Source: Candidatus Micrarchaeota archaeon (GTDB taxonomy: Archaea; Micrarchaeota; Micrarchaeia; Anstonellales; Bilamarchaeaceae). From it: a DNA stretch of 64,000 nt. Of this stretch, positions 1 to 64,000 are shown piece after piece. The translations under genes and the position numbers were made by a program. Every line of letters begins with the position of its first letter. Positions within the stretch are counted from its first letter, which is position 1. Location of the stretch: NCBI GenBank assembly GCA_043821365.1, contig JBDRCX010000006.1, positions 519,417 through 583,416 on the forward strand. The letters run 5' to 3'. Under the pieces are notes generated by a model. It was not told the origin of the DNA, did no database searches, and saw only the letters and a program-made list of their open reading frames with translations.

Positions 1-651
1 AAACCAGAGCCTGGAAACTATCTTCTAGTTGTCAATACAGAAGCACTTGATGGCATATTGGATCCTTTACTATCTTCATTTTCAGGTGATTGGAAAAGAA
101 GGGGAATAACAAAAATATCAAAAACAAGAATGTTTTCTGATGTGCTTTCTATTTTTGAAGATGGAACCACATTAGCGCCCGAAGCCAGACCGTTTGATGA
201 TGAAGGGGTATGTTCAAGAAAAAATTCTCTTGTTGAAAATGGTGAAGTAAGATCATTTTTATATGATCGTGAAACTGCAGCATTGTCGAATGTTGATAAT
301 TCTGGGTTTTGCTCGCGTTCATCCTATTCATCCTCTCCTGGTATAGGCTCATCAACTATTATTGTTGATAAGGGGAAATGTAAGGATTTAGTGGAATTAG
401 GTAAACATATTGAACTTATATCTGCCCATGGTTCTCACACAGCGAATCTCACCAGTGGAGACATTGGTCTTGAAGTCAGTAATGCATTTTTAGTTGGAAA
501 CGGAGAAAGAAAACCAATAAAAGGTTTTATGATCAGTACGAATTTATTCGATTTATTTGCCAATATCAAAGCAATCGAAGCAAAGCAAAATATTCATGGT
601 TCTTTGATTGCACCGAGAATAGCATTTAAGGATGTGAAGGTCATTTCGTAA
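1..651 (+). CDS. TldD/PmbA-family metalloprotease, C-terminal part (5' end lies outside the window)
   Basis: Frame 1 is open from nt 1. The C-terminal sequence GDIGLEVSNAFLVGNGERKPIKGFMISTNLFDLFANIKAIE fits the conserved PmbA/TldD C-terminal pattern. Confidence 0.7.
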   Translation, partial: KPEPGNYLLVVNTEALDGILDPLLSSFSGDWKRRGITKISKTRMFSDVLSIFEDGTTLAPEARPFDDEGVCSRKNSLVENGEVRSFLYDRETAALSNVDNSGFCSRSSYSSSPGIGSSTIIVDKGKCKDLVELGKHIELISAHGSHTANLTSGDIGLEVSNAFLVGNGERKPIKGFMISTNLFDLFANIKAIEAKQNIHGSLIAPRIAFKDVKVIS

Positions 652-682
652 AAATTGATTAAGCTTAAATATTTCATCTTAT

Positions 683-2671
683 TTGAATTATGCGATGAAA
701 TTCAAGAGTACGGCAGAAGTCACTGTCCCAGAAAAACTTATTGACCAAATAATTGGTCAGGTTAAAGCAGTTGACATAATAAAAAAAGCTGCAAAACAAA
801 AACGAAATGTTCTACTTATCGGTCCACCTGGTACTGGGAAAAGTATGATGGCCCAGGCAATGGCAGAACTCATGCAAAAAGAAGAACTCGAGGATGTTCT
901 TGTTTATCCTAATCTAAATAATGAGAACCAACCATTAGTTCGTGTATTGAAAACCTATCCAACACACGAATATTTATCTAAGAATAAAGATTTGCTTAAA
1001 TATTACACCCCGTTGGAATTAAGCAAAATAAAAAATATCACTGATAGGCCGCGTCTTGCAAAAATTCTCAGAGCTGGTCTTGGCAGAAGACTGGTTAATC
1101 ATCAAAAACCAAAAGAAGAACAGAAAAATCCACCTTCATTACTTATTATCGGTATACTTGGTCTTATTCTTCTTGCAATAATGTTCAGTGATCAAGTTCC
1201 AGAAAATGCAAAAATGCTTATCACAATTGCTGTTCTTGGTCTTGGGCTTCTTTACATAGTATCAAATGCAACTGCAGGGTTAGGGAGACGTTTAATGGTG
1301 ACTGAGCAGGTTGGTCCAAAACTTATCATAGATAATAGTGACCGTTCTACTGCACCTTTTGTTGATGGTACTAGTTCAAGAGCAGGTTCATTGCTAGGAG
1401 ATATTAAACATGATCCGCTTCAAAGCGGTGGTCTTGGAACTCCGCCTCATCTTCGTGTTGAAGCTGGTGCAATACACCAATCCAACAAGGGTGTTTTGTT
1501 TATTGATGAAATTGCAGCTATGAAAATAAATTGGCAACAGGAAATTCTAACTGCAATGCAAGAAAAAAAATATCCAATTACTGGCCAGAGTGAAATGAGT
1601 TCTGGTGCACTTGTAAAAACACAACCAGTGCCAACTGATTTTGTTCTTGTTGCATCTGGAAATCTTCCAGATATGGCAAATATACATCCAGCATTGCGTT
1701 CAAGAATTCGTGGTGCAGGATATGAAGTTTATGTTGAAGATTCAATGGATGATAATAAGGAAAATGAAGAAGCCCTTATTTGTTTCATTGCCCAGGAAAT
1801 AAAGAAAGACGGTAAGATTCCTCACTTTGCCATAGACGCTGCCATGGAAATAGTTGAAGAAGCAAGAAGAATGTCAGGAAGAAGGAAAAAATTTACACTT
1901 AATTTGCGTGAACTTGGCGGACTTGTACGTGCAGCAGGTGATATTGCAAGGGAAAAAGAACTTCAACTTGTAACAAAAGCAGAAGTAATGGAAGCAAAAA
2001 AATTATCCTCTTCTATAGAAAGTCAGCTTGGTGCAAAACTTATTGAACACAAAAAAGAATATCAGACAATTGTTACAAAAGGAAGTGAAATTGGCAGGGT
2101 AAATGGTCTTGCAGTTCTTGGTGATTCTCGTGCTGGTCTTGTCCTTCCAATTGTTGCAGAAGCAACTCCAGCAGCGTCAAAAAGCGAAGGAAAAGTTATT
2201 GCAACAGGAAAACTTGGAGTGATAGCAAAAGAAGCAGTTGATAATGTTTCTGCAATCTTCAAAAAATATATTGGAACTACAATTGCAAAAAAAGATCTTC
2301 ACATACAGTTTCTACAAACCTATGAAGGTGTTGAGGGTGATAGCGCCTCCATATCAACAGCAGTTGCAGTTATTTCTGCTTTGGCAAGCATTCCAGTGGA
2401 ACAATCTGTTGCCATGACTGGTTCCATTGATGTACGTGGGAGAGTGTTGCCAGTTGGAGGTATAACCTCAAAGATAGAAGCGGCAATAGAGGCAGGTATA
2501 AAGAAAATCCTCATTCCAAAAGCAAATGCACGAGACGTTTATGCAAAAGTAAGAAAGAGAGGCATAGAAATTGTTGAAGTTGACAATATCACTCAAGTTC
2601 TCGAGCATGCTCTTTCAAACTGTGCAGCTAAGAAAAAACTACTTCAAAAAATCAAAAGACAATCTAATTAG
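683..2671 (+). CDS. lonB: Archaeal membrane-anchored Lon protease (LonB type)
   Basis: Walker A GPPGTGKS, an inserted hydrophobic segment ([16 protein letters not shown]...LGLGLLYIV) and a C-terminal Lon proteolytic domain (EGDSASIS...[17 protein letters not shown]). The track start is TTG at 683; ATG at 695 is an alternative. Confidence 0.9.
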
Positions 2672-2683
2672 TTTATAGAACTG

Positions 2684-2824
2684 AAAGGAGATTAGAAAAG
2701 GACCTCGCTCAAAATGCCTTGCATTTTGGGTGTACAAAACCTGCGGTTTTGAACATGGTCCTTTTCATTCTTCTGATTAAAAAAAGGAGATTGAAAGAAC
2801 CTTGGTTCTTTCATTCTTCTGATT
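2684..2824. repeat. Duplicated hairpin unit between convergent lonB and the DUF373 gene; the upstream copy carries a 52-nt double-hairpin insert in its loop
   Basis: Unit B (2783-2824) is AAAGGAGATT-GAAAGAACC-TT-GGTTCTTTC-ATTCTTCTGATT. Unit A (2684-2778) has the same flanks, with stem GAAAAGGACC/GGTCCTTTTC enclosing hairpins at 2710-2728 and 2735-2751. Confidence 0.7.
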
Positions 2825-4052
2825 TCAAAACCACATTATCATCAACAGAACTAACTGCGGACATTGGTATTGAATATCTTTTTTCAAATACATTTTGTAT
2901 GATGAGTTTTCCTTTTTTTGCATCAATGCCAACTATCTTACCCAGGTAACTGCCGTGTTCTGATATTGCTTCTTTACCCTCTATCTTCATATCAAGCAAA
3001 ACTTCTTTCCTATACCAGTTGACAAATAAAGTTACAAAATAACCAACAACCAGTGATATGCCTATACAGAGTAAAAATGTTCCAAAATCAATATATGGTT
3101 CGCTTATATTTGCCACCCACATACTACCGACGAGAAGAACAAAGCTGGTTAGGCCAGCTGCAGCTGAATAAAGCATATGCTTTGCTATTCTGTATTTTTT
3201 CTTTTCCATTAAAGCATCAATGCTTTTTGCAACTAAAATTAGCAACATACTCGTAAAAACAATCCATATAGTATTACCAACAAAAAGTGCAACTATTTTC
3301 TCATTGGCAAGACCCATGCTAATTCCATTCTGAAGTGTTTGGTATCCAACAAAAATACCAATTGTGAGAATTGCAAGTGCACCTATATATCCTATCCAGC
3401 TTGTTCGTTCAAATGAGAATCTAAAGTCTTTTATTACACCTGCAAAAATCTCTTCAAGTCCTGATATTCTGAACAAAAGAGCAAGGCCAATTATAATTCC
3501 AACTATCTGCCAACCCAAACCAAGATAACTTGAAATAGATAAAAGTATTATCAAAACAGCTGGGATTCCAATAACTATTTTTGCAAAATATGGATCACGT
3601 AATTTTTCCAATAAAACAAAATATGTTTTTTCCAGTTCCTTTGCCTGTTTAATGAATACAATCTTTGTTGAATCGACTTTTATTCTTGATTTTATGATTG
3701 GTAGGATTTCTTCATCAGAAGCACCATCAGAAACAAGAATACATGAAGTCGGATTAAATTCCATAACAATTTTTTCAAGTTGGTTACTTATTTCTTTGTC
3801 AGCCTGGTAACCAAGACTTTTGTGTCCTGTTAATGTTGCAACTACTACGTTATGTCCATCTGCTTTCATTTTGTCATGGACTTTGACTGAATAATAAATT
3901 GCATTTGAATCAGGGTCTTCTGGATCTGCCAGTGACAATGCAAGTGCCCCATCAAGGTTCTTTTCCCTTCCTATCAATGGTCCACTTACTTTTGCTTTTT
4001 CGTAAAGATCGTTATCCCGATCTATGCACAAAACCAATATCGGTCGTTTCAT
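2811..4052 (-). CDS. DUF373-family archaeal integral membrane protein
   Basis: N-terminus MKRPILVLCIDRDNDL...GREKNLDGALALSLADPEDPDSNAIY is typical of DUF373, followed by multiple TM helices. The C-terminal approx 60 aa looks PRC-barrel-like. Confidence 0.7.
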   Translation of the reverse strand: MKRPILVLCIDRDNDLYEKAKVSGPLIGREKNLDGALALSLADPEDPDSNAIYYSVKVHDKMKADGHNVVVATLTGHKSLGYQADKEISNQLEKIVMEFNPTSCILVSDGASDEEILPIIKSRIKVDSTKIVFIKQAKELEKTYFVLLEKLRDPYFAKIVIGIPAVLIILLSISSYLGLGWQIVGIIIGLALLFRISGLEEIFAGVIKDFRFSFERTSWIGYIGALAILTIGIFVGYQTLQNGISMGLANEKIVALFVGNTIWIVFTSMLLILVAKSIDALMEKKKYRIAKHMLYSAAAGLTSFVLLVGSMWVANISEPYIDFGTFLLCIGISLVVGYFVTLFVNWYRKEVLLDMKIEGKEAISEHGSYLGKIVGIDAKKGKLIIQNVFEKRYSIPMSAVSSVDDNVVLKSEE

Positions 4053-4124
4053 TGAAATTCCACTAACATTTAACTTTCCAATATCCTTTTTATATTCTTC
4101 TTTTTATTAGTCTATCCTCTTTAG

Positions 4125-4811
4125 ATGGTTAAAATGGAAAAAAAACTAGTTCTACCTGGAGATCATCTTTCAAGTGCAGAAGAAGCTGAGCCAGGAGAGA
4201 ACACATATTCGGAAAATGATGAAGTTTATTCAACTGCAGTGGGAGAGAATTTATCGTCTCCTGGTCATGCGTTAGTCAAATCCAAAGGAAGAAAGCTGAA
4301 AGTTCCTCAGATGGGGGATATTGTCTACTGTTTGATATTCAAAGCAACTGCAAACAAAGCAATAGGTACCTGTGTATCTGCAGATGAAGTTGAAGGTAAT
4401 GGTAGGGGGGTTTCATTTGATGCCGTTCTTCCAGTAACTGCAATAAGACATTCATATGTACGTGAAATAAGAGATGAAGTTCGTATCGGTGATATAGTCA
4501 AAGGCAAGATTCAAAAAATAATGAAATCAGGCATAGATATAAGCATATTGGATAATGATTGTGGTGTTGTTTGTGCATTTTGCCCACGTTGCAGGCAAAA
4601 GATGGACTTGAAAGAAAAAGTATTTATTTGCGGAAGTTGCGGATGGAAAGATTATAAAAAAACTCCACTTGCAGAAGGTGAATCGCCTCCTCCAACTCGT
4701 AGTAGACGGGAGTATGGGGATGGAGATCGCAGAGGGGGCTTTAGGCAAAACCGTGGATATAGTAACAGAAATAATAACAGGGGTTCTTATGGACGTAAAA
4801 GTTTTGGTTAA
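4125..4811 (+). CDS. csl4: Exosome RNA-binding subunit Csl4 (S1 domain plus zinc ribbon) with an R/G-rich tail
   Basis: LVLPGDHL N-terminus, S1-like core (GDIVYCLI...GDIVKGKI), CPRC...CGSC zinc ribbon and C-terminal RRGGFRQNRGYSNRNNNRGSYGRKSFG. Confidence 0.8.
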   Translation: MVKMEKKLVLPGDHLSSAEEAEPGENTYSENDEVYSTAVGENLSSPGHALVKSKGRKLKVPQMGDIVYCLIFKATANKAIGTCVSADEVEGNGRGVSFDAVLPVTAIRHSYVREIRDEVRIGDIVKGKIQKIMKSGIDISILDNDCGVVCAFCPRCRQKMDLKEKVFICGSCGWKDYKKTPLAEGESPPPTRSRREYGDGDRRGGFRQNRGYSNRNNNRGSYGRKSFG

Positions 4812-5064
4812 TGACAAGAATATTATTGAGCTTGATCTTGGTAAAACCGATCAATCTTTGGCACAACTGTTAGTTGAAAAGCTTAATGAAGATAGTGATG
4901 TTGAGTTTGCATCGTATAAAGTGGAACATCCAATTACGGCTACTCCAAAAATTTATCTTCGTACAAAAAAAGGAGATCCAAGCAAGCTTTTACTTGAAAA
5001 ACTCGATGAAATCAAAAACGAAGTATCTGACTTTAAAAAACAATTCCTCGATATTGTGAAATAA
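4789..5064 (+). CDS. rpoL: DNA-directed RNA polymerase subunit L (Rpo11)
   Basis: MDVKVLVNDKNIIELDLGKTDQSLAQLLVEKLNEDSDVEFASYKVEHPITATPKIYLRTKKGDP matches the Rpo11/RpoL pattern. ATG at 4789 overlaps the csl4 end. The track ORF start at 4669 is an upstream read-through. Confidence 0.85.
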   Translation: MDVKVLVNDKNIIELDLGKTDQSLAQLLVEKLNEDSDVEFASYKVEHPITATPKIYLRTKKGDPSKLLLEKLDEIKNEVSDFKKQFLDIVK

Positions 5065-6059
5065 TGTTTGATATCAAGGAGAATCTTAAAAAGTCGAAAT
5101 TTCAAATTGCAGTGCTGCTTGTTACTCTTGTACTTTTTCTTATTACTAATCATCTTTTGAGAGACTCTTCTCTTGGTTTCATTCCGACTATTATTGCAAT
5201 TCTTATTGTGCTCGAGATAGTTGCATTTGTTGCAATCGAAGTTAAAGATGGTGCAAAAAAACACGGCTGGCAGCATGAAATTGTAGATACTATTATTGCA
5301 CTTGCAATCGCAGTTGCAATATGGTTTGGCCTTTCTTTTGTTCTTAATACCAATTCCCCAATATCTGGAGTTGTTTCTTGCAGCATGCTTCCAAATTTAC
5401 AACGTGGTGATTTTGTTATTGTTCAAGGGGCACCAGTTGCTGCCTACGAAATCTCAATGTCTCAAAATGAAATGAATTCACTTACTCAAGATGCAATAGT
5501 CTTCTATGGGGGTAAAAATACCACTATAAAAGGTTCTATTTTTTCATATTGTGTCCAGCATGATGGTAATGAAATGTGCAATTTCTTTGTTAACTATCCA
5601 GAAAATCTTACTGAAGTAAAAGGAGTTTTTACGTATAAATATGAAACATGCGATCTCATATACTCTAATGGAATAGAAAAAACCGAACCATGTTTGAAAT
5701 CAGTTTCTTTCAAAGGTAAAGAATATCTGACAAATTTCTCGAATGATGTAATTGTCTACCAACCTGTTATTGGTGATCTTTATTCAATGATAGGTGATAT
5801 TGTACATAGGACAATGTTCAAAATAAATGTTGAAGATAAAATTTATTATCTCACACGGGGAGACAACAATCCTATTCTTGATCTTCAGGTCTATGATTAT
5901 ACAAATGAAATTGGTAATGGTCCTGTGCCATCTGAAAACGCACGTGGGAAAGTCATCCTAAGAATTCCTTATTTAGGTTATTTCAAATTATTTATCTCTG
6001 GCTATTTACAAGAAGATGCACAATGTAAGACGCAACTGGAATTTACACACACTGAGTGA
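5064..6059 (+). CDS. Signal peptidase I, archaeal/Sec11 type, with a large insertion
   Basis: N-terminal TM, catalytic-Ser box SCSMLPNLQRGDFVIV, IGDIVHR box and TRGDNNPILD box. The ATG overlaps the rpoL stop (TAATG). Confidence 0.75.
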   Translation: MFDIKENLKKSKFQIAVLLVTLVLFLITNHLLRDSSLGFIPTIIAILIVLEIVAFVAIEVKDGAKKHGWQHEIVDTIIALAIAVAIWFGLSFVLNTNSPISGVVSCSMLPNLQRGDFVIVQGAPVAAYEISMSQNEMNSLTQDAIVFYGGKNTTIKGSIFSYCVQHDGNEMCNFFVNYPENLTEVKGVFTYKYETCDLIYSNGIEKTEPCLKSVSFKGKEYLTNFSNDVIVYQPVIGDLYSMIGDIVHRTMFKINVEDKIYYLTRGDNNPILDLQVYDYTNEIGNGPVPSENARGKVILRIPYLGYFKLFISGYLQEDAQCKTQLEFTHTE

Positions 6060-6061
6060 GT

Positions 6062-6844
6062 TTACCTATAATGGTTGCTGCTTATGTCTCTGCTCATATG
6101 ATCTTTTAGACGTAGTCTGATTTCATCTTTTTCTTTGTTAGTCATTTTTGTTTTATCTAATCTTTTATCCCATTCTAAAAGAGCACTTAAAACACGGCTG
6201 AAAGTTCTATCATTGTCTGTATATTCAGCATAATCCATAAGAGCTCTAAGTGCGTATACTGATTCTGATTCTCCAAGAGCTTTTAATATCGCTGAACGAA
6301 GCATGTGGTTTGCCTCATTTTCCATCATACATAAACGGGAGAAATGGTATGTTAGTAATTTTGCCGCATCATCATTTATGTTCAATTTTCCAAGTAACCT
6401 AAAAATCTCCATTATTCCTTCCAATGATGTGTGGTAATTGAACATAGAGCGGTAAACATTCATCCTCAGCTGCCCTGGATCTTTATTGGGATTTTTTAAT
6501 TTAAAATAATCAAAAGTATGCATAAGCCTAAACTCTGAACTTGCAGTTAGGCTTTCATGAAGCATATACAGTATGAGATGGCGTACAGTCTCATTTTCTT
6601 TCCTATAAATTTCTTCTAATTTTTCTAATGAACTATTCTTTGATTCTTCAGTTACTGCAACTGGGTAAAATCGTAGTGCATATATCATTCCTTCTATTTC
6701 CTTTACTTTTGCATTCAGCCCCTCCTGTTTCTTGATTTGCTCCGGGGTTAATTGTGGTTTTTGTATTGGTACTTGCGGAGGTTGTTTTCCATGAATATTA
6801 GCCTTTTCTACTGGTTCTTTTTTTGTTGATTTATTATTTTTCAT
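6062..6844 (-). CDS. Hypothetical protein, helical-repeat (HEAT-like) C-terminal region
   Basis: Long ORF with a K/Q/P-rich N-terminus followed by repeated amphipathic helices. No recognisable catalytic motif. Confidence 0.4.
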   Translation of the reverse strand: MKNNKSTKKEPVEKANIHGKQPPQVPIQKPQLTPEQIKKQEGLNAKVKEIEGMIYALRFYPVAVTEESKNSSLEKLEEIYRKENETVRHLILYMLHESLTASSEFRLMHTFDYFKLKNPNKDPGQLRMNVYRSMFNYHTSLEGIMEIFRLLGKLNINDDAAKLLTYHFSRLCMMENEANHMLRSAILKALGESESVYALRALMDYAEYTDNDRTFSRVLSALLEWDKRLDKTKMTNKEKDEIRLRLKDHMSRDISSNHYR

Positions 6845-6942
6845 TATGCCACCATTCGTAGTCCATTGATCTCAAATATGTTTTAAATACTAAGGGACCG
6901 GTTGTTTAATATCTTCTTGTTTTATATTTCTTTGGTGATTAT

Positions 6943-7497
6943 TTGGACGTTTATTTTGCTACAAGTAATAAGCACAAAGTTGAAGAAGTAACAAAGATTC
7001 TAAAGGAATTTAAGATTACGGTGAAGCATTTCCCGTTTAATCACCGTGAGATTCGTTCAGATTCTTTGGAAGAGATATCTCGGGTGGCAACTGCTGCTGC
7101 ATATAAACAATGTCGTGAACCTGTGTTTGTTGAAGATACTGGTCTTTTCATCGAAGAATTAAACGGGTTTCCAGGTGCCTTTTCAGCATGGGCTTTAGAA
7201 AAAATAGGGTTGCAGGGCATATTAAAACTCATGGAAAACAAGACAAATCGCCATGCTTATTTTGAAACCTGTATTGGATTCAAAAGAGATGCAAGTCACA
7301 TTTCTATATTCACAGGGAAGTGTACTGGGAGAATTTCAACAGGAAAGCGTGGTAGTGGTGGGTTTGGATATGATTCTATCTTCATACCTGAAGGCGAGCA
7401 TCAGACGTTCGCTGAAAGCATAACCTTAAAAAACAAGCTATCACATAGATATAAATCTCTTTTAGAATTCTCTAAACTTTTAACTAGCAGAAGGTGA
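6943..7497 (+). CDS. Non-canonical purine NTP pyrophosphatase (HAM1/RdgB/ITPase family)
   Basis: FATSNKHKVEE...VEDTGLFIEELNGFPGAFSA...GGFGYDSIFIPEG...LSHR are family hallmarks. TTG start about 20 nt after a TTTTATATTT box. Confidence 0.85.
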   Translation: MDVYFATSNKHKVEEVTKILKEFKITVKHFPFNHREIRSDSLEEISRVATAAAYKQCREPVFVEDTGLFIEELNGFPGAFSAWALEKIGLQGILKLMENKTNRHAYFETCIGFKRDASHISIFTGKCTGRISTGKRGSGGFGYDSIFIPEGEHQTFAESITLKNKLSHRYKSLLEFSKLLTSRR

Positions 7498-7584
7498 ATT
7501 CTTTTAAGGTGATTTTTTTATGACATTGAACGGCAATTCGTTCAATAATAAAATTTCCATATAGGAAAGAGGAGATGAAATTTT

Positions 7585-8040
7585 ATGGCAAGATTACATT
7601 CAAAGAAAAAAGGAAAATCAGGTACAAAGAGACCAAAGGGCAACACTGCCCCTAGCTGGACTACTCTGAAACCAGCTGAAATCAAAGAACACATCTTGAA
7701 AATGGCACGTGAAGGTGTTCCACCAGCTAAAATAGGTATAATTTTACGTGATCACTATTCTGTTGCAAACCTAAGAGCACAGTTGGGAATGACCTTGAAA
7801 GCATTTCTGAAAAAAGAAGATGCTCTTGGTGAATACCCAGAAGATCTTTTGAATTTGATCAAAAAAGCTGTAAGAATGGCAAATCATATAAAATCCACAA
7901 AGAATGACACATCAAACAACGTTAAGCTTGTTCATGTGGAATCTAAAATTCAAAGATTGGCAAAATACTACTTATCAAAAGGAATGCTACCGTCAGGTTG
8001 GAAATACAATCGTGAGACTGCAGCATTATTAGTAAAGTAA
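7585..8040 (+). CDS. rps15: Ribosomal protein uS15 (S15P/S13e)
   Basis: MARLHSKKKGKSGTKRP... with the typical archaeal S15/S13e N- and C-terminal domains. Confidence 0.9.
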   Translation: MARLHSKKKGKSGTKRPKGNTAPSWTTLKPAEIKEHILKMAREGVPPAKIGIILRDHYSVANLRAQLGMTLKAFLKKEDALGEYPEDLLNLIKKAVRMANHIKSTKNDTSNNVKLVHVESKIQRLAKYYLSKGMLPSGWKYNRETAALLVK

Positions 8041-8050
8041 CGGTGATTAA

Positions 8051-8641
8051 TTGGCTGGCAAAAAAGTTAAAATTGTTGATAAATGGAAATCAAAGAAATG
8101 GTATTCTGTTAAAGCCCCCTCCTTATTTGAATCAAAGGAGATCTGCGAACTTGTAGCTGCAGATGAAGCAAAACTTATCAATAGGGTTGTCAAAGCAAGT
8201 TTGATGGAATTGGGTGTAAGCGGGTCTCAAATGGCAATGTTTACTGCATTGCGTTTTAGAATCAAAGAAGTCAATGGAAACGATGCAAATACAACTTTGC
8301 TTGGCCATGAAATATCTCCTTCTTTTATAAGAACCTTTGCAAGAAGAGGAAGATCTCTTATTCATCAAGTTGTTGATGGAAAAACCAAAGATAATGAGGA
8401 ACTAAGACTGAAAATTATTGCAGTAACTGGTTCAAGAGTCAGTATGAATACAAAAAAGAATCTCAGAGCTCTTGTTGTTGAAGAAGCCAAAAGTGCCATT
8501 GTTGATAAGAATTTTGATGAAGTTATTCAAGATGTTATCTATGGCAGAGTCTCATCAAAAATATTCAGCAGATTAAAACAAATTACAAAAATGAAACGTG
8601 TTGAAATTCGCAGATCAGAAAGAGGCGAAGAGTTCAAATGA
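8051..8641 (+). CDS. rps3ae: Ribosomal protein eS1 (S3Ae)
   Basis: KKVKIVDKWKSKKWYSVKAP... is the S3Ae signature. TTG start preceded by GGTGA. Confidence 0.9.
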   Translation: MAGKKVKIVDKWKSKKWYSVKAPSLFESKEICELVAADEAKLINRVVKASLMELGVSGSQMAMFTALRFRIKEVNGNDANTTLLGHEISPSFIRTFARRGRSLIHQVVDGKTKDNEELRLKIIAVTGSRVSMNTKKNLRALVVEEAKSAIVDKNFDEVIQDVIYGRVSSKIFSRLKQITKMKRVEIRRSERGEEFK

Positions 8642-8730
8642 AGCGTTGCATATGTCAATCTAACGGCAAAGTTTTATCAAAGGCAAGAAATCAACGCTTT
8701 CTTGACTGTCTTGAAAGCATAGCTTTCAAG
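8641..8730 (+). repeat. Double-hairpin element sharing a 17-nt core with 47048-47093
   Basis: AAGCGTTG...CAACGCTT stem, then TCTTGACTGTCTTGAAA (8700-8716), then the hairpin CTTGAAAGC-ATA-GCTTTCAAG. Confidence 0.65.
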
Positions 8731-8766
8731 CAAAAGATCATTAGATAATATTAGTGGGGTATTCCT

Positions 8767-9099
8767 ATGATGCCAGGTGGAATGGATCCGAAAAAAATGC
8801 AAGCTATGATGAAACAGATGGGTATTAAGAGTGAAGAAATCCCATCATCAAAAGTTGTAATTGAAACTTCTTCTGGTTCTATAGTGATAGAAGAGCCGCA
8901 GGTTGTCCAAGTAACTATGCAAGGACAAAAATCATTTCAAATAAGTGGAAATATACGTGTTGAAGAAAAAGCAAGCGGTGAAGATATAAAGATGGTTATG
9001 GAACAGTCTAATTGTTCTGAAGAAGAGGCAAAACAAGCATTAGAAAAGTCAAATGGAGATATTGCAGAGGCAATTCTCTCTCTTTCTGGAGAAAAATAA
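8767..9099 (+). CDS. nac: Nascent polypeptide-associated complex protein (NAC plus UBA domain)
   Basis: MQAMMKQMGIKSEEI..., a NAC beta-barrel region and a C-terminal UBA-like SEEEAKQALEKSNGDIAEAILSL. Confidence 0.9.
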   Translation: MMPGGMDPKKMQAMMKQMGIKSEEIPSSKVVIETSSGSIVIEEPQVVQVTMQGQKSFQISGNIRVEEKASGEDIKMVMEQSNCSEEEAKQALEKSNGDIAEAILSLSGEK

Positions 9100-9248
9100 T
9101 TAATCAGAATCATTTGTTACCTACGTAGCAGTTGTACTATATTTGTCTGCGTACATTGTAATAAACTCACTAATACGCCTGTTTTTGACTAAAGCAGAAT
9201 CTTTAGGTATACACTAAGGAATAAAAATCTTCATTGGGTTAGTGGATT

Positions 9249-9824
9249 ATGGAGATTAGGCGCGAGGTCATGCTAATCATATTCCTGCTTCTCGTAATAA
9301 TCGTACTTGTAAAGCTGATTGAATTTTTTCAAGTTAATATTGTTGAGGCAGATGCAAGCAAATTTGTAAGTGAAGATCTTGCTTCCAAATATCCAACTGC
9401 AGATATTGAAATTATGACAATTATTCCAAAAGAAGGTCCCTATGGCAAATATTTTGAAGTAAAAGCAAGAGTTACTCAAGATTTTGAATCTACTTGTCCT
9501 CTGCGTACTCATATATTTTATAATTACCCAACTCAAAACTTTGTCCCTCAACTTCCAGAAGTAATAACAAGTAATTGCGTAGTTTGTAATGTTGGTATTT
9601 GCACAATAGCATTTCCAGAAGAAGCAATTATTGCATCACATACATTTGCAGGCACTTCGGATATTAAATCATATATTCTTGCTAATCCAAATGCCACACC
9701 ACAGGTTAAAGAAAAACAAGAATCCTGGGAAGTAACCTGGAATTCACAAACATCCAGCTATTATTTTGTGATTGAGCTTCACAGAAATGGAACTATCCTT
9801 AGTATGGAGAAGATTGGCAAGTAA
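9249..9824 (+). CDS. Hypothetical membrane-anchored or secreted Cys-containing protein
   Basis: N-terminal TM (VMLIIFLLLVIIVLVKLI) followed by a soluble domain with several Cys. No family recognised. Confidence 0.4.
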   Translation: MEIRREVMLIIFLLLVIIVLVKLIEFFQVNIVEADASKFVSEDLASKYPTADIEIMTIIPKEGPYGKYFEVKARVTQDFESTCPLRTHIFYNYPTQNFVPQLPEVITSNCVVCNVGICTIAFPEEAIIASHTFAGTSDIKSYILANPNATPQVKEKQESWEVTWNSQTSSYYFVIELHRNGTILSMEKIGK

Positions 9825-10773
9825 TTGTTTTATCATCAATATCTATTTTTTTGTCTAAGAATTTTAGTATTATTTCTTTGTTTGTACTAAAGTGTTCTGT
9901 TATCCTACTTGTTTTGTATTTTGTTTTACCATCAGACAAAACAGCATAAATCAGAAGCTGGTCCGCAAGATGACAATCAACATCCTCATTTTCAGAATTT
10001 AGTATATCTAGAGCTTCTTTTGCAACTTCTTCTGCTCGTTTTCCTTTTTCACCAAGAACATATGCTCCTCTATATCCTTTCCAAGTAGTTACTGAATTCC
10101 CTGGTGAAAGTGCTGGGTTTTGCCTTATGAAAACCTTTTCAATCTCATTTTGTACAAATATTTTTTTCTCTCGAATTGCAATGGAGGATGGCAATTCCGA
10201 TACTCTTAACATGGCAAAAATTTCATTACTTTGTTGCCAGGATTCACAACCAGCAAGTTTGGATGGTTTTATTTTTACTTCTATTTCTCCACCGCCTCTT
10301 GGATAATATCCTGGTTTTACCATTTCTGATTCAACTATTGCACCGAATTTAGAAATTGCAGGTAGAAATACTTTTTCAAAATAATCATATCCTGGTGATT
10401 TTATGACATGTGTTCCACCTATTATTCTTATTTCGCTTTCCTTGTTTGCATCAAGAAGAATTGGTATTATCGTCTGTGCAACAAGAGTTACTGAACCAGC
10501 AGTTCCAATGTCAAATTGATATTTTCCACCAACAATTTCTCCAGGATTGAATCTTATTTCGCTACTTTCAAGTTCTGCTCCTTCAAGTGTTCCGCGGCAG
10601 ACACTTCGTACAGCACGTGCAGCAGTTAAATGTTGCATTTGTAATCCTGGCTTTGGTCGGTTTGCTCGTATATTAAAAATTCTCACTGGTTTTTTTGTAA
10701 TTGCTGAAAGTGTTAGAGAGGTTCGGATTACTTGACCGCCTCCCTCCCCAAAACTACCATCGATCTCAATCAT
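9799..10773 (-). CDS. rtcA: RNA 3'-terminal phosphate cyclase
   Basis: MIEIDGSFGEGGGQVIRTSLTLSAITKKPVRIFNIRANRPKPGLQMQHL is the RtcA signature, including the catalytic-His region. Confidence 0.9.
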   Translation of the reverse strand: MIEIDGSFGEGGGQVIRTSLTLSAITKKPVRIFNIRANRPKPGLQMQHLTAARAVRSVCRGTLEGAELESSEIRFNPGEIVGGKYQFDIGTAGSVTLVAQTIIPILLDANKESEIRIIGGTHVIKSPGYDYFEKVFLPAISKFGAIVESEMVKPGYYPRGGGEIEVKIKPSKLAGCESWQQSNEIFAMLRVSELPSSIAIREKKIFVQNEIEKVFIRQNPALSPGNSVTTWKGYRGAYVLGEKGKRAEEVAKEALDILNSENEDVDCHLADQLLIYAVLSDGKTKYKTSRITEHFSTNKEIILKFLDKKIDIDDKTITCQSSPY

Positions 10774-10777
10774 AAAC

Positions 10778-11245
10778 TCACTTTATCAAGTCTGTCTGTT
10801 CTGCATTATTAGACCTTATGATTTCTAAAGGAGCAATCTTTGTTAATGCGTTTTGCGATCCACCGCCACTATAAACTATTGTTTTTGTCATTACTGAAGT
10901 ATCTATGAAAAAAATCGCAGCATATCCGAATGATGGAGTGCCTCCCATCGGATAACCTGTTTTTTGAAGTATCTCTTCAGCATTGGCAAATCTTAGTTTT
11001 TTTGTTTCAATTTTGAGAGCCAACTTTTTTAGATCAAGTTTTTTGTGTCCCGGAACAATGCAAACAATAAGTGAATTGTCTGTTTCATTAATTATGCATA
11101 CATTTTTTACAAAATCTTCTGGAGTTGCATTTGCTGATGCAGCTGCTTCTTCTACACTGTGGCAGGAAGTCTGAAAAACAAGATGTTCTGCAGTTATGTT
11201 GTTATTAGTAATATAATTAACTAATTTGGATTCGTATTCATTCAT
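10778..11245 (-). CDS. YbaK/ProX-family aminoacyl-tRNA deacylase
   Basis: ...VKNVCIINETDNSLIVCIVPGHKKLDLKKLA...GYPMGGTPSFGY...VYSGGGS pattern. Likely ATG at 11245; the track start at 11308 is an upstream extension. Confidence 0.7.
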   Translation of the reverse strand: MNEYESKLVNYITNNNITAEHLVFQTSCHSVEEAAASANATPEDFVKNVCIINETDNSLIVCIVPGHKKLDLKKLALKIETKKLRFANAEEILQKTGYPMGGTPSFGYAAIFFIDTSVMTKTIVYSGGGSQNALTKIAPLEIIRSNNAEQTDLIK

Positions 11246-11308
11246 TACATATTCAAGATGCCTTTTATTTATAATTCTAATTAACAAAACCGCTGTCGCT
11301 GAAGGCAA

Positions 11309-11396
11309 TTAAAAATTAGGCCAGCGCATCGCTGCGCTGGCAAGGCGACCAGTTATCCTCCCATGCACTCAAAACGAGCGTGAGTACTTAAAAATT
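11309..11396. repeat. 70-nt GC-rich structured island flanked by 9-nt direct repeats TTAAAAATT
   Basis: TTAAAAATT at 11309-11317 and at 11388-11396. Inside, the hairpin CCAGCGCA-TCGC-TGCGCTGG (11321-11340) and a second imperfect stem. Confidence 0.6.
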
Positions 11397-11517
11397 TTAG
11401 ACCAACAATATATATAAATGTTATGGAATTTGTGTTCTTATGTTAATTTTCATGTTTTCTAGTTAAAATTGAACCGCAACCAACCACTTTTTAACATTTT
11501 CTGATTAATTCTTTACC

Positions 11518-12108
11518 GTGACCAGAGACACTAAAGAACTTGTCAGGCGTGTTCTTGATCAAAGAGCTACAGCAATACGCGATTTTGCCAGTTCTGTTAG
11601 AGATGCTGTTTTAAAAGATAAGTTAACTGCTCCATTTAACATGCGAGCAGAAGGCCTAACTGCAATGTGGAATCTTACTCAAATTCGCCGTGAAATGTCT
11701 GATGAAATTCATTCTTTGGCAATTCTATTCAAGGATAAGGAAGCTACTAAGGATGAAAAAACTACAGAAGATTGCCGCTTACGTATTGCAAGAATCTCAA
11801 TTGCAAGGTATTTTATTGATCTTGTTGAGAAGATGCAAAAAGCTTCTACAGAAAACGGAAGTCCTGCAGCCAATGCTATTTTTCAATCTGCAGTTAGTGC
11901 AATAAAGCATATCCTTGATGATAAATTTTTTACAAAAGATAAAGATCAGATTATTAATGATCATCTTGATGTTGAACCAGTTATTGCTGCAGCATGTTCT
12001 GCATTTTCCATACCAACAAGTACTCTTTATGACGCAGTGGGAAGCCATGAAGGCAAGGTTGCTCAGGATATTGATAGAGAAATCGGCAGAATCAGAGCAG
12101 AAACATAA
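11518..12108 (+). CDS. Hypothetical helical protein, paralog A of a tandem pair
   Basis: Shares collinear motifs with the next ORF (IARISIARYFIDLVE / LAISRFCLALFFIERTNE; DDKFFTKDKDQIINDHLDVEPVIAAACSAFSIP / NEKYYSASKDYILSFYLDLEPLLCASSDLCELP). Confidence 0.5.
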   Translation: MTRDTKELVRRVLDQRATAIRDFASSVRDAVLKDKLTAPFNMRAEGLTAMWNLTQIRREMSDEIHSLAILFKDKEATKDEKTTEDCRLRIARISIARYFIDLVEKMQKASTENGSPAANAIFQSAVSAIKHILDDKFFTKDKDQIINDHLDVEPVIAAACSAFSIPTSTLYDAVGSHEGKVAQDIDREIGRIRAET

Positions 12109-12149
12109 ATTTCAAAAGATTTTTATTCAACTAGGACGTTATCTTTTCT

Positions 12150-12662
12150 ATGCCAACTGATCCATCTGATATTCTAAATGCTCATCAAAAGAAAAAAACA
12201 GATGCCATTGCATTTTTCAAAGAGCTTGCCCATATGAATTCTGGTCCAATCTCTCAAAATGTGATTAATATAGATAAAAATTCAAAATCACTTGCAGAAA
12301 CAAATTTATTATTTGAAAAAAAATTGTCTGAATTTTCAAAATCAAATATGGATAGTCTTGCTATCTCTAGATTCTGTCTGGCACTTTTTTTTATTGAACG
12401 TACTAATGAAATACATAATATTGTCTTAACTAAGAATGTGGGTGGGTTATACTCTTTATATACTTCTTTAAGAAACCAAGTTTGTGATTTATTAAATGAA
12501 AAGTATTATTCAGCTTCCAAAGATTATATTCTCTCTTTTTATCTTGATCTTGAACCTTTACTGTGTGCATCTTCTGACTTGTGCGAATTGCCTGTTCCTG
12601 AGATCACAACTATCATGGAAACTTACAAATCAAAAATTGCGGATAGACTTGAGAAACTCTGA
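12150..12662 (+). CDS. Hypothetical helical protein, paralog B of a tandem pair
   Basis: See paralog A. Its stop abuts the stop of the convergent 302-aa gene (TGATCA). Confidence 0.5.
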   Translation: MPTDPSDILNAHQKKKTDAIAFFKELAHMNSGPISQNVINIDKNSKSLAETNLLFEKKLSEFSKSNMDSLAISRFCLALFFIERTNEIHNIVLTKNVGGLYSLYTSLRNQVCDLLNEKYYSASKDYILSFYLDLEPLLCASSDLCELPVPEITTIMETYKSKIADRLEKL

Positions 12663-13571
12663 TCATCTCATGTTTCTAATCCCATTCCAACCAGGACTAA
12701 AATCTACTGGGTTTCCAATTTCTCTAGTGTGAAGCCCATTTCTTCCTATAACTCTCTCATAGAATTTCAATTCATGTGAATTACTATCCATATAGAAAAA
12801 TGGCGACCTCCCACTTCTAAAAGTAGAATAACCTGTGTTTATTCCATAATCCAAGCTTAACATTGCTTCAGGCATTAATCTTACTTCAACCCCAAGTCTT
12901 TCATATTTCTTAACTAACATCCTTTGTGTTAATACGTCAATGTCGGTCATGTCTGTTTTTTTATCATAATATTTTGGTTGTATAAGTAATATTGGTCTAC
13001 TACCATCATTCACTAAAAATAATCTTCTTCTAAATACAAAATCATCAGCACTGTCTTCTCTTGCAACTATCTGTTTTATCCATGGTAGTTCTATTGTGCC
13101 TACTACTCCGCCTATATGGAAAGTTGGTTGATGTGGTTCTTGGCAATTTGGATGTCCACGTACTAATCCACCATATAATGCAGTTTCAAAATCTCCAACT
13201 TCACCAACTAACAGATTGCCTATAGTGGCAGTTGTTTCTTGTCTCCATGCTACAAAAAGGGCTTCGCCTCTTTCTCTTCCCATCAAATTATGAAGTTCTC
13301 TACGGAACTCTTCTGAGAATTTGAATTCCTGAAATTTATGTGCTAAGTATGCAGAAAATGCATCATCAAGCACAGCTATTGCTTCTTGAAATGCCTCTTT
13401 TCTTCCTCTATAATCAATTCCAACATTTTTTGGGTCATTTAATTTTGTTAAATTTGCTCTTATTATACCAACGTCTGTAGTTATCCTATCAACCACTACC
13501 TCTCTCCGAGAAAATTTATCTTGTGTATGTGAAAATTGCACTAATCTTTTTGGAGGTTGTCGTCTATCCAT
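12663..13571 (-). CDS. Stand-alone homolog of the C-terminal module of the giant protein (function unknown)
   Basis: Collinear identity blocks with giant-protein residues approx 4189-4444: FQEFKFS-EFR, WRQ, YGG-VRG, TFHI-G-VGT-ELPWIKQIV, RRR-FL, PIL--QPKY, SGRSP--YMDSN, GLH-RE. Confidence 0.6.
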   Translation of the reverse strand: MDRRQPPKRLVQFSHTQDKFSRREVVVDRITTDVGIIRANLTKLNDPKNVGIDYRGRKEAFQEAIAVLDDAFSAYLAHKFQEFKFSEEFRRELHNLMGRERGEALFVAWRQETTATIGNLLVGEVGDFETALYGGLVRGHPNCQEPHQPTFHIGGVVGTIELPWIKQIVAREDSADDFVFRRRLFLVNDGSRPILLIQPKYYDKKTDMTDIDVLTQRMLVKKYERLGVEVRLMPEAMLSLDYGINTGYSTFRSGRSPFFYMDSNSHELKFYERVIGRNGLHTREIGNPVDFSPGWNGIRNMR

Positions 13572-13611
13572 ACTATTCTCTTGTTACGTAAAGTTTAATA
13601 ATCTACCACAA

Positions 13612-14148
13612 TTAGCCTACTGCTGTCCTATTCCTTCCACCAGTTCCATACTGTCTTCTTCCGATACTTGCCCTTAGACCTAAATCTGGTTTTTTGAGTA
13701 CTCCATTCTGTCTTACTAAAAGAATTGCTTGTGCTGAAAACTCTCTATCACTAATCATCTTCAGTAGCTGTATAGTTGTTTTATTAAGGGCAAAACCAGA
13801 ACTTGTTACTTTTGATAGTAGTTCTAAACCATATTTTGTAAGTTCCTTTTTTGTTTCTTTATGTCCAACCATCTCAAGTGCTCTTGTCAATAATACCTGT
13901 CCACTAACTTCTACGAATTTCATCCAGTAATCTGTTGATGGAAATTTGTCAAACATCTCACTGATTTTACTAAGTTCTGAGGTTGAGGTTTCGCCTTTTA
14001 CTACTGCCACAATTGTTTGGCCAATAATTGCAAGTTTTTTTACATTTTCATTATGATCTCTTGACAACACTTCAACAATTTTGTTTCCATCCACTTCTCC
14101 TGAGTACCATATTAAAGTGAAAAACATTGTTCTTGTATCATCATCCAT
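13612..14148 (-). CDS. Hypothetical protein immediately downstream of the giant gene
   Basis: 178-aa ORF starting 8 nt after the giant ORF stop, on the same strand. Helical, with a G/R-rich C-terminus (GRRQYGTGGRNRTAVG). Confidence 0.5.
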   Translation of the reverse strand: MDDDTRTMFFTLIWYSGEVDGNKIVEVLSRDHNENVKKLAIIGQTIVAVVKGETSTSELSKISEMFDKFPSTDYWMKFVEVSGQVLLTRALEMVGHKETKKELTKYGLELLSKVTSSGFALNKTTIQLLKMISDREFSAQAILLVRQNGVLKKPDLGLRASIGRRQYGTGGRNRTAVG

Positions 14149-14156
14149 AAAACCAC

Positions 14157-17100
14157 CTAATCCTTAATCAGTTCCCCTGTGATGTCACGCCTTTCGTTCC
14201 AGCCTTTTTGAAATATGTCTGGCTGTCTGTATCCCTCACTTGTACCTGGTTCTCTATAATGCAATCCATGGCGTGCAAAGACTATACCTTCTCTTCCTGC
14301 TCTAACTACATAACCATTACTATCCATATAATAATATGGCGATCTACCACTTGTGAATGTTCTATATCCTGCATTTGGACCAATGTCATTTGCATATGCG
14401 TGATCAATGTCTCTTACTCCTATTCCCATCTCTTCATATCTTGTGCGGATGCTTGCCATTACTGCAGTATCTATTTCTGCCAAGCCTGGCATATCCTTTG
14501 CTCCATATTTTGGTTGTGCAACTAATATTGGATTGCCGTCGTCTCCTTGCATGAGGAATATTCTTCTTCTGTATATTATTTCCCCTGCTGGATTTTTGAT
14601 CACAATCTGTTTTATCCATGGCAATTCTACTGTTCCAACTATTCCTGCAATGTGGAATGTCTGTTGTGATATATCTTGACAGGTGCGTTCTCCTCTAACT
14701 CGTCCGCCATAAAATCCATCTTCAAAACTTCCAGTTTCAAGTATAGTGTGGGTTGCATCTCCAACTGTTACTTGATCTGCAGTATGATTCTGTCTCCAAG
14801 TTTCAAATATTCTGCTTCCTCTTTCTTCCCCAACTAAACTAATTAATTCTCCTCTAAATTCGTCGCTAAACTTAAATTCTTGGAATCTTCCTTCTGCCAT
14901 TGCCCTAATTGCTTGATCAAAAACAATAGCAGCCTCTCCGAAACCTTCTTGTGGTCCATAATAGCCAACCAAGTTTTGTGTTGATCTTGGTGCAGCTTCC
15001 GTAAGATTACCACGATATTGTGTATAATCCATTATCAAATCAATATTTTCTAATATAAATGCAGCTGGAAGTTGGACATCAGAAGGTATGAACAATTTGC
15101 CAATTTCAGAACTAACTGTTTGTGTAAAAGCATCGATTGGAAGAACCCCACCATCGGGCCCAATGAGGTTTCTGCTTATCCTTGCAAGATCTGCGGGTGA
15201 TACCTTTCCATCTAAGTATGCATTGTATATAAGGTCCATATAATCTATCTTCCCTCTTGTTCTACTACTTCCTAAAAATTCTGCTTTATCTGCTTTTGTT
15301 GCTCCATCTCTTGCAATATATTCCAATTCTGCTCCTACTAATCTTAACCATGGTTCTACTGTTGTGTTCCCACTTGAATTGAAGATATTGTCCATTAAAT
15401 CTGCAACTTGTCTGAAATTTGCATGACTTCTTAGTTCCTTTCTTATAGCATCGCTACTCAATGCACGCAATACTAAACTTCTTGGAACTGGTCCAGTTTC
15501 AGGTAGTAAATATGTTGCAAAAGGAAGCCTATTTGGTCTTACACTTAGTTGGTCTGCTCTATCTGCAGTTATATCACCAAGAAGTATTGTTTCTTGCCTT
15601 GTTTTTCTCCCAACCTTAACATCAACTCTTATAGCAAGTGCTTCACTAAGAACCCCAAAATCTAAATTGTCTAAATTGCTTCCAATCAATTGCATATATG
15701 CTTCTCTTGATTCTGCAGTTGGAAGTCTACTAACATCATCAAATAGATATTCGAAAATATGTTTTACTACAGCTCCTCTTGCATCCGGATCTGTTATCTG
15801 ATCTAGTGGAATTCTATCGAGTAGTCTTCTGCTTGTTTCTGTTGCTTGCTCAAGCATTCTGAAACTATCAACATCAGTTGGCCTGAAATTATCAAGCAGT
15901 CCATTTCTAACTCCTGGTTTGACCTCATGTGAGAGCAGGGGTACTGGATCCACTCCAAGTAAATGAAGTTTTGCTGCAAATCCAAGAACATTACCAATTT
16001 GTCCTATAGTTATAAATCCTTCAACCTGCGCATAATGCAAATGTTCATCAAGTGCTGCAACTGTTCTTGAATATGCCTCAAGCATCTGCACTCTTGTTTC
16101 TTCTGGTGCTGTTCTTCTGATTGTTTTTGCACCTGCCATGACAGCATCCCTCATCATCTCAGGACTGCTGGAAAGAGATTGGTCAAGTGTGTCTAAAATG
16201 TGTGTTTCTTTTGCACTATTAACTTCTCTACTTATTTCTCCTTCGTAATATGTGCGTAATTCTGCAGGTGTCATTCCATCGTCAGCTATTCTGACCAAGA
16301 GTATATTCTCTACGCCATCATATTCAAAATTAAACTGAACATTCCCATCTTCTCTAATTACTGCTTCATATGTTACTCTGCTTGGAAGATCACTTTCTTC
16401 CATCCCTAATATTGATCTGCTTGGTGGTTTTGTTACATCTGGTCTTTTTACTACGACTTCTCTTCCTGCATAAACATCATCTGCTGCTTGAGAAATTGGA
16501 TTTCTTAATATTGTGGTTCTGTCTCTTCCATTTGTGAAATCAGTTGGCACATGTGAATCATCAGCAACACCAATCAAGTGGGGGCTATCTTCTGGTGCTC
16601 TGCTAGTATGGAGTCTTGCAGGGGCTGTTTTTCTAAGTGGATCTATTACAACAAATCCACTTCCTCTTCCATATGCCTCACTCATGCTTGCATCTAAATT
16701 GGTAACATATCCTCCAGCTGCCCTAACTCCTTTTCCTCTGGAATGGCCAACATAAATATGATCAACACCAAGTGCTTCTCTCCATTGAGCTGCAATCTCC
16801 TGGCTCATAATTGGTGCCCATCCATGCCTTCCTTCAACATATGCAGAAGAGTAATCTCCACTTTCCATAACTCGTATGTCTCCAAATACTGTTCCCCAAT
16901 GGTTATCTGCAGTAGTAAATAATCTTTGGAAATGTGCATCCAACATTTCAGGACTTGTAATTAACTGCCCATCACTTTGCAATACTGGTCCACCATGTGT
17001 GAAATAATTATTATCTATTATTACTGCTGCTCTTGACTGTTCAATGAAATGCATGAAACTTCCTTCTATTACTCTTCCTTGCTGATCATAATTTTCATGT

Positions 17101-20100
17101 ATGAAATTTTCCCAACTTCCATATCTTTCAATAATCGATTCAAATGTTTGGTCCACACCAACACGGCTCCACTGCTTCATGGCACCCATTATGTCATCTG
17201 CATTGGCCTTCCCTTCAAATACGGCTCTAACCTCTTGATCGCTTGAACCTCTATAAAATTCTACAAATCTTCTAAACAATTCTTCATGATTGCCTCTCAA
17301 TGCATGCACCCTAGTTCCTGTTTGCCCACCATCTGATTTCATCTGGCTTACTAATTCCACAACATCTACGCTTGTTGGTCCACGATCAATATAATCTCCC
17401 ATAAAAACAATCTGGCTTCCTTCTGGTAAATCTGGGTTTAGTCTATACCTCTTGGCAGGTGGAACATATCTTGGATCAGTTTTTGGCAATGTTCTTGGTA
17501 TCCCTTCCATAGTGTCAATTAAGATTCCTTGTCTAAGGAATTGGTCAACAACACCATAAACATCTCCATGCACATCACCAATTGCTATTACCTGACGTGC
17601 ATTTTGGATTACATCAACATAAGCACCTTGTTTCATGGTTGGTGGTGAACTTTCTATTGCTTCAAGGACTGTTCCATATCTATCTGCTATTGCAATTGCT
17701 TCATCTAAACTCCCAGTTCTAATTGCTTCTTGGTACGTTGCATCACTACCAAGTTGTTCAGCAAGCATTCTTTCGTTTGCAGTTCCTAATTTACTATCTT
17801 CAGCAATTAAATGAAGGCGGCGTCCTAATTTTGTACTTTCTGGTATCCTTTTTCCAAGTTGTTGTTCTTGTACTGCTAATTCTACTTCTCTTTCTTGTTG
17901 TCTAACTCTATACCTATATGCATGGTCTGGTTCACCAGTTCTTTTTTGTACTGGTGCTAATCTCGGTGCATCATCAACTATTGCAAGTGACATTCCGTCT
18001 GGTGATCTTGTTATTGCCTGGCGCCTTATTTCAAATGTTCTACCCTCGGTTAATACAAAGTCTTGAAATGCTTCAAGCATATCAGCTCCACGTGGTTCTG
18101 GTAATCTCCTAAGTTTAATTACAAGATCCTCTACTTTCCGTAATTGTGGATTTTTTCTTATTACTTCAGTAATGTCCCTAAGTTTACCAAGCCCTAATCT
18201 TGTTAATGTATCATCATTACCTATTGCCATTGCAGCAATAATCGCATCTGCACTATCATAATTTTCTGAACCCCACAACATCCTCAAGCGTCCATTTGAT
18301 ATTGATGCCATTGCATCTGCAAAGTTTGCGTTTTCAATTGGTACTGCTCCTTGTTTTTGTACACTCATTTTTACTCCTGCACTATGTAATTGTTCATCGA
18401 TAACTCTTGCCATCACAGTTGCATCAGCAGGTGTTCCGCCTTCAATCACATATTTCATTGTTCCTAAACGTCTTACTGTGACACCGTGTTCTGTTGCATA
18501 TCTTGCAACTGCAGCTTCTACAGTACTAACAAGGTAATTTGCACCATCATGGCCAAGGAATGTATTGAATCCACGCAAACCAAATGCATTTCTTTCTACT
18601 TCTGCATATCCTTTTCCTGTTATCTCTAAGTATGGTGTTTCAACTGTTCTTTCTACTCCTGGAAGTCTTCCTCCTATATCAACATAAGCTTGATTATCAT
18701 CTATTTGGAGCCTTACTTCAAATGCAGTTCCGCTAACTGTTTCTCCATCTCCAACCTGCCCTATTGATTCTGATAGTTTCCATCCAACTCCTGTTCTTAC
18801 CCCTAATCTTTCTCTAAGTGATGGTGCAAAACTCAAAGAACCATCTTCTTCTGCTCTAGTTATTAGCCCTTCTAAAAACCCTATTCTGCTTTCAGAACGC
18901 TGCAACATGGCATCGCTTCCATCAGCATGTACTGCAACTGCTCTTCCGTCTTCTGCTCTTCCAACTGTTACTGGTCTGCTAATATCATATGATGCTTCAA
19001 TTAATCTAAGTGGGTCTGTCATTAATGAAAGTGAATATCTTAATCTTCCAGAACCATCTGATGCCGTGCTAATTCTTTGGAATTCAGCATCAGTAACTGC
19101 TCTCATTTCTTGTCCTAGTCTTGTTCTAACGTCTTCTCCTTTTCCTTTTGGTACTATTATGATTCCTACTGCTTCATCCCCACCTCCACTTGGTGGGCGT
19201 ATTATGTGTGCAGTTTGTTCTTGACTATCCCCAATGATCCTTCTTACTGCTCCTTGTATTATGTCTTGATAAACTCCAAGAGCTTGATCCCCAACTTCTT
19301 CTCCAAACATTTTATTGATCTGACTTAGTGATTTTTTATCTGGTCGTATTACGATGACATCCATTTCTTGTCCTTGCATTGCGTCCGACAGAATCACATC
19401 TTCGATTGATCTAACCATTCTTCCAATTGAAACTTCTTCGCCAGCAACAGCTTCATGTCCAATCAACCATTCGGGTTGCCCTGTTCGTACTAACTCACCA
19501 TCAATCAACTCAACTCCTGCACGTCTGAGAACATGTCCAACTACATCATCAGTTTTGAAAAGTTCGCGACTAGGTCGCAATCTTACAAATTCACCTGCTT
19601 CAATTGATTCTGGTTCAACTACTGGTGCCCTAGTTTCTGGTTCAACTACTTTTGTTTCTGGTCCTCTTGTTCTACGTCCTTTGCTAATAGGAGTAGGTTC
19701 AATACCCTCTGCTCCAACAGCAATTGGCATCGCTGTTTCAGTAACTCTTGCTTGTGCACCTACTTTTCTTGGGTGCCCAACCATAAGTTTTATCACAATT
19801 GTTGGGCTCCCTTCTATATCTTGAGATACTGCAAAACATCTTGCTTTTGCTTCTGGTGTATCTGGTATCTCACCACGTATGGCTGCTTGATCAACAAGAT
19901 CTTCAAATTTTATTTCTGCTACTGGTCTTCCTGTTCTTTTTGATGCTTCTAAAACAATTTCTGATGTTTCAAAGCCAGCCATTCTTCGTAATGCTTTCAA
20001 ATTCTTTCCTGGTTTTGTTGGGCTGAGTTCTCCTCTTTGTATCCCACTGCCCATTGCTATTTTTGCTTCTTCAAATAATGTGAATTCACCTTCATATTTT

Positions 20101-23100
20101 CTTACCAAATGAGCAGGTCTTCCTGAAACTAGTGAGTAAGTATCTTCAGATGTTGTTAATCTTCTTACTAATGAATGTATTGCAGTTCTTCCTGCTTGTC
20201 CTTCTTGAGTTGCACCAAACAATCCAATTCTTAGTTCTCCTCTTGGTGTTCTGCTTGCAGTTGCAAATGCAACTATTCTTCCACCCTCTCTTGCTACAAA
20301 CCAAATTGGTGTTACTTCTGTAAATAATTTTTCAGGATTACTATAATGTAAGTCTGCAGCACCATAAGCTTCATCATAAAGTCTTTTTATCTCAGGCCAA
20401 GCTGCTGCTCGTTCTTGTTCAGTTATTTCAGACCATGGTCTTTTACCATCAACTTCAATATCAGTAATTGCTCTTTTTCTTTCAACAAATTCCTGGCTTT
20501 CATCATGCCTAACTGGTTCAAGTGTTCGTAATTTTGCAGCCAATTTTTCAGTTCCTTGCTCAATTCTTGTTGCAAATTCCTCTAGTTGTTTTGCTCTTGC
20601 TGTTTCTCCTGCCTCGCGTAAAACCTTTGCTTCACCTCTGAATCTACTTACATTTGCTTTTCTTCTTGTTATAGTTTCTCTTAGATTCTCTACTGTTACT
20701 GGTCTTTCTAGTAATCGTTGTTCTTCAGACATTGCCCTTATTACTATAGCTTCTGGTTGCCTTGCTATTTCTGGTATTTTCATTGCTGCATCAAGACCAA
20801 ATTCCAACTGTCTTGCTCTGCTTTTTCGATTAGCTAAATATTCAGGATTTAATGCAAGTTCCATTGCATGCCTCTGAACTTTTTCAGGTTGCCCTCTAAG
20901 TGCTTCTGCCACAAATGCTCTTTTTTGTTCTGGGGGCAATGAAGCAAATTCTGGATTATTAAGAATTCTCTCTGCACTACTTACAATTCTCAGTGCAGTA
21001 TCAACATGTTCAGAAGAATAAGTTTTTTGTTCTTCTCCTCTCCCTAATCTATATGTTGTTCCATCTTCACCGGGTTCTATGAATCTACTTTTTAATTGTG
21101 CATGCAAAACTTGTTCTGCTGCTCTTTCACGACGTTCCCGCATTTCTGTTGTTCTATCTACAGGGGCATCTTGTTCTGCATCGTGGGGATGTCCTCCTGG
21201 TATCTCAGCTTCTGGAGGATTAAGGAAATATACTTCGGCTTCTGCCAAAAATTTCTCAGTTGCTGCAGCACCTAGTGGTCTAAATTCAGTTCTTCCGCCA
21301 ACTTTTCTTGTTGGTATTCTATCCATGAATACCAATCCTTCTTCTGGTGTAAGACTTCTTCCTAATCGCAATTCCATCTGGCCATACAAAGTTTTTTGTG
21401 TCTCACCAAGTTGGCCGAATCTTTTTCCATGTTGGGCTCTTAGTGCGGTTGTCTCTGCAAGGCTCATTGTATGAACGGTTTCTCCAGTCAGGCCAGTCAT
21501 CACTCCTCTGAAAATTTTTGCTCCTCTTGTGTCTTGGGATGTTCCAGCAACTCTCCATGCTCTTGCAGTTCTTGTTGGTGCAACATGCGCTCCAACTGGT
21601 GCTGTTGCTTGTACTACACCAAGTACACCAGTTGTAAAGAATTCTAATCCACCTATATCTCCATGTATCCATGCTTTTCCAGATTCATAGGCTCCATAAC
21701 CTGCCATTCCAAGGCCGCCTGCCATTAGCCCCCCACCAAGGACGGTGATTCCTCTCCCACCAGTTCCCATCATACTACTAAACATTGTCACTCTGCCAAC
21801 TGCAAGAGATTCATTTGCAATTCCACTTAAACTACCAAGTGCTGCACCACCAAAACCCAAAACAACTCCACCTACTCCAAGTACTTGTTCTGCTGTACCC
21901 ATCTGCGAAAATCCACCTGATCTTCGGCTATTTTCTGCTAGATCATGAAGTGCCTTTGTTCCAAATCCAACACCAACAACTGCTCCAAAACCAGTTGCAG
22001 TAAGTCCTAGTGCAAGAGTAAGTTCAACTCCTGCCTGTATCCCTCTTGCAGTACTTTCAGAACTCTGGCCTTCTTTTAAAAGGCGGCCATAGTCTGTATC
22101 ATATTGTCCTGCAAAATCTGATGTTTCTGCATACAATCCTTGAATGTATTCATCAGTAGCTGGTTTTCCACCTTGTAATCTATTCTGCAAAACTCCATTT
22201 ATAACTTCTAAATCATGATCTGCATAAGTAGCTACAACATCATACATTTGTTTTCTTTCACTATATGACCAAATTGTTGTAAGTCCAAGATGAACTCCGA
22301 AATAATCGCCAAGCAATTGGCTTATACCTTTTATGTCTTTTGTCCCTGTTGCATGCGCAAGAACAACTTTGTGTTCTTCTGGTGTGAGGCGTACCTGGGT
22401 CCATCCATCATCTTCGTCCCAGGCTATTCCCATTTTTGCAAATGTTGCAGTTGTGTATAAGTCAGCTAATTTTATTGGTTCGCGATGTGCTGCAAGAGCA
22501 AACCTGTCTCCTTCAACATGTTTAAATCCAACAGAATATGTTTGTAGCGAATCTAGATATCCATGCATGGCAGCGTATAATGCATGTGGAATGTCATCAT
22601 AATCAGCACCGGCACTAATTTTAGCATCATCATAAACTCCGTCTCGGTCTCTTATCTTTACCTCTATTGCCGGTAGACTGACCTGCCCCCCGCTTAATAT
22701 TTTGCGTGTGATTCCTTCAGGATCAGATGCAGCTGCTCTTCCAATTTGGAGTAAGTCTGCTGCTCTCCATCTTAGATTCATGTTAAAAGGGCTGTAACCA
22801 TGGGTTCTTACGTACTGGTCAACATTATCAAATAGCATTATTGAATCTTCCAAACAACTCATGGCAAGTTGAGCACCAGCATTGAATTGATCCACTCGTG
22901 TACTAATTCTACTAAACTCAAGATCAGCTGTTAATTGTGCATGCAATCCGGGTCTTATCTGATCATGTTCTTGAAGATAAGCCAACCCCTTTCTCATTGG
23001 TGTGCCATCTTCTACCATTTCTTCATAAACTGCCTGGCCTCCTTTTTCTATTCTTCTTTGATTATATATCCTACCATTAAATCCATTTGTGGCTTGATAT

Positions 23101-26100
23101 ATCCCCCATATCAAATCCCTACTATATTCTGGTTTGAATGTATCTGCATATCCTTCTGTTAACATTACATCAATTGATGTTCCAAGCACTCTTGAGGTTT
23201 GTACTAAATCTTCTCTGACTTCTTTTGCATTTCCTGCAAGGGCTCTTGTTATTCCTGTGGCAAGTACAGCATCCAAAACTTGCTGGTGTGCTCCTATTGC
23301 TGCATAATCTATTTTTTCATCACCTTGTGGTATCTCTTGTGGTTTTCCAAATTCGCCTAAGTTGTGTTCAAGTCTTGTAAGTTCAACTTCTCGTTGTCTT
23401 AAGTATTCCATCTGACTAAGTCTTTGCATTCCTACCTGGTAGACTGAAGCAAAACTAGCAAAACGTTGATTGGTTTCATCGATTGTTCCGTCCAGTTCTC
23501 CTGAACCTACTCCTCCACGGCTTAGTTCTGCAATATCACCATCAATTAGATGAACAACCTCAGCAGTCTGAAGTCTTAAGTGATGAGCAGTATCAGATAA
23601 TTCACTTGCGTGATGGACTATTATTTCTCCTATTTCTCCCTCTTTCATCTCACCGTGTGTTCTTTCGATTTTATCTTCCATACTAGCTAATCTTCCTGCA
23701 TTCACTTCCAAACCAGTTTTTTGATACATTCTTCTAATCATTAACGGTTGGTTTGCTGTAAATTGATCTAGTTGTATTCTAACGTATTCAAGTTGTTGAT
23801 CTATTGATTCAGGTGTACTTGTTCCGTTCACCATTCTATCAATTTCATCATCAACTTTTCCTGCAGCTGCATCAAGCTCTGCTGCTAAAGTTGCCGCACC
23901 ACTTGCAATAATTTGCCGTGATTCTTGTGTTCTCTCTTTTGTTTCTGGTTCCATTCCCTTTCCTTCGGTGGTGTCTGCATATTGTTGCATTAATGCTTCT
24001 GCCTGTCTTTCAAATGATCCTCTTTCCAACAATAACATCTGTGATTGCTGTGCAAACTCAACTCTTTTTGGGAATGTTGCAAGTCTTAGTTCAACTTCCC
24101 TAAAGTTTCCTGTGGCCCTGGTCATATCAATGCTATAAACTTCTTCCATAAGGCCACGGTAATCAAATCCCACAACTACTGGTTCACCATCATTGCCAGT
24201 TTTTATCTCAGTTCTTAATACCTCTCCATCTCTTTGGCTGTCATCAGCCATATCAAATAACATTGCATGTTGCTGGTGAATGTCTACTTTTCTCTGATCT
24301 AATTGAATTCCAAAAACCGCACTTTTCAATGTTTTCTGAGCGTGTCCAAATCTTTCTCTTCTTGCATATCTTTTCGCAAGTTCAAGTTCTTGCATTCTTG
24401 CCTGTGTATCAAGTAAAGGAGTGCCTGCTTCTATTGTTGCACCAGCATGTTCTACAGTTGCTGCTAAGGTTATCGCACCCTCTTCTCTCCCGCTTCCATG
24501 TTGCTGGTCAAGTTCTCTAAGTCTTGCTTGTTCTGCTTCTATGCTTTTTACAAAACGTGCAACAGTATGCTGTATCTGTCTTTCTCTTCCAACTTTGGCC
24601 CCTCCTTCTAACATAGTATATGATGCACCTGCAATCATCCTACGTTGAGTGTCATCAAGTTCTGGCTCTTCAATTTTGGATAACTCAAGTAATATTTGTG
24701 CAGCTTCATCATACTCTTTTCTCCCTCGGTATCTGTGTATTGTTCTTATTGTTGTTATGCTTGAATGAAGTTGCAATAATGCCTGTTGGCCTTGTTGGGA
24801 AAGATAAATCATTCTCAATCCTTTTTGTTCTAAAACATCTGCTTCTGGTGTGCCTGCTTTCCTCATTGTTCTTGCTTGTTGGACTAGTTCAAGTCCCCTT
24901 GAATAACTGGTACTAAATCCTTCTGCCATTGTTGTTATCCTTTCGTAATCTATCCTCTCAGCTTCTTGGGTCTGTATATCTGCTTCCAGTATCCTTCCTG
25001 CTTTTTCAGCAACTGTGGCTTTCCTTTCGTGGTAACCACTTTGTGCTGTATAAGTAGCACCAATCCTTGTTTGTTGTGTTGGTGTTGTTCCAATTATTTT
25101 AGAACCAGTTCGCTGGAATTCAAGTAGCATTAATCGACTATCATGTTCCTGCTGTATACTTTCAAGTGAAGCAATTCGTTTTGTATCACCAACTGGCAGA
25201 AGTGCTACTAGTTTTTCATCTTCAGAAGAATTAATTGTATTTATGAAACTATTTCCACTGATCAAAGCAGTTCCTAATGGTCCAGATAGTGTTGTTGGTA
25301 CAAACCTTTGTGGATTTCCCTCTTCTAAAAGCATATCAAGTATCCGGTGGTCACCAAGTGCAGTACTACCCCTATAATCGCCAAGAACAGTCCTTACAAA
25401 TTCTGGTATTTCCTTCTCACCTGGCTGCTTTGCTGCTCTACAATAAAGATCAGCAAGATCTCTTACTCTTTCTGCCCCTTCAACATCCCCTCTTGCAAAC
25501 AAAACCTCTGCTGCATCATAGTATGCTTGTATGTTCCTTCGTACACTAGAGCTTGGTATCCCTTCCATTCCCTTTTGTTTTCTTAGTTCTGCCTCGAGTA
25601 TCCATCTGACTTTTTCTACAGGTAGACTTTCAATTTCCATTCTTGTTATCTCATCTGCTATGGTTGCTACATCTCTGTCATTTATTGGTCTCGAGCATGC
25701 ATTTGCTCCAAGGATATATACAAGAAATTCTTCTTGCGATTTATCCCCTTCTATTGCATCCTGTGCTCTATGTAAGATGTCTATTGTTCCGTAGAAGGCC
25801 AAATCTCTTGCTTTGCCTGTGATATCAGCTACGTTGCCAAGTGTTCTCAAGGAAGGGTCCAATGTATGGATTCCATCTCCGGCTACAAATGATGCAATCT
25901 GTTCTGGCTTTCCAAGGTAAAGTATTTGCATTCTTCCATACGCTGTTCTTTCTTTATCAGTTAATTCTTCACCATTTGCAATCTTTTCAAGTAACCTGTC
26001 CATATACTCTATCGGGCGACTGTACAAATCAGTAAGATCAATCTGTTTTTTCTGTCTTGCAGTTTCATGTAACTCAAGAATTGCAAGTTGTGTTTTGGTT

Positions 26101-27491
26101 ATCTCAATATAAACAGCAGTTTCCTGAACATGTTCACCTGCTGTTAGTGATATGCCATGAAGCTGTGCTCGTTTTTCTGGTGTTGTTAATTTATTGGCAT
26201 ATAATTGGCTAAGTTCAATTTGTATTTGCATCTGAGTACTATCACTAGAAGCCATGGCAGCAAAAATTCTCTCATGAATTCCGTTGAATTGTTCTAATTG
26301 TTCTGAACTCATGGATTGATAACTTTTCAAATAAGTTTCAACTATTTTTTGTAAACCGCTTGCAGTATATACCTGTTGCAATGTTGCTTCATCTGTTTTC
26401 AAACCAACTATTGCATCATGCAGTCCACCTACTGTTGGAATTTCTTGGCTTTCAATGTCTGCAATTAGATGATCTCTGATCTCATTTCTAACTGTTGCTT
26501 CATCTTTTCTACCAGTTACTAAGTCGTCGCTCCATGTTGCTAATTTTTTCCTAAATGCACTATCAGCAGTTTCATACTGAGCTAATATGTATTCATATAA
26601 TGCAAGCTCATCTTCTTTCAGTGTTCCTTGTTCAGCAAATTCTGTTCTCAATTCTTTAACTCTTACATACATTCCTTGGATAAAACTTGGTGGGGCATCA
26701 CGCATTCCTAAATCTTGTAGGTGCTCTATCATTCCGTCTATTCCGGCAAGCTTTTGTTGCTTTAGAATCCCAACACCATCTCTGAATCTTTGCATTACTT
26801 CTTGGAGTTCTTGATTATTTTCATCAGTAAATTCTTGTCCTGCATCTATCTGTCTCTTAAGAACTTGTGACACTTGGATGATACCCTGTCCAAGGCTACT
26901 TTGCGGTGTTATATACTGTTTATTAGAAATAAAAAATTCTGATAATTCTATCAATCCCTTAATCCTTTTTTCAGATAGGCCATAGTCTTGGAAAGATGCA
27001 CGCAATGCCTCAGTCAGTTCTTGTGGTGCATCGACAAGTCTTTTTTCAAGCGCTATTATAGTTACCAATCCAGTAAGTTTTGCTTCTGCTTCATCCATCA
27101 ATTCTCTTGATTTTTCTAGCTGTCCGGTTCTCATTTCCTGTATGCTTTTATCTGCTAAACTTCTAATGCGTGCAATCTCTGGCGTATACTTGGTTAATGA
27201 TTCACCATCTAATCTTTCGGATATCTGTCCATCCAATGCTCTACGTCTTTGTTCAACAGCTTCTACAGTTGGTAATGTTGATCCAAGTGCTCCTGCAGTT
27301 TCTGCAAGTTGAGTTCTAGCATGATCAGCAGCTGCAGTAGCTTCTCTTAATTCCCGTTCTGCTCTAGCACGTGGCCCTCTTCTCGGAGTTATGCTTGCCA
27401 GTCCACCTGCAACGTCTCGTACTTCCCCTACAACTCGGTCGGCCTGTCCTACAGCAAGTTCAACATCAGTTGGTCTAACCTGTTCAGCCAA
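14157..27491 (-). CDS. Giant multidomain protein (4,444 aa): helical N-terminal region, glycine-zipper hydrophobic segment, GGDEF-like palm domains, PPP-family phosphatase domain and a novel C-terminal module
   Basis: Uninterrupted 13,335-nt ORF in an AT-rich genome with a TTG start. Motifs read directly: GDVHGD / GDYIDRG / GNHE; GGGDE; G/A-rich hydrophobic repeats. Confidence 0.9.
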   Translation of the reverse strand: MAEQVRPTDVELAVGQADRVVGEVRDVAGGLASITPRRGPRARAERELREATAAADHARTQLAETAGALGSTLPTVEAVEQRRRALDGQISERLDGESLTKYTPEIARIRSLADKSIQEMRTGQLEKSRELMDEAEAKLTGLVTIIALEKRLVDAPQELTEALRASFQDYGLSEKRIKGLIELSEFFISNKQYITPQSSLGQGIIQVSQVLKRQIDAGQEFTDENNQELQEVMQRFRDGVGILKQQKLAGIDGMIEHLQDLGMRDAPPSFIQGMYVRVKELRTEFAEQGTLKEDELALYEYILAQYETADSAFRKKLATWSDDLVTGRKDEATVRNEIRDHLIADIESQEIPTVGGLHDAIVGLKTDEATLQQVYTASGLQKIVETYLKSYQSMSSEQLEQFNGIHERIFAAMASSDSTQMQIQIELSQLYANKLTTPEKRAQLHGISLTAGEHVQETAVYIEITKTQLAILELHETARQKKQIDLTDLYSRPIEYMDRLLEKIANGEELTDKERTAYGRMQILYLGKPEQIASFVAGDGIHTLDPSLRTLGNVADITGKARDLAFYGTIDILHRAQDAIEGDKSQEEFLVYILGANACSRPINDRDVATIADEITRMEIESLPVEKVRWILEAELRKQKGMEGIPSSSVRRNIQAYYDAAEVLFARGDVEGAERVRDLADLYCRAAKQPGEKEIPEFVRTVLGDYRGSTALGDHRILDMLLEEGNPQRFVPTTLSGPLGTALISGNSFINTINSSEDEKLVALLPVGDTKRIASLESIQQEHDSRLMLLEFQRTGSKIIGTTPTQQTRIGATYTAQSGYHERKATVAEKAGRILEADIQTQEAERIDYERITTMAEGFSTSYSRGLELVQQARTMRKAGTPEADVLEQKGLRMIYLSQQGQQALLQLHSSITTIRTIHRYRGRKEYDEAAQILLELSKIEEPELDDTQRRMIAGASYTMLEGGAKVGRERQIQHTVARFVKSIEAEQARLRELDQQHGSGREEGAITLAATVEHAGATIEAGTPLLDTQARMQELELAKRYARRERFGHAQKTLKSAVFGIQLDQRKVDIHQQHAMLFDMADDSQRDGEVLRTEIKTGNDGEPVVVGFDYRGLMEEVYSIDMTRATGNFREVELRLATFPKRVEFAQQSQMLLLERGSFERQAEALMQQYADTTEGKGMEPETKERTQESRQIIASGAATLAAELDAAAGKVDDEIDRMVNGTSTPESIDQQLEYVRIQLDQFTANQPLMIRRMYQKTGLEVNAGRLASMEDKIERTHGEMKEGEIGEIIVHHASELSDTAHHLRLQTAEVVHLIDGDIAELSRGGVGSGELDGTIDETNQRFASFASVYQVGMQRLSQMEYLRQREVELTRLEHNLGEFGKPQEIPQGDEKIDYAAIGAHQQVLDAVLATGITRALAGNAKEVREDLVQTSRVLGTSIDVMLTEGYADTFKPEYSRDLIWGIYQATNGFNGRIYNQRRIEKGGQAVYEEMVEDGTPMRKGLAYLQEHDQIRPGLHAQLTADLEFSRISTRVDQFNAGAQLAMSCLEDSIMLFDNVDQYVRTHGYSPFNMNLRWRAADLLQIGRAAASDPEGITRKILSGGQVSLPAIEVKIRDRDGVYDDAKISAGADYDDIPHALYAAMHGYLDSLQTYSVGFKHVEGDRFALAAHREPIKLADLYTTATFAKMGIAWDEDDGWTQVRLTPEEHKVVLAHATGTKDIKGISQLLGDYFGVHLGLTTIWSYSERKQMYDVVATYADHDLEVINGVLQNRLQGGKPATDEYIQGLYAETSDFAGQYDTDYGRLLKEGQSSESTARGIQAGVELTLALGLTATGFGAVVGVGFGTKALHDLAENSRRSGGFSQMGTAEQVLGVGGVVLGFGGAALGSLSGIANESLAVGRVTMFSSMMGTGGRGITVLGGGLMAGGLGMAGYGAYESGKAWIHGDIGGLEFFTTGVLGVVQATAPVGAHVAPTRTARAWRVAGTSQDTRGAKIFRGVMTGLTGETVHTMSLAETTALRAQHGKRFGQLGETQKTLYGQMELRLGRSLTPEEGLVFMDRIPTRKVGGRTEFRPLGAAATEKFLAEAEVYFLNPPEAEIPGGHPHDAEQDAPVDRTTEMRERRERAAEQVLHAQLKSRFIEPGEDGTTYRLGRGEEQKTYSSEHVDTALRIVSSAERILNNPEFASLPPEQKRAFVAEALRGQPEKVQRHAMELALNPEYLANRKSRARQLEFGLDAAMKIPEIARQPEAIVIRAMSEEQRLLERPVTVENLRETITRRKANVSRFRGEAKVLREAGETARAKQLEEFATRIEQGTEKLAAKLRTLEPVRHDESQEFVERKRAITDIEVDGKRPWSEITEQERAAAWPEIKRLYDEAYGAADLHYSNPEKLFTEVTPIWFVAREGGRIVAFATASRTPRGELRIGLFGATQEGQAGRTAIHSLVRRLTTSEDTYSLVSGRPAHLVRKYEGEFTLFEEAKIAMGSGIQRGELSPTKPGKNLKALRRMAGFETSEIVLEASKRTGRPVAEIKFEDLVDQAAIRGEIPDTPEAKARCFAVSQDIEGSPTIVIKLMVGHPRKVGAQARVTETAMPIAVGAEGIEPTPISKGRRTRGPETKVVEPETRAPVVEPESIEAGEFVRLRPSRELFKTDDVVGHVLRRAGVELIDGELVRTGQPEWLIGHEAVAGEEVSIGRMVRSIEDVILSDAMQGQEMDVIVIRPDKKSLSQINKMFGEEVGDQALGVYQDIIQGAVRRIIGDSQEQTAHIIRPPSGGGDEAVGIIIVPKGKGEDVRTRLGQEMRAVTDAEFQRISTASDGSGRLRYSLSLMTDPLRLIEASYDISRPVTVGRAEDGRAVAVHADGSDAMLQRSESRIGFLEGLITRAEEDGSLSFAPSLRERLGVRTGVGWKLSESIGQVGDGETVSGTAFEVRLQIDDNQAYVDIGGRLPGVERTVETPYLEITGKGYAEVERNAFGLRGFNTFLGHDGANYLVSTVEAAVARYATEHGVTVRRLGTMKYVIEGGTPADATVMARVIDEQLHSAGVKMSVQKQGAVPIENANFADAMASISNGRLRMLWGSENYDSADAIIAAMAIGNDDTLTRLGLGKLRDITEVIRKNPQLRKVEDLVIKLRRLPEPRGADMLEAFQDFVLTEGRTFEIRRQAITRSPDGMSLAIVDDAPRLAPVQKRTGEPDHAYRYRVRQQEREVELAVQEQQLGKRIPESTKLGRRLHLIAEDSKLGTANERMLAEQLGSDATYQEAIRTGSLDEAIAIADRYGTVLEAIESSPPTMKQGAYVDVIQNARQVIAIGDVHGDVYGVVDQFLRQGILIDTMEGIPRTLPKTDPRYVPPAKRYRLNPDLPEGSQIVFMGDYIDRGPTSVDVVELVSQMKSDGGQTGTRVHALRGNHEELFRRFVEFYRGSSDQEVRAVFEGKANADDIMGAMKQWSRVGVDQTFESIIERYGSWENFIHENYDQQGRVIEGSFMHFIEQSRAAVIIDNNYFTHGGPVLQSDGQLITSPEMLDAHFQRLFTTADNHWGTVFGDIRVMESGDYSSAYVEGRHGWAPIMSQEIAAQWREALGVDHIYVGHSRGKGVRAAGGYVTNLDASMSEAYGRGSGFVVIDPLRKTAPARLHTSRAPEDSPHLIGVADDSHVPTDFTNGRDRTTILRNPISQAADDVYAGREVVVKRPDVTKPPSRSILGMEESDLPSRVTYEAVIREDGNVQFNFEYDGVENILLVRIADDGMTPAELRTYYEGEISREVNSAKETHILDTLDQSLSSSPEMMRDAVMAGAKTIRRTAPEETRVQMLEAYSRTVAALDEHLHYAQVEGFITIGQIGNVLGFAAKLHLLGVDPVPLLSHEVKPGVRNGLLDNFRPTDVDSFRMLEQATETSRRLLDRIPLDQITDPDARGAVVKHIFEYLFDDVSRLPTAESREAYMQLIGSNLDNLDFGVLSEALAIRVDVKVGRKTRQETILLGDITADRADQLSVRPNRLPFATYLLPETGPVPRSLVLRALSSDAIRKELRSHANFRQVADLMDNIFNSSGNTTVEPWLRLVGAELEYIARDGATKADKAEFLGSSRTRGKIDYMDLIYNAYLDGKVSPADLARISRNLIGPDGGVLPIDAFTQTVSSEIGKLFIPSDVQLPAAFILENIDLIMDYTQYRGNLTEAAPRSTQNLVGYYGPQEGFGEAAIVFDQAIRAMAEGRFQEFKFSDEFRGELISLVGEERGSRIFETWRQNHTADQVTVGDATHTILETGSFEDGFYGGRVRGERTCQDISQQTFHIAGIVGTVELPWIKQIVIKNPAGEIIYRRRIFLMQGDDGNPILVAQPKYGAKDMPGLAEIDTAVMASIRTRYEEMGIGVRDIDHAYANDIGPNAGYRTFTSGRSPYYYMDSNGYVVRAGREGIVFARHGLHYREPGTSEGYRQPDIFQKGWNERRDITGELIKD
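16650..17600 (-). other. PPP-family (calcineurin-like) Ser/Thr phosphatase or ApaH-like metallophosphatase domain inside the giant ORF
   Basis: IAIGDVHGD (17562-17579), MGDYIDRG (17379-17399), RGNHE (17283-17294), downstream THGG and VGHS. Confidence 0.8.
19000..19380 (-). other. GGDEF-like nucleotidyl-cyclase palm domain inside the giant ORF
   Basis: MDVIVIRPDKKSLSQINKMFGEEVGDQAL...IRPPSGGGDEAVGIIIV is collinear with the GGDEF pattern (D-x-D-x-FK-x-iND-x-GH-x-GD ... GGDEF). GGGDE lies at 19173-19187. Confidence 0.55.
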
Positions 27492-27499
27492 ATCTTCAC

Positions 27500-27814
27500 C
27501 TAATTTTTCGTATAACAGATATTTACAAATTCCTGCAGCATATTAATGCGTTCGTTGTAATCTCGTCTTCTATTTTTTGTAATTAAAACTTTCTTTTCCC
27601 ATTCACTCAAAGCAGTGTGTAATTTTTTGTACCCCGTAAATTTTGGTTCAAGGTCTTTTGGTCTTGTTTTTGCATTATCCCATTTTGCAATTGCATCTTC
27701 AAGTACAGAAATAGTGTTATTGACTTTTTCAATAACCTTCTTTTCAACAAGATCTATGTTTGATTCATTGACTGGTTGACCAAATTCAAAATCTTTATTC
27801 TTGTTGTTATCCAT
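27500..27814 (-). CDS. Hypothetical small helical protein, first gene of the giant-protein operon
   Basis: 104-aa ORF whose stop lies 8 nt upstream of the giant ORF start. An ATATATAAAAAT box sits about 35 nt upstream on the minus strand. Confidence 0.5.
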   Translation of the reverse strand: MDNNKNKDFEFGQPVNESNIDLVEKKVIEKVNNTISVLEDAIAKWDNAKTRPKDLEPKFTGYKKLHTALSEWEKKVLITKNRRRDYNERINMLQEFVNICYTKN

Positions 27815-27924
27815 GGTTCCCCTCTATACTCTTTGCTTATCTCTTATTTTTATATATTCCTCTCACGTAACCTTGTTTTCGATTCAACGCCAAGTTTTTT
27901 AACTGATCCCAACAAATAATTTTT

Positions 27925-28458
27925 ATGGCAAATACTCAGTCACGGCCTCCTAATTTGCGTCTTATCAAAGGTGATCACACCACACCATTCAATCGTTCCA
28001 GAACTGAAGTTCTATTATCTGAAATTCAAACTGGTGGCCCGTCTTATATGAAAATAAGGGAACTTTCAAAACAAATAAAATCAAAAATTGCTTTTTTGGA
28101 AGCAGAATTGGCAGATGATGGGAAGAATCTTCGTAGTGGTCTTCAAAATTTCTTAGCTGTCATGGCAAGCAGTAGAAAAGATGAACTAACTGGCAGTGGT
28201 GTTGACTTTAGGGATCCTTCTGATCCTAAAAAAGTTGCTGTTAGTCTTGTGAGTGGTGAAACAGATTCTCCTGAAGCACAACCCAAAATTGATCAAATTA
28301 TAGCTAGTTGCATAGAAGTTGCAAAATCAGATGTTGAATTTTTAAGAGAAGTTCTCATCTCAACTAGAGACAAAGGTTCGGTTACTCATGAACAATTTCC
28401 TAAATTAAAAGATATTTTAGAAAATAATAGTTATTGGCGCTTTATTGAACCAACTTAA
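27925..28458 (+). CDS. Hypothetical protein, divergent from the giant operon
   Basis: 177-aa ORF with no recognisable motif. Confidence 0.45.
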   Translation: MANTQSRPPNLRLIKGDHTTPFNRSRTEVLLSEIQTGGPSYMKIRELSKQIKSKIAFLEAELADDGKNLRSGLQNFLAVMASSRKDELTGSGVDFRDPSDPKKVAVSLVSGETDSPEAQPKIDQIIASCIEVAKSDVEFLREVLISTRDKGSVTHEQFPKLKDILENNSYWRFIEPT

Positions 28459-28459
28459 A

Positions 28460-29614
28460 TTATTCAGGATGAGCAGCAGCACTTGTAACTTTTAATTGCA
28501 CTACTTTTTTTGGATCAGACCACACTGGAGCTGTTTCATGTTGGTGCGTATTTTGATGGTTTTCATTATGCCCCATTGGTCCTTCATGTAATGGGTGATG
28601 TTCCTCATGATGTGTATTACCATGTCCACCATGCCAGAATCCACCAACTAATCTTGAATGTCCTGGGTGTAAATGTGCATCAGCTTCAAACACTGCTCCT
28701 TCATGATGCCCCCCATGTGAATGATGATCATGATGTTCTACATGTGCATGATGTCCTTCTATGTGGCGATGAGTACTATGATGTTCTCCGTGATTACCTT
28801 CATGATGATGTTCACTACGGTGTCCTTCATTGGTATGATGACTTCCATGATGTTCCTCATGATGTGTATTACCATGTCCACCATGCCAGAATCCACCAAC
28901 TAATCTTGAATGTCCTGGGTGTAAATGTGCATCAGCTTCAAACACTGTTCCTTCATGTGAATGATGTTCTTCATGTGCATGATGTGATCCATGCTCATGA
29001 TTGTCATGATGAGATTCTCCATGTTGATGCCCTTGTTCATCATGGTGATGACCTATATGCGGTTCTCTATCCTGTGCATGATGTTGTTCATTATGAGAAG
29101 AATGTTTCTCTTGATTTCCATGTTCTGCATGAGCATGTTGTCTGTTAGGACCAGCATATAAAAGTTGGATTAAGTTTCCGTGTGTTTCATAACCAACTAT
29201 TTCCACTTGTTCCTGTGCTGCTGTTTCTTTTTTTGTAGAAACACCAGTTTCGTTTTGACCTAGTTTATCAAATAGGGGAGTTGTTTTTCGTTGTTCTACA
29301 TAATAATTATGTTTCATCCCACCAGTTGCTCTGTCTGCGTAGGTCCATACTCTTGCCCGCTTTCCATATGTGTATATACCTCCGCATGCTGCACGGGGGG
29401 AAATCCAGACTGTTTTTTGTTTTTTGGGTTTTTGTAGAGTGTGGTGCCCGGGTTCAATTAATCTTGGTATTTGTACTGGGTGATGTATAAATTCAACTAA
29501 CTGTGATGGGTGATACATAGCCCCAACTAGTCTTGGTCTTCGTAGTGAAGGCGGTTCAATTTTCGGAATTGGCATTTTTCTCTGCGCAATTCCAGCACTA
29601 GTCTTAATCATCAA
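28460..29614 (-). CDS. Extremely histidine-rich protein with an internal tandem duplication (putative metal-binding)
   Basis: The C-terminal two thirds are dominated by H, with E/G/N. The motif VFEADAHLHPGHSRLVGGFWHGGHGNTHHEEHH occurs twice. TTG start. Confidence 0.75.
   Translation of the reverse strand: MMIKTSAGIAQRKMPIPKIEPPSLRRPRLVGAMYHPSQLVEFIHHPVQIPRLIEPGHHTLQKPKKQKTVWISPRAACGGIYTYGKRARVWTYADRATGGMKHNYYVEQRKTTPLFDKLGQNETGVSTKKETAAQEQVEIVGYETHGNLIQLLYAGPNRQHAHAEHGNQEKHSSHNEQHHAQDREPHIGHHHDEQGHQHGESHHDNHEHGSHHAHEEHHSHEGTVFEADAHLHPGHSRLVGGFWHGGHGNTHHEEHHGSHHTNEGHRSEHHHEGNHGEHHSTHRHIEGHHAHVEHHDHHSHGGHHEGAVFEADAHLHPGHSRLVGGFWHGGHGNTHHEEHHPLHEGPMGHNENHQNTHQHETAPVWSDPKKVVQLKVTSAAAHPE
28596..28947. 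repeat. Direct repeat: two perfect 100-bp copies (28596-28695 and 28848-28947), period 252 bp, in-frame inside the His-rich gene
   Basis: Identical strings tgatgttcctcatgatgtgtattaccatgtccaccatgccagaatccaccaactaatcttgaatgtcctgggtgtaaatgtgcatcagcttcaaacactg read at both positions. Confidence 0.9.
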
Positions 29615-29674
29615 ATGACAAGTTGTTCCTGTTGCTTTTAAAACTTAATTATTGGATTTCGTTCCTTGTCGTAT

Positions 29675-29853
29675 GCGACTTTTTAGGAAAAAGTCGCCCA
29701 AAAACTAGTTAAAAAAACTCATCCTTGAACAAAGTTCAAGGTGCAAATTGTTGCTCTGCAACAATTACGTGGCAAAAAACTAATTTGCTATTTGGAAAAA
29801 AGGTAGCACCAAAAACTCATCATTAGTAAAATTGTGCCACAAAAAACTGATTT
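29675..29853. repeat. Array of short hairpins, each associated with a CAAAA(A)CT-N-(A/G)TT motif
   Basis: Hairpins at 29675-29697 (GCGACTTTTT/AAAAAGTCGC), 29723-29741 and 29746-29766. Motifs at 29698-29710, 29773-29790, 29809-29820 and 29838-29853. Confidence 0.7.
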
Positions 29854-29870
29854 ATTATTTGGAATACCCA

Positions 29871-30269
29871 CTAATCGTCCATACATCTTTGATGTCCATT
29901 AGGGCATGTCATGCTAGTGTCATCATAGAATCCTTCATCATAATTAATGTCTATACTGGCTTCTTTTTCACAATAAAGTTTATTGCACTCGGGACAATAA
30001 TAGTCAAGACCCATTTTCTGTATCCATTTTTCTCTTATTAATTTATGGATTTTCAGATAATTTTTTTCTTCAATCCATTTTTTTACTTCTACAATATCCA
30101 CTTCATTAATGGTTATTGATCTCAATGGACTATAAATTGTAAATTCATTTTCTCCAAATTTTATTAATACAATTTCCTGGCCACAGCTATCACATTTTAG
30201 TCTGTAATCAGCTTCTATTTTTGCTAATTTTTTTCTATCCTGTGTTTCATCAAATGAAGTTACTCCCAT
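29871..30269 (-). CDS. Hypothetical zinc-ribbon protein, third gene after the RHH/RelE pair
   Basis: CDSCGQ...CPECNKLYC...CPNGHQRC cysteine pairs. ATG at 30269 is preceded by AAGGTGGA and avoids overlap with the relE-like gene; the track start is 30326. Confidence 0.5.
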   Translation of the reverse strand: MGVTSFDETQDRKKLAKIEADYRLKCDSCGQEIVLIKFGENEFTIYSPLRSITINEVDIVEVKKWIEEKNYLKIHKLIREKWIQKMGLDYYCPECNKLYCEKEASIDINYDEGFYDDTSMTCPNGHQRCMDD

Positions 30270-30279
30270 TATTCCACCT

Positions 30280-30543
30280 TTATTTGAATGAAAGATACCA
30301 CCTTTCATATTCTTTATGAGTTGCAAAACACCTTAAGATAAAAAGTCGATCATCTTCAACTTGGTAGACCAAACGCGATTGTTTGGTCACATTTACTACG
30401 TTAAAAGGCAATCCATACCGCATATGACGGCGAGTTGGCATATTAACTATCTTTTCTATGTGTTTTTTAAAATATAATCTAAGTTGCGCATCCATCTTAC
30501 TAAGTTCTTCTTCAGCTAATTCTGATATGCGCACTTCAATCAT
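30280..30543 (-). CDS. RelE/ParE-superfamily toxin
   Basis: 87 aa with the C-terminal pattern RLVYQVEDDRLFILRCFATHKEYERWY. Tightly coupled (4-nt gap) to the upstream small RHH-like gene. Confidence 0.7.
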   Translation of the reverse strand: MIEVRISELAEEELSKMDAQLRLYFKKHIEKIVNMPTRRHMRYGLPFNVVNVTKQSRLVYQVEDDRLFILRCFATHKEYERWYLSFK

Positions 30544-30547
30544 TTAA

Positions 30548-30805
30548 TCACATATGGTATTTTTTCTTTATCTCCTCAAAGCTTTTGGTTTTGATTTTAC
30601 CAGATCTAATTTTTTCCATTTCAGATTCTATGCCTTTATTGACTAGATAAACCTCTTCCTCGCTTATGGCTCTGTCATATGCAAGTAATGCTTGACGAAT
30701 CACCTCAGTCTGACTACCGGCATATCCTTTATTTATCAATTTTTTGATAATTATCTCGTATGGCTCTCCCAATATAATATTCATATCCACACCATAAACA
30801 TTCAA
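30548..30805 (-). CDS. Antitoxin, ribbon-helix-helix-like (ParD/RelB-like)
   Basis: Small acidic protein with GYAGSQTEVIRQALLAY, sitting directly upstream of the toxin. The start is uncertain (TTG 30805 or ATG 30784). Confidence 0.6.
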   Translation of the reverse strand: MNVYGVDMNIILGEPYEIIIKKLINKGYAGSQTEVIRQALLAYDRAISEEEVYLVNKGIESEMEKIRSGKIKTKSFEEIKKKYHM

Positions 30806-30846
30806 TGCACATTAGAGTTTATAAAGGATGTGTATTCACTGGTCAT

Positions 30847-32214
30847 TCAATGATCATTAAATAAATAACTTCCACAAAATTTCAAAAATTCATTTAGTTT
30901 TTCTTTTGGTATTGATGCACCTGCAGCAATTTTATGCCCACCACCAATACCACTAATTTCTAGAGTAGCTTTTTTCATCAAATCTCCAAGATTTAATCCA
31001 TTTTCAACTAAAATTTTCGATCCTCTTCCAGAAACTTTTACTGTGTTATTGTCTCCAAGTGCAATTCCAATTATTGGTGTTGACCATTTTTGCTGAAATG
31101 CCATCCCACAAACAGTTCCTATTATGCCCTCATCAATTTTTCCTCTTCCATCAAGAAAATGAAATGCACCAAAATTCTGAATGTTACCATGTGCATATTC
31201 AATTCCGCTTCTAAGCATTCTTCTATGGTGTTGTAGTAGTGCCTTTGCTTCTGCATATGCATCATGATCTCCTAAACAAACCCGTACTCCTATGTCTGGT
31301 TGGGAATGTCTGCCACATGCATTCAAAATTGTACTGAATTCGTTTGCTTCATATGTTTCATCTTTTGGTCGATTTGGAAAAATGTAACTTTCACCAACAA
31401 GTTCATTTACTTTTTTCAACTGCCCATAGTTTATCAGAATTTTTGCAAGTGCACTTATCAAATTTTTCCTTTCATTATTATTTAGATCAACATATTTCTT
31501 CCCTTCATGTTCAATTTTAAGTTCATTCAAAAGTTCAATTGCCTTATCTTCTCTATATGAAATTCCAGGTATGTAGGGGTCATCACAGTAAGATAAAAAC
31601 TGCACTAATTGTCTGCAGTATCTCCCATAAAATCTTATATCTTCTTCAATTGTAATTTCGCCTTTCTTTTTTCCATCTTCCAAAACCCACCTATTCATAC
31701 CAGAAAGCGGAGATTGCATATCACCGACTGCTCCAACAACTGCAACATCTGCCATCTCTCTAAAAACACAATAGGCAGTGGTTGCTGCACTTAATTCTGT
31801 GCCACCATCTATACCATATAATACTGGGTTAATCTGGACTTTTTCTATGCCTTCTGTTTGGTGATGGTCAATAACAATGACATCTTTCAATTCATTCACT
31901 CTTTTATTCCCGCCTCCAAGATCTACAAAAATTATTTCTTGTTCTTGTGAATAGCGCTCGATGGCAGCATCATCTAGTTTTTTTATTGCCTCTCTTCTGA
32001 ATTTTTGATTATTTTTCAAAAATGCTTTTGCAACTATTGCACCTGAACTTAATCCATCTGCATCATAGTGGTGAACAATGATCGGATCTTTGAATGAAAG
32101 AGCCAGTTTTCTAGCTTCTTCACATTTTTCTAAAAATTCAGGATGTTCCATACCTACTTTCTTGCAAGTGTCTAATTTAAAATAAATTTCATTTATCATC
32201 CATCCATGATCCAA
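30847..32214 (-). CDS. DHH/DHHA1 phosphoesterase, archaeal RecJ/Cdc45-like (GAN-like)
   Basis: VHHYDADGLSSGAIV, VIDHHQ and GGGHKIAAGASIP motifs. The start is uncertain because 32214 overlaps the divergent gene; ATG at 32199 is an alternative. Confidence 0.8.
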   Translation of the reverse strand: MDHGWMINEIYFKLDTCKKVGMEHPEFLEKCEEARKLALSFKDPIIVHHYDADGLSSGAIVAKAFLKNNQKFRREAIKKLDDAAIERYSQEQEIIFVDLGGGNKRVNELKDVIVIDHHQTEGIEKVQINPVLYGIDGGTELSAATTAYCVFREMADVAVVGAVGDMQSPLSGMNRWVLEDGKKKGEITIEEDIRFYGRYCRQLVQFLSYCDDPYIPGISYREDKAIELLNELKIEHEGKKYVDLNNNERKNLISALAKILINYGQLKKVNELVGESYIFPNRPKDETYEANEFSTILNACGRHSQPDIGVRVCLGDHDAYAEAKALLQHHRRMLRSGIEYAHGNIQNFGAFHFLDGRGKIDEGIIGTVCGMAFQQKWSTPIIGIALGDNNTVKVSGRGSKILVENGLNLGDLMKKATLEISGIGGGHKIAAGASIPKEKLNEFLKFCGSYLFNDH

Positions 32215-32724
32215 AATATTTTGTTGAATTTGATATTGGCTATAGTGAAAGTTATTGCCGGAATAACGTTGTCTATAAATGCTGCCTACATGGGTATGTC
32301 TCTTCTTGACAAAATCACTGCATCAATAGATGAATGGAAAGAAATCAAAAAAGGAAATACTGCAGTTGGTATTCTTTATGCTGGTGCCATACTTTCGGTA
32401 ATAATACTCGCAGAGCCTCAAATTTATGATTTTGTAAATGCAATACAACTTGATTTTGGAGCACAATATCTTTTGGGAAGTCTTGCATTTGGACTTGCCA
32501 ACTACCTTGTTTCAGTTCTTCTAGGAATAATAGTAGTCTATCTTTCTATTCATGCAATTGATAGACTTTCAGGAGATCTTGAAGAACTCAAAGAACTAAA
32601 AAAGGGCAATGTTGCAATTGCAGTAATCATGGCAGTCATACTAGTTGCAATTGCATTTTCACTAAGAGCACCATTTGAATCAATATTTGAAACAATAAAG
32701 TCAATGGAGTCGTTAATTCTATGA
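32206..32724 (+). CDS. Membrane protein with two DUF350-like repeats
   Basis: Two copies of the pattern D-x-W/L-KE-I/L-KKGN-x-A-V/I-x-I followed by TM helices. Confidence 0.55.
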   Translation: MIQNILLNLILAIVKVIAGITLSINAAYMGMSLLDKITASIDEWKEIKKGNTAVGILYAGAILSVIILAEPQIYDFVNAIQLDFGAQYLLGSLAFGLANYLVSVLLGIIVVYLSIHAIDRLSGDLEELKELKKGNVAIAVIMAVILVAIAFSLRAPFESIFETIKSMESLIL

Positions 32725-34160
32725 AAATTCAAAAGTCAAATTTTTCTGAATGGTATAATACCATAATCAAAGAAGCACAACTTTGTGATCTGCGCTATGG
32801 CATCAAAGGCTTTGTAGTGTTCATGCCTTGGGCAGTCATGTCAATGAATAGAATGTATTCCATGTATGAAACTGCATTGGAATCCCGTGATCATGTGCCT
32901 GCTCTTTTTCCTGCACTAATTCCAGAACAATATTTTACTCGAGAAAGTGAACATGTGAAAGGTTTTATACCAGAAGTATTTTGGGTTACTGAAGCAGGCG
33001 GAAGTAAAACTGAAGAAAAGTATGCAATGCGACCAACTTCAGAAACTGCAATGTATACCATGTATGCTTTGTGGATTCATGGCAAAACTGATCTCCCACT
33101 AAAATTATATCAAAGATGTCAAGTCTGGAGACACGAAACCAAAGCAACCAAACCATTTATTCGTTCAAGAGAATTCCATTGGATAGAAGCACACAATTGT
33201 TTTGCAACACGTGAAGAAGCAATGGCACAAGTTAGGGAAGATATGGGAGTTGCAGAAGAGGTTATTCATAATCAATTTGGTGTTCCATTTTTGTTTTTCA
33301 AAAGACCACAGTGGGACAAATTTGCAGGTGCTGAAGATACTTATGCAGCAGATACTTTGATGCCAGATGGCCGTGCGTTGCAGTTGCCATCAACACACAT
33401 GCTTGGTCAGCATTTTTCAAAAGCATTTGGAATAAAATATGCAGATGAAAAAGGAATTGATCAGTATGTTTGGCAAACATGTTATGGTCCGTGTATTTCG
33501 CGAATTTATGCTGCAGTAATTGCAACTCATGGTGATGATAAAGGACTTGTACTTCCAATTAGGTTAGCCCCTGTTCAAGTTGTAATCATTCCAATTATCA
33601 AAGAAGGAACAAGTGAAGTTATAATGGCAAAATGTCATGAAGTGAAAAATAAAATTGAATGTTGTTTTGTTGTTAAAATTGATGATTCTGAAAAAACACC
33701 TGGATTCAAATTTAATGAATGGGAAATGAAAGGAGTTCCATTGCGTATAGAAATTGGAATGCGTGATCTTGAATCAGAAAGTGTTGTTGTTGTGCGGAGA
33801 GATAGTGGTGAAAAACAATCTGTAAAAATAGAAGAACTTGAAGAAACTCTGCACAAACTTGCTGAATCTATGGAAATAAATCTGAGAGAAAAATCAGACA
33901 AATTCTTTTCTGATAAACTTTCATCTGCTGCAACATTGGAAGAGCTTGGTAAGAAATTAGAAAGTGGCCATGGTTTTGTTCGTGTGCCATTTTGTTCTGA
34001 TCAAATGTCTGCAGAAAGCTGTGCTAACATTGTGAAAGATAAATGCCAGGCAAATGTCAGGGGATCACTTTTTGGTTCTGATGAAAAACCAGAAAAAGAA
34101 AAATGTCTTGGTTGCGGTGCCCCCGCAACAATTTATCTTTATGTTGCAAGACAATATTAA
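32721..34160 (+). CDS. proS: Prolyl-tRNA synthetase (archaeal/eukaryotic type)
   Basis: FSEWYNTIIKEAQLCDLRYGIKGFVVFMPWA..., class II core motifs, anticodon-binding region and a C-terminal Zn-type domain ending in Y. Confidence 0.9.
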   Translation: MKIQKSNFSEWYNTIIKEAQLCDLRYGIKGFVVFMPWAVMSMNRMYSMYETALESRDHVPALFPALIPEQYFTRESEHVKGFIPEVFWVTEAGGSKTEEKYAMRPTSETAMYTMYALWIHGKTDLPLKLYQRCQVWRHETKATKPFIRSREFHWIEAHNCFATREEAMAQVREDMGVAEEVIHNQFGVPFLFFKRPQWDKFAGAEDTYAADTLMPDGRALQLPSTHMLGQHFSKAFGIKYADEKGIDQYVWQTCYGPCISRIYAAVIATHGDDKGLVLPIRLAPVQVVIIPIIKEGTSEVIMAKCHEVKNKIECCFVVKIDDSEKTPGFKFNEWEMKGVPLRIEIGMRDLESESVVVVRRDSGEKQSVKIEELEETLHKLAESMEINLREKSDKFFSDKLSSAATLEELGKKLESGHGFVRVPFCSDQMSAESCANIVKDKCQANVRGSLFGSDEKPEKEKCLGCGAPATIYLYVARQY

Positions 34161-34178
34161 TTTTTTTATTTAAAAAAG

Positions 34179-34251
34179 TAGCCCCGAGCGGATTCGAACC
34201 GCTGTCAATGGATCCAAAGTCCACTATCCTTGACCGCTAGACGACGGGGCT
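34179..34251 (-). tRNA. tRNA-Gln (anticodon UUG), 73 nt, intron-less, no encoded CCA
   Basis: Reverse complement AGCCCCG-TC-GTCT-AGCGGTCAA-GGAT-A-GTGGA-CTTTGGA-TCCAT-TGAC-AGCGG-TTCGAAT-CCGCT-CGGGGCT-A folds as a cloverleaf. Confidence 0.9.
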
Positions 34252-34317
34252 AGTTAAATCTTAATCGCTTTGTTATGCAAAATGATTATTACAAAGCACA
34301 GAACAGATTTTAATTGA

Positions 34318-34731
34318 TATAGGCTCGAGAAATCCGCAGCAGTAACCGCAGAAGAACATGGCAAAGGAGTTTCTGATGCAGGATGGAAAATATTCACGAA
34401 TATCCTAAGCTACAAAGCGGCAGAAGCTGGTTGTGAAGTAATATTTGTGAATCCAAAAAATACGTCTAAAGTTTGCAACAGGTGTGGTTCATCTGTGCCA
34501 AAGAGGCTATGGGAAAGACAACATATTTGTCCTTCATGTGGTTTGAGCATGGATAGAGACCTCAATGCTGCGATAAATATACTCGAAAAAGCTACTGTTG
34601 GAATGGCAGGAAGTAACGCTTGTGTTGGAGAGCAACGCTCTTCGACAGCTAAAGGTTCAAAGCCTTTAGATGGAGATGTTTCAAAAGAAACGTCAATGAA
34701 GCAGGAAGCTCACATCCCTAGATGTGGGTAG
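34318..34731 (+). pseudogene. Remnant of an IS200/IS605-family TnpB (OrfB) gene; only the C-terminal approx 137 codons remain
   Basis: The open frame from 34318 encodes ...GVSDAGWKIFTNILSYKAAEAGCEVIFVNPKNTSKVCNRCGS...CPSCGLSMDRDLNAAINI...SMKQEAHIPRCG (RuvC-II/Zn-ribbon/RuvC-III end). The N-terminal two thirds are missing. Confidence 0.75.
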
Positions 34732-34740
34732 TTCACGAAG

Positions 34741-34751
34741 ATTATAAAAAG
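34741..34751 (+). promoter_or_regulatory. TATA-like box upstream of tRNA-Val
   Basis: ATTATAAAAAG lies about 26-36 nt upstream of the tRNA 5' end at 34777, the usual archaeal spacing. Confidence 0.5.
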
Positions 34752-34776
34752 CCTTTCACAATCATAAGAAACACAT

Positions 34777-35017
34777 GGGCTCGTAGTCGAATGGTTATGA
34801 CGTCCGCCTCACAGAAACTTTTTGGAAAAAAGTTTCACAAAAACCCGTTCAAAAAGTTTTGGGAGCGCGGAAGATTCGCGGTTCGATCGTTCTTTTTTAG
34901 TAAAACATTCGTGAACGTATTGCGTTCACGGTGCCCCATAAAAACGAATTCTCGTTTTTATAGGGAAGAACCAAAAAACTAGTTCCTAAAAAGCGCACGA
35001 AAATCCGCGCGGGCCCA
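34777..35017 (+). tRNA. tRNA-Val (anticodon CAC) with two introns: approx 52 nt at the canonical 37/38 site and approx 116 nt in the T-loop
   Basis: Exons GGGCTCG-TA-GTCG-AATGGTTA-TGAC-G-TCCGC-CTCACA / (N)GCGGA-AGATT-CGCGG-TTCGA / AT-CCGCG-CGGGCCC-A assemble into a 73-nt cloverleaf. The anticodon is at 34810-34812. Confidence 0.8.
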
Positions 35018-35151
35018 TTTTTTCATTTTAGTTTAAGTAATACTCAGGATAAAATGGAAGCTAAGTGAAATCTCAATTTCACAATTTTTGCTAATATAAG
35101 ATTCTTGTGGAGCAGGAGAATGTTTTAATTTCTTAACTTTGTTGTGCTATT

Positions 35152-36174
35152 ATGGCAAAAGCTAAAAAGAAAAAACATTTATCAAAAAAACATACAAAAA
35201 AATCTCCAAAAGTAAAACATAAAAAATCTCATAAAACTGTCAAAAAATCAAAACACACTATAAAAAAGAAAAAACAACACAAAACAAAAAAATCAATTAA
35301 GAAACCAAAAAAAATTGTTATAAAACCAATTAAATTCAAAAAATCAAAACAACCAACTGAAATTGTAATGCAGCCTATTGTATTGAAAGTAGTGTTGCCA
35401 AAAGAAATTTGCGATAGTTATCAAGAATTCGTTCCTAATCTAAGTAAATTGCCTCCATGGGAAAGCAGGCAGGCATTGAAAAATTTTATTTTTAGTAAGA
35501 ATCTAAAATTCTATTGCGTAAGTCGTGCATCGCCTGATTTCCAAACTGTGATGGGATTTTTTAACGAGTCTCCATATCAAGATGTTTCTGGACATTTTGT
35601 TATTTGTGTAAAAAGTTCAAGCAAAATTGTTGGTGCTTTGGATGGTTACATTGTTGATAATGTTCTTGTTCTTGGGAATAGTTATGTAAAATCAGATAAA
35701 AGGATTTTACATTTGCTTTTGTATGCTGCTGCATTGACAAGAAGAGAATCAAATTATGTCGTATGTTCAACAAGAGTTGACAAACCTTCTATTGATTTTG
35801 TTGGTATGCTTAATCTTCTCGGCAGAGGATTTGGGATGTATGCTGTCCCCTATCTTAAATCAACTTTTGTTTTTGTCAGAAGAATAAAAAAAGAAGGTCC
35901 TGTTACCAATGGGCAGGAAATTGCACATATCCTACGATCATTAAGACTTTCTGGGGATCATGAAATCCGTTCTGCAGTTTTTGAATTTAACAAAAGAAGT
36001 CTTGTTTCTTTGATACCTTTGCCAATGTCATTAGATAGAAAGGAAAATCTCTATGAACTAAAAGACAGCGGATCTTCACTTGGCTTTTCTACTGAGTCTT
36101 TAGATAGGTTGATTGGGTTGCTTAAACAATCAAAACTCAGTTACAAAGATCTAACTCCCGAGACTCTTTTCTAA
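35152..36174 (+). CDS. Hypothetical protein with a K/H-rich N-terminal tail of approx 60 aa
   Basis: MAKAKKKKHLSKKHTKKSPKVKHKKSHKTVKKSKHTIKKKKQHKTKKSIKKPKK followed by a globular region with no clear motif. Confidence 0.5.
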   Translation: MAKAKKKKHLSKKHTKKSPKVKHKKSHKTVKKSKHTIKKKKQHKTKKSIKKPKKIVIKPIKFKKSKQPTEIVMQPIVLKVVLPKEICDSYQEFVPNLSKLPPWESRQALKNFIFSKNLKFYCVSRASPDFQTVMGFFNESPYQDVSGHFVICVKSSSKIVGALDGYIVDNVLVLGNSYVKSDKRILHLLLYAAALTRRESNYVVCSTRVDKPSIDFVGMLNLLGRGFGMYAVPYLKSTFVFVRRIKKEGPVTNGQEIAHILRSLRLSGDHEIRSAVFEFNKRSLVSLIPLPMSLDRKENLYELKDSGSSLGFSTESLDRLIGLLKQSKLSYKDLTPETLF

Positions 36175-36216
36175 AAAACAAATAGTTAATTAATATCTTC
36201 CTAACCTCTTACATTT

Positions 36217-37077
36217 ATGTTTCGAATTGTTTTTCTTGGAACTTCTGCCAGTGCTCCAACTGTAGAAAGGGGCATGCCTTCAATTGCAATAAAATATGAA
36301 AGCGAACTTATTCTTTGGGATTGTGGTGAGGGAACACAAAGACAGCTTATGAAATACAAAGTTGGCTATGGGAGCATTGACCATATTATGATCTCCCATC
36401 CGCATCTTGATCATTATCTTGGTTTATTTGGTTTATTGGAAACATTGAGATTATCTTCTCCGGCTCCCCGTCCAGTTAATTTATTTGTTCCAAAACAACT
36501 TGATCTTCAAGATTATAAATTTGCAAAACTTTCAAAATTAAAAAATGGATTAATATATCGCGGAAAAAATTTTACAATAAGTGCATTTCCAGTCAAGCAT
36601 ACTAAAAATTCATTTGGTTTAGTTTTCCAAGAAGATGATAAAATAAAATTTCACGAGGAAAAAGCACATTCATTGGGAGTTCATGGAAAATTATTCAAAG
36701 AAATTCAGAAGAAAGGAAAAATCAAAACTGACAAAGGCGAAATAAAATTACAAGACATTACATGGAAAAATCCAGGGAAGAAAATTGTTTACAGTGGCGA
36801 TTGTTCATTCGATGATAATGTTCTTGAAGCAGCACGTGGTGCAGATATTCTAATTCACGAGGCAACATTTGATTCGTCGAAAAAACAAGAAGCAACAGAA
36901 AGATCTCATAGCACTGCAGAGGATGCAGCAATGGTTGCAAAGAAAGCAAAAGTAAAACAACTAATTCTGACTCACATCAGTCCTAGGTATTCTAATAGTA
37001 ATATATTACTAGAGCAGGCAAAGGCAATATTTGAAAATACGACGGTAGCCAAGGATGGATTTACTGTGGATTTGTAA
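36217..37077 (+). CDS. rnz: Ribonuclease Z (tRNA 3' endonuclease, metallo-beta-lactamase fold)
   Basis: MFRIVFLGTSASAPTVERGMPSIAI...WDCGEGTQRQL...SHPHLDHYLGL...THISPRY. Confidence 0.9.
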   Translation: MFRIVFLGTSASAPTVERGMPSIAIKYESELILWDCGEGTQRQLMKYKVGYGSIDHIMISHPHLDHYLGLFGLLETLRLSSPAPRPVNLFVPKQLDLQDYKFAKLSKLKNGLIYRGKNFTISAFPVKHTKNSFGLVFQEDDKIKFHEEKAHSLGVHGKLFKEIQKKGKIKTDKGEIKLQDITWKNPGKKIVYSGDCSFDDNVLEAARGADILIHEATFDSSKKQEATERSHSTAEDAAMVAKKAKVKQLILTHISPRYSNSNILLEQAKAIFENTTVAKDGFTVDL

Positions 37078-37126
37078 TTTTACTTCAACTCATCTATTTT
37101 TATATTATATTCATTTAATTGAATTC

Positions 37127-37690
37127 ATGTTCAAAAAATTGAATTTGTTTTCAAAAACTGAAATTAAACTCCTTTCTTTTATCTCATTCCAGGACAGGGA
37201 ATTATATGAACGTGAAATTGCAATTGGGGCAAAGATAAGTGTTGGGTCGGTAAATTCAATTCTAAAAAAATTAAGTTCTCTAGGTCTTGTGATCAAATCA
37301 AAAAAAGGGAAAATGCTTTTTTACAGGAGGAATGATTCAAACCCAGTTTTACGTCAATTCAAAATTTTTGTAAATGTGTCGCTCTTATTTCCGTTGGTAA
37401 AAAAATTAGTACCAATATCAAAGAGAATAGTGCTTTTCGGCAGCTGTGCAGAAGGTAGGAATGGTGAAACCAGCGATATTGATCTATTTATTCTTACTTC
37501 TGAAAAAGACAGGGTGAAAAAAATACTTAGAACATATAATGAAATTCAAGGGATAGTTATGAATTCAGTTGAATATTCAAATTTACGAGATAAAGATAGG
37601 GTTTTTTATGATAATATAAACAAAGGAATAGAATTGGGGGATGAAATATGGATGAGCGATTTAGGAGATGTATCGAAGAAAGGAAGTTAG
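37127..37690 (+). CDS. Minimal nucleotidyltransferase (MNT) with an N-terminal wHTH; antitoxin-like partner of HEPN
   Basis: VLFGSCAEGRNGETSDIDLFILT (the G-S-x(n)-D-x-D NTase motif). ATG at 37127 follows a TTTTTATATTATAT box; the track start at 37055 overlaps rnz. Confidence 0.75.
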   Translation: MFKKLNLFSKTEIKLLSFISFQDRELYEREIAIGAKISVGSVNSILKKLSSLGLVIKSKKGKMLFYRRNDSNPVLRQFKIFVNVSLLFPLVKKLVPISKRIVLFGSCAEGRNGETSDIDLFILTSEKDRVKKILRTYNEIQGIVMNSVEYSNLRDKDRVFYDNINKGIELGDEIWMSDLGDVSKKGS

Positions 37691-38064
37691 TAAAAATTAG
37701 AATTGAAAAGGAACTAGTTGTTAAGGAACTTAAAGCAGCCGAAGAGGATTTGATCAGTGCAGAAAATTCCATCAGGAAAGGGGATTACAAATGGGCCACT
37801 ATTCAATCCTATTATTCCATGTTCCATACTGCACGTTCTCTTGTTCTTAGTCGTGGTTATCGTGAAAAAAGCCATCTTTGTTTATCAGTTGCCTTGAGAA
37901 ATCTTTTTGCAAACAGGTTGGAAGAAAAATATTTTAACAATCTGAGGGACTGCATGGCACTTCGAGAAGATGCTGATTATGGTTTAATTTATTCAGAGCT
38001 CTCGTCTAAACAGGCGTTGACATGGGCAAGGGATTTTATCCATGTAGCTCGCCTTTTAATATAA
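37648..38064 (+). CDS. HEPN-domain protein
   Basis: Four-helix pattern with ALREDADYG near the C-terminus. It overlaps the MNT gene by 43 nt, the typical MNT-HEPN pair arrangement. Confidence 0.7.
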   Translation: MDERFRRCIEERKLVKIRIEKELVVKELKAAEEDLISAENSIRKGDYKWATIQSYYSMFHTARSLVLSRGYREKSHLCLSVALRNLFANRLEEKYFNNLRDCMALREDADYGLIYSELSSKQALTWARDFIHVARLLI

Positions 38065-38230
38065 TAGTAATAATATACTCTCGACATCATCACTATCTAT
38101 AAACCCCGTAAACGTACGGGAGACGTATGTATACTGCGTCTATTGTCTAAATTAAAACTGCAGTTTATAAACTGGAGTTTATGTTTGAGGCCAATGTTTA
38201 TAAAGATTTTGAAAGACAGTCTCTCAAAGA

Positions 38231-38347
38231 GATAGGGTAGCCCCTATCCTGGAACTCAGGGGAGAATCTCTTCTGAGCTTTGTGGGCCGCGCAGGGAAAA
38301 AAAACACCGCCGTTAATTGTTTTAGGCGGCCCTATAGTTGGGCGGTG
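38231..38347 (+). promoter_or_regulatory. Structured GC-rich 5' leader of the S-layer gene (hairpins plus interleaved 7-bp stems)
   Basis: GATAGGG/CCCTATC (38231-38248); GGGCCGC (38284-90) pairs with GCGGCCC (38326-32); CACCGCC (38305-11) pairs with GGCGGTG (38341-47). The SD GAGGTGA is at 38358-64. Confidence 0.5.
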
Positions 38348-38368
38348 AAAAAAAATTGAGGTGAAAAA

Positions 38369-41251
38369 ATGAAAGTAAACCTAAAGAAAATCGGCGCAGT
38401 TGTTGCGGGTGCAACAATTCTAGCCAGCTCAGCCGCGTTTGCCGGACTTATGTTCGGATCAACAACGTTGGTTGATGACAACGGTGCCCCAGTGGCAAAG
38501 GTTGTCGTGGGCAGCAATGCTATGCCAAGCGACGGTGTCGCAGCAGCATTGATTGCAGGAAAAATGGTAAGCGAAGCATACAAGTCAGCCACCTTGACCG
38601 CTCAAGTGTCTGGTACTGCAACTTGTTCAGGAGATGCAAATGCAACAGGAACCTGTGCAATTAGCAATGAGAAAGCAAAATTGGAAATTACAGTTCCAGA
38701 CTCAGTTGCAACAGGAACATGGACTGGAGCAAGCCTTATCGGTGATTTTATCAACAGAGATTTGAACGACCGAGTTCATAACGATGTTGCTGATAATGAT
38801 GTGTTGTATCCATTAACTGCATCTGAAACATCTGAAAGTGCAAACCCATTTACAGATAATACTGGTGCAGGTACTGATTTGGCATCTTCACCATCTGATG
38901 ATGAGGTTTTCTACAAAGTAGATGGCAGTGATTTTACTCCATTTGCTGATGCTGACTTATCGGATGATGATGCAGGTGATTCATATACAGAATCTCAAGC
39001 ATTGTGGATTCAAGGTGATGGTGAATATAATACTGGAGAAGAAGAACTTGTAGGACATGTTGATCTTTTGGTTTATTCAATAAGATTTGATGGTCCAGGT
39101 GGAGATGAAGCAGGTATTCCTGTTTGTACGAGCCCAGAAAATACAGACTACACATTCTGTAAGACTGGAGATGGCAACTTGGATTACGCAACAGAAACCC
39201 ATAAAGTTAATGTTTACTTCTTGGGTGAAAGTTGGGTTATTAGTGAAATGAACCCACCAACAGATGCAACTGCTGATGAGGATCTTGTCCAGAGCGGTGG
39301 TTCAATTAAACTTGCAAAAGAAGCAGTTTCTGGTATCTTAAACCAAGGTGAATCACTTCCAGTTGATGGATACAAATTCCAATTGGATGATCTTGAAGCA
39401 CATGGTGATCAAACATCTGCAATTTTGTCTGTTCTAGATGCTAACGGTAACATTCTCAAAAAAGACAAAGTTGAACCAGGTGAAACAAAAGAATTCAATA
39501 TTGAAGGACAAACATACAGATTCCACGTATACAAAGTTGCCCCAGGTTATACCTTCGGTGCAAAATGGGCAGATGTGGCTATCTTCTCTGAAGAATTAGA
39601 ATTAGAAGATGGTGAAGAGCTCAACAAAGAAGAAGGAGATAACGAAGGGTATTATGTAACTCTTGGTTGGAAGAACTATGATGCAGAAGCTGATGATGGT
39701 GATGCAGACAATGGTGAAGAAGAACAACCAGATGCATTGAGAACAATTATTCTCTATGCAGAAACACCAGAAGATGTTATCAGCAGCGGTGAAGATTTCT
39801 TGCTTGCAGGAGATTATATCCCAATTGTTCAAGATCCAGTTGCATGGAAACTAACTTTCCAAGGTTTGGACTTGACAACTGATGACTACTTTGGCCTTAG
39901 TTTCTCATTAGAGACAGGTGATAAGACCATTTCTGCAAATAAGATGGCAGATAATCTTGACTGTACCATAGCTGGTCCATATGTCGAAGTATCATCTGAT
40001 GCAGATGGTGGTATATTCGAAGTTAGTACTTTCTCTGACAATGAATTTTATGTCACACTAGGTAACGACTTTACCGACAATCTTGGAGGAGGTCTCTGTG
40101 ATGCATTAGCTGGAGGAGCTACTGGTATCGGTGCAATTGTTATGCAAGAATCTTCATCCTCTGGAGCTGACTACAACGTAGTACCATATGTTGTTGGTTC
40201 TGAAACAGAAGTTGGTTATTCACAAGTTGGTGATGGTGAAGATACATTTACCACAGGCGGTTCAATTTTGATTGAACAAGGCACAACTGTTAATGCCGAA
40301 TTACTTGCATCAACTATAGGTCCACCAATTGCACTATCTGATGATGAGATTGGTGCGTTGTTCGAAACTGTCCATGCGGCAGAGGACACTACAGTTACTG
40401 GTGGTGCTGGTTTGTACTTTGCAGTTTCAGAACATGCAGGTAATGACTACGTAAACTACTGGATATTCGGTGTTGATGACTATACTGACACAACAGATGT
40501 TGAATTCCAGTTCGATACTGATGCAATATTGAACATTGGCGGTACAACAGTCTTGTCAGATGATAGGTTACTGTACGGCCATGCAACTCCAAATGGAGAT
40601 GACTTCTATGTTGATGGTGCAGCAGCAACGGTATCTGGTCCAGTTGATTCTGGCGTAGAAATGGTTGAAGAAGGGTATGTATCAGAAAGAGGAACAGTTC
40701 TAAAATCATTTGACAGTGATGAAGTTAAATTCGATATGACTCATACACTTGGTCATCTTGAATGGTTCCTTGCTTCATCTGCAACTTCAGCAGACGATGC
40801 CTCAACAACCATTTGGACTGGTGGTGAAGGTGAATCAACCACTGTAAGCGGCGTAACAGTTAAAGTTCTCGAAATAACTGAAACTGTAGGCGCATGCAGC
40901 GCAGCAGGTGGTGCACCAGCATGTACAGCAGACATGACCGGCGTTACAGCAGTCATTATGCCAAACAATGCAGCATCAGTAACCGTTGCAATGCCATACA
41001 CTGGCAGCTATGGTAACTTGGTCGTACTCGACACAGATGCCGTAGGTGTAAACACCTTAGTATCAGTTGGTGGTGACAAAGTTAACTCTGTTACTGCAGG
41101 CTTGTTACAAGGTACACCAGTAGATTGGACAGCAGAGACAAAGGTTGTAAGAGAAGTCGTACAGGGATCAAAGATTGTGGTCGCTGGTAAAGACGCATCA
41201 GACACACTCGAAGCAGCCTCAGACTTTGTAGCACAAGTCCAAAAAGTCTAA
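38369..41251 (+). CDS. S-layer (surface-layer) protein
   Basis: Signal peptide MKVNLKKIGAVVAGATILASSAAFAG, a very acidic T/S/D/G-rich body and a C-terminal ...LVVLDTDAVGVNTLVSVGGDKVNSVTAGLL... typical of euryarchaeal-type S-layer C-terminal domains. Strong SD and a T-rich terminator. Confidence 0.7.
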   Translation: MKVNLKKIGAVVAGATILASSAAFAGLMFGSTTLVDDNGAPVAKVVVGSNAMPSDGVAAALIAGKMVSEAYKSATLTAQVSGTATCSGDANATGTCAISNEKAKLEITVPDSVATGTWTGASLIGDFINRDLNDRVHNDVADNDVLYPLTASETSESANPFTDNTGAGTDLASSPSDDEVFYKVDGSDFTPFADADLSDDDAGDSYTESQALWIQGDGEYNTGEEELVGHVDLLVYSIRFDGPGGDEAGIPVCTSPENTDYTFCKTGDGNLDYATETHKVNVYFLGESWVISEMNPPTDATADEDLVQSGGSIKLAKEAVSGILNQGESLPVDGYKFQLDDLEAHGDQTSAILSVLDANGNILKKDKVEPGETKEFNIEGQTYRFHVYKVAPGYTFGAKWADVAIFSEELELEDGEELNKEEGDNEGYYVTLGWKNYDAEADDGDADNGEEEQPDALRTIILYAETPEDVISSGEDFLLAGDYIPIVQDPVAWKLTFQGLDLTTDDYFGLSFSLETGDKTISANKMADNLDCTIAGPYVEVSSDADGGIFEVSTFSDNEFYVTLGNDFTDNLGGGLCDALAGGATGIGAIVMQESSSSGADYNVVPYVVGSETEVGYSQVGDGEDTFTTGGSILIEQGTTVNAELLASTIGPPIALSDDEIGALFETVHAAEDTTVTGGAGLYFAVSEHAGNDYVNYWIFGVDDYTDTTDVEFQFDTDAILNIGGTTVLSDDRLLYGHATPNGDDFYVDGAAATVSGPVDSGVEMVEEGYVSERGTVLKSFDSDEVKFDMTHTLGHLEWFLASSATSADDASTTIWTGGEGESTTVSGVTVKVLEITETVGACSAAGGAPACTADMTGVTAVIMPNNAASVTVAMPYTGSYGNLVVLDTDAVGVNTLVSVGGDKVNSVTAGLLQGTPVDWTAETKVVREVVQGSKIVVAGKDASDTLEAASDFVAQVQKV

Positions 41252-41257
41252 TTTGAC

Positions 41258-41285
41258 TTTTTTTATTTTTTCTTTTTATTTTATT
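41258..41285 (+). terminator. Oligo-T terminator region after the S-layer gene
   Basis: CTTTTTTTATTTTTTCTTTTTATTTTA immediately after the stop codon. Oligo-T tracts are the archaeal termination signal. Confidence 0.55.
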
Positions 41286-41384
41286 TATCTACTTCTAGAT
41301 GAAAAAATAGATCTTGTTGTTCATAATTTGTAGTGGCGAATTAAAATCAAAAAGCTTAAATAATCGTAGGCACTACATATTAAC

Positions 41385-42302
41385 ATGGTTTTTATAAGAA
41401 AAAAGAGTAAGAGTAACACCTACTACTATGAACTTGTTGAGAATAAGCGTATTGGTGGAAAAGTAGTTCAAAAAGTTCTTGAATATTTTCCTACAATTAC
41501 AGATGCTACAGAATATGCAAAAAAACATGGGCTCAAATTACCAAAAGATGATGGGGAATGGATAAATGAACATCTAAGAAAGTCCTTGAATGAAAAGTTT
41601 GCTAAATTAAATTCTATAAGGCCTCTTCCAAAGAATGTTCTTGAAAGATTACGTGATAAATTTGAAGTAGATATGACATACAATTCAAATGCTATAGAAG
41701 GGAATCGTCTTACTCTCAGAGAAACTTGGATGGTTTTAAGAAAAGGAATAACAGTACGTGGTAAATCTATGAAAGAGCATTTGGAGGCTACAAATCATGC
41801 TGAAGCAATAGAGTTGTTGGAAAATTTAGCAAATTCAAAAAATGAAATCAAAGAATCAGATGTTCTAAGTATACATGCGATAATACTCGACAAAATCGAT
41901 TCACAGAATGCTGGATTCTATCGCCATGAACAAGTGTATATAGAAGGTTCCACAGTCCAACTTGCAAAATGGAAAGAAGTACCTCGTCTAATGCAGGAAG
42001 TTTACAAAGAACTGAATAATTTAGATAAGGGCATATCTGCTATCTATTCTGCGGTAAAAATCCATCATAAAACTGTCAAAATACATCCTTTTGTGGATGG
42101 TAATGGGCGACTAGCACGTCTTCTTATGAATTTAAGGCTTATACGTGCAGGTTTTCCACCAACAATACTAAGAAAAGAAGAAAGACGATCATATTACTCT
42201 GCTTTGGAAAAAGCAGACTCTGGAGACTTTAGGTCTTTGTCTATGTTGATTGCAAATGACGTTCGAAAAGCACTTGATTTGTATACAGAAGCTGTGGAAT
42301 AA
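41385..42302 (+). CDS. Fic/DOC-family protein (AMPylase-type Fido domain) with an intramolecular inhibitory motif
   Basis: HPFVDGNGRLARLL matches HxFx(D/E)GNGRxxR. The upstream SNAIEGN matches the (S/T)xxxE(G/N) autoinhibitory helix. Confidence 0.85.
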   Translation: MVFIRKKSKSNTYYYELVENKRIGGKVVQKVLEYFPTITDATEYAKKHGLKLPKDDGEWINEHLRKSLNEKFAKLNSIRPLPKNVLERLRDKFEVDMTYNSNAIEGNRLTLRETWMVLRKGITVRGKSMKEHLEATNHAEAIELLENLANSKNEIKESDVLSIHAIILDKIDSQNAGFYRHEQVYIEGSTVQLAKWKEVPRLMQEVYKELNNLDKGISAIYSAVKIHHKTVKIHPFVDGNGRLARLLMNLRLIRAGFPPTILRKEERRSYYSALEKADSGDFRSLSMLIANDVRKALDLYTEAVE

Positions 42303-42380
42303 GTCATTGTATAATACACATCAAAATCCACTCTCTAGCGAACTGTAATCCTTTATATTTTTTCTCTTAGTATCACTCAC

Positions 42381-43160
42381 ATGGCAGCTCCAACCGTAGA
42401 ACACAAAATCATCCCCCCAGGAAAGAAACTTCCTCAGAATGTAGAAATCCTTGCTGGAAAAGTAAAATCAATTACACTTGTTCTTCCGTTGTTAAATGAA
42501 AAAAACGCATACTTAGTAATAAAACTTCCCGAATCAGTTCTAAAAGATGTTTTAGAGCATGCAGCAAAACTTCCAGAAGCACAAAGAACACAATTTGTTC
42601 AAGATTGGCTTATGAAAAACCAAGACGTTGCGTTGCAACAATATATCAAAAGCAAAGCAAAAGTATTCACTCTTGATGTTGTACCAGTTAGAGTTGCAGA
42701 ACCAAGTAGGTTGGGTACAATTCATCTTGAAAAAGCACCACACCGAATTGGTCTTGAAAGAGGAGAGACAAGAATTCTATCAGGTTCAGGTACAACTGGA
42801 GACCCCTACCAAGCAACAATCGCAGTTTCTCCTTTTGTTAGATTGGAGGGAGTTGGTAAAAAAGCAGTTAAGCTACCCTTAATAATTGATTTGGAATCAT
42901 TTGGACAATTTCACTTTAAAATTACATTAAAATTAGGGCAGTTAGCTGAAGACAATATTTCAGTAACAAGTGGCAGTATTTCGTTCTTATTACGACAACA
43001 AATAACTAAATTAGCTTCAACGCAATTTGATACTGAAACAAGGGATTTTAGGGAAGCACTTCGTGATGCAATGTCAAATATTGCACCGAATTTGCGTGAA
43101 CAAGTCAAAAGGATGAAAGTCAAACACCCAGAATGGACTGATTGTCTAGAAGGAAATTAA
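42381..43160 (+). CDS. Hypothetical protein
   Basis: 259-aa ORF; no motif recognised. Confidence 0.4.
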   Translation: MAAPTVEHKIIPPGKKLPQNVEILAGKVKSITLVLPLLNEKNAYLVIKLPESVLKDVLEHAAKLPEAQRTQFVQDWLMKNQDVALQQYIKSKAKVFTLDVVPVRVAEPSRLGTIHLEKAPHRIGLERGETRILSGSGTTGDPYQATIAVSPFVRLEGVGKKAVKLPLIIDLESFGQFHFKITLKLGQLAEDNISVTSGSISFLLRQQITKLASTQFDTETRDFREALRDAMSNIAPNLREQVKRMKVKHPEWTDCLEGN

Positions 43161-43195
43161 CAACAGTTTTAAATCTGCACAAGCTTATCACTTCT

Positions 43196-43867
43196 ATGGG
43201 TAATTGTTCTAGATGCGGCCGCAGCGGAGAGATAGAATATGGTTCTGACGGTCTATCCTATTGTTCTGCATGCATATTCTATGGTCTAAATAAACCATGC
43301 TGGAGATGCCGTATGTATCTTCCTGCTTCTGAACTTCAACAATACAAAGGCCAGTTCACCTGCCCATATTGTATAATGGATATGCGTGATGAAGATAGAA
43401 GGATAGAACAATCAGTAACAAAAAAGCCAAAAGTAGAAATACTAGCATATAATGAAAGATGCGAAAGATGCGGACGTGATCTTGAAGCAAGAGTTTACAT
43501 TGTAAATGGAAAAAAACTCTGTAAAAGTTGCGTTGATGCAGAAAAAAACACCTGGGAATTAGTAAGTGGTTCTCCTATGGGTGCAGGACAAAAAATATCA
43601 GTAAAACCAATAATACAAAAGAAAAAAATGGGTCTTCTATCTGCCTTTATCTCTGAAGCATTATATGCACTAAAACTGAAGAGGAAACCAGTAGAGGAAA
43701 TAGTTGTTTATGATACAAAAATGCCAATACAGTATGCAAAACCAATGACAGAAAAACCAATGCAAAAAGATGAAAAGAAACCAGAGACAGAAGGACTTAT
43801 GGTAATAAAGCCAGAAGTCAAAAAAGCCAAGAAAAGAAGAAAAAAGAAGAAAGGTCAGAACAAATAA
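43196..43867 (+). CDS. Hypothetical multi-zinc-ribbon protein with a K-rich C-terminal tail
   Basis: CSRCG...CSAC, CWRC...CPYC and CERCG...CKSC pairs, ending KKAKKRRKKKKGQNK. ATG at 43196; the track TTG at 43142 overlaps the upstream gene. Confidence 0.45.
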   Translation: MGNCSRCGRSGEIEYGSDGLSYCSACIFYGLNKPCWRCRMYLPASELQQYKGQFTCPYCIMDMRDEDRRIEQSVTKKPKVEILAYNERCERCGRDLEARVYIVNGKKLCKSCVDAEKNTWELVSGSPMGAGQKISVKPIIQKKKMGLLSAFISEALYALKLKRKPVEEIVVYDTKMPIQYAKPMTEKPMQKDEKKPETEGLMVIKPEVKKAKKRRKKKKGQNK

Positions 43868-43901
43868 AAACCCAACGTCATATTTTATCCTAGCGGGTTT
43901 A

Positions 43902-44417
43902 ATGGTACTTAATTATTCTGAACTTAGAGATATTCAAAAGCGCGAGATGGATTCATCAGCAATAGTTAAGTTGCCAGAAGATTTCTACCAGGAAGTTTCA
44001 AAACTTCTTGCAAAAAAAAATTCTGATGCCGTATCGTCAAAATTGCTTCTTGCAATAAAAGAATACGAGAATATAAAGAAAATCATTGTTTCAATATCTA
44101 GTAAACGAGAAGAAAAGATAGTTTTAATGGCAGTTAGGGGGGAAAGAGAAGGTCTTGGCCTTACTTTAGAGGAAAGGGAAATGTTAAAAGAGCTATCCTC
44201 AATAATTAAGAAAGCAAGGTCCAAAACTCAGTCTGTATGGGCTGCAGAGGATCCCAAAGCAGGCAATTCAAGAAAAGTAAAAGTGCTGAAAGATATCTCT
44301 CAGTATCGTGGTCTTGATAATGAGATATATGGTCCGTTTAAGGAAGGTGAAGAAAAATCCCTTCCGAAAGCTGAGGCAGAATGGTTATTAAAAGCTGGAA
44401 TGGCTGAAATTCTATAG
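43902..44417 (+). CDS. GINS complex subunit (Gins51-like)
   Basis: N-terminal LRDIQKREMDSSAIVKLPEDFYQEVSKLL and C-terminal VKVLKDISQYRGLDNEIYGPFKEGEEKSLPKAEAEWLLKAGMAEIL fit the archaeal Gins51 A and B domains. Confidence 0.7.
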   Translation: MVLNYSELRDIQKREMDSSAIVKLPEDFYQEVSKLLAKKNSDAVSSKLLLAIKEYENIKKIIVSISSKREEKIVLMAVRGEREGLGLTLEEREMLKELSSIIKKARSKTQSVWAAEDPKAGNSRKVKVLKDISQYRGLDNEIYGPFKEGEEKSLPKAEAEWLLKAGMAEIL

Positions 44418-44419
44418 GT

Positions 44420-44442
44420 GTAAAAATGCAATGCATTTTTAC
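44420..44442 (+). terminator. Hairpin with a T5 run after the GINS gene
   Basis: GTAAAAATGC-AAT-GCATTTTTAC, a perfect 10-bp stem starting 3 nt after the stop. Confidence 0.45.
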
Positions 44443-44475
44443 TTAATAAATGTAATTTTTACAGGGTGATTAAGA

Positions 44476-44754
44476 ATGAAATTTCCAAAGGAAATAAATG
44501 CATATTGTCCTTATTGCAAATCTCACAAAGTGCATAAGGTTAAGGCTGCAAGTAAAGGCAGAGCCAGAACAATGGCAAAGGGAAACAGAGCACACAACAG
44601 AAGCCTTATGGGGCACGGCAGTAAAAGAGCTGGTGAAAAAACAGTGAGAAAGCAAGGAAAAAAGCAAAAATTAGCATTACAATGCAGTGCATGCAAGAAA
44701 AAACAAGAAAGAATTGTTGGTGGAAGAACAACAAAGAAAATCGAATTCAAGTGA
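44476..44754 (+). CDS. rpl44e: Ribosomal protein eL42 (L44e)
   Basis: MKFPKEINAYCPYCKSHKVHKV...CSACKKK zinc-ribbon L44e pattern. Confidence 0.9.
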   Translation: MKFPKEINAYCPYCKSHKVHKVKAASKGRARTMAKGNRAHNRSLMGHGSKRAGEKTVRKQGKKQKLALQCSACKKKQERIVGGRTTKKIEFK

Positions 44755-44770
44755 TTATGAGGTTATATTT

Positions 44771-44938
44771 ATGGCTGGCAAATATTTGAAAGTAAAATGT
44801 AAATGTGGAAATGAGCAAGTTGTTTTTAGTCATACTACTTCGGTGGTAAACTGCAGCGGATGCAAAGAACCGTTGGCACACCCATCTGGAGGAACAGCAG
44901 TTATCCATGGGGAAGTTTTGGGTGATTTAGATAGTTGA
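44771..44938 (+). CDS. rps27e: Ribosomal protein eS27 (S27e)
   Basis: MAGKYLKVKCKCGNEQVVFSHTTSVVNCSGCKEPLAHPSGG. ATG at 44771; the track ORF start at 44687 is an upstream extension. Confidence 0.9.
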   Translation: MAGKYLKVKCKCGNEQVVFSHTTSVVNCSGCKEPLAHPSGGTAVIHGEVLGDLDS

Positions 44939-45677
44939 ACTCCCAGAAGAAGATGAATTAGTTCTTGCAACTATTAAAAAAATCCAGCCCTATGGTGCAT
45001 TTTGTACTCTTACTGAATATAATAATATAGATGCATTCTTGCATGTTTCAGAAGTTGCACCTCGTTGGATAAAAAATATCCATGAATTTATCTCTGAAGG
45101 CCAAAGATATGTGGTTAAAGTTCACCATGTTGACAAGGAGAAAAATCAAGTTGATATATCCATAAAAAGAGTGAGTGAAGAAGAAAAGAAACAAAAACTC
45201 GAATTAGTCCAAAACGAAAAAAGAGGTTCAAAACTTCTTGAGATTGCAATCAAAGCAACAAAAACAACAATTGATCTGCCAACTGCTAAAAAAGAAATTG
45301 AAAATTATTTTGATGATGTTTATGCCTGCTTTAAGGAAGTCAATGCCGATGGCGAAGATGTATTAAAAAAATTAGATCTTCCAAAACCACTTAAAACAAA
45401 AATATTTGAAATAGCAAAAAAGAACATAAAGAAGCCAGTTGTAACTGTGGATGCAATAATGACCATTGTCTGTTATTCTCAAAACGGTGTTGAAACAATA
45501 CAAAATGCATTGAAAGTTGATGGTGCCGATATTCACTATCTTGGTGCTCCAAAATACAAAATCTCGTTGACTGCTCCTGATTACAAATCTGGAGAGAAAA
45601 AACTTCTCAGTATGTTGGAACATATAAAAACCTACGCTCAGAAGAATAATTGTGATTTTAAAGTCCACAGGGATTAG
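44931..45677 (+). CDS. eif2a: Translation initiation factor aIF2 alpha subunit; the start codon is unclear
   Basis: The S1 domain LPEEDELVLATIKKIQPYGAFCTLTEYNNIDAFLHVSEVAPRWIKNI... begins upstream of the first canonical start (TTG 45039). The frame opens at 44931 (ATA) right after an in-frame TAG. Confidence 0.8.
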   Translation: MVELPEEDELVLATIKKIQPYGAFCTLTEYNNIDAFLHVSEVAPRWIKNIHEFISEGQRYVVKVHHVDKEKNQVDISIKRVSEEEKKQKLELVQNEKRGSKLLEIAIKATKTTIDLPTAKKEIENYFDDVYACFKEVNADGEDVLKKLDLPKPLKTKIFEIAKKNIKKPVVTVDAIMTIVCYSQNGVETIQNALKVDGADIHYLGAPKYKISLTAPDYKSGEKKLLSMLEHIKTYAQKNNCDFKVHRD

Positions 45678-45706
45678 TGCGACTGGAGCTGGTTTTATTG
45701 TTTAAG

Positions 45707-45847
45707 ATGAGATTTTGTAAAGTTTGCGAAAGTTATACTCTAACTAACGAACATTGTAGTCTTCAGACGTTATCAGCTCACCCTGCGAATTTTAATCCAA
45801 ATGATCCCTATGGAACTTATCGCAGAAAAGTAAAATTTGGTGCTTAA
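45707..45847 (+). CDS. nop10: H/ACA RNP component Nop10 (46 aa; absent from the ORF track)
   Basis: MRFCKVCESYTLTNEHCSLQTLSAHPANFNPNDPYGTYRRKVKFGA: zinc-ribbon-like CxxC...C plus the AHPxxFxPxDxYxxYRR signature. The L44e-S27e-aIF2alpha-Nop10 order is conserved in archaea. Confidence 0.85.
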   Translation: MRFCKVCESYTLTNEHCSLQTLSAHPANFNPNDPYGTYRRKVKFGA

Positions 45848-45848
45848 T

Positions 45849-46613
45849 ATGGAAAAAACAACTATTATCGAAAAAGTCCAAGTGAAGAAACTTCGTAAAG
45901 CAGTACTTATAACCGGACTTCCTGGCATTGGACTCATTGGTCAAGTTGTTGGAAGATATCTTGTTGATGAGCTAAAAGCAAAAAGAATTGCAAACTTATA
46001 TTCACCACATTTTCCCCATCAGGTTTTCATGACCAAAAGAGGTGGAATGAGACTAATAAAAAACAGTTTCTATTTTCACAAAGGCAAAAAAAGAGACATA
46101 CTGATTCTGGTGGGAGATATTCAGGCCATGAGTTCAGTTGGTCAGTATGAAGTTGCAAGCAGAACACTTGATTACTGCCAGAAAATAGGGGTTACTGAAA
46201 TTCTTACTGTTGGTGGTTATAGCACTGGTAAAATCTCAGAAAATAGGAAGATTTTCTGTGTAGCAACATCAGATGGTTTAAGGGAACGATTGAAAAAATT
46301 CCATGTTATCTTTGGAGAAGCAAGAGGCTCAATTGTTGGTGCAGCAGGGCTTTTACCTTCATTGTGTAAATTCAGAGGTATGGAAGGAGCCTGTGTCATG
46401 GGCGAAACCCATGGTGGCTATATAGATACTGCTTCAGCAAGACAAATAACAATAATGCTTTCCAAATATCTTGATATCAAACTTAATTTGAAAAAGCTTG
46501 ATGAAAGGGCAGCAGAAAGCCAGAAGGTCTTGAAAAAAGTACAGGACGAAGTTCAGAAAACAATGGAAGCCCAAAATGAAGCTTTGAACAGAAATGTCAC
46601 ATACATAAGATAA
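45849..46613 (+). CDS. PAC2-family proteasome assembly chaperone (PbaA/B-like)
   Basis: LITGLPGIGLIGQVVGRYLVDEL...LVGDIQA...TVGGY pattern. ATG at 45849. Confidence 0.75.
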   Translation: MEKTTIIEKVQVKKLRKAVLITGLPGIGLIGQVVGRYLVDELKAKRIANLYSPHFPHQVFMTKRGGMRLIKNSFYFHKGKKRDILILVGDIQAMSSVGQYEVASRTLDYCQKIGVTEILTVGGYSTGKISENRKIFCVATSDGLRERLKKFHVIFGEARGSIVGAAGLLPSLCKFRGMEGACVMGETHGGYIDTASARQITIMLSKYLDIKLNLKKLDERAAESQKVLKKVQDEVQKTMEAQNEALNRNVTYIR

Positions 46614-46648
46614 TTAAATTTTCCTCCATTATTATTTTGGGGGATGAT

Positions 46649-47020
46649 ATGCGTGGGCAAATCAGTCTAGAATATCTTTTCATATCTGTTATTTCTCTTT
46701 GTTTGATCTCAATATCTCTATTTTCCTTAATGGCAATCAGAGATTTTTCTATGAAGGCCATAGAGATCCTAACGTTCAAATTTTCTGTCTCAACACTTAG
46801 CAATATGATTGGTGAAGTATGTGTTATGGGAAACGGAAATTCACAATATCTTTATTTGAATAATCTGTCTGTTGAATCAGTAAAAGATGATTTTTGGATA
46901 GTGAGATTTAGTTCTGGCAACATGTCTATTGTGAAAAAAGCACTCTGCCAAGTAGAAGGAAAAGCAAATGGAGAAACACAAATTAAGAATGAAAATGGAA
47001 TAATTATCCTATCAAACTAA
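46649..47020 (+). CDS. Type IV pilin-like protein with an archaeal class III signal peptide
   Basis: MRGQISLEYLFISVISLCLISISLFSL has the RGQ-S-x-E-Y/L prepilin-peptidase site followed by a hydrophobic helix. Confidence 0.6.
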   Translation: MRGQISLEYLFISVISLCLISISLFSLMAIRDFSMKAIEILTFKFSVSTLSNMIGEVCVMGNGNSQYLYLNNLSVESVKDDFWIVRFSSGNMSIVKKALCQVEGKANGETQIKNENGIIILSN

Positions 47021-47047
47021 ATAACAAAGGAGATTCAAAAAGATGGC

Positions 47048-47093
47048 AAGAACGTTGCGACGTTCTTGACTGTCTTGAAATAGGAATTTCAAG
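47048..47093 (+). repeat. Double-hairpin element sharing a 17-nt core with 8641-8730
   Basis: AAGAACGT-TGCG-ACGTTCTT, then TCTTGACTGTCTTGAAA (47064-47080), then the hairpin CTTGAAAT-AGGA-ATTTCAAG. Confidence 0.65.
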
Positions 47094-47111
47094 TACAACC
47101 GTAGGTTCTTT

Positions 47112-47429
47112 TTATATTACAGTAAGCTTTCCAAATTTTCCTAATGTTAATTGGGCAGCTCCTTGCCATTCATTTACATAACCATTTTCTATCTTTATCT
47201 TGTCTCCAGTTTTTACAGAATCTATCTGTTCATTCCATAGAACAAGAGTAACAGTTCCACTGTCATCCTTTATTGTTGCATTTCCAACTCTTAATTTTCT
47301 CCCGTATTTGTTAATTTCGCGTTCACTGTCCATAGAGACAACTTCGGCTTCGATATTAACACTGCCAGTTCCTGCCTTCAAATCTTTAATCTTCATACCA
47401 CTACCTTCAGTTTCTTTCTTTTTTGCCAT
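47112..47429 (-). CDS. OB-fold nucleic-acid-binding protein (SSB/RPA-like single OB)
   Basis: IKDLKAGTGSVNIEAEVVS...GNATIKDDSGTVTLVLWNEQID...GDKIKIENGYVNEWQG..QLTLGKFGKL. Confidence 0.65.
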   Translation of the reverse strand: MAKKKETEGSGMKIKDLKAGTGSVNIEAEVVSMDSEREINKYGRKLRVGNATIKDDSGTVTLVLWNEQIDSVKTGDKIKIENGYVNEWQGAAQLTLGKFGKLTVI

Positions 47430-47493
47430 TTTAATACTCTCCTTTTTTTGTTTGATGTGTGGGTCTAAGGGGGCGTGCCCCTTAAATAAACAA

Positions 47494-47741
47494 AGCCTCC
47501 GGAGGGGATTGAACCCCCGACTTCCTCCTTTCCCGCTTTTCGTAAAAGCGGGACCAAAACTAATTTGCTAATTTTTGCCCAAGGCAAAAATGGTAAACCA
47601 AAAAACCCTGGAGGGTTTTTAAACAATCAGTTTTGATCCAACTTTTTCTAAAAGTTGGTTACAAGAGAGGCGCTCTACCGTTGCACGCCTTGCGGACAAA
47701 TCTTTTACAGATCGCCGTGCAAGACTCTGAGCTACAGAGGC
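47494..47741 (-). tRNA. tRNA-Thr (anticodon UGU) with two introns: approx 45 nt in the D-loop and approx 130 nt at the canonical 37/38 site
   Basis: Minus-strand exons GCCTCTG-TA-GCTC-AGA / CGGTA-GAGC-G-CCTCT-CTTGTA / A-GGAGG-AAGTC-GGGGG-TTCAATC-CCCTC-CGGAGGC-T assemble into a 73-nt cloverleaf. The anticodon is at 47661-47663. Confidence 0.8.
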
Positions 47742-47856
47742 ATGTGCTCAACATATAGCCGATGACATACAGGCCAGATTCATCTGGTGCGGACATATTA
47801 GAAGCACTAATATGTTATCTACTCCATTCGACAGTTTTGGTATTTGACTGATAAAG

Positions 47857-47864
47857 TTTAAATA
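47857..47864 (+). promoter_or_regulatory. TATA box for tyrS (leaderless spacing)
   Basis: TTTAAATA lies about 23-30 nt upstream of the ATG at 47887. Confidence 0.45.
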
Positions 47865-47886
47865 ACAACTTCCTAAACCATCATGT

Positions 47887-48981
47887 ATGGATGTTGAAAC
47901 AAAAATCGACTTAGTGAAGAAAAAACCAACTGAAGAAGTTGTGACTGAAGATGATCTCAGGTCAATCTTTGAAAATTATGCTCACCCTAGACATTATATT
48001 GGGTATGAGATATCCGGAATGGTTCATATTGGTTCTGGACTGGCAGTTGGACTTAAGATAAAAGATTTTCTCAAAGCAGGTATAAAACCAACAATTTGGC
48101 TTGCAGATTACCATGCATGGATAAACGGAAAGTTCGGTGGCGATCTTAAAAAAATCCAAAAAATAGGCGAAGGATATTTCAAGCATGCATTGATTAGTGC
48201 AGGTATTGATGATGAAAAAGTTGATTTTCTCTTAGCAAGTAAAACATATCAAGAAAAACCAGAATTTTGGGCAGACATGCTAAAAATTTCTAAGGATACC
48301 ACACTCAATCGTATGCTTCGATGCGTTACTATTATGGGGAGAAAAGAATCTGATAATCTTTACAGTTCAGCTATTGTTTATCCTGCAATGCAGGCAGCAG
48401 ATATTTTTCTACTTGATGTACAAATTGCACATGCTGGTATGGATCAAAGAAAAGTGCATATGCTTGCCCATGAACTTGCACCAAAATTCAATAAAAAAAT
48501 ATGTGCAGTGCATGGCCATCTTCTTCCAGGTTTGCAAGGGCCAGGAAGAATGAATGCACCTGGAGTTGAAACTGGAGTTGATTCAAAAGTTGATGGTGAG
48601 ATGGATGCTAAAATGAGCAAATCAAAACCTGATTCAGCAATTTTTGTTCATGATTCAGAAGAAGAAATTGCAAGAAAAATCAAAAAAGCATATTGTCCTG
48701 AAAAAATAATCAAAGGAAATCCAGTAATAGAATATGCCGAATATTTAGTTCTAAGGGACAAACCGTTAAAAGTTGAAAGACCTGAGAAATTTGGTGGAGA
48801 TATTGAATTCATAACCTCGGAGGAACTAAAGAAAATCTATACTGATGGGAAACTTCATCCAATGGATCTTAAGGCTGCAGTTACCAGAGAAGTTTCTGCT
48901 ATGCTAAAACCAAGCAGGGATTATTTCAACAAAAATAAAGAATATTTAGACCAACTAAAAGTGGATGATATTACGAGGTAG
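47887..48981 (+). CDS. tyrS: Tyrosyl-tRNA synthetase (archaeal type)
   Basis: YIGYEISGMVHIGS, KMSKSKP, RPEKFGGD and LHPMDLK are collinear with the archaeal TyrRS pattern. Confidence 0.9.
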   Translation: MDVETKIDLVKKKPTEEVVTEDDLRSIFENYAHPRHYIGYEISGMVHIGSGLAVGLKIKDFLKAGIKPTIWLADYHAWINGKFGGDLKKIQKIGEGYFKHALISAGIDDEKVDFLLASKTYQEKPEFWADMLKISKDTTLNRMLRCVTIMGRKESDNLYSSAIVYPAMQAADIFLLDVQIAHAGMDQRKVHMLAHELAPKFNKKICAVHGHLLPGLQGPGRMNAPGVETGVDSKVDGEMDAKMSKSKPDSAIFVHDSEEEIARKIKKAYCPEKIIKGNPVIEYAEYLVLRDKPLKVERPEKFGGDIEFITSEELKKIYTDGKLHPMDLKAAVTREVSAMLKPSRDYFNKNKEYLDQLKVDDITR

Positions 48982-48986
48982 GGGTC

Positions 48987-49409
48987 GTGTCTTCTCTCTC
49001 CAAGGCAATAAAGTTGGCAAGAAAAGTTCATCTCGATCAGTTTCGAAGGGATGGTAAAACACCTTATTTTATCCATCCAAAAAGAGTTGCAAAGCTTGTG
49101 AAGTTGATGGGTGGGTCGGAAGAACAGATCATACTTGCCTATCTTCATGATGTTATTGAAAATTTCAATGGCGATAAAAATTTTTTATTATCAGAGATAA
49201 AAACTATTTTTGGTGAAAAAATATCCAAACTTCTTCTTCTTTTAACAAGGGAAAAAAACCAATCATATGGAGTTTATCTGAGAAAAATCAGACGTAATAA
49301 AACAGTTCTCCTTGTAAAACTATGTGATATGATCGATAATCTTTCAGATGATCCAACGGAAAAACAAAAGATAAAATATTTGTCCGTGTTTATTGAGCTG
49401 GTGGAGTAA
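48987..49409 (+). CDS. HD-domain phosphohydrolase (RelA/SpoT-type HD_4-like)
   Basis: KAIKLARKVHLDQFRRDGKTPYFIHPKRVA...AYLHDVIEN; GTG start. Confidence 0.65.
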   Translation: MSSLSKAIKLARKVHLDQFRRDGKTPYFIHPKRVAKLVKLMGGSEEQIILAYLHDVIENFNGDKNFLLSEIKTIFGEKISKLLLLLTREKNQSYGVYLRKIRRNKTVLLVKLCDMIDNLSDDPTEKQKIKYLSVFIELVE

Positions 49410-49544
49410 TCACATTGGTCTAATATCGCTGTAGTTGCATTTTTTACAAAACGAACCCCAGCAATTTTTGCATCCTATCGCCTTACACTTGTAGCATTGT
49501 AAAAGCTGATATCCGCTTTTCTTACAACTTGGACATGTGGCCAT
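49410..49544 (-). CDS. Small Cys-rich zinc-ribbon protein (44 aa)
   Basis: MATCPSCKKSGYQLLQCYKCKAIGCKNCWGSFCKKCNYSDIRPM. Starting at the internal ATG avoids overlap with the divergent gene at 49596. Confidence 0.4.
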   Translation of the reverse strand: MATCPSCKKSGYQLLQCYKCKAIGCKNCWGSFCKKCNYSDIRPM

Positions 49545-49595
49545 GTTATTCACATACCCTGTAAGGCTTATAAACATCAACTCTGTGAAAATTTC

Positions 49596-50189
49596 ATGGA
49601 TGAAGTGAAAACAGTTTCTGATGCAATGCAAACAACTCAAATTGCTTTAGATGATTATGAAGATCTTTTTTCTGACTTTGATCCATCACCATATGGGAAG
49701 AGAATACTCTCCACAGATTTTCTCCAAGAGCTTCATAGGCGCTATTCAGAAGATAAAAAAGGAACATTTTGTGTTAATTTCACATTGCCAAAAAGTATCC
49801 GTTCAGAAAAAATAGAGTCACTTGTCAAAAAAAGATTTAAGGAATATTTTAGAAAAGAATTAAAAACTCTTGAAAAAACAAAAAAAGAGCAGACAAAAAA
49901 TGGTCTAATCCGTATTTTTGCCGGTGCAATTCTTGCGATATTTTTAGTTATAATTCCAGAACTTGATTCTGAACCATTTCTGACAATTTTCTCAGTTCTT
50001 ATCTGGTACACTTTATGGTCTGGTTTTGAAAAACTTTTCGAGTCCTCAAAATTACTTACTAATGAAATAATCTTTACTGAAAAATTCCTAAAAGCAGATT
50101 ACAAATTTGTTTCTGAAGAAGAGGTTGTTGAAGTTATACAAAAGATTCAGGAGACTCCAAAGGAGCAGAAACCTCCAGAAAGTTCTTGA
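49596..50189 (+). CDS. Hypothetical membrane protein
   Basis: 197-aa ORF with two central TM helices (IRIFAGAILAIFLVIIP, FLTIFSVLIWYTLWSGF). Confidence 0.45.
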   Translation: MDEVKTVSDAMQTTQIALDDYEDLFSDFDPSPYGKRILSTDFLQELHRRYSEDKKGTFCVNFTLPKSIRSEKIESLVKKRFKEYFRKELKTLEKTKKEQTKNGLIRIFAGAILAIFLVIIPELDSEPFLTIFSVLIWYTLWSGFEKLFESSKLLTNEIIFTEKFLKADYKFVSEEEVVEVIQKIQETPKEQKPPESS

Positions 50190-50745
50190 TCATATTTTCC
50201 CCGTACTCACTGTGCCAGACTTCAGGATGGAATTGCACACCAAATATTGGTAATGCCCTATGTCTCATTGCTTCTATCCCACAATTAGTTGAATGTGCAA
50301 GCTTTACAAAATTTTCCGGAAGTTTTTTAACTTCGTCAAAGTGTGATACCCAAACACGTAATTTTGGTGGCGCTCCATTGAATATAATATCATTATCATC
50401 AATTTTTATACTTCCCATACCATACTCTGCACTTTCTCCTTTTGCCACTTCCCCTCCCCATACTTGTGCAATCATCTGATGTCCATAACAAACTCCAAAT
50501 AAAGGAAGTTTTATATGTTCATCTCTGACTTTTTCACAAATCATTGAACTTAGATTCGGAGGATCTTCGTAGACAGAGTTTGGACCACCAGAAAGAATAA
50601 TTTTTGCAACTCCTGATTTCAAGAATTCATCTACTTTATCATATGTTGCTCTATTATACAACATCTCGGCCTCGTAGCCAAGTTCCCTACAATTTCTTTT
50701 TATCAAATGGGTGTATTGGGATCCATTATCAATGATAAGAATCAT
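50134..50745 (-). CDS. guaAA: GMP synthase, glutamine amidotransferase subunit A
   Basis: MILIIDNGSQYTHLIKR...GVCYGHQMIA...FGVQFHPEV (class I GATase Cys-His-Glu). ATG at 50745. Confidence 0.9.
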   Translation of the reverse strand: MILIIDNGSQYTHLIKRNCRELGYEAEMLYNRATYDKVDEFLKSGVAKIILSGGPNSVYEDPPNLSSMICEKVRDEHIKLPLFGVCYGHQMIAQVWGGEVAKGESAEYGMGSIKIDDNDIIFNGAPPKLRVWVSHFDEVKKLPENFVKLAHSTNCGIEAMRHRALPIFGVQFHPEVWHSEYGENMIKNFLEVSAPLESPESFV

Positions 50746-50860
50746 GCTATGAATAAGTTTGGAATAGTTTATATTTTTTAAGTTACCTACCTCAAAAAAA
50801 AACAGCAATATTTATAAATAAGAAAGCGCCTTTAATGTAAGGTATGCCGAGGCGGAGTAT

Positions 50861-53800
50861 ATGAGATTAATTATCATTTTTGCGTTGTTGGGTATAATTG
50901 GATTAAGTTTTGCTGGTACAATTGGATCTCCAGATCCTATAAATAATTGTCAGGAAATGGATACTTCAGGTTATTACTACCTAAATACTAATCTTGTTGG
51001 TGCTCCAATAGCTGTTACGGGTGGGAACACCTGCCTCCACATCATCAATTCAAGTATTGTTATTGATGGTAGGGGATACAATATAACTAATGACGGAACT
51101 GCAAATGCCTCTGCAATTTATGGTAATGGAATTAGTAATTTTACATTTTTCAATTCATCTGTTTCTCAGTACCAAGATGATAATTATGGCGGAGGTCAAA
51201 TAGAGTTTGATCATTCTTCAGACCTTTCTTTCTATGACCTTGTAGTCTACAACGGTAGTGGTGTATCTGGTTTTGATTTTTACAATGTTACAGATTTGGA
51301 AATTTACAATACTGAGGTGTTCGATCACAATAGGTCTGCAATCAGGGTTGATCTAAGTCAGGATATAGAATTTTATAATCTAGAGGTTCATGATATTTTT
51401 TCTTTCTATCATTGTGACTGGATGATGAACTGTCATTATGATTCTGATCCTGCCATCCGTATAATAAATTCAAATAATCTTGAATTTTATGATTCACAAG
51501 TATATGATCTTGAAACTGAAGGGGTTGATATTCAGAACCTGACAGGTGCAGACATTTATAGAATTGAAGTTTTCAATTTATCAGATATTCCTGATGAAGG
51601 TGATGCATCACTCTTAATTCTAGAAACAGTCCGATATGTCTATCTTGAAGATAGTCTGTTTCATGATTCTGAATATTCCTGTGTCGAAATTCACGAAAGT
51701 CAGGAAGATGAAATCGCTGTTGAGAACAGTGTTTTTGATAATTTAACTATCTATAATTGTGCTATTGGTTTGTCTTCAGGCGACAATCCTTTTGATTATG
51801 AAGAGTATTCTACTAATAATAGTTATACCAACCTTCACATATTCAATAATACACTTGGTATGATTTTATCTGCACACAATGACACTATATTGTCAAACCT
51901 TAATATTTCTGATAATATAATTTCTGGTTTGACTATGGCTTCATCATCCCATACAAATATAAGTAACAGTAATTTTACTGAAAATGGAGTTGTTGACCTT
52001 ATTGATGCTCCACTTTCAGCACTTATGATCGTTGGTCTTGTTGAATTTGTCCCGCCATTATTACAAGCAGTTCTAGGTCCACTTGGTTCTGGAGAATTAA
52101 ATATGAGCGCCATGATGTCCCAGATGCCTGATGGTGGTGCACCAGATTGTTCTACTACTCTTACAAACGTTACTGGTTCTGGCGGCAGACCAATACTATA
52201 TCTTAGGAATAATGAAAGCGTTGATGGCGGAGTTTATTCAGAAATACTTGTTTGCGCAGGTAATAACTCTTACATTAACAGTTCAACAGTCCTTGGATCA
52301 GATACCTTACACAATAACGGTCTTTTTGTTATGGGCGGAAGCAAAATGACTATAAAGAATTATACCTCAAATGGAAATGCCTTTGGTATGGTCCTTGTTT
52401 CTGTTGCTGACAGCCTGATAATTAATAATACAATTAATGATTCAACTGTTATTTTTGAATCACAATTAGAGGAATTTGACGTTAATATATCTGAATTCAT
52501 TGACATGGCTGGTCTTAATTCAAGTGATTACATGGATGTTGGTGAATTCACTCTTGCATGGAAGGTACTTGGACTTGCCTATGGTAGTGTTACAACATTC
52601 GGTACAATTAACACTACATTCTCAAACAATCTGATACAAAACAATGATTATTCTGGTTTTATCTCGTTTTTATCTTTCTGGAACACTTATGATGGTAATC
52701 TGATAAGATCCAACAATCAACATGCCATCGGAGATTTAGAATTTTCAATTCCAGTTAAAGCTCAAACTGTAGGTCCTGTTGAATTTGATCCAAATTCTTC
52801 TACTGACATAACTCTAACTGGGTTAGACACCATAAGATCTGGGTTTATATCTATAGCAGGATTCGGGGATAGTTATTCTGGTAATATTTTCTATAATAAT
52901 ACTGGGGCTGGTTTCACAAGTGTATTGACCTATGGAAATTCTTTCAATGAAAATCAAGCATACAATAACAGTGTATCTGGTTATGTTACTGTTCTTGGTG
53001 CACATAATACTTTTGTCGGAGACCAAGCATATCAAAACAATCCAGAAGATCTTAAAAATTCATTTGATTTATCACTATCAACACCAGCATCTTCATTTGA
53101 AGACCTACTAAACTATACTCCTGCAAATGCAACTGATGATGCATTATTGATGATACCAGCTTTTGTGGTTGGGGATATCACTATCAATGCACCAAAGAAT
53201 CTTTCGCACAATGTTGAAATTGTTATTTATTCCCCAGTTGCAAATCTGTCTTATTACCATACCCCTAACATCACTTCAAGTGCTAATTTCTCTCCAAACC
53301 TTTCTCTGAATTCAACATACTGGATTGAGGATTCACTTGGTGAAAATATTACTATTCATCTTAATGGGAATATGCCATTTTCTTTTACAATCAACATTCA
53401 TGAAAATGCTTCTGAAAACGCAACTTTCAGCAAATTAAAAATGGATATTATGGAAGTTGCTCCAGCCTCAGGTGGATTTGTTAATCACCTATCAATAGCA
53501 ACAAGGTTGCTAGGCGTTCAATCATATGAGAATAATGGTTATGGTGTTGCTGATTTTGCAATCCCACCAATATCTGTTGATCTAAATGTTGGTGAAAGTG
53601 TTGAGCTTATTGATGGGCCAGATATATTCTTGCTTGCATCTCTTCAACTTTTATTGAACCTTGTTTCAACTAATATCCCTGGGACACTTATCATAGCATC
53701 AACTGTTTCAAACAACAGTATGGATGACGTAAATACAGGATCGCTAATCCTTCCTTATGCAAAAACTTCAAAAGTAGTTTTCAATGATGCAGTTGGAGTT

Positions 53801-56101
53801 AGCTTAGAAACTGGAAGAGGTAGTTTATTCCAGCAATTCATGGATACAATGCCAATGGACTATTTTGCAACTATGACGTTTATTCAAGAAGATGAAGAAG
53901 GGGATTTTGATATACAGATGAGAGTAGGTAATATTTGGGAAGAAGATAGCAGTTATTTAAATGGTCTGCCACTCGCAATGAATAATTCTCCAACTCTAGA
54001 AACTTTTGTATATAATAATAACATTGTTCTTCTTATCTCAAATTCAACTAATGTAAGTGCTTATACGTGGAACGGGTCAATATGGCAGCCAAATGCATCC
54101 TGGGCAAGTGGTTTGAATGGTATGCCAGTCGCATATCCGATCTATCCAGCAGTATTCGAAATGGATGGATATTTGCATATGATCTATGGTACTTCTCCAG
54201 GAAATCTGTTTGGTTTAACTTGGACTGGATCAACATGGACAATTAATGCATCACTTACAAATGGTATTACCGGGGCTCCAGCTGCATTATCTGCATCTCC
54301 AACAGTTTTCTATGACAGAGAAAACTACAAGTTTGTTCTTGTTGTAGGTTATGAACTTAATAATAATTTATTTGTTTGGACAAGAAGCAATGGAAGCTCT
54401 AGTTGGTTTGAACCGTCGTGGAATGAATTCGGAGATGATGCTTGGAATTCAAGCCATGGTGCTCTTAGGCCAAGAGCTTATTACAGTGAAAAGTTCAATG
54501 AAGAAATTATAATTATTGGAATGAGCGATGGTACTTTTGCATGCACATACTGGGATGATGAGCATGAAGAAATAGATGATGGTGATATAATAAGATGTCC
54601 CCCAGACATAACTCAAAGGTACTATAATCTGACTTGGGTTTCTCCATCAACACCAGTTAGAATTGATGATACATTGATGTTTTTAGTAAGCAATAAAACC
54701 GTAGGTGGAGGAAATTTCACAGCATTTGTCTCTGATGATTCTGATATAGAAATTGGGCTTTATTTACACCCATTGGGTTATAGACTTTCAGGAATTGAAG
54801 CACCGTCAGCTACAACACCACCTGATTTGATTCCTTTCCATAATGAATATTTCTCATTAATAAGAAGTGCAGATCTGTTTGAAACATCTGTGCTTGGTTT
54901 ACAACTCAATGACTCTTTAGGTAAGAATTATGACCCTCTTATAATTACCATTGCGACTTTCGAATGGGCAAGAGCAAATATGAGTGGGTATGATGAAGAC
55001 ACAGTTGGCTTATATTGGTGGAATGGAACTGATTGGTTCCTAGTTCCAAATCAATATGTCATACCTTCAAAATACAGATTAGTAGTACTCAATTTACAAT
55101 CATATAATGAAACTGAAATCTATGGTTTATTTGCAGATGAAGGTCCAGACCTTAATTGTACTGGTTCATCAAATACTGAGTATAATTACATAGATCCAGA
55201 TGTTGATGTTTCTCATGATTGTGTTGACGGTCTTGAAGTTTCTACTCACACTGCAAGCGGAGATCCATGGGTAAATATCAATGTTGGATTTGGTTATACT
55301 GACCAGAATGGTATCTTTACATATGGACCATTACTATGTGCAGTTGATTGTACGACTGATCTTGACTGTCCAACATATCAAGAATGTGTTGGTGGACAAT
55401 GTGAACCTATAGAATGTTCATGTGGGCAAATTGTTGAACATACTTGCCAGGAATATGATTGTTGTACAAACAATGACTGCGGTTCAGGTTCAAGTTGTAT
55501 CAACCACAATTGTGTTTCAGTAGAAACCTGCACTTCTGATGGCCAATGTCTCTCAAGTGAATATTGTGATCTTTCATTGGGAGTTGGAATCTGCAAACCA
55601 GTTTCAAGTACTTGCGGTTATGCAGCAAACCACCAATGGACAGCATATGATTGTGGGGATTCTCCAGATTGTCCAAGCTGTGCTCCAGGATTTGTTTGTG
55701 AAGTTCACGAGTGTGTTGCATTACCATCTGACCTTACTGGTCCAGATTCAGGATTTGTTGGTGATGATGTTAATTTCCATGCAGTGAACTGCCCACAATG
55801 CCAAGTTCAAATCACTGATCCAAGAGGAAAGAACATGTCTGCTTTAACAAGCAGTTCAGGTAACCTTACATTGCCATTATCATACAATGGTACATACACA
55901 TTAACTCTGGTTAAAGGTTCAGTACCTATAAAAACAGCTTCTGTTAGAGCATTGTCAAAGAGTCCAGGCGTTGAGCCTGGTGGACCAAGCTTTATCAATG
56001 ATGTTGCACTCCCAGGGGCATTGATGGCATTATTACTTGCGTTAATTATTGTTTTCTTGTACTCAATTTTTACGAGGAACAAGCCAAAGATAAATGAATG
56101 A
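50861..56101 (+). CDS. Giant surface protein 1 (1,746 aa): signal/anchor, parallel beta-helix (PbH1/NosD-like) repeats, W-rich repeats, Cys-rich modules and a C-terminal TM anchor
   Basis: MRLIIIFALLGIIGLSFAG; periodic N-x-(S/T)-rich approx 22-aa beta-helix repeats; four DC..C..C modules; C-terminal PGALMALLLALIIVFLYSIFTRNKPK. Confidence 0.8.
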   Translation: MRLIIIFALLGIIGLSFAGTIGSPDPINNCQEMDTSGYYYLNTNLVGAPIAVTGGNTCLHIINSSIVIDGRGYNITNDGTANASAIYGNGISNFTFFNSSVSQYQDDNYGGGQIEFDHSSDLSFYDLVVYNGSGVSGFDFYNVTDLEIYNTEVFDHNRSAIRVDLSQDIEFYNLEVHDIFSFYHCDWMMNCHYDSDPAIRIINSNNLEFYDSQVYDLETEGVDIQNLTGADIYRIEVFNLSDIPDEGDASLLILETVRYVYLEDSLFHDSEYSCVEIHESQEDEIAVENSVFDNLTIYNCAIGLSSGDNPFDYEEYSTNNSYTNLHIFNNTLGMILSAHNDTILSNLNISDNIISGLTMASSSHTNISNSNFTENGVVDLIDAPLSALMIVGLVEFVPPLLQAVLGPLGSGELNMSAMMSQMPDGGAPDCSTTLTNVTGSGGRPILYLRNNESVDGGVYSEILVCAGNNSYINSSTVLGSDTLHNNGLFVMGGSKMTIKNYTSNGNAFGMVLVSVADSLIINNTINDSTVIFESQLEEFDVNISEFIDMAGLNSSDYMDVGEFTLAWKVLGLAYGSVTTFGTINTTFSNNLIQNNDYSGFISFLSFWNTYDGNLIRSNNQHAIGDLEFSIPVKAQTVGPVEFDPNSSTDITLTGLDTIRSGFISIAGFGDSYSGNIFYNNTGAGFTSVLTYGNSFNENQAYNNSVSGYVTVLGAHNTFVGDQAYQNNPEDLKNSFDLSLSTPASSFEDLLNYTPANATDDALLMIPAFVVGDITINAPKNLSHNVEIVIYSPVANLSYYHTPNITSSANFSPNLSLNSTYWIEDSLGENITIHLNGNMPFSFTINIHENASENATFSKLKMDIMEVAPASGGFVNHLSIATRLLGVQSYENNGYGVADFAIPPISVDLNVGESVELIDGPDIFLLASLQLLLNLVSTNIPGTLIIASTVSNNSMDDVNTGSLILPYAKTSKVVFNDAVGVSLETGRGSLFQQFMDTMPMDYFATMTFIQEDEEGDFDIQMRVGNIWEEDSSYLNGLPLAMNNSPTLETFVYNNNIVLLISNSTNVSAYTWNGSIWQPNASWASGLNGMPVAYPIYPAVFEMDGYLHMIYGTSPGNLFGLTWTGSTWTINASLTNGITGAPAALSASPTVFYDRENYKFVLVVGYELNNNLFVWTRSNGSSSWFEPSWNEFGDDAWNSSHGALRPRAYYSEKFNEEIIIIGMSDGTFACTYWDDEHEEIDDGDIIRCPPDITQRYYNLTWVSPSTPVRIDDTLMFLVSNKTVGGGNFTAFVSDDSDIEIGLYLHPLGYRLSGIEAPSATTPPDLIPFHNEYFSLIRSADLFETSVLGLQLNDSLGKNYDPLIITIATFEWARANMSGYDEDTVGLYWWNGTDWFLVPNQYVIPSKYRLVVLNLQSYNETEIYGLFADEGPDLNCTGSSNTEYNYIDPDVDVSHDCVDGLEVSTHTASGDPWVNINVGFGYTDQNGIFTYGPLLCAVDCTTDLDCPTYQECVGGQCEPIECSCGQIVEHTCQEYDCCTNNDCGSGSSCINHNCVSVETCTSDGQCLSSEYCDLSLGVGICKPVSSTCGYAANHQWTAYDCGDSPDCPSCAPGFVCEVHECVALPSDLTGPDSGFVGDDVNFHAVNCPQCQVQITDPRGKNMSALTSSSGNLTLPLSYNGTYTLTLVKGSVPIKTASVRALSKSPGVEPGGPSFINDVALPGALMALLLALIIVFLYSIFTRNKPKINE

Positions 56102-56111
56102 GGCGGAATAC

Positions 56112-59100
56112 ATGAGATTAATTATTATTTTTGCATTGTTGGGTTTGGTTGGATTAGTTACTGCAGCAGGTGATATTAGTTCAGGTCCCATCACAGATTG
56201 TGGTACCATACAGGCACCAGGATATTACTCCCTGGCTAACGATCTGTTGGGTGCAGATGTACCTTTCCTTAGTGGGACCCAAGTCTGTCTTTTGATTAAT
56301 TCATCAGATGTTGCAATAGATTGTGGTTCTTATACTATGTTTGATGATACTGGCACTAATCAAACTATTGCAATAGCAAACAATGCTAGTGCTATACTCA
56401 ATAATCTCACTATAAAAAATTGTGAAATATCAGGTTATAATGCTGATGGTGAAGATGGCCCCCCATCTTATCCACCAAGAGGCCAAATTCACATCTACGA
56501 TGTTGAAAACCTTTCATTATCTGGGCTTGAAGTTCATAATAGTACTTATTCAGTTGGTATTTCTCTTGAGAATGTTAACAATATTACAATGTCTGATCTT
56601 GAAGTTTATGATTTGAATCGATCAGCTATTATGGTCAAAGATAGTAAAAAACTCAACATAAGCAACATTTTTGTTCACGAAATATATTATTTCGATTCTT
56701 ATTATCATGACCACAACTATGCTGTTGACCTTAGAGATGTTTCGCGAGTTGATTTTAAAAATTCAGCTATCGGTTATAACCAAAGGCCATCAGTTAGACT
56801 TGAGGATGTTCAAAATGTAAAACTAGATGGTCTTGAAATTGCAAATAGTACTGTTCCTATGGACTGCGATTTTAATCCTAGTGACGATAGCTGTATGGAT
56901 CTTGCAAATCTTCTGAGAATTGAAGATGCGACTAATTTCTCCATTAAATCAAGTAATTTGTATAATACAGTTGGAGACTGTTTTGATATAGAAGAAAATG
57001 TAACTAACTTCGAACTAGATAATGTTGAAATTTATAATTGTATGGGGTCAGGGATAATGGCGCTTGGCGATGATCCTTTTAGCGATGAATATGACAATAA
57101 AAACCATAGCTTTTCATCTTTACATATATATAACACATCTCTTGCTATGGTGGTTGGGGCTTCAAATATCACAAAAATAAATAATTCTAATATCTCGAAT
57201 AATATCATTGGTTTAGTTTCCTTGTCAAACCATGATTTGTATATACTTAACAGTTTGATAAGTGAAAATATGCTTCTTGATTTCCTGGATATTAATCTAA
57301 TGTCACTTGAATCAGTTGGGGTGAGCAACTTCCTTGAACCTCTTCTAAATGAAACAATTGGTGAATTAGTTAACGAATCACTTGATCTTGGAGAACCTCA
57401 TGTTGATTGTTCAGTTTATCTTACAAACGTTACTGGTTCTGGCGGCAGGCCAATTCTTTATTTGAATGACACTACAAGTGTTGATGGTGGAGTTTATTCA
57501 GAAATAATCATGTGCGCAGGTAATAATACACACATAAATGGAACAACAGTTAGGGGTTCAGATAGTTTCTATAATAATGGTATTTTCATTATGGGTGGAA
57601 ACAATATTACAATTTCAAATTCTCTTTCTGAAGGAAATGCATTTGGTATGATGCTTTTTGCTGTTAGTAATAGTAATATTAGTAATAATGTAATACGCGA
57701 CTCAACAATGACACTTGAGGCACAAACTGCAGCATTAGGAATGAATGTAACTAGTTTCATGGAACAATTTGGCTTGAATATGTCTGAGGATGGCAACGAA
57801 TTAATTATGTACTGGAAAGGTCTTGGTTTGCTTTATGGCAGTGTAACATCATTTATCACAACAAATACATTATTTTCAAATAATCTTATAGAAGACAGCC
57901 AGTATCTAGGTATGATATCTATAATCTCTCTCGACAACACATATCAAGAAAATATAATAAGAAATAATAATTTATACGATCTTCAGGAATTTAACTTATC
58001 TCTTAGTTCTGGCGGTGGTAACACAACAAACTTCTCTGTCTATGGTCTTGATACATTTAGAGCTGGGTTTGTATCTTTAGGTGGAATTGGAGATACTTAC
58101 ATAGAAAATGAGTTCTACAATAATACAGGTTCTGGTTATCTTGGTTTATTACTATTAGAGAATGAATTTTACAGAAACAAAGCATATGATAATACGGTTT
58201 CTGGATTTGTTGCAGTATTAGGTGGTTACAATCAATTCATTGAAGATGAAGCTTACAACAACAATCCAGCTAATGATCTTGTTGGATTAAGCTTTACGAT
58301 ATACAATCCTGATAATCTTTCCGAGACAATCGAACCTCAGGTAAATATCTCATCTGGTGGTTTTGTAACTATCCTTGCTTTTGATACAATCATGCTTGGC
58401 ATAGAATCCCATGATAATAATGGGTATGGGGTTGTTGATTTCCCTATTCCACCAGTATCATTTTCAATGATTGATCCACTTAGTCTTGGGGAAGAAAACA
58501 TGTTTGAGGAAGGCATTCAAGGTATCTTAGTGAATGCAGGTCTCCAGGTTTTAATTAACCTTATCTCTGCTGATATTCCAACCACTACTATAGTTTCATC
58601 AACTTTTGCAGGAAATTCACTAGGTGGAGTTAATTCAGGTTCATTATTTTTGCCTCCAGCACAGCTATCTGATGTGAATCTTGGAGATACAATAAGTGTA
58701 AGTATAGAAACAACAAGAACTACAAGTTTAATTTCAGATTTCTATGATTCAATACCAGAAGAACTTTATGGAGTATTTGAATTTGGTGGTGAAGACTATT
58801 TCTCTTTCAATATGGGTAATGTTTGGGAAGAGAATAGCAGCTACTTAAATGGTCTGTCACTTCCTATGGCAGGTTCTCCAAATTTAGAAACATTTGTCTA
58901 TGATGACACTCTTGTTCTTCTTGTTTCAAATTCATCAAATGTCAGTTCATACGAATGGTCTGGTTCAACATGGCAGCTTAATAATTCTTGGGCAAATGGT
59001 TTGAATGGATATCCTTCTGAAATTTATCCAACCTACCCAGCAGTATTTGAAATGGATGGATTACATATGCTTTTGGGAACTGCAAATGGTTCAATTCTTG

Positions 59101-61064
59101 GTTTCAGTTGGAATGGTTCACAATGGGTATACAATACGTCTGTTGCTAACGGAATAGATTTACTAGCAGAGACTCCTCCATTATCACCTAAAAACATCTC
59201 ACCAACTGTTTTCTATGATGATATAGAAGGTAACTATATCCTTGTTGTTGGCTATTCAGGAAGTTATAATGGAAATAATAGAATACTTACATGGTCACGG
59301 GATAATGAGTCAACTCCATGGACTTGGGCAACCTATTATGAAGAAGATGAATGGGATGCAGATCATGGCCATGGTAATTCTACCAAGCCAAGAGCGTATT
59401 ACAGTGAAAGATATAATGCTGAAGTAATAATAATTGCTTTAGAAGATGGCACATTTGCTTGTAATTATTGGGATTCAGAACACAATCCAAATGGTATTGA
59501 AAGCGAGACTAGGTGCCCGCCAGATATTCCTGCAGGTAATCTTTCAGGTGCAACACCAGTAAGAATTGATGATGTGTTGCTATTTTTGGTAAGCAGCAAA
59601 TCATCAGGAAATTTCACAGCATTTGTTTCTAATGATTCTGATATAGAAATTGATTTACATGTTAATCCAACTGGTTATATCATTTCAGATGCTGCTGCTC
59701 CATCAGCTACTCCACCTACTGGTTTAATGTCTTTCAGAGGTCAATACATATCACTTGTGAGGAAGGCAAAGATGCTTGAAGCATCATTAGCACTGACTGC
59801 ATCTAACATCAGCTTAGGTAATGGTACAGTTGTTGATTTTGAAAATTATACTATTAATCTAAGTACAACTATTGATTTTGGTTATATTGAACTTGGCGGA
59901 ATCTATGATCCATTCGTAGTTTCTGTTGCAGTATTTGAATGGCCAAGGTCTGCAATAAGTGGCTACAGCCCAACTGCAATGAGATTATATGCTTGGGATG
60001 GTAGCAATTGGTCTTTAGTTCCGAATCAATATCCAGTTCCAGAAAGAAACATGCTCTTAGTATTTGATATTGCAAGCCAAGAAGATCAAGAAATTTATGG
60101 TTTATTTACAACAAGCGGACCGTCAATTGATGATTGCAGTGATGAAACCAACACTGTGAATGTTGACCTTCAACCAGATATATCTATGGAGTATGATTGT
60201 TACGATGGTCTTTACATTGAAGTTCTTGGTGCCAATGGTCCTATGGAATACTTAAACATTGGAATTGGAACCACAAATGCACAAGGTCAAGTTACTGTTG
60301 ATCCATTTGACTGTCAGGTAGAGGAGTGTACAACTGATCTTGACTGTCCATCTACTCAGGAATGTGTTAATGGCGAATGCAGGTCAGTTCAGTGTGATTG
60401 TGGACAAATTATTGATCATGTTTGCAATGACTATGAATGTTGTACTGACTTTGATTGCGAATCTGGTTCAACATGCATAAGCAATGAATGTGTGGAAGTA
60501 TCTTCATGTACCTATGATTACGAATGTCTATCAAGTGAATACTGCAGCAATGGTGTCTGTGTTCCAGTTACAAGTACTTGTGGATATGCAGCAAACCATG
60601 AATGGATACCGTACGAATGTGGTTCACAATCTGATTGTCCAAGCTGTGCTCCAGGATTTGTTTGCGAAGGCTACCAGTGTGTTGCACTACCCTCTGACCT
60701 TACTGGTCCAGATTCAGGATTTGTTGGTGATGATGCCACTTTCCATGCAATAAACTGCCCACTTTGTGAAGTTCAGATTTCAGACCCACTTGGTAGGAAC
60801 ATGTCTGCATTGACATCTGAAGCAGGTGATCTTGCTCTTCCACTGGCATACAATGGTACATACACATTAACCCTAGTGAAAGGTTCAGTACCAGTAAAAA
60901 CAGCTTCTGTTAGAGCATTATCAAGAAGCCCAGGTGTTGGTCCAGTTGGTCCAAGCTTCATCAGTGATGTGGCAGTTCCAGGTGCAATATTGGCACTATT
61001 GCTTGCTTTGATTGTGGTTTTCATGTATACTATCATGACAAGAGGCAAACCAAGAGTAAAATAA
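56112..61064 (+). CDS. Giant surface protein 2 (approx 1,650 aa), tandem paralog of protein 1
   Basis: Same architecture and same leader (GAGGCGGA-N4-ATGAGATTAATTAT...). ATG at 56112; the track start at 56094 overlaps the stop of gene 1. Confidence 0.8.
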   Translation: MRLIIIFALLGLVGLVTAAGDISSGPITDCGTIQAPGYYSLANDLLGADVPFLSGTQVCLLINSSDVAIDCGSYTMFDDTGTNQTIAIANNASAILNNLTIKNCEISGYNADGEDGPPSYPPRGQIHIYDVENLSLSGLEVHNSTYSVGISLENVNNITMSDLEVYDLNRSAIMVKDSKKLNISNIFVHEIYYFDSYYHDHNYAVDLRDVSRVDFKNSAIGYNQRPSVRLEDVQNVKLDGLEIANSTVPMDCDFNPSDDSCMDLANLLRIEDATNFSIKSSNLYNTVGDCFDIEENVTNFELDNVEIYNCMGSGIMALGDDPFSDEYDNKNHSFSSLHIYNTSLAMVVGASNITKINNSNISNNIIGLVSLSNHDLYILNSLISENMLLDFLDINLMSLESVGVSNFLEPLLNETIGELVNESLDLGEPHVDCSVYLTNVTGSGGRPILYLNDTTSVDGGVYSEIIMCAGNNTHINGTTVRGSDSFYNNGIFIMGGNNITISNSLSEGNAFGMMLFAVSNSNISNNVIRDSTMTLEAQTAALGMNVTSFMEQFGLNMSEDGNELIMYWKGLGLLYGSVTSFITTNTLFSNNLIEDSQYLGMISIISLDNTYQENIIRNNNLYDLQEFNLSLSSGGGNTTNFSVYGLDTFRAGFVSLGGIGDTYIENEFYNNTGSGYLGLLLLENEFYRNKAYDNTVSGFVAVLGGYNQFIEDEAYNNNPANDLVGLSFTIYNPDNLSETIEPQVNISSGGFVTILAFDTIMLGIESHDNNGYGVVDFPIPPVSFSMIDPLSLGEENMFEEGIQGILVNAGLQVLINLISADIPTTTIVSSTFAGNSLGGVNSGSLFLPPAQLSDVNLGDTISVSIETTRTTSLISDFYDSIPEELYGVFEFGGEDYFSFNMGNVWEENSSYLNGLSLPMAGSPNLETFVYDDTLVLLVSNSSNVSSYEWSGSTWQLNNSWANGLNGYPSEIYPTYPAVFEMDGLHMLLGTANGSILGFSWNGSQWVYNTSVANGIDLLAETPPLSPKNISPTVFYDDIEGNYILVVGYSGSYNGNNRILTWSRDNESTPWTWATYYEEDEWDADHGHGNSTKPRAYYSERYNAEVIIIALEDGTFACNYWDSEHNPNGIESETRCPPDIPAGNLSGATPVRIDDVLLFLVSSKSSGNFTAFVSNDSDIEIDLHVNPTGYIISDAAAPSATPPTGLMSFRGQYISLVRKAKMLEASLALTASNISLGNGTVVDFENYTINLSTTIDFGYIELGGIYDPFVVSVAVFEWPRSAISGYSPTAMRLYAWDGSNWSLVPNQYPVPERNMLLVFDIASQEDQEIYGLFTTSGPSIDDCSDETNTVNVDLQPDISMEYDCYDGLYIEVLGANGPMEYLNIGIGTTNAQGQVTVDPFDCQVEECTTDLDCPSTQECVNGECRSVQCDCGQIIDHVCNDYECCTDFDCESGSTCISNECVEVSSCTYDYECLSSEYCSNGVCVPVTSTCGYAANHEWIPYECGSQSDCPSCAPGFVCEGYQCVALPSDLTGPDSGFVGDDATFHAINCPLCEVQISDPLGRNMSALTSEAGDLALPLAYNGTYTLTLVKGSVPVKTASVRALSRSPGVGPVGPSFISDVAVPGAILALLLALIVVFMYTIMTRGKPRVK

Positions 61065-61206
61065 TTTTTTTTCTTTTCTTATCATTTTTAATCAAATATG
61101 GCCATGTTTAGAGCAAAACCAACGTTTATAAATACTTCTCTCATAAATCTTCCTACAAGGAAGCTAGTACAATTGCTAGCCCTGCTCTTTTGTTGGGTGA
61201 TTCTGC

Positions 61207-61458
61207 TTGAAGAAGAAAAAAAGTAGTACTACAATAGATGTTTTATCGCATGATCTTGTTCCTGAAATGAAAGTTTTATCTGATAATGAAAAGTCAAAAG
61301 TTCTCTCTAAATACCAGATTGATGAAGATCAATTTCCTAAAGTTTCTTCTAAAGATTCTGCAGTTGTTGCACTAAAAGCAACTGTTGGAAATGTTCTTGA
61401 AATCAAGAGAGATGATGGAACTGGGAAGTACACCACATACAGGATAGTGGTTGAATAA
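61207..61458 (+). CDS. rpoH: DNA-directed RNA polymerase subunit H (Rpo5)
   Basis: DVLSHDLVPEMKVLSDNEKSKVLSKYQIDEDQFPKV...DSAVVALKATVGNVLEIKRDDGTGKYTTYRIVV. Confidence 0.9.
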   Translation: MKKKKSSTTIDVLSHDLVPEMKVLSDNEKSKVLSKYQIDEDQFPKVSSKDSAVVALKATVGNVLEIKRDDGTGKYTTYRIVVE

Positions 61459-61503
61459 TTTTTCTGGTCTGGTCAGCTGATCGGCCAATTGAGGTGTTGC
61501 TAG

Positions 61504-62964
61504 ATGGTTGAAGGTCTAATGGAATCTTATTTCAGAGTTAACACTCTTGTTAACCAGCAACTTTTGTCCTATAATAAATTTTTGGACACTGGGCTACAAC
61601 AAGTTGTCGATAGAATTGGGAAAATTCAAACAAATGTTGAAGGTTTTGAACTTAAACTTGGTAAAGTTAGGATTGAACAACCTAGGTACTATGAAGTTAA
61701 AGGTGGATACAGGCAGGTTTTGCCTAATGAAGCAAGATTAAGGAACCTAAGTTATTCTGCACCAATTTTCCTTGAAATTATACCTGTTTTTAATGGAGTT
61801 GAAAGACCTGTTTATTCAGATGTTTTCATCGGCGAATTACCAGTTATGTTGAAATCAAAACTTTGTTATCTTTCTCAGATGAGAAAAGATGAACTTATTG
61901 AAAATGGAGAAGATCCTGATGATCCAGGAGGCTACTTTATTATTAATGGTAGTGAGCGTGTTTTGACTTCAATCGAAGACCTTGTACCAAACAAATTAAT
62001 GGTCACAAAAGAAAGAAATGGAGTTGTTTCAAAAATATTCTCAACCCATTATGGTTTCAGAGCAAGATGTGTTGTTGAAAGAAATGCAGATGGAGTCTAT
62101 ACTGCCGAATTCCCTTCAACCCCAACAGGAATTCCACTTCTCCAGCTTTTGAGGGTTCTAGGTCTTGAAACAAATCCACAGATTCTTTCTGCATTTACAG
62201 ATGAAAAACACATTAGAAACGATGTCATTCTTAATCTTGAATCAGAACAGTCAAATAACAAAGAAGAGTCAGTTGATATGCTGAGCAGGCGTCTTTCGCC
62301 AGGCCAACCGCCTGAATTTAGATTAAATAGGATGGAAAATCTGCTTGATAATTATCTGCTTCCACATATTGGTGTGACAAAGGCAGCAAGAATTGACAAG
62401 GCAGTCTATCTTATAAGAATGGCTGAAAGAGCAACAAGAATTTCATACGGTGAATTTGCTCCTGATGATAAAGATCATTATGCAAATAAACGTGTGAAGC
62501 TTGCAGGAGACATGATGGAAGAACTTTTCAGATATGCTTTCCAATTTTTAATCAAAGATCTTGTTTATCAAGCTTCAAGAGCCGATGCACGTGGAAGAAG
62601 ATTGCAGGTGCACACTTTGATAAGACAAGATGTTATGGGTGACAGGATCAAATACGCAATGGCAACTGGAAACTGGATTGCAGGACAAACTGGTGTTTCC
62701 CAGTTGCTTGATCGTGTCAGTTCTCTATCTACAATTTCACATTTGAGGAGAGTTATTTCTCCACTTAGTAAAAAACATCCACACTTTAAGGCAAGAGACC
62801 TTCATGGTACACACATTGGAAAACTGTGTCCAAATGAAACTCCAGAAGGTCCAAGTTGTTCTCTTGTGAAGAACCTTTCGGTTATGGCAGAGGTTTCTAT
62901 AGGTGTCGAAGAAGAAGACATCAACAGAATTCTCAAGGCCTATGATGTAAAAGATCATGCTTAA
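61504..62964 (+). CDS. rpoB2: DNA-directed RNA polymerase subunit B'' (Rpo2 N-terminal half)
   Basis: Typical Rpo2N sequence (...NQQLLSYNKFL...PNEARLRNLSYSAPIFL...GYFIINGSERV...LCPNETPEGPSCSLVKNL). Confidence 0.95.
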   Translation: MVEGLMESYFRVNTLVNQQLLSYNKFLDTGLQQVVDRIGKIQTNVEGFELKLGKVRIEQPRYYEVKGGYRQVLPNEARLRNLSYSAPIFLEIIPVFNGVERPVYSDVFIGELPVMLKSKLCYLSQMRKDELIENGEDPDDPGGYFIINGSERVLTSIEDLVPNKLMVTKERNGVVSKIFSTHYGFRARCVVERNADGVYTAEFPSTPTGIPLLQLLRVLGLETNPQILSAFTDEKHIRNDVILNLESEQSNNKEESVDMLSRRLSPGQPPEFRLNRMENLLDNYLLPHIGVTKAARIDKAVYLIRMAERATRISYGEFAPDDKDHYANKRVKLAGDMMEELFRYAFQFLIKDLVYQASRADARGRRLQVHTLIRQDVMGDRIKYAMATGNWIAGQTGVSQLLDRVSSLSTISHLRRVISPLSKKHPHFKARDLHGTHIGKLCPNETPEGPSCSLVKNLSVMAEVSIGVEEEDINRILKAYDVKDHA

Positions 62965-63012
62965 TCTGATGTAATTTTTATAGTTTGACTTCTGGTCAAA
63001 TATAAAAATCAA

Positions 63013-64000
63013 ATGGTGATTTTTATGGTTAAAAAAAGAAAGAAAAAAACTCCAGACAAGACAACTATATTTTTGAATGGTAGGATTGTCGGTAATCATC
63101 CAGATGGAAAAAGTCTTTCCAATCGTCTTCGTGAAAGGAGAAGGATGAATGAATTAAGTAATCAAGTAAACATCTATTACAATAACAAACTAAATGAGCT
63201 TCACATACTCACTGATAAGGGGAGAGTAAGAAGACCATACATAGTAGTTGAAAACGGAAAGTCAAGACTTACAAGCGAAATACTCATAAGAATAAAAAAC
63301 AATGAACTCAATTGGAATCATCTCGTGAAAATGGGCATCATAGAATACTTAGATGCACAAGAAGAAGAAAATTCTTTAATTGCAATAAATGAAGCAGATA
63401 TTACTTCAGACCATACTCATCTTGAAGTTGATCCATCAAATATCTTTGGTGTTGTTGCAGGTGTACTACCATTTTCTGAGCATAATTCTTCACCAAGAAT
63501 TACCATGGCCTGTGCTATGGCTAAACAATCACTTGGTATTTACGCAACTAACTTCGGTGCAAGGTATGATACTAGAGCATACATCATGTATTACCCACAA
63601 CAACCTCTTGTCCAAACAAGCATTTACAAAGCTTTGAATTTGAAAAACAAAGCTGCTGGGCAAAACTGCGTTGTTGCACTTACAAGCTATCATGGATACA
63701 ATATGGCAGATGCAATTGTTGTTAATCGTTCATCTATAGACAGGGGTCTCCATAGGGTTACTATGTTTAAGACATATGAAACCGAAGAAAGAATGTATCC
63801 AGGTGGACAAAAAGATAAAATTGAACTTCCAACTCCAGAAGTTGTAGGGTATAGGGGAGAGGAAGCTTACAGATATCTTGGTGAAGATGGAATCATAATG
63901 CCAGAGAGCGAAGTTGGTGGTAAAGATGTTCTTGTTGGAAAAACATCACCTCCAAGATTCCTTGAAGAAATTTCTGTTTTCGGTGCAGTTGAAGAAAAGA
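63013..64000 (+). CDS. rpoB1: DNA-directed RNA polymerase subunit B' (Rpo2 C-terminal half); 3' end outside the window
   Basis: Open frame to the window end encoding ...PFSEHNSSPRITMACAMAKQSLG...GQNCVVALTSYHGYNMADAIVVNRSSIDRG.... Not in the ORF track because no stop is reached. Start is ATG 63013 or 63025. Confidence 0.9.
   Translation, partial: MVIFMVKKRKKKTPDKTTIFLNGRIVGNHPDGKSLSNRLRERRRMNELSNQVNIYYNNKLNELHILTDKGRVRRPYIVVENGKSRLTSEILIRIKNNELNWNHLVKMGIIEYLDAQEEENSLIAINEADITSDHTHLEVDPSNIFGVVAGVLPFSEHNSSPRITMACAMAKQSLGIYATNFGARYDTRAYIMYYPQQPLVQTSIYKALNLKNKAAGQNCVVALTSYHGYNMADAIVVNRSSIDRGLHRVTMFKTYETEERMYPGGQKDKIELPTPEVVGYRGEEAYRYLGEDGIIMPESEVGGKDVLVGKTSPPRFLEEISVFGAVEEK

Follow-up and report, generated by a model that had tools for sequence, protein, structure and literature searches.

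A tiny symbiotic archaeon of the Micrarchaeota carries a real, histidine-rich gene, referred to here as gene X, in the 64,000-nucleotide stretch of DNA analysed (the window). Gene X is well supported as the local single-copy ortholog of an undescribed, unannotated protein family that is limited to one family-level clade of the Micrarchaeota (DPANN). Only three short elements are conserved in this family: the N-terminus M(R/K)xLTxRT, a basic aromatic core of ~60 residues and a C-terminal tail of ~25 residues. The middle of the protein (~200 residues) is a hypervariable, low-complexity linker of plastic composition. On balance, gene X probably encodes a flexible tether whose linker binds metal and switches with pH.

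The gene and its family

The open reading frame containing gene X (28460–29614, reverse strand) is open for 384 codons from an in-frame TTG. Its real start is likely the ATG at 29611, which matches the start of the family N-terminus in alignments and follows the end of a conserved TATA box by 24 nt (Table 1). The same 24-nt spacing predicts a leaderless mRNA or one with a very short leader. An AAGkTTTAwAAGC element is found at the same distance in all nine orthologs inspected and in L028, and the BRE/TATA elements of the family stand ~25–32 nt before the ATG; gene X shows this arrangement and is predicted to have its own archaeal promoter. Further upstream, TACGACAAGGAACGAA recurs at the same offset as TACGACAAGAAACGAA, TACGTCAAGCACCGAA and TACGACATCTACCGAA in L002, L004 and L026. 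An antisense ORF of 212 residues (28510–29148, forward strand) was rejected as a mirror artefact of the histidine codons, as antisense frames mirror CAT and CAC. No Rfam match was found in 27000–31000.

Table 1. Features of gene X and its upstream region (window coordinates).
Feature	Position	Strand	Remarks
Gene X, His-rich protein of 383 residues, predicted disordered	28460..29611	-	stop TAA 28460-28462; ORF-finder start is the in-frame TTG 29614
Putative archaeal promoter	29636..29650	-	TATA box TTTTAAAA (29636-29643), preceded by purine-rich BRE-like AATTAAG
Conserved upstream element TACGACAAGGAACGAA	29658..29673	-	candidate regulator site
N-terminal segment, residues 1-59	29435..29611	-	family N-terminus (MIKTSAG ~ M+xLTxRT), then Pro/Arg/Leu-rich region; pI 10.9
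Basic/aromatic core, residues 60-117	29261..29434	-	family signature; ...VWISPR...IYTYGKRARVWTYADRATGGMKHNYYVEQRKTTPLF
Transition segment, residues 118-159	29135..29260	-	includes EIVGYETHGNLIQLLY, common to L004
His/Glu/Gly-rich linker, residues 160-364	28520..29134	-	66 His, 32 D/E, 6 K/R
Repeat unit A, residues 220-255, EGTVFEADAHLHPGHSRLVGGFWHGGHGNTHHEEHH	28847..28954	-	HxHxxH motif and hydrophobic RLVGGFW
Repeat unit B, residues 304-339, EGAVFEADAHLHPGHSRLVGGFWHGGHGNTHHEEHH	28595..28702	-	shares 100 identical nt with unit A at a distance of 252 nt
C-terminal tail, SDPKKVVQLKVTSAAAHPE	28463..28519	-	family consensus GYISSxxKKxxQLKVAxAxAxxP(E/Q)-COOH

A search with the single sequence of gene X returned one match among 5.8 billion proteins. 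The profile search returned ~80 representatives or clusters among 1.84 billion representative proteins, and a search for related loci with the core returned three. The family is present in 20 of the 401 genomes sampled across the phylum, all of them in one family, and in 34 of the 40 genomes of the genus, with one locus per genome except in G247. No paralog of gene X exists in its 1.2-Mb genome. Neither the gene X protein nor 21 family members had matches in Pfam, NCBIfam, PHROGs or PADLOC.

The core is the part of gene X that is matched in profile searches and family alignments. Residues 60–117 align with the family core (...RSPxRGFYYxKxxRGKWxxAxRxxxGMRWNYYxxxGKxTP...), and profile A5 scores gene X at E = 4.6e-35 within its own genome. 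This segment is strongly basic (pI 10.2, with 13 K/R and 3 D/E) and rich in Tyr and Trp. Of 71 aligned members, 68 carry the tail, at a constant 12–15 residues from the C-terminus; gene X ends in PKKVVQLKVTSAAAHPE-COOH, which fits KKxxQLKVAxAxAxxP(E/Q) and terminates 12–15 residues past the Gln. Outside these elements the sequences diverge rapidly. Gene X and L002 share 33% identity by BLASTP and 42% in global alignment, compared to 66–81% for neighbouring genes, and judged from these identities gene X evolves much faster than its neighbours.

Proteins encoded downstream of RecJ in other genera are similarly built, although the family HMMs are significant only for L037 (genus g15) and L030 (g6). 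In genera g8 and g18, whose proteins are at most candidate homologs of the gene X family, His-rich stretches flank Trp-rich units (WIGWWSAVHH, FLWWQHGHG).

The gene X protein is predicted to be almost wholly disordered. AlphaFold2 gave no confident fold for the full protein (71-sequence alignment; pLDDT 53.5, pTM 0.21) or for the core alone (pLDDT 64, pTM 0.20). Local pLDDT peaks at ~77 only around GMKHNYY in the core and at 75–78 in the C-terminal tail, and a PDB profile search with the core gave only noise (E > 1). A shallow alignment, instead of true disorder, could lie behind the absence of a predicted core fold. Gene X has no hydrophobic segment (no 19-residue Kyte-Doolittle mean above 0.47), and its N-terminus is polar and basic. 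On these hydropathy values we rejected a secreted or membrane-anchored surface protein, and the product is presumably cytoplasmic.

Two repeat units and their upkeep

The linker contains two copies of a 33-residue unit, VFEADAHLHPGHSRLVGGFWHGGHGNTHHEEHH, at residues 224–256 and 308–340 (numbered on the 384-residue ORF); including the EG(T/A) in front of it, each copy spans 36 residues. The earlier note had reported a perfect in-frame duplication of 100 bp, and this is borne out: 28596–28695 and 28848–28947 are identical at 100 of 100 positions, with a period of 252 nt. Over the slightly longer tracts 28596–28705 and 28848–28957, 109 of 110 positions are identical, and identity is at background immediately outside. 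No further copy of the unit is found elsewhere in the 1.2-Mb genome. TRF detected only short periodicities of 9 and 18 nt in gene X, and the repeat is therefore not a microsatellite. Two N-terminal stretches formerly taken as weaker echoes of the unit (PRLVGAMYHP, PRLIEPGHH) are at most possible unit copies; they sit in the family N-terminal segment, where orthologs have RPRL... and LVEHIHH.

Two units also occur in each of L002, L004 and L028, at positions equivalent to those of gene X. The units are near-identical inside each gene (104 nt exact in L028; high identity in L004) but differ from genome to genome, with unrelated sequence in the spacers that separate them. As the His-rich relatives carry two near-identical units between unrelated spacers, it is well supported by these comparisons that the units of gene X are kept identical by intragenic gene conversion and do not stem from a fresh tandem duplication. 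Of the two origins considered before, a very recent duplication or concerted evolution, the unit pairs of L002, L004 and L028 thus favour the second and speak against the first.

An assembly repeat that was collapsed or expanded, or an unexpressed ORF of low complexity in decay, had been raised as a possible explanation of the gene. The exact sequence of gene X occurs in only one assembly, and no near-identical contig turned up in a metagenome collection scanned for the protein and for a degenerate pattern of HPGHSRLVGGFW. Against this, independent assemblies of three relatives contain two-unit genes with the units in the same relative places. Gene X and most relatives have an undisrupted frame, and the conservation of termini and promoter together with intact frames in dozens of genomes excludes a decaying ORF. 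We therefore regard an artefact as very improbable.

Histidine content and metal

The extreme His richness reported previously is confirmed. The protein contains 75 His (19.6%), 41 Gly, 36 Glu and one Cys, with the His in dispersed HH, HxH and HxxH patterns, compared to a genome mean of 1.83% His in a proxy proteome of ORFs of at least 200 residues. Gene X is the top outlier of this set and its only strongly His-rich protein. In the linker, His accounts for 66 of 205 residues (32%), and only six are Lys or Arg. Binding of Ni, Zn or Co by the linker is chemically very likely, since the segment is so rich in His and Glu and so poor in Lys and Arg.

Whether the protein is a dedicated metal store or metallochaperone, sequestering Ni, Zn or Co in its histidines and supplying nickel to a [NiFe]-hydrogenase in the manner of bacterial Hpn and Hpn-2 or the His-rich tails of HypB, SlyD and UreE, is a separate question. 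The composition of the linker is suitable, and genes for a [NiFe]-hydrogenase large subunit, a CobW/HypB/UreG-type GTPase and a CDF transporter are present in the genome. However, the hydrogenase (C6:701–702 kb) and the CobW/HypB-type gene (C6:677.5 kb) lie 150 kb and 129 kb from gene X (C6:548–549 kb), and no metal gene is adjacent. No metal transporter, of the kind that the earlier note had suggested looking for, lies near gene X. The hydrogenase is encoded in 37 of the 40 genomes of the genus regardless of the His content of the ortholog, and this near-universal presence led us to reject a correlation between the two. The single Cys also counts against a store.

The distribution of the His-rich state bears on both sides of this question. 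The window's gene X forms a His-rich clade of four with L004, P0002 and P0035 (support 99/88), across which His richness is kept; P0059 and P0075 are separate. The tree has three changes to the His-rich state, at least two of them forced, and His richness is confined to a few lineages with at least two to three origins. The window's gene X, L002 and L004 have 30 His columns in common. Such recurrence, to which the His-rich RecJ-downstream proteins of g8 and g18 may be added, might indicate that the protein exists for its histidines, for example in a metal store, and that they are not just a property of a spacer. Yet most orthologs at the same locus contain only 1–7% His, with linkers rich in Ala, Ser, Pro, Arg or Lys, and selection across the family conserves the non-His ends, not the histidines. 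Overall, we judge a dedicated store unlikely; for nickel in particular it is possible, with no specific support.

The earlier note drew a comparison with Hpn-like proteins; in Helicobacter pylori, Hpn and Hpn-2 (Hpn-like) are histidine-rich, cytoplasmic and bind Ni (10.1101/081331). The gene X protein shares with them extreme His content, the absence of a signal peptide, short internal repeats and a [NiFe]-hydrogenase in the cell, and is likewise predicted to bind several metal ions per chain reversibly. Hpn, however, has 60 residues, 47% His, poly-His runs and EEGCC motifs (10.1101/081331), whereas gene X encodes 383 residues with one Cys and dispersed His patterns, has conserved non-His termini and mostly His-poor orthologs, and has no genetic link to nickel genes. 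Proteins of the Hpn and Hpn-like type have ~60–70 residues, with poly-His or poly-Gln runs and EEGCC motifs that contain Cys. The two have no sequence relationship with gene X. The likeness is not one of descent, as searches of Pfam, NCBIfam, PDB, PHROG and PADLOC gave no matches and all relatives belong to the Micrarchaeota family.

A similar design is seen in the His-rich tails of metallochaperones and chaperones, such as the HypB N-terminus, SlyD, UreE and the C-terminus of mycobacterial GroEL1 (PMC10170517). There, too, a disordered His-rich segment is attached to a conserved functional module and its His richness varies between orthologs. Those modules are folded domains of known type (GTPase, PPIase, chaperonin), in contrast to the two short unstructured elements conserved in gene X. 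Membership of the HypA/HypB/SlyD/UreE metallochaperones was rejected as gene X has no GTPase, PPIase or UreE domain and no linkage to hyp or hydrogenase genes.

A proposed tether and its possible partners

From the conserved ends and the plastic middle we infer a tether function, and with it a physiological role for the histidines. As a flexible scaffold or tether, the protein would have conserved ends that fold when they bind their partners. Nucleic acid or a replication/repair protein is a possible ligand of the basic core, and the C-terminal tail may serve as a docking peptide. Divalent metals (Ni, Zn, Co, Cu) would bind reversibly to the His-rich linker, whose charge would flip from strongly positive to strongly negative between ~pH 5.5 and 7.5 (calculated values are +26 and −25). 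Metal binding and the charge flip would therefore render the tether metal- and pH-responsive.

One candidate partner is suggested by gene order. An archaeal RecJ (GAN/Cdc45-type) lies directly upstream in 14 of the 18 relatives' loci with sufficient upstream flank, and in L028. In the window, RecJ (30847–32214) is also upstream of gene X on the same strand, with a RelE/ParE-like gene and a 151-residue ORF inserted between them. RecJ is the most conserved neighbour. No functional link was found to the giant protein, whose locus the earlier note had placed beside gene X; L002 keeps gene X, and no giant ORF is called at the matching position. A convergent neighbour of 177 residues was rejected as a partner since it is found at unrelated loci in other genomes.

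Bacterial SSB, FtsZ and the ribosomal stalk protein P1 combine a head, a disordered linker and a C-terminal peptide, and SSB is linked to RecJ. The gene X family resembles them in its conserved N-terminal element, a linker varying in length and composition and a fixed-distance C-terminal peptide, and resembles SSB also in its link to RecJ, here by gene position. The analogy is one of layout only: gene X has no OB fold, tubulin fold or stalk domain, and its tail (QLKVAxAxAxxPE) resembles none of their tips. Membership of the SSB/RPA proteins was rejected, as no OB fold was found by Pfam, PDB profile search or AlphaFold of the core.

The protein might be a replication/repair adaptor coupled to RecJ and arranged like SSB, with a head that binds nucleic acid, a disordered linker and a conserved C-terminal tip for recruiting partners; its tail or core would bind RecJ or another replisome protein. 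The tandem same-strand adjacency persists in at least 15 genomes whose RecJ is only 62–80% identical to that of the window, and the basic, aromatic core and positionally fixed tail are appropriate for such a role. Gene order alone is weak evidence, however, and the adjacency may be inherited without functional coupling: four loci with enough flank have no upstream RecJ, and gene X has its own putative promoter. Moreover, no fold of any kind is predicted, the tail has no PIP-box-like aromatic pair, and OB-fold proteins are present elsewhere in the genome. We consider this adaptor quite unlikely.

DHH nucleases such as RecJ are Mn-dependent. Combining the adaptor with the linker chemistry gives a reading with a slender chance, in which a lineage-specific disordered adaptor works with the RecJ/Cdc45-type nuclease and the His linker couples replication or repair to metal or pH. 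The core and C-terminal peptide would dock to the replication/repair machinery in a head-linker-tip layout like that of SSB, minus the OB fold; the linker would have turned into a His polyelectrolyte repeatedly and independently; and paired binding sites would be provided by the two bivalent units, whose identity gene conversion maintains.

The calculated swing of ~50 charge units also brings to mind a condensate former, whose linker, with its aromatic GFW-HGGHG units, might phase-separate upon His deprotonation or metal binding. The squid-beak proteins HBP-1/2 are disordered, pH-triggered coacervating proteins whose phase separation relies on His deprotonation together with aromatic contacts (PMC6884462). 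They share with gene X a disordered His/Gly-rich sequence with aromatic residues, joined here within the units, and a charge set by His protonation near neutral pH; the His-rich stretches beside Trp-rich units in the g8 and g18 proteins are of similar character. HBP-1/2 are eukaryotic, extracellular and built of many GHGxY-type pentapeptide repeats (PMC6884462), whereas gene X combines Glu-rich spacers with two long units, lacks a comparable repeat array and has a presumably cytoplasmic product. As this reading is by analogy only, and most family members lack the His/aromatic chemistry, we find it more doubtful still.

A flexible tether thus remains our preferred reading. The same gene slot is Ala-, Ser-, Pro- or Lys-rich in sister species, and we therefore view the His richness of gene X as one state of a plastic disordered linker. 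A metal store is the usual interpretation of a His-rich protein; in this family, a natural series of orthologs allows the contribution of a His linker to be asked directly, comparing possible roles in metal buffering, pH switching and condensation in organisms with minimal genomes. The sharply bounded, identical 100-nt tracts in several species provide a clean example of intragenic gene conversion in an archaeon. The gene X family is an unannotated piece of DPANN cell biology that standard annotation has missed.

Family membership and anatomy

The histidine-rich gene encodes 384 residues counted from TTG, including 75 His, 41 Gly and 36 Glu. Residues 160–364, the linker, contain 66 His, 32 Asp/Glu and only 6 Lys/Arg in 205 positions. 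Among ORFs of at least 200 aa, taken as a proxy proteome, it is the strongest outlier against a genome mean of 1.83% His, which bears out the extreme composition described in the earlier note. The His codons are 62 CAT and 13 CAC, a CAT excess expected at a genomic G+C content of ~36%. Plus-strand ORFs inside the gene were rejected as genes, being mirror images of these codons. No paralog was found in the 1.2-Mb source genome (6 contigs, 87% complete), and metagenome scans yielded no second assembly of the gene. Elsewhere in this genome, the second-densest His cluster (15 His in 50 aa) lies in a His/Glu/Lys-rich N-terminal extension of uS9, ~105 aa long (HEKKEAHEKKEAHTHVEHKHVHEKKHEEHEKKEEHKH...).

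Sequence comparison shows that this is no orphan gene. Among 5.8 billion proteins searched with the single sequence, only P0002 (467 aa), encoded at locus L002, was related (33% identity by BLASTP, 42% in global alignment); the neighboring genes of the two loci are 66–81% identical (RecJ 76%, ProRS 81%). The alignment reveals a conserved non-His block, aromatic and basic (VW...Y.KR.R.W..A..AT.GMK.NYY...KTTP.F), the motif FE.DAHLHPGHS.L..GFW, present twice, and a shared C-terminus, QL(K/R)V..A.A.PE. Searching whole genomes, and 1.84 billion representative proteins with a profile, defined a family of ~80 clusters (320–530 aa). Its members occur in 34 of 40 genomes from the window genus and in a few sister genera, and the rest of the phylum-wide genome sample yielded none. 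There is a single locus per genome, with G247 the sole exception, and the relatives' names include Candidatus Micrarchaeota, Micrarchaeia and Ca. Iainarchaeum sp. No relative of the family was found in Pfam, NCBIfam, PHROG, PADLOC or the PDB.

Family members begin with M(R/K)xLTxRT, followed by a basic and aromatic core of ~60 aa (...RSPxRGFYYxKxxRGKWxxAxRxxxGMRWNYYxxxGKxTP...). The middle ~200 aa have almost no conserved columns and are mostly Ala/Ser/Gly/Pro/Arg/Lys-rich, with a median of ~3.7% His. The tail is GYISSxxKKxxQLKVAxAxAxxP(E/Q), and the protein ends 12–15 residues past its Q in 68 of 71 members.

Genomic setting and promoter

Of the 18 relatives' loci whose flanks are long enough, 14 have RecJ as the next gene upstream, on the same strand, as does locus L028; beyond RecJ are ProRS and a DUF350 protein. 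That the protein is a RecJ-coupled adaptor is a minority reading. Among the loci examined, only the window genome has a RelE/ParE-like gene and a 151-aa ORF between RecJ and the family gene. The convergent 177-aa gene, which has no family match, adjoins the histidine-rich gene at just two loci, that of the window and L002 (66% identical); homologs in other genomes sit at unrelated loci. The earlier note placed the gene beside the giant-protein locus; we found no functional tie between them, and L002 retains the histidine-rich gene with no giant ORF called at the corresponding position. The first gene of the giant-protein operon (104 aa) has homologs that follow the family gene in several relatives.

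A BRE/TATA element, AAGkTTTAwAAGC, ends ~24 nt before the ATG in every ortholog inspected. This fixed distance identifies the ATG at 29611 as the start; the gene would thus be transcribed on its own, into an mRNA almost without a leader. The conserved promoter, together with frames that are intact in nearly all genomes, points to a working gene. A regulator could bind the element just 5′ of the promoter. Where the window has a hairpin upstream of the promoter, L002 carries, after RecJ, an inverted repeat of another sequence (TTGGCAAA...TTTGCCA). In genome G157, the reading frame changes between the N-terminal part of the copy and its tail, which makes it a frameshifted pseudogene unless the assembly is in error.

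Features of the window and of related loci
Feature	Location	Strand	Remarks
Histidine-rich gene	28460–29614	minus
Repeat units	28596–28705; 28848–28957	 	direct repeat, 110 nt
Antisense ORF, 212 aa	28510–29148	plus	His/Val/Asp/Leu-rich; rejected as a gene, mirror artefact of CAT/CAC-rich coding strand
177-aa gene	27925–28458	plus	convergent; ends 1 nt from histidine-rich gene stop
TATA box TTTTAAAA	29636–29643	minus	recurs in orthologs
Upstream element TACGACAAGnAACGAA / TACGACAAGGAACGAA	29658–29673	minus	same offset in relatives' loci L002, L004, L026
Hairpin GCGACTTTTT-CCT-AAAAAGTCGC	29676–29705	minus	upstream of promoter
RelE/ParE-like gene (87 aa) overlapping 151-aa ORF with CxxC pairs	29871–30543	minus	PHROG RelE-like, 3e-5; Pfam ParE, weak
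Archaeal RecJ	30847–32214	minus	NCBIfam RecJ_archaeal, 5e-126
uS9	G000:C6:720520-721242	minus	source genome, outside window
[NiFe]-hydrogenase large subunit	G000:C6:701183-702313	 	~441 aa; in a 1.2-Mb DPANN genome
Relative with N-terminal part and tail out of frame (L027)	G157:C2:187265-188283
Histidine-rich gene after RecJ (L055)	G264:C32, 140–1600	 	another genus
Histidine-rich gene after RecJ (L056)	G104:C22, from 144	minus	another genus

Repeat units and the histidine-rich state

The two repeat units are identical at 109 of 110 nt with a period of 252 nt, the first 100 nt being exact, so the reported duplication is real; beyond either edge, identity is at background level. In protein the unit reads EG(T/A)VFEADAHLHPGHSRLVGGFWHGGHGNTHHEEHH; it occurs twice in the gene and was not found elsewhere in the genome. 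All four members of the histidine-rich clade have two units at equivalent positions. Those of L028, quite different in sequence (HIHLAHDTRGMFDSFESSL...), are exact over 104 nt (period 321 nt), those of L004 match at 24–30 nt of each 30-nt segment over ~130 nt (period 222 nt), and those of L002 are ~80% identical over ~90 nt (period 324 nt). The spacers between and after the units are unrelated in all four genes. The earlier note offered either a very recent duplication or ongoing concerted evolution. A fresh tandem duplication is disfavored, since the spacer would also have been copied; similar units with unrelated spacers favor the second option, and are consistent with two old units that gene conversion, in tracts of ~100–125 nt, has homogenised.

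In a tree built from core and tail only, the window protein, the L004 protein, P0002 and P0035 (from L028), each with 15–20% His, form one supported clade (99/88). P0059 and P0075, also histidine-rich, are placed elsewhere; P0081 (27% His), left out of the tree, has a core resembling that of P0075. The histidine-rich label changes three times, at least two changes being forced by supported branches, and 30 His columns are common to the window, L002 and L004. Thus, judged from these sequences, the state is kept within the clade and has more than one origin in the family.

In other genera, the slot downstream of RecJ holds proteins of similar build, two again histidine-rich: a g18 protein (486 aa, 17% His) and a g8 protein (514 aa, 13% His, with HHHWYDGGDxTWxGWWSAVHH twice). 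Only the g15 and g6 proteins match the family HMMs significantly, so for the g8 and g18 proteins, alike in build alone, homology is unproven. These two proteins (486 aa at L055, 514 aa at L056) have Trp-rich units flanked by His-rich stretches, the unit being duplicated in L056.

Predicted structure and possible function

AlphaFold2, with a 71-sequence alignment, gave a mean pLDDT of 53.5, a pTM of 0.21 and almost no secondary structure; pLDDT reached 75–78 only at the GMKHNYY region and the tail, and the core alone gave a pLDDT of 64 and a pTM of 0.20. A search for a hydrophobic segment found none. Given this low confidence and the lack of such a segment, the protein seems to be intrinsically disordered, and its short conserved elements probably become folded when bound. 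A strongly basic stretch (pI >10) covers the first 117 residues, and the calculated charge of the linker shifts from +26 at pH 5.5 to −25 at pH 7.5. Another minority reading, drawn from the analogy of squid-beak proteins (PMC6884462), is that pH or metal would trigger the protein to form a condensate.

Given its density of HH/HxH/HxxH patterns, the linker would very likely bind Ni, Zn, Co or Cu. The protein may be a dedicated store of nickel, as the genome encodes a [NiFe]-hydrogenase large subunit, a CobW/HypB-type GTPase and a CDF transporter. However, these genes are unlinked to the histidine-rich gene, the hydrogenase is present in 37 of 40 genus genomes whatever the linker type, and the conserved parts of the family are not the histidines. 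SSB, FtsZ and the ribosomal stalk are tethers in which a conserved N-terminal element is joined by a free linker to a conserved C-terminal peptide. The histidine-rich protein has a similar layout, from which we infer that it would serve as a flexible tether or scaffold.

Follow-up and report, generated by a model that had tools for sequence, protein, structure and literature searches.

A probably functional tRNA-Val(CAC) gene interrupted at 37/38 and in the T-loop in a Micrarchaeota archaeon

Known archaeal systems and the anatomy of the locus

In Thermoproteales, a tRNA gene can contain up to three introns, the position between nucleotides 59 and 60 (59/60) is among the recurrent insertion sites, and related intron sequences are found in different tRNA genes and at different positions. 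Both multi-intron tRNAs and the transposition of introns have reportedly been described in this group (Sugahara 2008, Fujishima 2010). The earlier note on the DNA considered here, made from the sequence alone, referred mainly to Thermoproteales and to a few other archaea, but the host belongs to a different phylum, Micrarchaeota (DPANN), and the exact precedent is found in the 59/60 T-loop introns of ARMAN-2. The splicing endonuclease EndA has the (alpha-beta)2 form in Thermoproteales and, as it appears, the epsilon2 form in the present host. Unlike in Thermoproteales, the sequence that introns have in common here is a hairpin module and a three-way-junction element, which can lie in either direction and are not confined to tRNA genes.

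In ARMAN-2, 56% of tRNA genes are disrupted, and the introns include those located in the T-loop at 59/60 (Fujishima et al. 2011, PMC3239211). A relaxed intron at 59/60 is cleaved in vitro by the epsilon2 EndA of ARMAN-2 (PMC3239211); the enzyme possesses the triad Y236/H251/K282 and a specificity loop with K161 (PMC3488258). The locus described below is similar to this system in the phylum, the 59/60 site, the use of the T stem as an outer helix, the relaxed bulge-helix-bulge (BHB) motif, the type of enzyme encoded and the joint presence of canonical and non-canonical introns. It is distinct in the tRNA concerned, Val(CAC), and in the size of the T-loop intron, which is 116 nt long and includes a three-helix element as compared with 13 nt in ARMAN-2 tRNA-Cys; the interruption of tRNA genes also appears heavier, roughly 85% of loci by an approximate count versus the 56% reported. 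Twice-interrupted genes of this kind and their splicing enzyme are already known from Micrarchaeota, and the known splicing mechanism remains unchanged. The present gene is a new member of this kind; its T-loop junction was corrected, one of its introns is a recent gain that can be dated, and this intron contains a structured element without a match in Rfam beyond chance level. A 2026 preprint on Asgard tRNA introns (10.64898/2026.10.13.758758) considers it an open question how such introns arrive, and a lineage with traceable intron copying is useful material for this question.

The locus was located at 34777-35017 (+) of the window, i.e. the whole stretch of 64,000 nucleotides that was analysed. 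With a probability of about 0.85, it represents a single-copy, functional tRNA-Val(CAC) gene spliced at 37/38 and 59/60. Excision of two segments yields a 73-nt product, which ARAGORN calls as tRNA-Val(cac) with all four stems. The following features were distinguished:

34741-34750 (+): TATA-box-like element ATTATAAAAA, read directly, 27-36 nt upstream of tRNA position 1; putative promoter
34777-34813 (+): exon 1, tRNA nt 1-37; acceptor 5' strand, D arm, anticodon-stem 5' strand and loop to A37 (anticodon CAC)
34814-34865 (+): intron 1, 52 nt, canonical 37/38 position; strict hBHBh' (3-4-3), register obtained by the scan and held in the constrained fold
34866-34887 (+): exon 2, tRNA nt 38-59; C38, anticodon-stem 3' strand, variable loop, T-stem 5' strand, T-loop UUCGAU
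34888-35003 (+): intron 2, 116 nt, non-canonical 59/60 position; H helix UUCG (nt 54-57, 34882-34885)/CGAA (34998-35001), from the scan and the fold
35004-35017 (+): exon 3, tRNA nt 60-73; U60, T-stem 3' strand, acceptor 3' strand, discriminator A73; the CCA end is not encoded
35018-35023 (+): T6 run directly 3' of the discriminator; likely transcription stop

Neither ARAGORN (default and -i) nor the Rfam tRNA model reported a gene at the unspliced 34777-35017, and the sole tRNA found by these programs in the window was tRNA-Gln(UUG) at 34178-34251 (-). A 'tRNA-Val(aac)' called by ARAGORN -i at 34488-34675 was rejected as false; it falls inside a TnpB remnant. The interrupted gene was recovered by a genome-wide splice-aware scan, anchored on G+C-rich 7-bp acceptor pairs located no more than 650 nt apart and accompanied by a D arm or a T arm. 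Every BHB-compatible register (a 4-bp H helix and an outer helix of at least 2 bp) was excised in combinations of up to three, and the products were checked with ARAGORN and a cloverleaf score. The Val(CAC) locus received the top score in the genome, 80, with a score of 37 for its own runner-up solution, and in the single solution accepted by ARAGORN a 52-nt intron follows nt 37 and a 116-nt intron follows nt 59. For most multi-intron loci the scan gives unreliable best solutions with many alternatives, and its output is not a full tRNA catalogue.

Folding of the precursor agrees with this solution. The acceptor, D, anticodon and T stems are all present already in the unconstrained fold of the full 241 nt, the minimum free energy (MFE) of which is -85.2 kcal/mol versus -55.4 +/- 4.9 in shuffled sequences (z about -6), and the fold constrained to both BHB motifs lies 6 kcal/mol above the MFE. 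The G+C content is 63% in the exons, 33% and 37% in the introns and 36% in the genome. These results bear out the earlier reading of the locus as a tRNA-Val(CAC) gene with two introns, one of them in the T-loop, and with paired acceptor, anticodon and T stems. It is extremely improbable that the 116-nt segment was joined in by misassembly across a repeat. The segment does have repeat modules in common with other loci, but the locus lies deep within a contig of 798 kb, the sequence at both junctions is unique, the exon halves fit exactly and the nearest repeat copies in the same genome are only 77% identical.

Intron 1 was found by the BHB scan at the very coordinates proposed earlier and corresponds to a canonical intron: its excision restores the 7-nt anticodon loop, and the motif includes two 3-nt bulges and a 4-bp helix, with the cuts after bulge nt 2. 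The H helix is formed by C32-U33-C34-A35 and UGGG (34860-34863), with one G.U pair; the bulges are C36 A37|G and A G|C38, the h helix is AAACUUUUU/AAAAAGUUU, and the h' helix is the 5-bp anticodon stem. The 5' end of the intron carries a clade-wide hairpin module, GAAACTTTTTGGAAAAAAGTTTC + ACAAAAAC (34814-34844), which recurs across the genomes of the genus and the family.

In the T-loop, the intron length of 116 nt given in the earlier note was retained, but the junction was moved from 34887-35002 (58/59) to 34888-35003 (59/60), because this is the only BHB register found there and because nucleotide 59 is then U, in agreement with all orthologues. The four pairs between U54 U55 C56 G57 and CGAA are all Watson-Crick, the 3' bulge AA|U60 comprises 3 nt and is located directly on the T stem CGCGG/CCGCG, and the 5' bulge is A58 U59|C. 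The predicted spliced U59-U60 junction is ...GGUUCGAU|UCCGCG..., giving a predicted mature loop UUCGAUU, and another Val gene (C6:214222-214246) contains the sequence of the spliced junction, CGCGGTTCGATTCCGCGCGGGCCCA, without interruption. A functional gene cut at 58/59, with the mature loop UUCGAAU, would make use of a junction that the sequence permits at the same 116-nt length and of an A59 compatible with T-loops generally. However, this junction allows neither a 4-bp H helix nor a 3-nt bulge, and the scan accepted 59/60 only. Besides, U59 is present in 9/9 orthologous sequences compared and A59 in none, and the identical uninterrupted T arm of the other Val gene reads TTCGATT. There is very little likelihood that the 58/59 position is correct.

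BHB motifs, which the earlier note had proposed to look for at both junctions, can be drawn at both, with a relaxed 5' side in the case of intron 2. Its 5' bulge is not a clean 3-nt bulge, and two arrangements can be drawn: a 3x1 internal loop that precedes an h helix with interruptions, or a three-way junction. In the first option, G-C and U.G pairs are followed by an internal loop and then by CUUUUUUAG/CUAAAAAG, and a single unpaired A faces the bulge. In the second option, the P1 helix of the structured element, GUUCUU/AAGAAC, begins directly after the bulge, and the relaxed h helix CUUUUUUAG/CUAAAAAG competes with it. A relaxed 5' side of this type is similar to that of the ARMAN-2 tRNA-Cys substrate.

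The earlier note also drew attention to the T5-T6 runs of the introns, which would normally act as archaeal terminators. Among 484 ORFs with 300 or more codons, the ratio of sense T5+ runs to A5+ runs is 0.343 versus 0.346 expected from composition. Since T5 is not depleted in long ORFs, T5 runs are unlikely to terminate transcription efficiently and are probably not effective terminators in this organism. For T6, the ratio in the same ORFs is 0.18 versus 0.28 expected, a depletion of about 35%, which becomes stronger at T7 and T8. Intron 2 holds a single T6 run, which is a modest concern for termination, and T tracts are present in nearly all introns of the clade.

Host tRNA genes and splicing enzymes

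The host genome of 1.2 Mb has a G+C content of 36% and is 87% complete. The Rfam model gave 18 tRNA matches above the threshold in the 1.2 Mb, and about 45 tRNA loci were recognised by eye and by the scan, about six of them uninterrupted. By an approximate estimate, most interrupted tRNA loci of this genome are overlooked or wrongly called by ARAGORN and Rfam taken together, and standard annotation would greatly understate its decoding capacity. No second Val(CAC) gene, either with or without introns, was found in the 87%-complete genome; an intron-less copy elsewhere had been named in the earlier note as an argument for a disrupted pseudogene. Two other Val genes are separate and interrupted, namely tRNA-Val(UAC) (C6:290943-291047) and a likely Val(GAC) (C6:214222-214491), the latter with the uninterrupted T arm CGCGGTTCGATTCCGCG mentioned above. 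GUG is a minor codon, with 11.9% of the Val codons, and might be decoded through wobble by tRNA-Val(UAC), so that the Val(CAC) gene may be dispensable.

The 59/60 register is not confined to tRNA-Val(CAC). Introns with the same register and a perfect H helix, UUCA/UGAA, are located in tRNA-Gly(UCC) (C2:13887-14010, minus strand) and in a multi-intron tRNA-Pro (C3, about 74,900-75,200, minus strand), and these two 50-nt introns are about 88% identical. A tRNA-Ser on C1 has the same register with three of the four pairs of the H helix. The start of the tRNA-Gly(UCC) intron resembles a degenerate copy of the 3' end of its own gene, and because of this mimicry ARAGORN predicts a false uninterrupted tRNA-Gly.

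The earlier note had suggested looking for an EndA of broad specificity, and a predicted one is encoded in the genome (C6, about 408.6-409.7 kb, minus strand). The 393-aa ORF matches the ARMAN-2 epsilon2 enzyme (PDB 4FZ2) over residues 5-393/4-387 with an E-value of 3.5e-132, includes the endonuclease N-terminal and catalytic domains (Pfam), and keeps GTYK (with the equivalent of K161 of the specificity loop) as well as the motifs in which the Y/H/K triad lies, RIYFPG, HSKHV and AHSV(K/R)KT. Judging by these similarities, it can be assigned to epsilon2-type EndA with three units (alphaN, alpha and betaC). A tblastn search with this protein over genome contigs found 227 relatives; among the best 80 of the 227, almost all carry the label Candidatus Micrarchaeota, and the closest of those with a more specific name belong to Bilamarchaeum/Bilamarchaeaceae. 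In comparison with the 4FZ2 enzyme (Hirata et al. 2012, PMC3488258), the loop sequence is GTYKAAHR instead of GTYKVSEH, and the present genome also contains a second, EndA-like ORF of 163 aa at C6 about 480404-480895 (+) (L002:1291-1782). This ORF matches PF01974 with an E-value of 3.4e-12, and its best PDB match is EndA of M. jannaschii (E 2.4e-9). The RtcB ligase is encoded as well (C6:673872-676544, plus strand); its matches fall into two pieces about 1.4 kb apart within a 910-aa open frame, and the protein looks intein-containing.

It is likely that the gene product is formed in the following way. A precursor of roughly 250 nt would be transcribed from the TATA-like promoter (34741-34750) to the T6 run (35018-35023). 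The homodimeric epsilon2 endonuclease would cut it at 34813|34814 and 34865|34866, at the strict 3-4-3 BHB of intron 1, and at 34887|34888 and 35003|35004, releasing intron 2. In the latter motif, T-loop nucleotides 54-57 (UUCG) would pair with CGAA of the intron, with the 3' bulge placed on the T stem and the 5' bulge flanked by a relaxed or intron-internal helix. The three exons would then be joined by RtcB, and the CCA end would be added.

Orthologues and the gain of the T-loop intron

The Val(CAC) orthologues of related genomes (referred to by G numbers) differ in their introns:

G010, G087, G089 (same genus); G026, G036 (other family): Val(CAC) without introns
G024, G009, G082: Val(CAC) with a 37/38 intron only, about 52 nt, homologous to intron 1
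G015 (closest relative): Val(CAC) with a 133-nt 37/38 intron and no T-loop intron

Three of the intron-less genes were scanned with the Rfam tRNA model (G010, G087 and G026) and scored 63.6-69.2 bits. Exon 1 is identical to that of G015 in 37/37 nt and has one mismatch each to G024, G010 and G009. The spliced sequence differs from that of G015 in one base, A43 instead of G43, which replaces a G.U pair with A-U, and from the intron-less G010 gene in three positions. The upstream block AAGATTATAAAAA is located at the same distance 5' of the G015 orthologue. In the homologues of intron 1, of which few were compared, the h helix is compensated, being AAGC/GCUU in G009 versus AAAC/GUUU in the host and in G024, and the H helix of the G009 intron is CUCA/UGAG. 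Intron 1 is common to several congeners and is older than intron 2.

An intron related to intron 2 is absent from all other Val(CAC) orthologues examined in the order. Unrelated T-loop introns were detected in Val(CAC) of G149 and of the metagenome contig Ga0066650_10108525, in the latter after TTCGAT, i.e. at the same site. This was the only informative Micrarchaeota contig from the metagenome pattern scan; two further matches fell in a bacterial gene rich in G+C and are attributable to chance. It seems that the T-loop site has been hit repeatedly and that intron 2 was gained recently, since no other orthologue in the order has a related intron. The case is a clean one, with an insert-free site in relatives and kin of the insert in other tRNA introns. 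Intron 2 was probably gained as a copy from a family of structured intron elements circulating among the tRNA genes of the genus.

Being unique to this genome, intron 2 could be a very recent insertion, not yet sifted by selection. An alternative explanation is a fresh pseudogene, in which a repeat element would have entered the T-loop of a working one-intron Val(CAC) gene and would be removed inefficiently, with GUG read by tRNA-Val(UAC). Such an explanation would agree with the absence of the insert from the other orthologues examined in the order, with the occurrence of its repeat family in both orientations, with the non-canonical 5' bulge, with the T6 run in the insert and with the minor status of GUG in the presence of tRNA-Val(UAC). 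It is nevertheless unlikely. The last six bases of the insert provide for an H helix with all four pairs and for a 3-nt bulge, in the very register that restores the orthologous UUCGAUU; the estimate for random sequence is about 2%. The 59/60 register recurs in the same genome, perfectly in two other tRNA genes and with three pairs of four in a third, the T-loop introns in Val(CAC) of G149 and the metagenome contig are independent, and a predicted EndA of broad specificity is encoded. Moreover, interruption is the norm in this genome (roughly 85% of tRNA loci, approximate). A spliced gene is favoured because the exact BHB register restores the orthologous loop, the same register occurs in other genes and the enzyme is present. 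It is therefore probable that the locus is a genuine and functional twice-interrupted tRNA gene.

Differences in intron content were observed in other genes as well. The neighbouring tRNA-Gln(UUG) (34178-34251, minus strand) is uninterrupted, and its syntenic copy in G024 appears to hold one or more introns in the region of the D arm; intron presence thus differs gene by gene between congeners. The orthologous introns of tRNA-Ser(GCT) in the host (C6:368882-369094, plus strand) and in G015 (contig C43) differ by two clean indels, the core of the structured element described below (about 70 nt), found only in G015, and a block of roughly 60 nt found only in the host and flanked by direct CCAAAAAC repeats. 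In this case, intron content appears to turn over via insertion or deletion at module sequences.

The structured element of intron 2 and its relatives

Most of intron 2 is occupied by a structured element, designated here X:

34889-34984 (+): element X, three helices, member of a family of ~95 nt
34889-34894 and 34966-34971 (+): helix P1, GTTCTT/AAGAAC
34910-34930 (+): hairpin A
34934-34965 (+): hairpin B
34972-34984 (+): tail CAAAAAACTAGTT

The closest relative of X is located in the 37/38 intron of tRNA-Ser(GCT) of G015 (91% identity over 87 nt). Copies with 77-78% identity were found in the first T-loop intron of tRNA-Pro(GGG) of G012, both ends of which are in common with intron 2, and in the tRNA-Glu(CTC) intron of the host. 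A shorter match (34 nt, 88%) lies in a host tRNA at C6:321370-321590. Both of these host copies have the opposite orientation relative to the tRNA. In five X copies, RNAalifold identified eight compensated pairs in hairpins A and B. Helix P1 was not picked because MAFFT misaligned the 5' ends of the five copies, but, read directly from the five sequences, it is compensated as well (GTTC../..GAAC, GCGC../..GCGC and AAAC../..GTTT). A covariance model of X found copies in 34 of the 99 family genomes, up to ten per genome and five in the host, and a flank heuristic placed X copies inside tRNA genes in both orientations. In Rfam, the element gave no more than chance-level matches, whether at the gathering threshold or at E<=10.

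Judging by its sequence, X appears to be an expansion of a simpler directional module, which consists of a T4-7/A4-7 hairpin and a (C)CAAAA(A)C tail. The genome contains about 50 copies of the simple module, which usually begins 1-3 nt past the 5' splice site and also stands at the start of intron 1. Copies are likewise found in 23S rRNA and, free-standing, in intergenic DNA. An Rfam search at E<=0.5 around 20 module sites gave one tRNA match and one 23S match only, and the sites were then inspected by eye.

A tentative and rather doubtful interpretation is that intron 2 was newly copied from an element that is modular and folds by itself. This element would be composed of a T5/A5 hairpin and a CCAAAAAC(TRGTT) tail, expanded here to a three-way junction, and might spread between Micrarchaeota tRNA genes, between positions (37/38, D arm and T-loop) and between orientations. 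If X supplies its own helix presenting the splice site, it could colonise constant loops such as the T-loop. If this interpretation is true, the locus would provide a dated natural example of the arrival of an archaeal BHB intron.

Several other candidates were considered and rejected. A transposable element (MITE or IS200/IS605-derived) as the source of intron 2 was discarded since there is no target-site duplication at the Val insertion site (TTCGAT|...|TCCGCG) and the sole TnpB is a C-terminal remnant; the ends of the intron, CTTTTTTAG/CTAAAAAG, are inverted-repeat-like but double as helix h. The hairpin modules were not accepted as IS200/IS605 ends, as the genome has a single TnpB C-terminal fragment and no intact copy. 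For a group I/II intron or a tRNA-intron sRNA (e.g. C/D box), Rfam gave only chance-level matches in 34700-35100, both at the gathering threshold and at E<=10.

The TnpB remnant itself (IS200/IS605 family; window 34320-34734, plus strand) retains a zinc ribbon and the motif DRDLNAAINI and matches PF07282 with an E-value of 2.4e-15. It has an in-frame stop upstream, is located between tRNA-Gln and the tRNA-Val promoter, and is the only TnpB-like sequence in the genome.

An intergenic array of modules is located in the window at about 29676-29860 (+), corresponding to C6:549092-549280, and comprises GCGACTTTTTAGGAAAAAGTCGC + CCAAAAACTAGTT followed by several ...CAAAAAACTRRTT tails. These copies are free-standing, since no G+C-rich tRNA exons were found nearby. 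The same hairpin module, in the form of AAACTTTTTGGAAAAAGTTT + CATCAAAAAC, is present in the 23S rRNA gene region (G000:C4:16867-16886), which suggests an rRNA intron of the same family.

Follow-up and report, generated by a model that had tools for sequence, protein, structure and literature searches.

An interrupted tRNA-Thr(UGU) gene in a Micrarchaeota genome and a four-hairpin intron family with host-matched splice helices

Whether a tRNA gene of 248 nt, 72 nt of which are exonic, can yield a tRNA, and where its inserts come from, are the questions raised by the locus at 47741-47494 on the minus strand of the window. The window is the whole stretch of DNA analyzed here (64,000 nt, C6:519417-583416) and belongs to a 1.2-Mb, 36% GC, six-contig genome of the Micrarchaeota (DPANN) that is 87% complete. 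The neighboring TyrRS gene product has its best relatives in Micrarchaeota MAGs (54 to 86% identity). We put at roughly 85% the probability that the locus is a functional tRNA-Thr(UGU) gene with two bulge-helix-bulge (BHB) introns that would be cut by an epsilon2 endonuclease, with exons that would be joined by RtcB, and with a large intron that would come from a family multiplied in the genus.

When the minus-strand segments 47741-47726, 47680-47660, and 47529-47494 (73 nt) were joined, ARAGORN identified a tRNA-Thr(tgt) with a 7-bp acceptor stem, a 4-bp D stem, a 5-bp anticodon stem, and a 5-bp T stem. The unspliced 248 nt were detected neither by ARAGORN nor by the Rfam tRNA model. The spliced sequence has no exon defect and agrees with the mature sequences of orthologues, which bears out the initial annotation of the locus as tRNA-Thr(UGU), interrupted by one intron in the D loop and by a 130-nt four-hairpin intron at position 37/38. 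The 73-nt cloverleaf proposed there stands in its stems and identity, but the mature tRNA is most likely 72 nt, with the A at 47726 intronic. A 72-nt mature model aligns without mismatch to the gene (L176) and leaves introns of 46 and 130 nt. All segments lie on the minus strand. Exon 1 (47741-47727) comprises the acceptor 5' strand, U8 A9, the D-stem 5' strand GCTC, and A14 G15. Exon 2 (47680-47660) comprises the remainder of the D loop, the D-stem 3' strand, the anticodon-stem 5' strand, and loop positions C32 to A37, including the anticodon UGU (47663-47661). Exon 3 (47529-47494) comprises A38, the anticodon-stem 3' strand, the variable loop, the T arm, the acceptor 3' strand, and the discriminator U73; CCA is not encoded. 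The locus was found with zero differences in contigs of three independent DNA runs; the DNA runs in which it occurs are metagenomes of groundwater and biofilm. A search of RNA sequencing runs for the locus gave no match, and the runs that matched were DNA only.

The boundary of the smaller intron follows from its relatives. The D loop is 7 nt long, AG(Y/A)GGTA, in all orthologues without a D-loop intron, and all homologous D-loop introns have symmetric 3-nt bulges. Because of this loop length and junction geometry, the A at 47726 is most likely intronic; the intron then measures 46 nt (47726-47681, minus strand) at position 15/16 and leaves a mature D loop of AGCGGTA. The initial annotation gave the D-loop insert 45 nt, with a boundary that was off by one base. 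The intron is homologous to D-loop introns of tRNA-His in the same genome and of tRNA-Val and tRNA-Thr in relatives. In these homologues, a 4-nt segment set back 2 nt from the 3' splice site matches the D-stem 5' strand and forms the central helix (H), which is flanked by the bulges AG-A and AA-Y (the hyphen marks the splice site) and by a GYCUUG/CAAGGC helix. The D-stem/H pairs are GUAU/AUGC, GUCG/UGAC, GUCG/CGGC, and GCUC/G(U/C)GC, so that H covaries with the D stem. At this locus, H joins G10-C13 (47732-47729) to GUGC (47686-47683) with three of four pairs and a central U.U mismatch, the bulges are AG-A and AA-C, and a 7-bp outer helix (h') joins GUCUUGC (47725-47719) to GCAAGGC (47693-47687). 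The D-stem match, the bulges, and the intron helix together read as a BHB motif. The BHB conformer has a predicted energy of -16.5 kcal/mol versus -17.6 kcal/mol for a conformer with a TTGCACG/CGTGCAA stem, and h' is present in the full-length minimum-energy fold. The TTGCACG/CGTGCAA stem had been singled out earlier and is a genuine complementarity, but it is not conserved in homologous introns, where GYCTTG(C)/(G)CAAGGC is, and we rejected it as a functional helix.

The larger intron (130 nt, 47659-47530, minus strand, position 37/38) contains four hairpins. A covariance model, R1, was built from four sequences (this gene, orthologues L018 and L006, and the tRNA-Thr(CGU) gene of the same genome) and scores the intron at 123.5 bits; the four hairpins are kept with compensatory changes in the other three. 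Hairpin 1, CCAACUUUU-AGA-AAAAGUUGG (47658-47638), begins 1 nt past the 5' splice site and supplies the outer helix that follows the 5' bulge U36 A37-A. Its helix (helix 1) is 95.6% paired in 53 copies, and 10 of 10 pairs show compensatory change. The 5' tail, AUCAAAACUGAUU (47637-47625), forms helix 2 with its partner at 47565-47553, in which 13 of 13 pairs are made here, 84.9% are paired across the 53 copies, and nine pairs are changed on both sides. Hairpin 2, AAAAACCC-UCCA-GGGUUUUU (47620-47601; helix 3, 99.5% paired), has the family consensus AAAACCC-uuuc-GGGUUUU. Hairpin 3, AUUUUUGCC-UUG-GGCAAAAAU (47591-47571; helix 4, 98.7% paired, six of eight pairs compensatory), is followed by a conserved single-stranded UAGCAA. 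Hairpin 4 is UCCCGCUUUU-ACG-AAAAGCGGGA (47553-47531; helix 6, 97.1% paired). The four hairpins lie at the very coordinates first assigned to them, and all helices covary. The two ends of the intron had also been described as imperfect inverted copies, and they are: when the last 38 nt are reverse complemented and aligned with the first 38 nt, 27 of 39 columns are identical. The alignment score of 13 exceeds those of all 2,000 shuffles (-7.6 ± 3.4, maximum of 5). Every position of the tails ATCAAAACTGATT and AATTAGTTTTGGT is paired (13 of 13), which gives a 13-bp helix between the inverted ends.

In the 53 best copies, 93.5% of the cells in the tail helix and the four hairpins are paired, versus 36 to 65% when partner columns were slid by 1 to 3 positions, and 375 cells were doubly changed versus 44 to 64 in the slid controls; none of 500 shuffles reached the observed values, and all these figures are somewhat inflated because the alignment had been fitted to the structure of the model. 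G-U pairs are more frequent than A-C mismatches (79 versus 26), as expected of a structure that is read on the sense RNA. Unconstrained folding did not return the BHB and preferred closed hairpins in a four-way junction, and we therefore relied on covariation rather than on energy. An Rfam search at a permissive threshold (E values up to 5) returned only noise and no match to a group I intron or any other family, and there are no C/D boxes in the 130 nt.

As had been pointed out, the sense strand of the intron contains runs of T (T6 at 47605-47600 and T5 at 47590-47586), and such runs could terminate archaeal RNA polymerase. Hairpin 2 with the T6 run resembles a terminator inside the gene, and the 13-bp tail helix resembles the pairing between the halves of Nanoarchaeum split tRNAs. 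Both features would fit a pseudogene inactivated by the insertions. They would also fit a split gene, with halves made as separate transcripts and trans-spliced by way of the complementary tails. We consider either very improbable, as all pieces are contiguous and collinear within 248 nt, the exons are without defect, no TATA-like promoter sequence was seen by eye upstream of exon 3, and inserts of the same architecture lie in D and T loops, where a division into halves would make no sense. The tRNA complement of the genome also argues against them. A cloverleaf finder, ARAGORN, and a pattern search of the genome found a single gene for each of Thr(UGU), Thr(CGU), and Thr(GGU), and the gene at 47741-47494 is the only one found that reads ACA, the commonest Thr codon (26.7 per 1,000 codons in 506 long ORFs). 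Unless the 13% of the genome that is missing contains an intact copy, the UGU gene must therefore be functional. Interruptions of the same kind affect most tRNA genes of this genome. A default ARAGORN scan found 8 tRNA genes and the Rfam tRNA model 18 above its cutoff, and a search permitting D-loop and anticodon-loop inserts found many more. Standard tools thus miss most tRNA genes in such genomes, which biases the annotation and completeness estimates of these DPANN genomes.

The junctions of the large intron suggest how it is probably removed. In 31 anticodon-loop copies of the family, a 4-nt segment set back 2 nt from the 3' splice site pairs with tRNA positions 32 to 35, with all four pairs made in 19 copies. 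In the canonical register, counted from the anticodon stem, this helix (H) had a mean of 3.42 of 4 pairs versus 2.61 ± 0.12 after shuffling (P of about 5e-5), and the anticodon bases 34 and 35 alone gave 1.58 versus 0.93. An earlier test of exon-intron matching, with splice sites taken from the ends of covariance-model hits, gave no signal (P = 0.16), because many copies have their true 3' splice site beyond the end of the model match. Examples of H are CUCU/GGAG (Glu), UUGC/GCAA (Gly), UUCG/CGAA (Ala), and CUUG/CGGG or UAGG (Thr UGU). Here, C32-G35 CUUG (47665-47662) pairs with CGGG (47535-47532) at four of four positions, including two G.U pairs, between the bulges U36 A37-A and A A-A38. Computationally, both introns present two 3-nt bulges around a 4-bp helix, with three of four pairs in the D-loop intron and four of four in the anticodon-loop intron. 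The CGGG strand overlaps the base of hairpin 4, so H and hairpin 4 compete and the precursor must switch conformers. Some other copies pair poorly, among them the intron of the tRNA-Thr(CGU) gene of this genome with one of four H pairs, and such family members need very relaxed recognition.

The genome encodes the enzymes expected of such introns. A 393-amino-acid protein matches the epsilon2 endonuclease of ARMAN-2 (4FZ2) over its full length (E = 3.5e-132), and an RtcB ligase is present (E = 1e-141). The ARMAN-2 enzyme cleaves strict and relaxed motifs in vitro (PMC3239211, PMC12397907). The RtcB gene (C6:673872-676544) is a 910-amino-acid open frame in which the Pfam match falls into two parts about 1.4 kb apart, which suggests an intein or other large insert. 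The genome also encodes a second, single-unit EndA-like protein of 163 amino acids (C6:480404-480892, L082:1291-1782). This paralogue was considered as a dedicated factor of the intron element and rejected, since it is present in 96 of the 99 genomes of the taxonomic family and the element in 36 of them.

Given the gene anatomy, the conservation, the covariation, the distribution of the family, and the enzymes present, both introns are most likely spliced by the endonuclease. We infer transcription through the introns into a precursor of about 250 nt, in which the epsilon2-type enzyme would cut two BHB motifs. At the D loop, the D-stem 5' strand would pair with GUGC near the 3' end of the intron in a relaxed motif, with its U.U mismatch, 3-nt bulges, and a 7-bp intron helix. 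At the anticodon loop, the anticodon stem would serve as the lower helix, and hairpin 1 would stack as the upper helix. RtcB would then ligate the three exons into a 72-nt tRNA, to which CCA would be added last. The rest of the 130-nt intron (the tail helix and hairpins 2 to 4) would act as a conserved autonomous scaffold, and each copy of the family has a 4-nt stretch fitted to its host.

The scaffold is not peculiar to this gene. The initial annotation had called for a search of the genome for further copies of the 130-nt element and would have been contradicted by an element confined to this locus with no BHB-compatible junctions. R1 matches 14 places in this genome, and H covaries among the homologues of both introns. 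Across the taxonomic family, 36 of the 99 genomes have matches, with 0 to 29 per genome, and almost all of the matches are in the genus of the window. The host tRNAs are those for Thr, Gly, Gln, Ile, Pro, Val, Glu, Asp, Ala, Arg, and Lys. The copies lie in anticodon loops (at least 31), D loops, and T loops, in the 3' trailer of tRNA-Pro(GGG) in two genomes, and in the 23S rRNA of one relative, and 53 of the 53 best copies are in the sense orientation of the host RNA. Copies at unrelated sites are about 80% alike and no closer than orthologues, except for one 98% pair at the same site of two Lys isoacceptors; the identity of about 80% persists between genomes whose TyrRS sequences are only 65 to 70% identical. 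From this distribution, the four-hairpin scaffold appears to be an intron family that multiplied among the tRNA sites of the genus, while the kind of gene is itself known for Micrarchaeota.

Two of the locations lie beyond tRNA sequence. The full four-hairpin element occurs outside any tRNA in this genome (C6:717450-717582, L116:151-283) and in a relative (L148), where it begins 1 to 2 nt past the tRNA-Pro(GGG) discriminator and stops immediately upstream of the next gene's ribosome-binding site; splicing would not be needed there. A 179-nt copy (80.9 bits) was found in another relative near the 3' end of a 23S rRNA gene (L146:201-379; genome G013, contig C81), with a host match to positions 2646 to 2987 of Rfam LSU_rRNA_archaea (E = 9e-75), so that the family also forms an rRNA intron.

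Orthologous tRNA-Thr loci were compared for the presence of each insert, another check called for at the outset, and full-length, internally deleted, and empty states were all found. Of 80 related loci, 26 have a tRNA-Thr(UGU) gene upstream of TyrRS. Among these 26 syntenic orthologues, 6 have no intron, 13 have only an anticodon-loop intron (36 to 136 nt), 6 have D-loop and anticodon-loop introns, and 1 has three introns. A scan within the genus gave the same mixture. Exons and synteny with TyrRS are thus conserved across the Micrarchaeota, while introns come and go. The states are scattered on the TyrRS tree, and sister pairs disagree: L018 has only a 136-nt anticodon-loop intron, and L024, separated from it by TyrRS branches of 0.03 to 0.04, has a 76-nt D-loop and an 83-nt anticodon-loop intron. 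The intronless gene of L002 has exons identical to those of the two-intron gene of L006. The short introns look like long forms from which the interior has been deleted, with both ends preserved. In L001, the nearest relative by TyrRS, the upstream neighbor is a different one, and no tRNA was found there.

These states bear on whether the intron is kept for a function of its own. The excised RNA, which RtcB would probably circularize, might be what selection conserves, in parallel with the C/D-box introns of tRNA-Trp. Consistent with such a role are the conserved interior, with AAAACCC..GGGUUUU of hairpin 2 and the single-stranded UAGCAA, its identity of about 80% across unrelated tRNAs and across genomes as divergent as those cited above, and the fixed orientation. 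The intron has, however, neither an Rfam match nor C/D boxes, and many orthologues have 47- to 56-nt deleted versions or no intron at all. The interior is therefore dispensable for the tRNA and the cell, and we regard a retained function of the excised RNA as improbable relative to a spliced intron of a multiplying family.

How the family multiplied is a separate question, and here the symmetry of the element invites comparison with transposons. The 130-nt insert could be a nonautonomous DNA transposon (MITE/REPIN-like) with hairpin terminal inverted repeats, tolerated because the endonuclease removes the RNA copy. The inverted ends are a family-wide feature, and the element is multicopy, nearly confined to one genus, found in D, anticodon, and T loops, a 3' trailer, and 23S rRNA, and variably present in sister species. 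In addition, a hairpin-plus-CAAAAC module resembling the ends occurs in tandem and inverted arrays between giant-virus genes, and the genome encodes a Y1 transposase and a TnpB fragment. The behavior of the copies is different. All 53 are sense to the host RNA despite symmetric ends, no target-site duplication was seen (flanking direct repeats do not exceed a 1-nt ambiguity), and different-site copies do not show the near identity of a recent burst, the Lys pair excepted. The helices covary with tolerance of G-U pairs, each copy carries a host-specific H strand, and the Y1 transposase gene is flanked by unrelated GC-rich palindromes that lack the module. Fixed orientation, a host-fitted H, tolerance of G-U pairs, and the absence of both target duplications and near-identical copies fit an intron family maintained at the RNA level better than a DNA transposon, which we consider unlikely, although less so than a retained function of the excised RNA. 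The description "MITE-like" was right on form, in that the ends are inverted, but is probably wrong on mechanism, given sense-only copies with about 80% identity, more G-U than A-C, and a host-matched 4 nt.

The solo IS200-type Y1 transposase of this genome (C3:96623-97072) has 149 amino acids (E = 8e-31); a REP/RAYT-like link to the introns was considered for this single gene and rejected, since its flanks are GC-rich palindromes and not the A/T-tract module. At 34384-34581 of the window, plus strand (C6:553800-553997), a TnpB-type zinc-ribbon domain (PF07282, E = 1.9e-25) lies in a 137-amino-acid open frame between tRNA-Gln (34178-34251) and an interrupted tRNA-Val, and it looks like the remnant of an IS200/IS605/IS607-type element beside tRNA genes.

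The inverted ends of the intron are two copies of a module found genome-wide, with a variable stem, a U4-loop-A4, and a CAAAAC tail. It occurs at about 80 places in the genome, 48 of them with the tail. Upstream of tRNA-His, at C6:696734-696756, the module GTTTTGATG with its hairpin stands in the orientation of the 3' end of an intron and ends 4 nt before G-1, so modules also bracket tRNA 5' leaders. The module pattern was found at 38 loci in viral contigs, versus roughly 10 expected from a composition estimate. One viral contig with NCLDV capsid and poly(A) polymerase genes carries 38 modules in direct and inverted intergenic arrays. Dozens of copies of the same hairpin-plus-CCAAAAC module are present in giant-virus contigs (L213, IMG/VR 3300027770_003349, e.g., 13777-14076; L218:8159-8333; and L239), with direct arrays downstream of a gene and inverted arrays upstream of the following one; CACCTTTTAGGAAAAGGTG-nAG-CCAAAAC is an example. 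A search of the viral contigs with the hairpin-2 pattern and the model found no full four-hairpin element, only the short module. The viral and Micrarchaeota modules may be alike through homology or convergence. We hold it doubtful, as doubtful as a function of the excised RNA, that the module is the end of a mobile element shared across domains and that the introns are copies surviving in essential RNA genes. Such copies would survive because most of the splice motif is carried along and only 2 to 4 host-matched bases are needed. If that were true, it would provide a concrete mechanism for the birth and spread of archaeal tRNA introns.

Whatever its source, the intron family addresses the origin of archaeal tRNA introns and their route to noncanonical positions. 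It is large, easy to recognize, and structurally constrained. Its copy number, which varies from 0 to 29 per genome within one genus, its full, deleted, and empty sites, and its host-tracking 4 nt make intron gain, decay, and loss directly traceable, and its copies are natural substrates for testing the requirements of the epsilon2 endonuclease. In the literature searched, we found no description of a conserved four-hairpin intron family with inverted ends, and the only earlier lead on the origin of archaeal tRNA introns was the similarity among short Thermoproteales introns.

Some Euryarchaeota tRNA-Trp introns carry C/D-box guide RNAs (cited in PMC4090602). The family described here resembles these introns in being long (about 100 nt), structured, conserved, and situated at 37/38, but it has no C or D boxes and no Rfam hit and is not bound to one tRNA. 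MITEs and REPINs are nonautonomous DNA elements with inverted, hairpin-forming ends. The intron family shares with them inverted ends of about 35 nt, multiple copies, and a patchy distribution among species, but differs in its single orientation, in its host-specific splice-site pairing, and in the absence of target duplication, of a near-identical burst, and of a linked transposase.

For the transposed tRNA introns of the Thermoproteales (Fujishima et al. 2010, as summarized in PMC4090602), the mechanism of spread is left unexplained in that summary. As far as they are described there, a BHB is likewise kept at each site, but the phylum and the endonuclease type are different, and the Micrarchaeota elements are much longer, have a covarying secondary structure and inverted terminal modules, and occur also in a 3' trailer and in 23S rRNA. 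The disrupted tRNA genes of ARMAN-2 (Candidatus Micrarchaeum acidiphilum) belong to the same phylum and are served by the same three-unit endonuclease (PMC3239211, PMC3488258, PMC12397907), and strict and relaxed BHB junctions are common to ARMAN-2 and the genome analyzed here. The two ARMAN-2 introns used in cleavage assays measure 13 and 25 nt (PMC3239211), whereas those of the tRNA-Thr(UGU) gene measure 46 and 130 nt, the larger belongs to a conserved four-hairpin family with inverted ends, and the upper BHB helix is replaced by a junction bracketed by hairpins. The reading of the locus as a tRNA gene with two introns is supported, and the new part is the four-hairpin intron family with its host-matched splice helix.

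Follow-up and report, generated by a model that had tools for sequence, protein, structure and literature searches.

To our knowledge, the mechanisms by which DPANN archaea recognize and hold their hosts are largely unknown, with glycosylated surface proteins that are large and lineage-specific as the main candidates for this attachment. In the DPANN archaeon Nanobdella aerobiophila, pectin-lyase-like putative surface proteins have been described (MJ1_0451, MJ1_0701 and MJ1_0776; bioRxiv 10.1101/2023.10.27.564410). The two large proteins presented here, encoded by the adjacent genes A and B of a Candidatus Micrarchaeota archaeon, resemble them in belonging to an ultrasmall symbiotic archaeon, in combining predicted parallel beta-helix repeats with Ig-like folds, and in their very numerous N-glycosylation sites (36-52 in the Nanobdella proteins, 53-62 in A and B); in both systems, a role in host interaction is a proposal. 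The Nanobdella proteins, however, come from another phylum and are shorter (908-1320 aa), a propeller, a Cys-rich stalk and tandem paralogs are not reported there, and their likeness to A and B is one of architecture.

Modular surface proteins are also known from other archaea. In Methanosarcina mazei, surface-layer proteins combine a YVTN-type beta-propeller with PKD domains and a beta-helix (Jing et al., 2002, Structure 10:1453, as cited in PMC5498576). Strain-specific surface proteins with beta-propeller, PKD and CARDB domains occur in Micrarchaeota Mia14 (PMC5498576). As far as these proteins are presented in that account, A and B are similar to them in mixing beta-helix, beta-propeller and Ig-like modules, in being strain-specific and in taking up a sizeable part of a small genome. 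The differences concern the propeller, which is not of the YVTN, Kelch or LVIVD type because no Pfam match was obtained and belongs instead to a five-repeat EPTP-like family, and the anchor, which in A and B is a cassette of Cys-rich stalk, Ig-like domain and transmembrane (TM) helix, versus the CARDB or PKD arrays of the M. mazei and Mia14 systems in the same account. Proteins of this kind are already described in such archaea and no concept is changed by A and B, whose defined modules make them a clean pair for testing.

Organization and genomic context of the pair

The window, i.e., the whole stretch of 64,000 nucleotides that was analyzed, carries A and B as intact tandem ORFs separated by a spacer of 10 nt (Table 1), in agreement with a preliminary description that had announced paralogous surface proteins of 1,746 and about 1,650 aa. 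The shared leader and signal noted in the same description were also recovered: the arrangement GAGGCGGA-N4-ATGAGATTAATTAT occurs at 50849-50874 and again at 56100-56125, both proteins begin with MRLIIIFALLG, and the 57-nt block formed by leader and signal peptide is 88% identical between the two genes (repeat family D9; B copy at 56100-56156). An alternative upstream ATG of gene B, at 56094, would yield a product of 1656 aa with the additional residues MNEAEY. The 10-nt spacer is without a box comparable to the TATA-like element found 5' of gene A, and a single box would serve the pair.

With its 10.2 kb, the pair accounts for 0.85% of the 1.2-Mb genome, as expected from the earlier remark that it fills 10 kb of a small genome. 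It is a lineage-specific insertion of ~10 kb flanked by a GATase gene and rpoH. Among 40 genomes of the genus, two carry it, and the syntenic site lacks it in five of the six other genomes examined. The idea that a mobile element brought in the insertion found no support: direct repeats were not found at its flanks, and its GC content (34-38%) is genome-like. The exact-sequence look-up of gene A gave no matching record, while a word-indexed protein search gave nothing beyond the paralogs themselves and a weak match to one Gugararchaeum beta-helix protein; among the public runs matched to the locus, all were DNA runs and none was an RNA run.

Table 1. Features of the locus (positions in the window; aa numbering of the protein named).
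Feature	Position	Strand	Extent	Basis or remark
TATA-like box TTTATAAA	50811..50818	+		~45 nt 5' of gene A ATG; read from sequence
Shine-Dalgarno-like leader of A, GAGGCGGA plus 4 nt	50849..50860	+		read from sequence; repeat family D9
Gene A (P0001)	50861..56101	+	1746 aa	ORF intact
Predicted Sec-type signal peptide of A, MRLIIIFALLGIIGLSFA followed by G	50861..50917	+		hydropathy peak aa 1-24; cleavage site predicted
Putative beta-helix module 1 (A)	50933..52000	+	aa ~25-380	PF13229, three stretches, best aa 255-376
Putative beta-helix module 2 (A)	52133..53113	+	aa ~425-751	opens with conserved DCS..GSGGRPILYL cap
A-specific insert	53114..53473	+	aa 752-871, ~120 aa	missing from B
Conserved segment, no known family	53474..53935	+	aa 872-1025	kept in A, B and P0005
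Predicted five-bladed beta-propeller of A	53936..54745	+	aa 1026-1295	W-rich ~50-aa repeats; repeat detection, AlphaFold2, Foldseek
Micrarchaeota surface-protein (FHW) domain, FEW/FHW..LYxWNGxxW..IYGLF	54887..55180	+		in many large family ORFs
Cys-rich stalk	55346..55720	+	aa 1496-1620	24 Cys in four modules; Cys spacing
Ig-like / CarboxypepD_reg-like beta-sandwich with CxxC	55721..55960	+	aa 1621-1700	81% identity A vs B
C-terminal TM helix ALPGALMALLLALIIVFLYSIF and basic tail TRNKPKINE	56006..56098	+		hydropathy peak 2.84
Shine-Dalgarno-like leader of B	56100..56111	+		overlaps gene A stop codon (56099-56101)
Gene B	56112..61064	+	1650 aa	from conserved MRLIII start
Predicted beta-propeller of B	58824..59651	+	aa ~905-1180	52-59% identity to propeller of A
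Stalk, Ig-like domain and TM cassette of B	60324..61037	+		alignment, Cys spacing, hydropathy
Oligo-T run, archaeal terminator-like	61065..61080	+		3' of gene B; read from sequence

The N-terminal half

The hydropathy profile of both proteins has strong peaks at the N-terminus and at the C-terminus, with weaker internal hydrophobic stretches at aa 376-408 of A and aa 746-764 of B. The N-terminal half had been described as a beta-helix of the PbH1/NosD type, and the first part of this assignment holds: Pfam PF13229 (gathering cut-off 25.9 bits) is matched above the cut-off by both A (33.6 bits) and B (48.9 bits, with the best stretch at aa 90-194), and P0005, the homologue of a related species, falls just under it (25.2 bits). 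The NosD label is not borne out, with PF05048 (cut-off 23.6 bits) reaching 16.6 bits (E 0.0055) on one half and 11 bits (E 0.29) on the other, and TIGR03804 remaining below its cut-off in the pair. In module 2, PF13229 (E=7e-5) and four stretches of TIGR03804 are both below cut-off; this module is the most conserved block of the N-terminal half (65% identity between A and B), and its aa 617-703 align to a Gugararchaeum beta-helix protein with 95% hhalign probability. The PDB gave no match to a profile of the N-terminal half or to the whole protein, and no NCBIfam family was matched in the pair. Taken together, the profile matches support a parallel beta-helix as the predicted fold of the N-terminal half of both proteins.

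Downstream of module 2, where A has its specific insert, a longer and unrelated one is found in the related species. The conserved segment that follows (aa 872-1025), for which no homologue beyond A, B and P0005 was found among 1.84 billion representatives, is possibly a continuation of the beta-helix. Together with aa 1296-1495, the region aa 752-1025 makes up the part without a recognizable family, about 40% of each protein.

The W-rich propeller

The W-rich region, for which a propeller had been suggested, is composed of ~50-aa repeats with homologues in at least 251 representative clusters (50% identity), and the repeat arrays of the homologues count five units in 132 of 192 cases. The AlphaFold2 model of this region (pLDDT 70, pTM 0.74) has five blades of three to four strands each, blades 4-5 being of low confidence (pLDDT 45-60); a model of aa 872-1495, calculated from an alignment of the two paralogs only, had a pLDDT of 34 and was discarded. 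When the propeller model was used as a Foldseek query, 125 PDB chains were matched at E<=1e-3 and all 50 of the 50 matches listed were propellers, the best being the EPTP propeller of LGI1 (6.7e-7), with GH43/62/93 propellers also among the top ones. LGI1 was likewise the best match in the PDB profile search (E=0.002). A five-bladed beta-propeller is thus supported by the model and the fold search.

The LGI1 EPTP/EAR propeller (PF03736; PDB 5y2z, 8hpy), an extracellular protein-binding module, shares with the propeller of A and B the ~50-aa repeats, the strand pattern and the aromatic/Trp motif. It has seven blades, whereas the family of A and B has five repeats, and either homology or convergence may underlie the similarity; for ADAM22, the ligand of LGI1, there is no counterpart in the case of A and B. 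The search of aa 1015-1300 of A against Pfam gave no family even at E<=10 and PF03736 was not reached by the proteins of the window; within the repeat family, the same model matches 3 of 28 members (best 2.2e-7). The repeat, for which Pfam has no dedicated model, may be seen as an uncurated prokaryotic family linked to the metazoan EPTP/EAR domain. In Micrarchaeota its distribution is sporadic (12 of 301 genomes), a word-indexed search with the propeller alignment found two proteins only, and the cluster names of the top homologues are empty except for one "hypothetical protein, Micrarchaeota".

Stalk, anchor and glycosylation signals

The propeller is followed by the FHW domain, which had no PDB or Pfam match, the PDB profile search giving chance matches only, and then by the four Cys-rich modules and the TM anchor that had been recognized from the beginning. 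A and B agree in the Cys spacing of the stalk, with the exception of one loop (8 vs 4 residues). In the adjacent domain, which contains a CxxC, PF13620 (cut-off 32.3 bits) stays below cut-off at aa 1645-1685 of A (14.5 bits, E 0.046), and it reaches 36.8 and 29.1 bits (5e-9 and 1e-6) on the equivalent domain of the Micrarchaeota relatives P0083 and P0154. The cassette recurs in at least three further surface proteins encoded by this genome (ORFs of 899, 537 and 1099 aa), and the Cys modules are found in four more ORFs. The shared stalk-and-anchor cassette marks the surface-protein set of the organism.

With PGF-CTERM glycoproteins, A and B have in common a C-terminal Pro-Gly-x motif, a hydrophobic helix, a basic tail and glycosylation, predicted in the case of A and B. 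They differ from them in having PGA in place of PGF; moreover, PGF-CTERM gave no NCBIfam match at E<=10, and no archaeosortase gene was found with PF09721 or TIGR04178 in the genome, which is 87% complete, whereas the control genomes were matched. Archaeosortase anchoring was rejected on these grounds, and anchoring simply by the TM helix is the more likely arrangement.

N-x-S/T sequons, whose density had already been pointed out, number 62 in A (3.6 per 100 aa) and 53 in B (3.2 per 100 aa). These densities are ~7 times the median of the genome (0.46 per 100 aa), with ~1.45 expected from the composition of the proteins themselves. The genome encodes an AglB/STT3 homologue (34 bits, above cut-off, in a 1018-aa ORF), and this presence, together with the sequon excess, suggests that A and B are heavily N-glycosylated. 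The pair and the proteins sharing the cassette are Lys/Arg-poor and acidic, as is the S-layer candidate.

Age and divergence of the paralogs

The nucleotide identity of A and B ranges from 46 to 77% by segment, with dS of ~0.7-2, near saturation, and the pair is an old duplication. At the protein level, identity is 22-47% over aa 1-420 and 65% over aa 452-511; the middle part has 41-71%, and the last 250 aa have 58-82%. The statement that the ends are conserved and the N-terminal two thirds diverged is thus only roughly right. The diversifying selection invoked to explain this pattern is not confirmed, since every segment has a dN/dS below 1 and, with dS near saturation, no positive selection can be read from the pair. 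For the conserved C-terminus, a stalk-and-anchor cassette shared with other surface proteins of the genome is the better explanation. Recent gene conversion was also considered as the cause of this conservation and rejected, as the cassette of A is equally near the copy of another species (68% identity) and that of B (67%), and the dS of the cassette is 0.74-0.79.

Proposed role and alternative explanations

A and B are probably co-transcribed, membrane-anchored, N-glycosylated surface proteins, with the binding of another cell as their most likely role. There is practically no room for the explanation that one of the copies arose by duplication during assembly or is decaying as a pseudogene, a point raised at the outset: the contig of the related species does stop inside its homologue, and the shared cassette is therefore able to break assemblies, but the two copies are too different in DNA sequence, with the identity and dS given above, and both frames are intact under dN/dS below 1. 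Furthermore, both genes are matched with 0 differences and at similar depth by contigs of three public metagenome runs, which come from two studies, and these contigs cross the A/B junction (55740-57285); an assembly artefact is therefore excluded. A different objection concerns function, namely that A and B could be surface-anchored enzymes cutting the glycosylated envelope of the host or environmental glycans. The beta-helix is the fold of pectin lyases, propellers of the GH43, GH62, GH93, GH117 and PL families are numerous among the Foldseek matches (TMq up to 0.58), and a degradative role is proposed for the Nanobdella pectin-lyase-like proteins (bioRxiv 10.1101/2023.10.27.564410). We nevertheless regard this function as unlikely, given that identity to the hydrolases is 7-14% (TMq 0.5-0.58 to the GH43/GH62 propellers, with blades 4-5 of low confidence), that no Pfam GH family and no other CAZyme-type Pfam or NCBIfam family was matched, and that the best match by sequence and fold is the non-enzymatic EPTP domain of LGI1. 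The propeller, moreover, consists of five near-identical sequence repeats. Repeats of this kind are usual in binding propellers but atypical of the catalytic domains of GH43.

A purely structural function of A and B within the envelope of their own cell, for example as spacers associated with the S-layer or as a matrix/biofilm scaffold, with no part in cell recognition, would agree with the anchoring cassette and with the acidic, Lys-poor, sequon-rich composition that the genome's other envelope proteins also have, as well as with the S-layer-type gene (PF05124) located 10 kb upstream of the pair. A core envelope part should however be conserved, yet the pair is confined to a small minority of the genus and the syntenic site is mostly empty, and the genome has a separate S-layer candidate; this role appears quite improbable.

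In the preferred reading, that of proteins binding another cell, A and B would be exported via Sec, with cleavage of the N-terminal signal peptide, and would adopt a type-I topology in the cytoplasmic membrane, with one C-terminal TM helix and a short basic cytoplasmic tail; export, disulfides and orientation are predictions. The membrane-proximal cassette, formed by the Ig-like beta-sandwich and the disulfide-rich 24-Cys stalk, would raise off the membrane an ectodomain consisting of a lineage-specific beta domain, the five-bladed EPTP/EAR-like propeller and a distal rod of the two parallel beta-helix modules. The propeller, with its five near-equivalent W-rich blades, could form a multivalent lectin-like head, with the beta-helix serving either as a rigid spacer or as a second binding surface; the targets would be glycans or proteins on another cell, a host or a matrix, and the diverged paralogs may provide two specificities. 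An adhesin or lectin function is what this arrangement suggests, making the pair good candidates for host attachment in a tiny symbiotic archaeon.

A more specific version can be advanced only tentatively, as a doubtful but conceivable one: the W-rich repeat would be an uncurated, five-bladed, symmetric prokaryotic branch of EPTP/EAR, serving as a host-recognizing lectin-like head, and mosaic, recombining paralogs would give alternative specificities. The five-bladed propeller is a small soluble domain, suited to expression and ligand screening.

Organization and integrity of the tandem pair

Genes A and B, the tandem surface-protein paralogs, lie head to tail on the same strand in an archaeal genome of 1.2 Mb and 36% GC. 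The gene content of the window includes a split RpoB, PAC2 and an S-layer-type gene, and its RpoB'' is 85-94% identical to that of MAGs labelled Candidatus Micrarchaeota, Bilamarchaeum or 'ainarchaeum'. Since a common block, GAGGCGGA-N4-ATGAGATTAATTAT, precedes and opens both genes, with 88% identity in the 57 nt around it, the true start of gene B is most likely 56112 rather than the 56094 given by the ORF finder; from there, the predicted signal peptide of B is MRLIIIFALLG, as in A. The Shine-Dalgarno-like box of B overlaps the stop codon of A, the pair has a single TATA-like box, upstream of A, and an oligo-T run directly follows B; in the simplest reading, both genes would be carried on a single two-gene transcript. 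The small rpoH gene between the pair and rpoB''/rpoB' has its own TATA-like box and is shorter than the 100-aa ORF threshold used.

Coordinates of the features (aa positions are those of A)
Feature	Location	Strand	Remarks
S-layer candidate	window 38369-41251		
TATA-like box	window 50811-50818		
Common block, A	window 50849-50874		
Gene A	window 50861-56101	+	1746 aa, long ORF
Hydrophobic stretch	window 51986-52084		aa 376-408
Insert	window 53114-53473		aa 752-871
Lineage-specific domain	window 54887-55180		~95 aa, follows propeller; FEW/FHW..LYxWNGxxW..IYGLF
Common block, B	window 56100-56125		
Gene B	window 56112-61064	+	1650 aa
Oligo-T run	window 61065-61080		
rpoH	window 61124-61458		
Cassette/Cys-module locus L004	C3:75337-78036		same genome
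Cassette/Cys-module locus L005	C6:664330-672774		same genome
Cassette/Cys-module locus L006	C6:458593-461892		same genome
Cassette/Cys-module locus L008	C2:87797-94372		same genome

The pair is an old duplication of real genes. Three public metagenome runs (two studies; groundwater and biofilm), one of which may be the source sample of the assembly, yield Logan contigs that match both genes with zero differences. Some of these span the junction (55740-57285), and depth is similar over A and B; an assembly duplication and a pseudogene are both untenable. The proteins share about 48% identity overall: 22-47% at aa 1-420, 65% at aa 452-511, 41-71% in the middle and 58-82% over the final 250 aa. 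At the nucleotide level, the segments are 46-77% identical. Synonymous divergence is 1-2, near saturation, and only aa 426-511 and 1545-1724 have lower values (0.74-0.85). The dN/dS ratio is below 1 in all segments, and these data do not demonstrate the diversifying selection put forward in the preliminary description. In one contig of run X1, seven differences occur within 28 nt (55699-55726, in the stalk/Ig cassette), 44-71 nt from the contig end; these could reflect a strain variant or cross-assembly with another cassette copy.

Domain architecture

Hydropathy predicts for both proteins a signal peptide at the N-terminus and a transmembrane (TM) helix at the C-terminus, both strong, with a basic tail after the helix. 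PF13229 was the sole family found by Pfam search, above cut-off in both proteins, which supports at profile level the beta-helix N-terminal half proposed initially; with the protein split, its hits lie at aa 255-376 and 464-623. The NosD and TIGR03804 profiles stayed below their cut-offs. The best-conserved block of this half, DCS..GSGGRPILYL.. (aa 425-511), was aligned by hhalign with 95% probability to the segment directly preceding a strong beta-helix region in a 2007-aa Gugararchaeum protein. We read the N-terminal half as two successive putative beta-helix modules. A 120-aa insert of A is missing from B, and at the same site the homologue of G137, another species of the genus, carries a different one of about 250 aa (L021:10780-11530); the site, in or after module 2, seems to tolerate insertions. 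A 33-aa hydrophobic stretch between the modules, GVVDLIDAPLSALMIVGLVEFVPPLLQAVLGPL (hydropathy 2.0), is peculiar to A, its counterpart in B being polar; it is probably buried, and less likely a membrane-interacting loop. B has a weak hydrophobic stretch at aa 746-764, unmatched in A.

The W-rich region consists of tandem units of about 50 aa, whose consensus is WQSNSSIVSGLTGLPVGYSSSPTVFEKDGTLYLISGESTGNFYGYNWTGSTW. When the middle region was searched exhaustively with HMMER against 1.84 billion representatives, 251 clusters came up at E<=1e-3, nearly all matching this repeat only and none a full-length relative. Arrays in homologues have five units in 132 of 192 cases, and ten-unit arrays were also seen. 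AlphaFold2, from a 28-sequence alignment, modelled five blades of 3-4 strands (pLDDT 70, pTM 0.74), blades 1-3 confidently and blades 4-5 weakly, and Foldseek matched the model to 125 PDB chains at E<=1e-3, the best 50 of which are all propellers; the propeller suspected at the outset is thus predicted here too. The lineage-specific domain that follows turns up in numerous large ORFs of the family (L011-L019), often directly ahead of a Gly-rich linker and a small beta domain with two Cys, and has no match in Pfam, NCBIfam or PDB.

As anticipated, the proteins end in Cys-rich modules and a predicted TM anchor: a stalk of 24 Cys in four modules, spaced identically in A and B save for one loop, then a small beta-sandwich with CxxC weakly resembling CarboxypepD_reg. 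Since two models found no archaeosortase in the genome (controls positive) and the C-terminal motif is PGA, not PGF, we rejected archaeosortase anchoring and read the helix as a putative plain membrane anchor. Sequons are indeed very dense, at 3.2-3.6 per 100 aa where composition predicts 1.45 and the genome median is 0.46, and the genome has an STT3/AglB gene.

Distribution and history

The architecture occurs in only two of 40 species of the genus, this one and G137; in the latter, a single assembled copy occupies the same site, following GATase, and is cut off by the end of the contig. The pair is a lineage-specific insertion of about 10 kb into a housekeeping backbone, because GATase directly adjoins rpoH-rpoB in five of the six other genus genomes examined; neither flanking repeats nor a GC anomaly was found at the locus. 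A, B and the G137 protein are about equally far from one another (47-48% identity). Which two are closest depends on the region (heterogeneity p=1.6e-5): in the propeller it is A and B (55 sites vs 23 and 25 for the other pairings), and in beta-helix module 2 it is B and the G137 protein (48 vs 27 and 36). With three sequences, this is only suggestive of old domain-wise recombination or conversion, or of strong rate shifts. In three genomes placed in the genus (G091, G150 and G160), the syntenic rpoB locus (L024, L026, L027) has many long, spurious ORFs on each strand, which suggests a GC content much higher than 36%.

Possible function

The locus is real and well defined and encodes a known kind of protein, some of whose modules are uncurated. 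The predicted architecture of A and B, that of a surface-anchored glycoprotein, is well supported. We favour a role as adhesin or lectin in cell-cell contact, because the propeller has an internal five-fold symmetry in sequence, its nearest relative is a binding domain, the putative beta-helix is rod-like and the pair is lineage-specific. The main rival is that they are enzymes degrading glycans, and the propeller comparisons bear on both readings: in the Foldseek search the LGI1 EPTP domain takes the first four places, and below it come GH43, GH62, GH93 and GH117 enzymes and a lectin. LGI1 also ranks first when PDB sequences are searched with a profile (E=0.002), and Pfam EPTP matches 3 of 28 members of the repeat family (best 2.2e-7) and neither A nor B. 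A purely structural role in the envelope is the second rival. Roles similar to the favoured adhesin or lectin have been proposed for beta-helix and propeller surface proteins of Nanobdella (bioRxiv 10.1101/2023.10.27.564410) and Micrarchaeota Mia14 (PMC5498576).

The cassette in other surface proteins

The conserved C-terminus of A and B is a predicted cassette common to other surface proteins of the genome. At least seven other signal-peptide proteins have the same Cys-rich modules: three (899, 537 and 1099 aa) terminate in the whole stalk/Ig-like/TM block, and four further ORFs have the modules. Locus L005 holds four Cys-module genes in a row with a common second leader type, MLNKKILALFVALAVVFVLVVIPSNALSV. 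The cassette and Cys-module proteins are acidic and Asn-rich, with 1-3% Lys vs 7.6% in the proteome. The predicted surface proteins, the S-layer candidate among them, all have 1-3% Lys and are Arg-poor and strongly acidic, which suggests a compositional rule for exported proteins across the genome.
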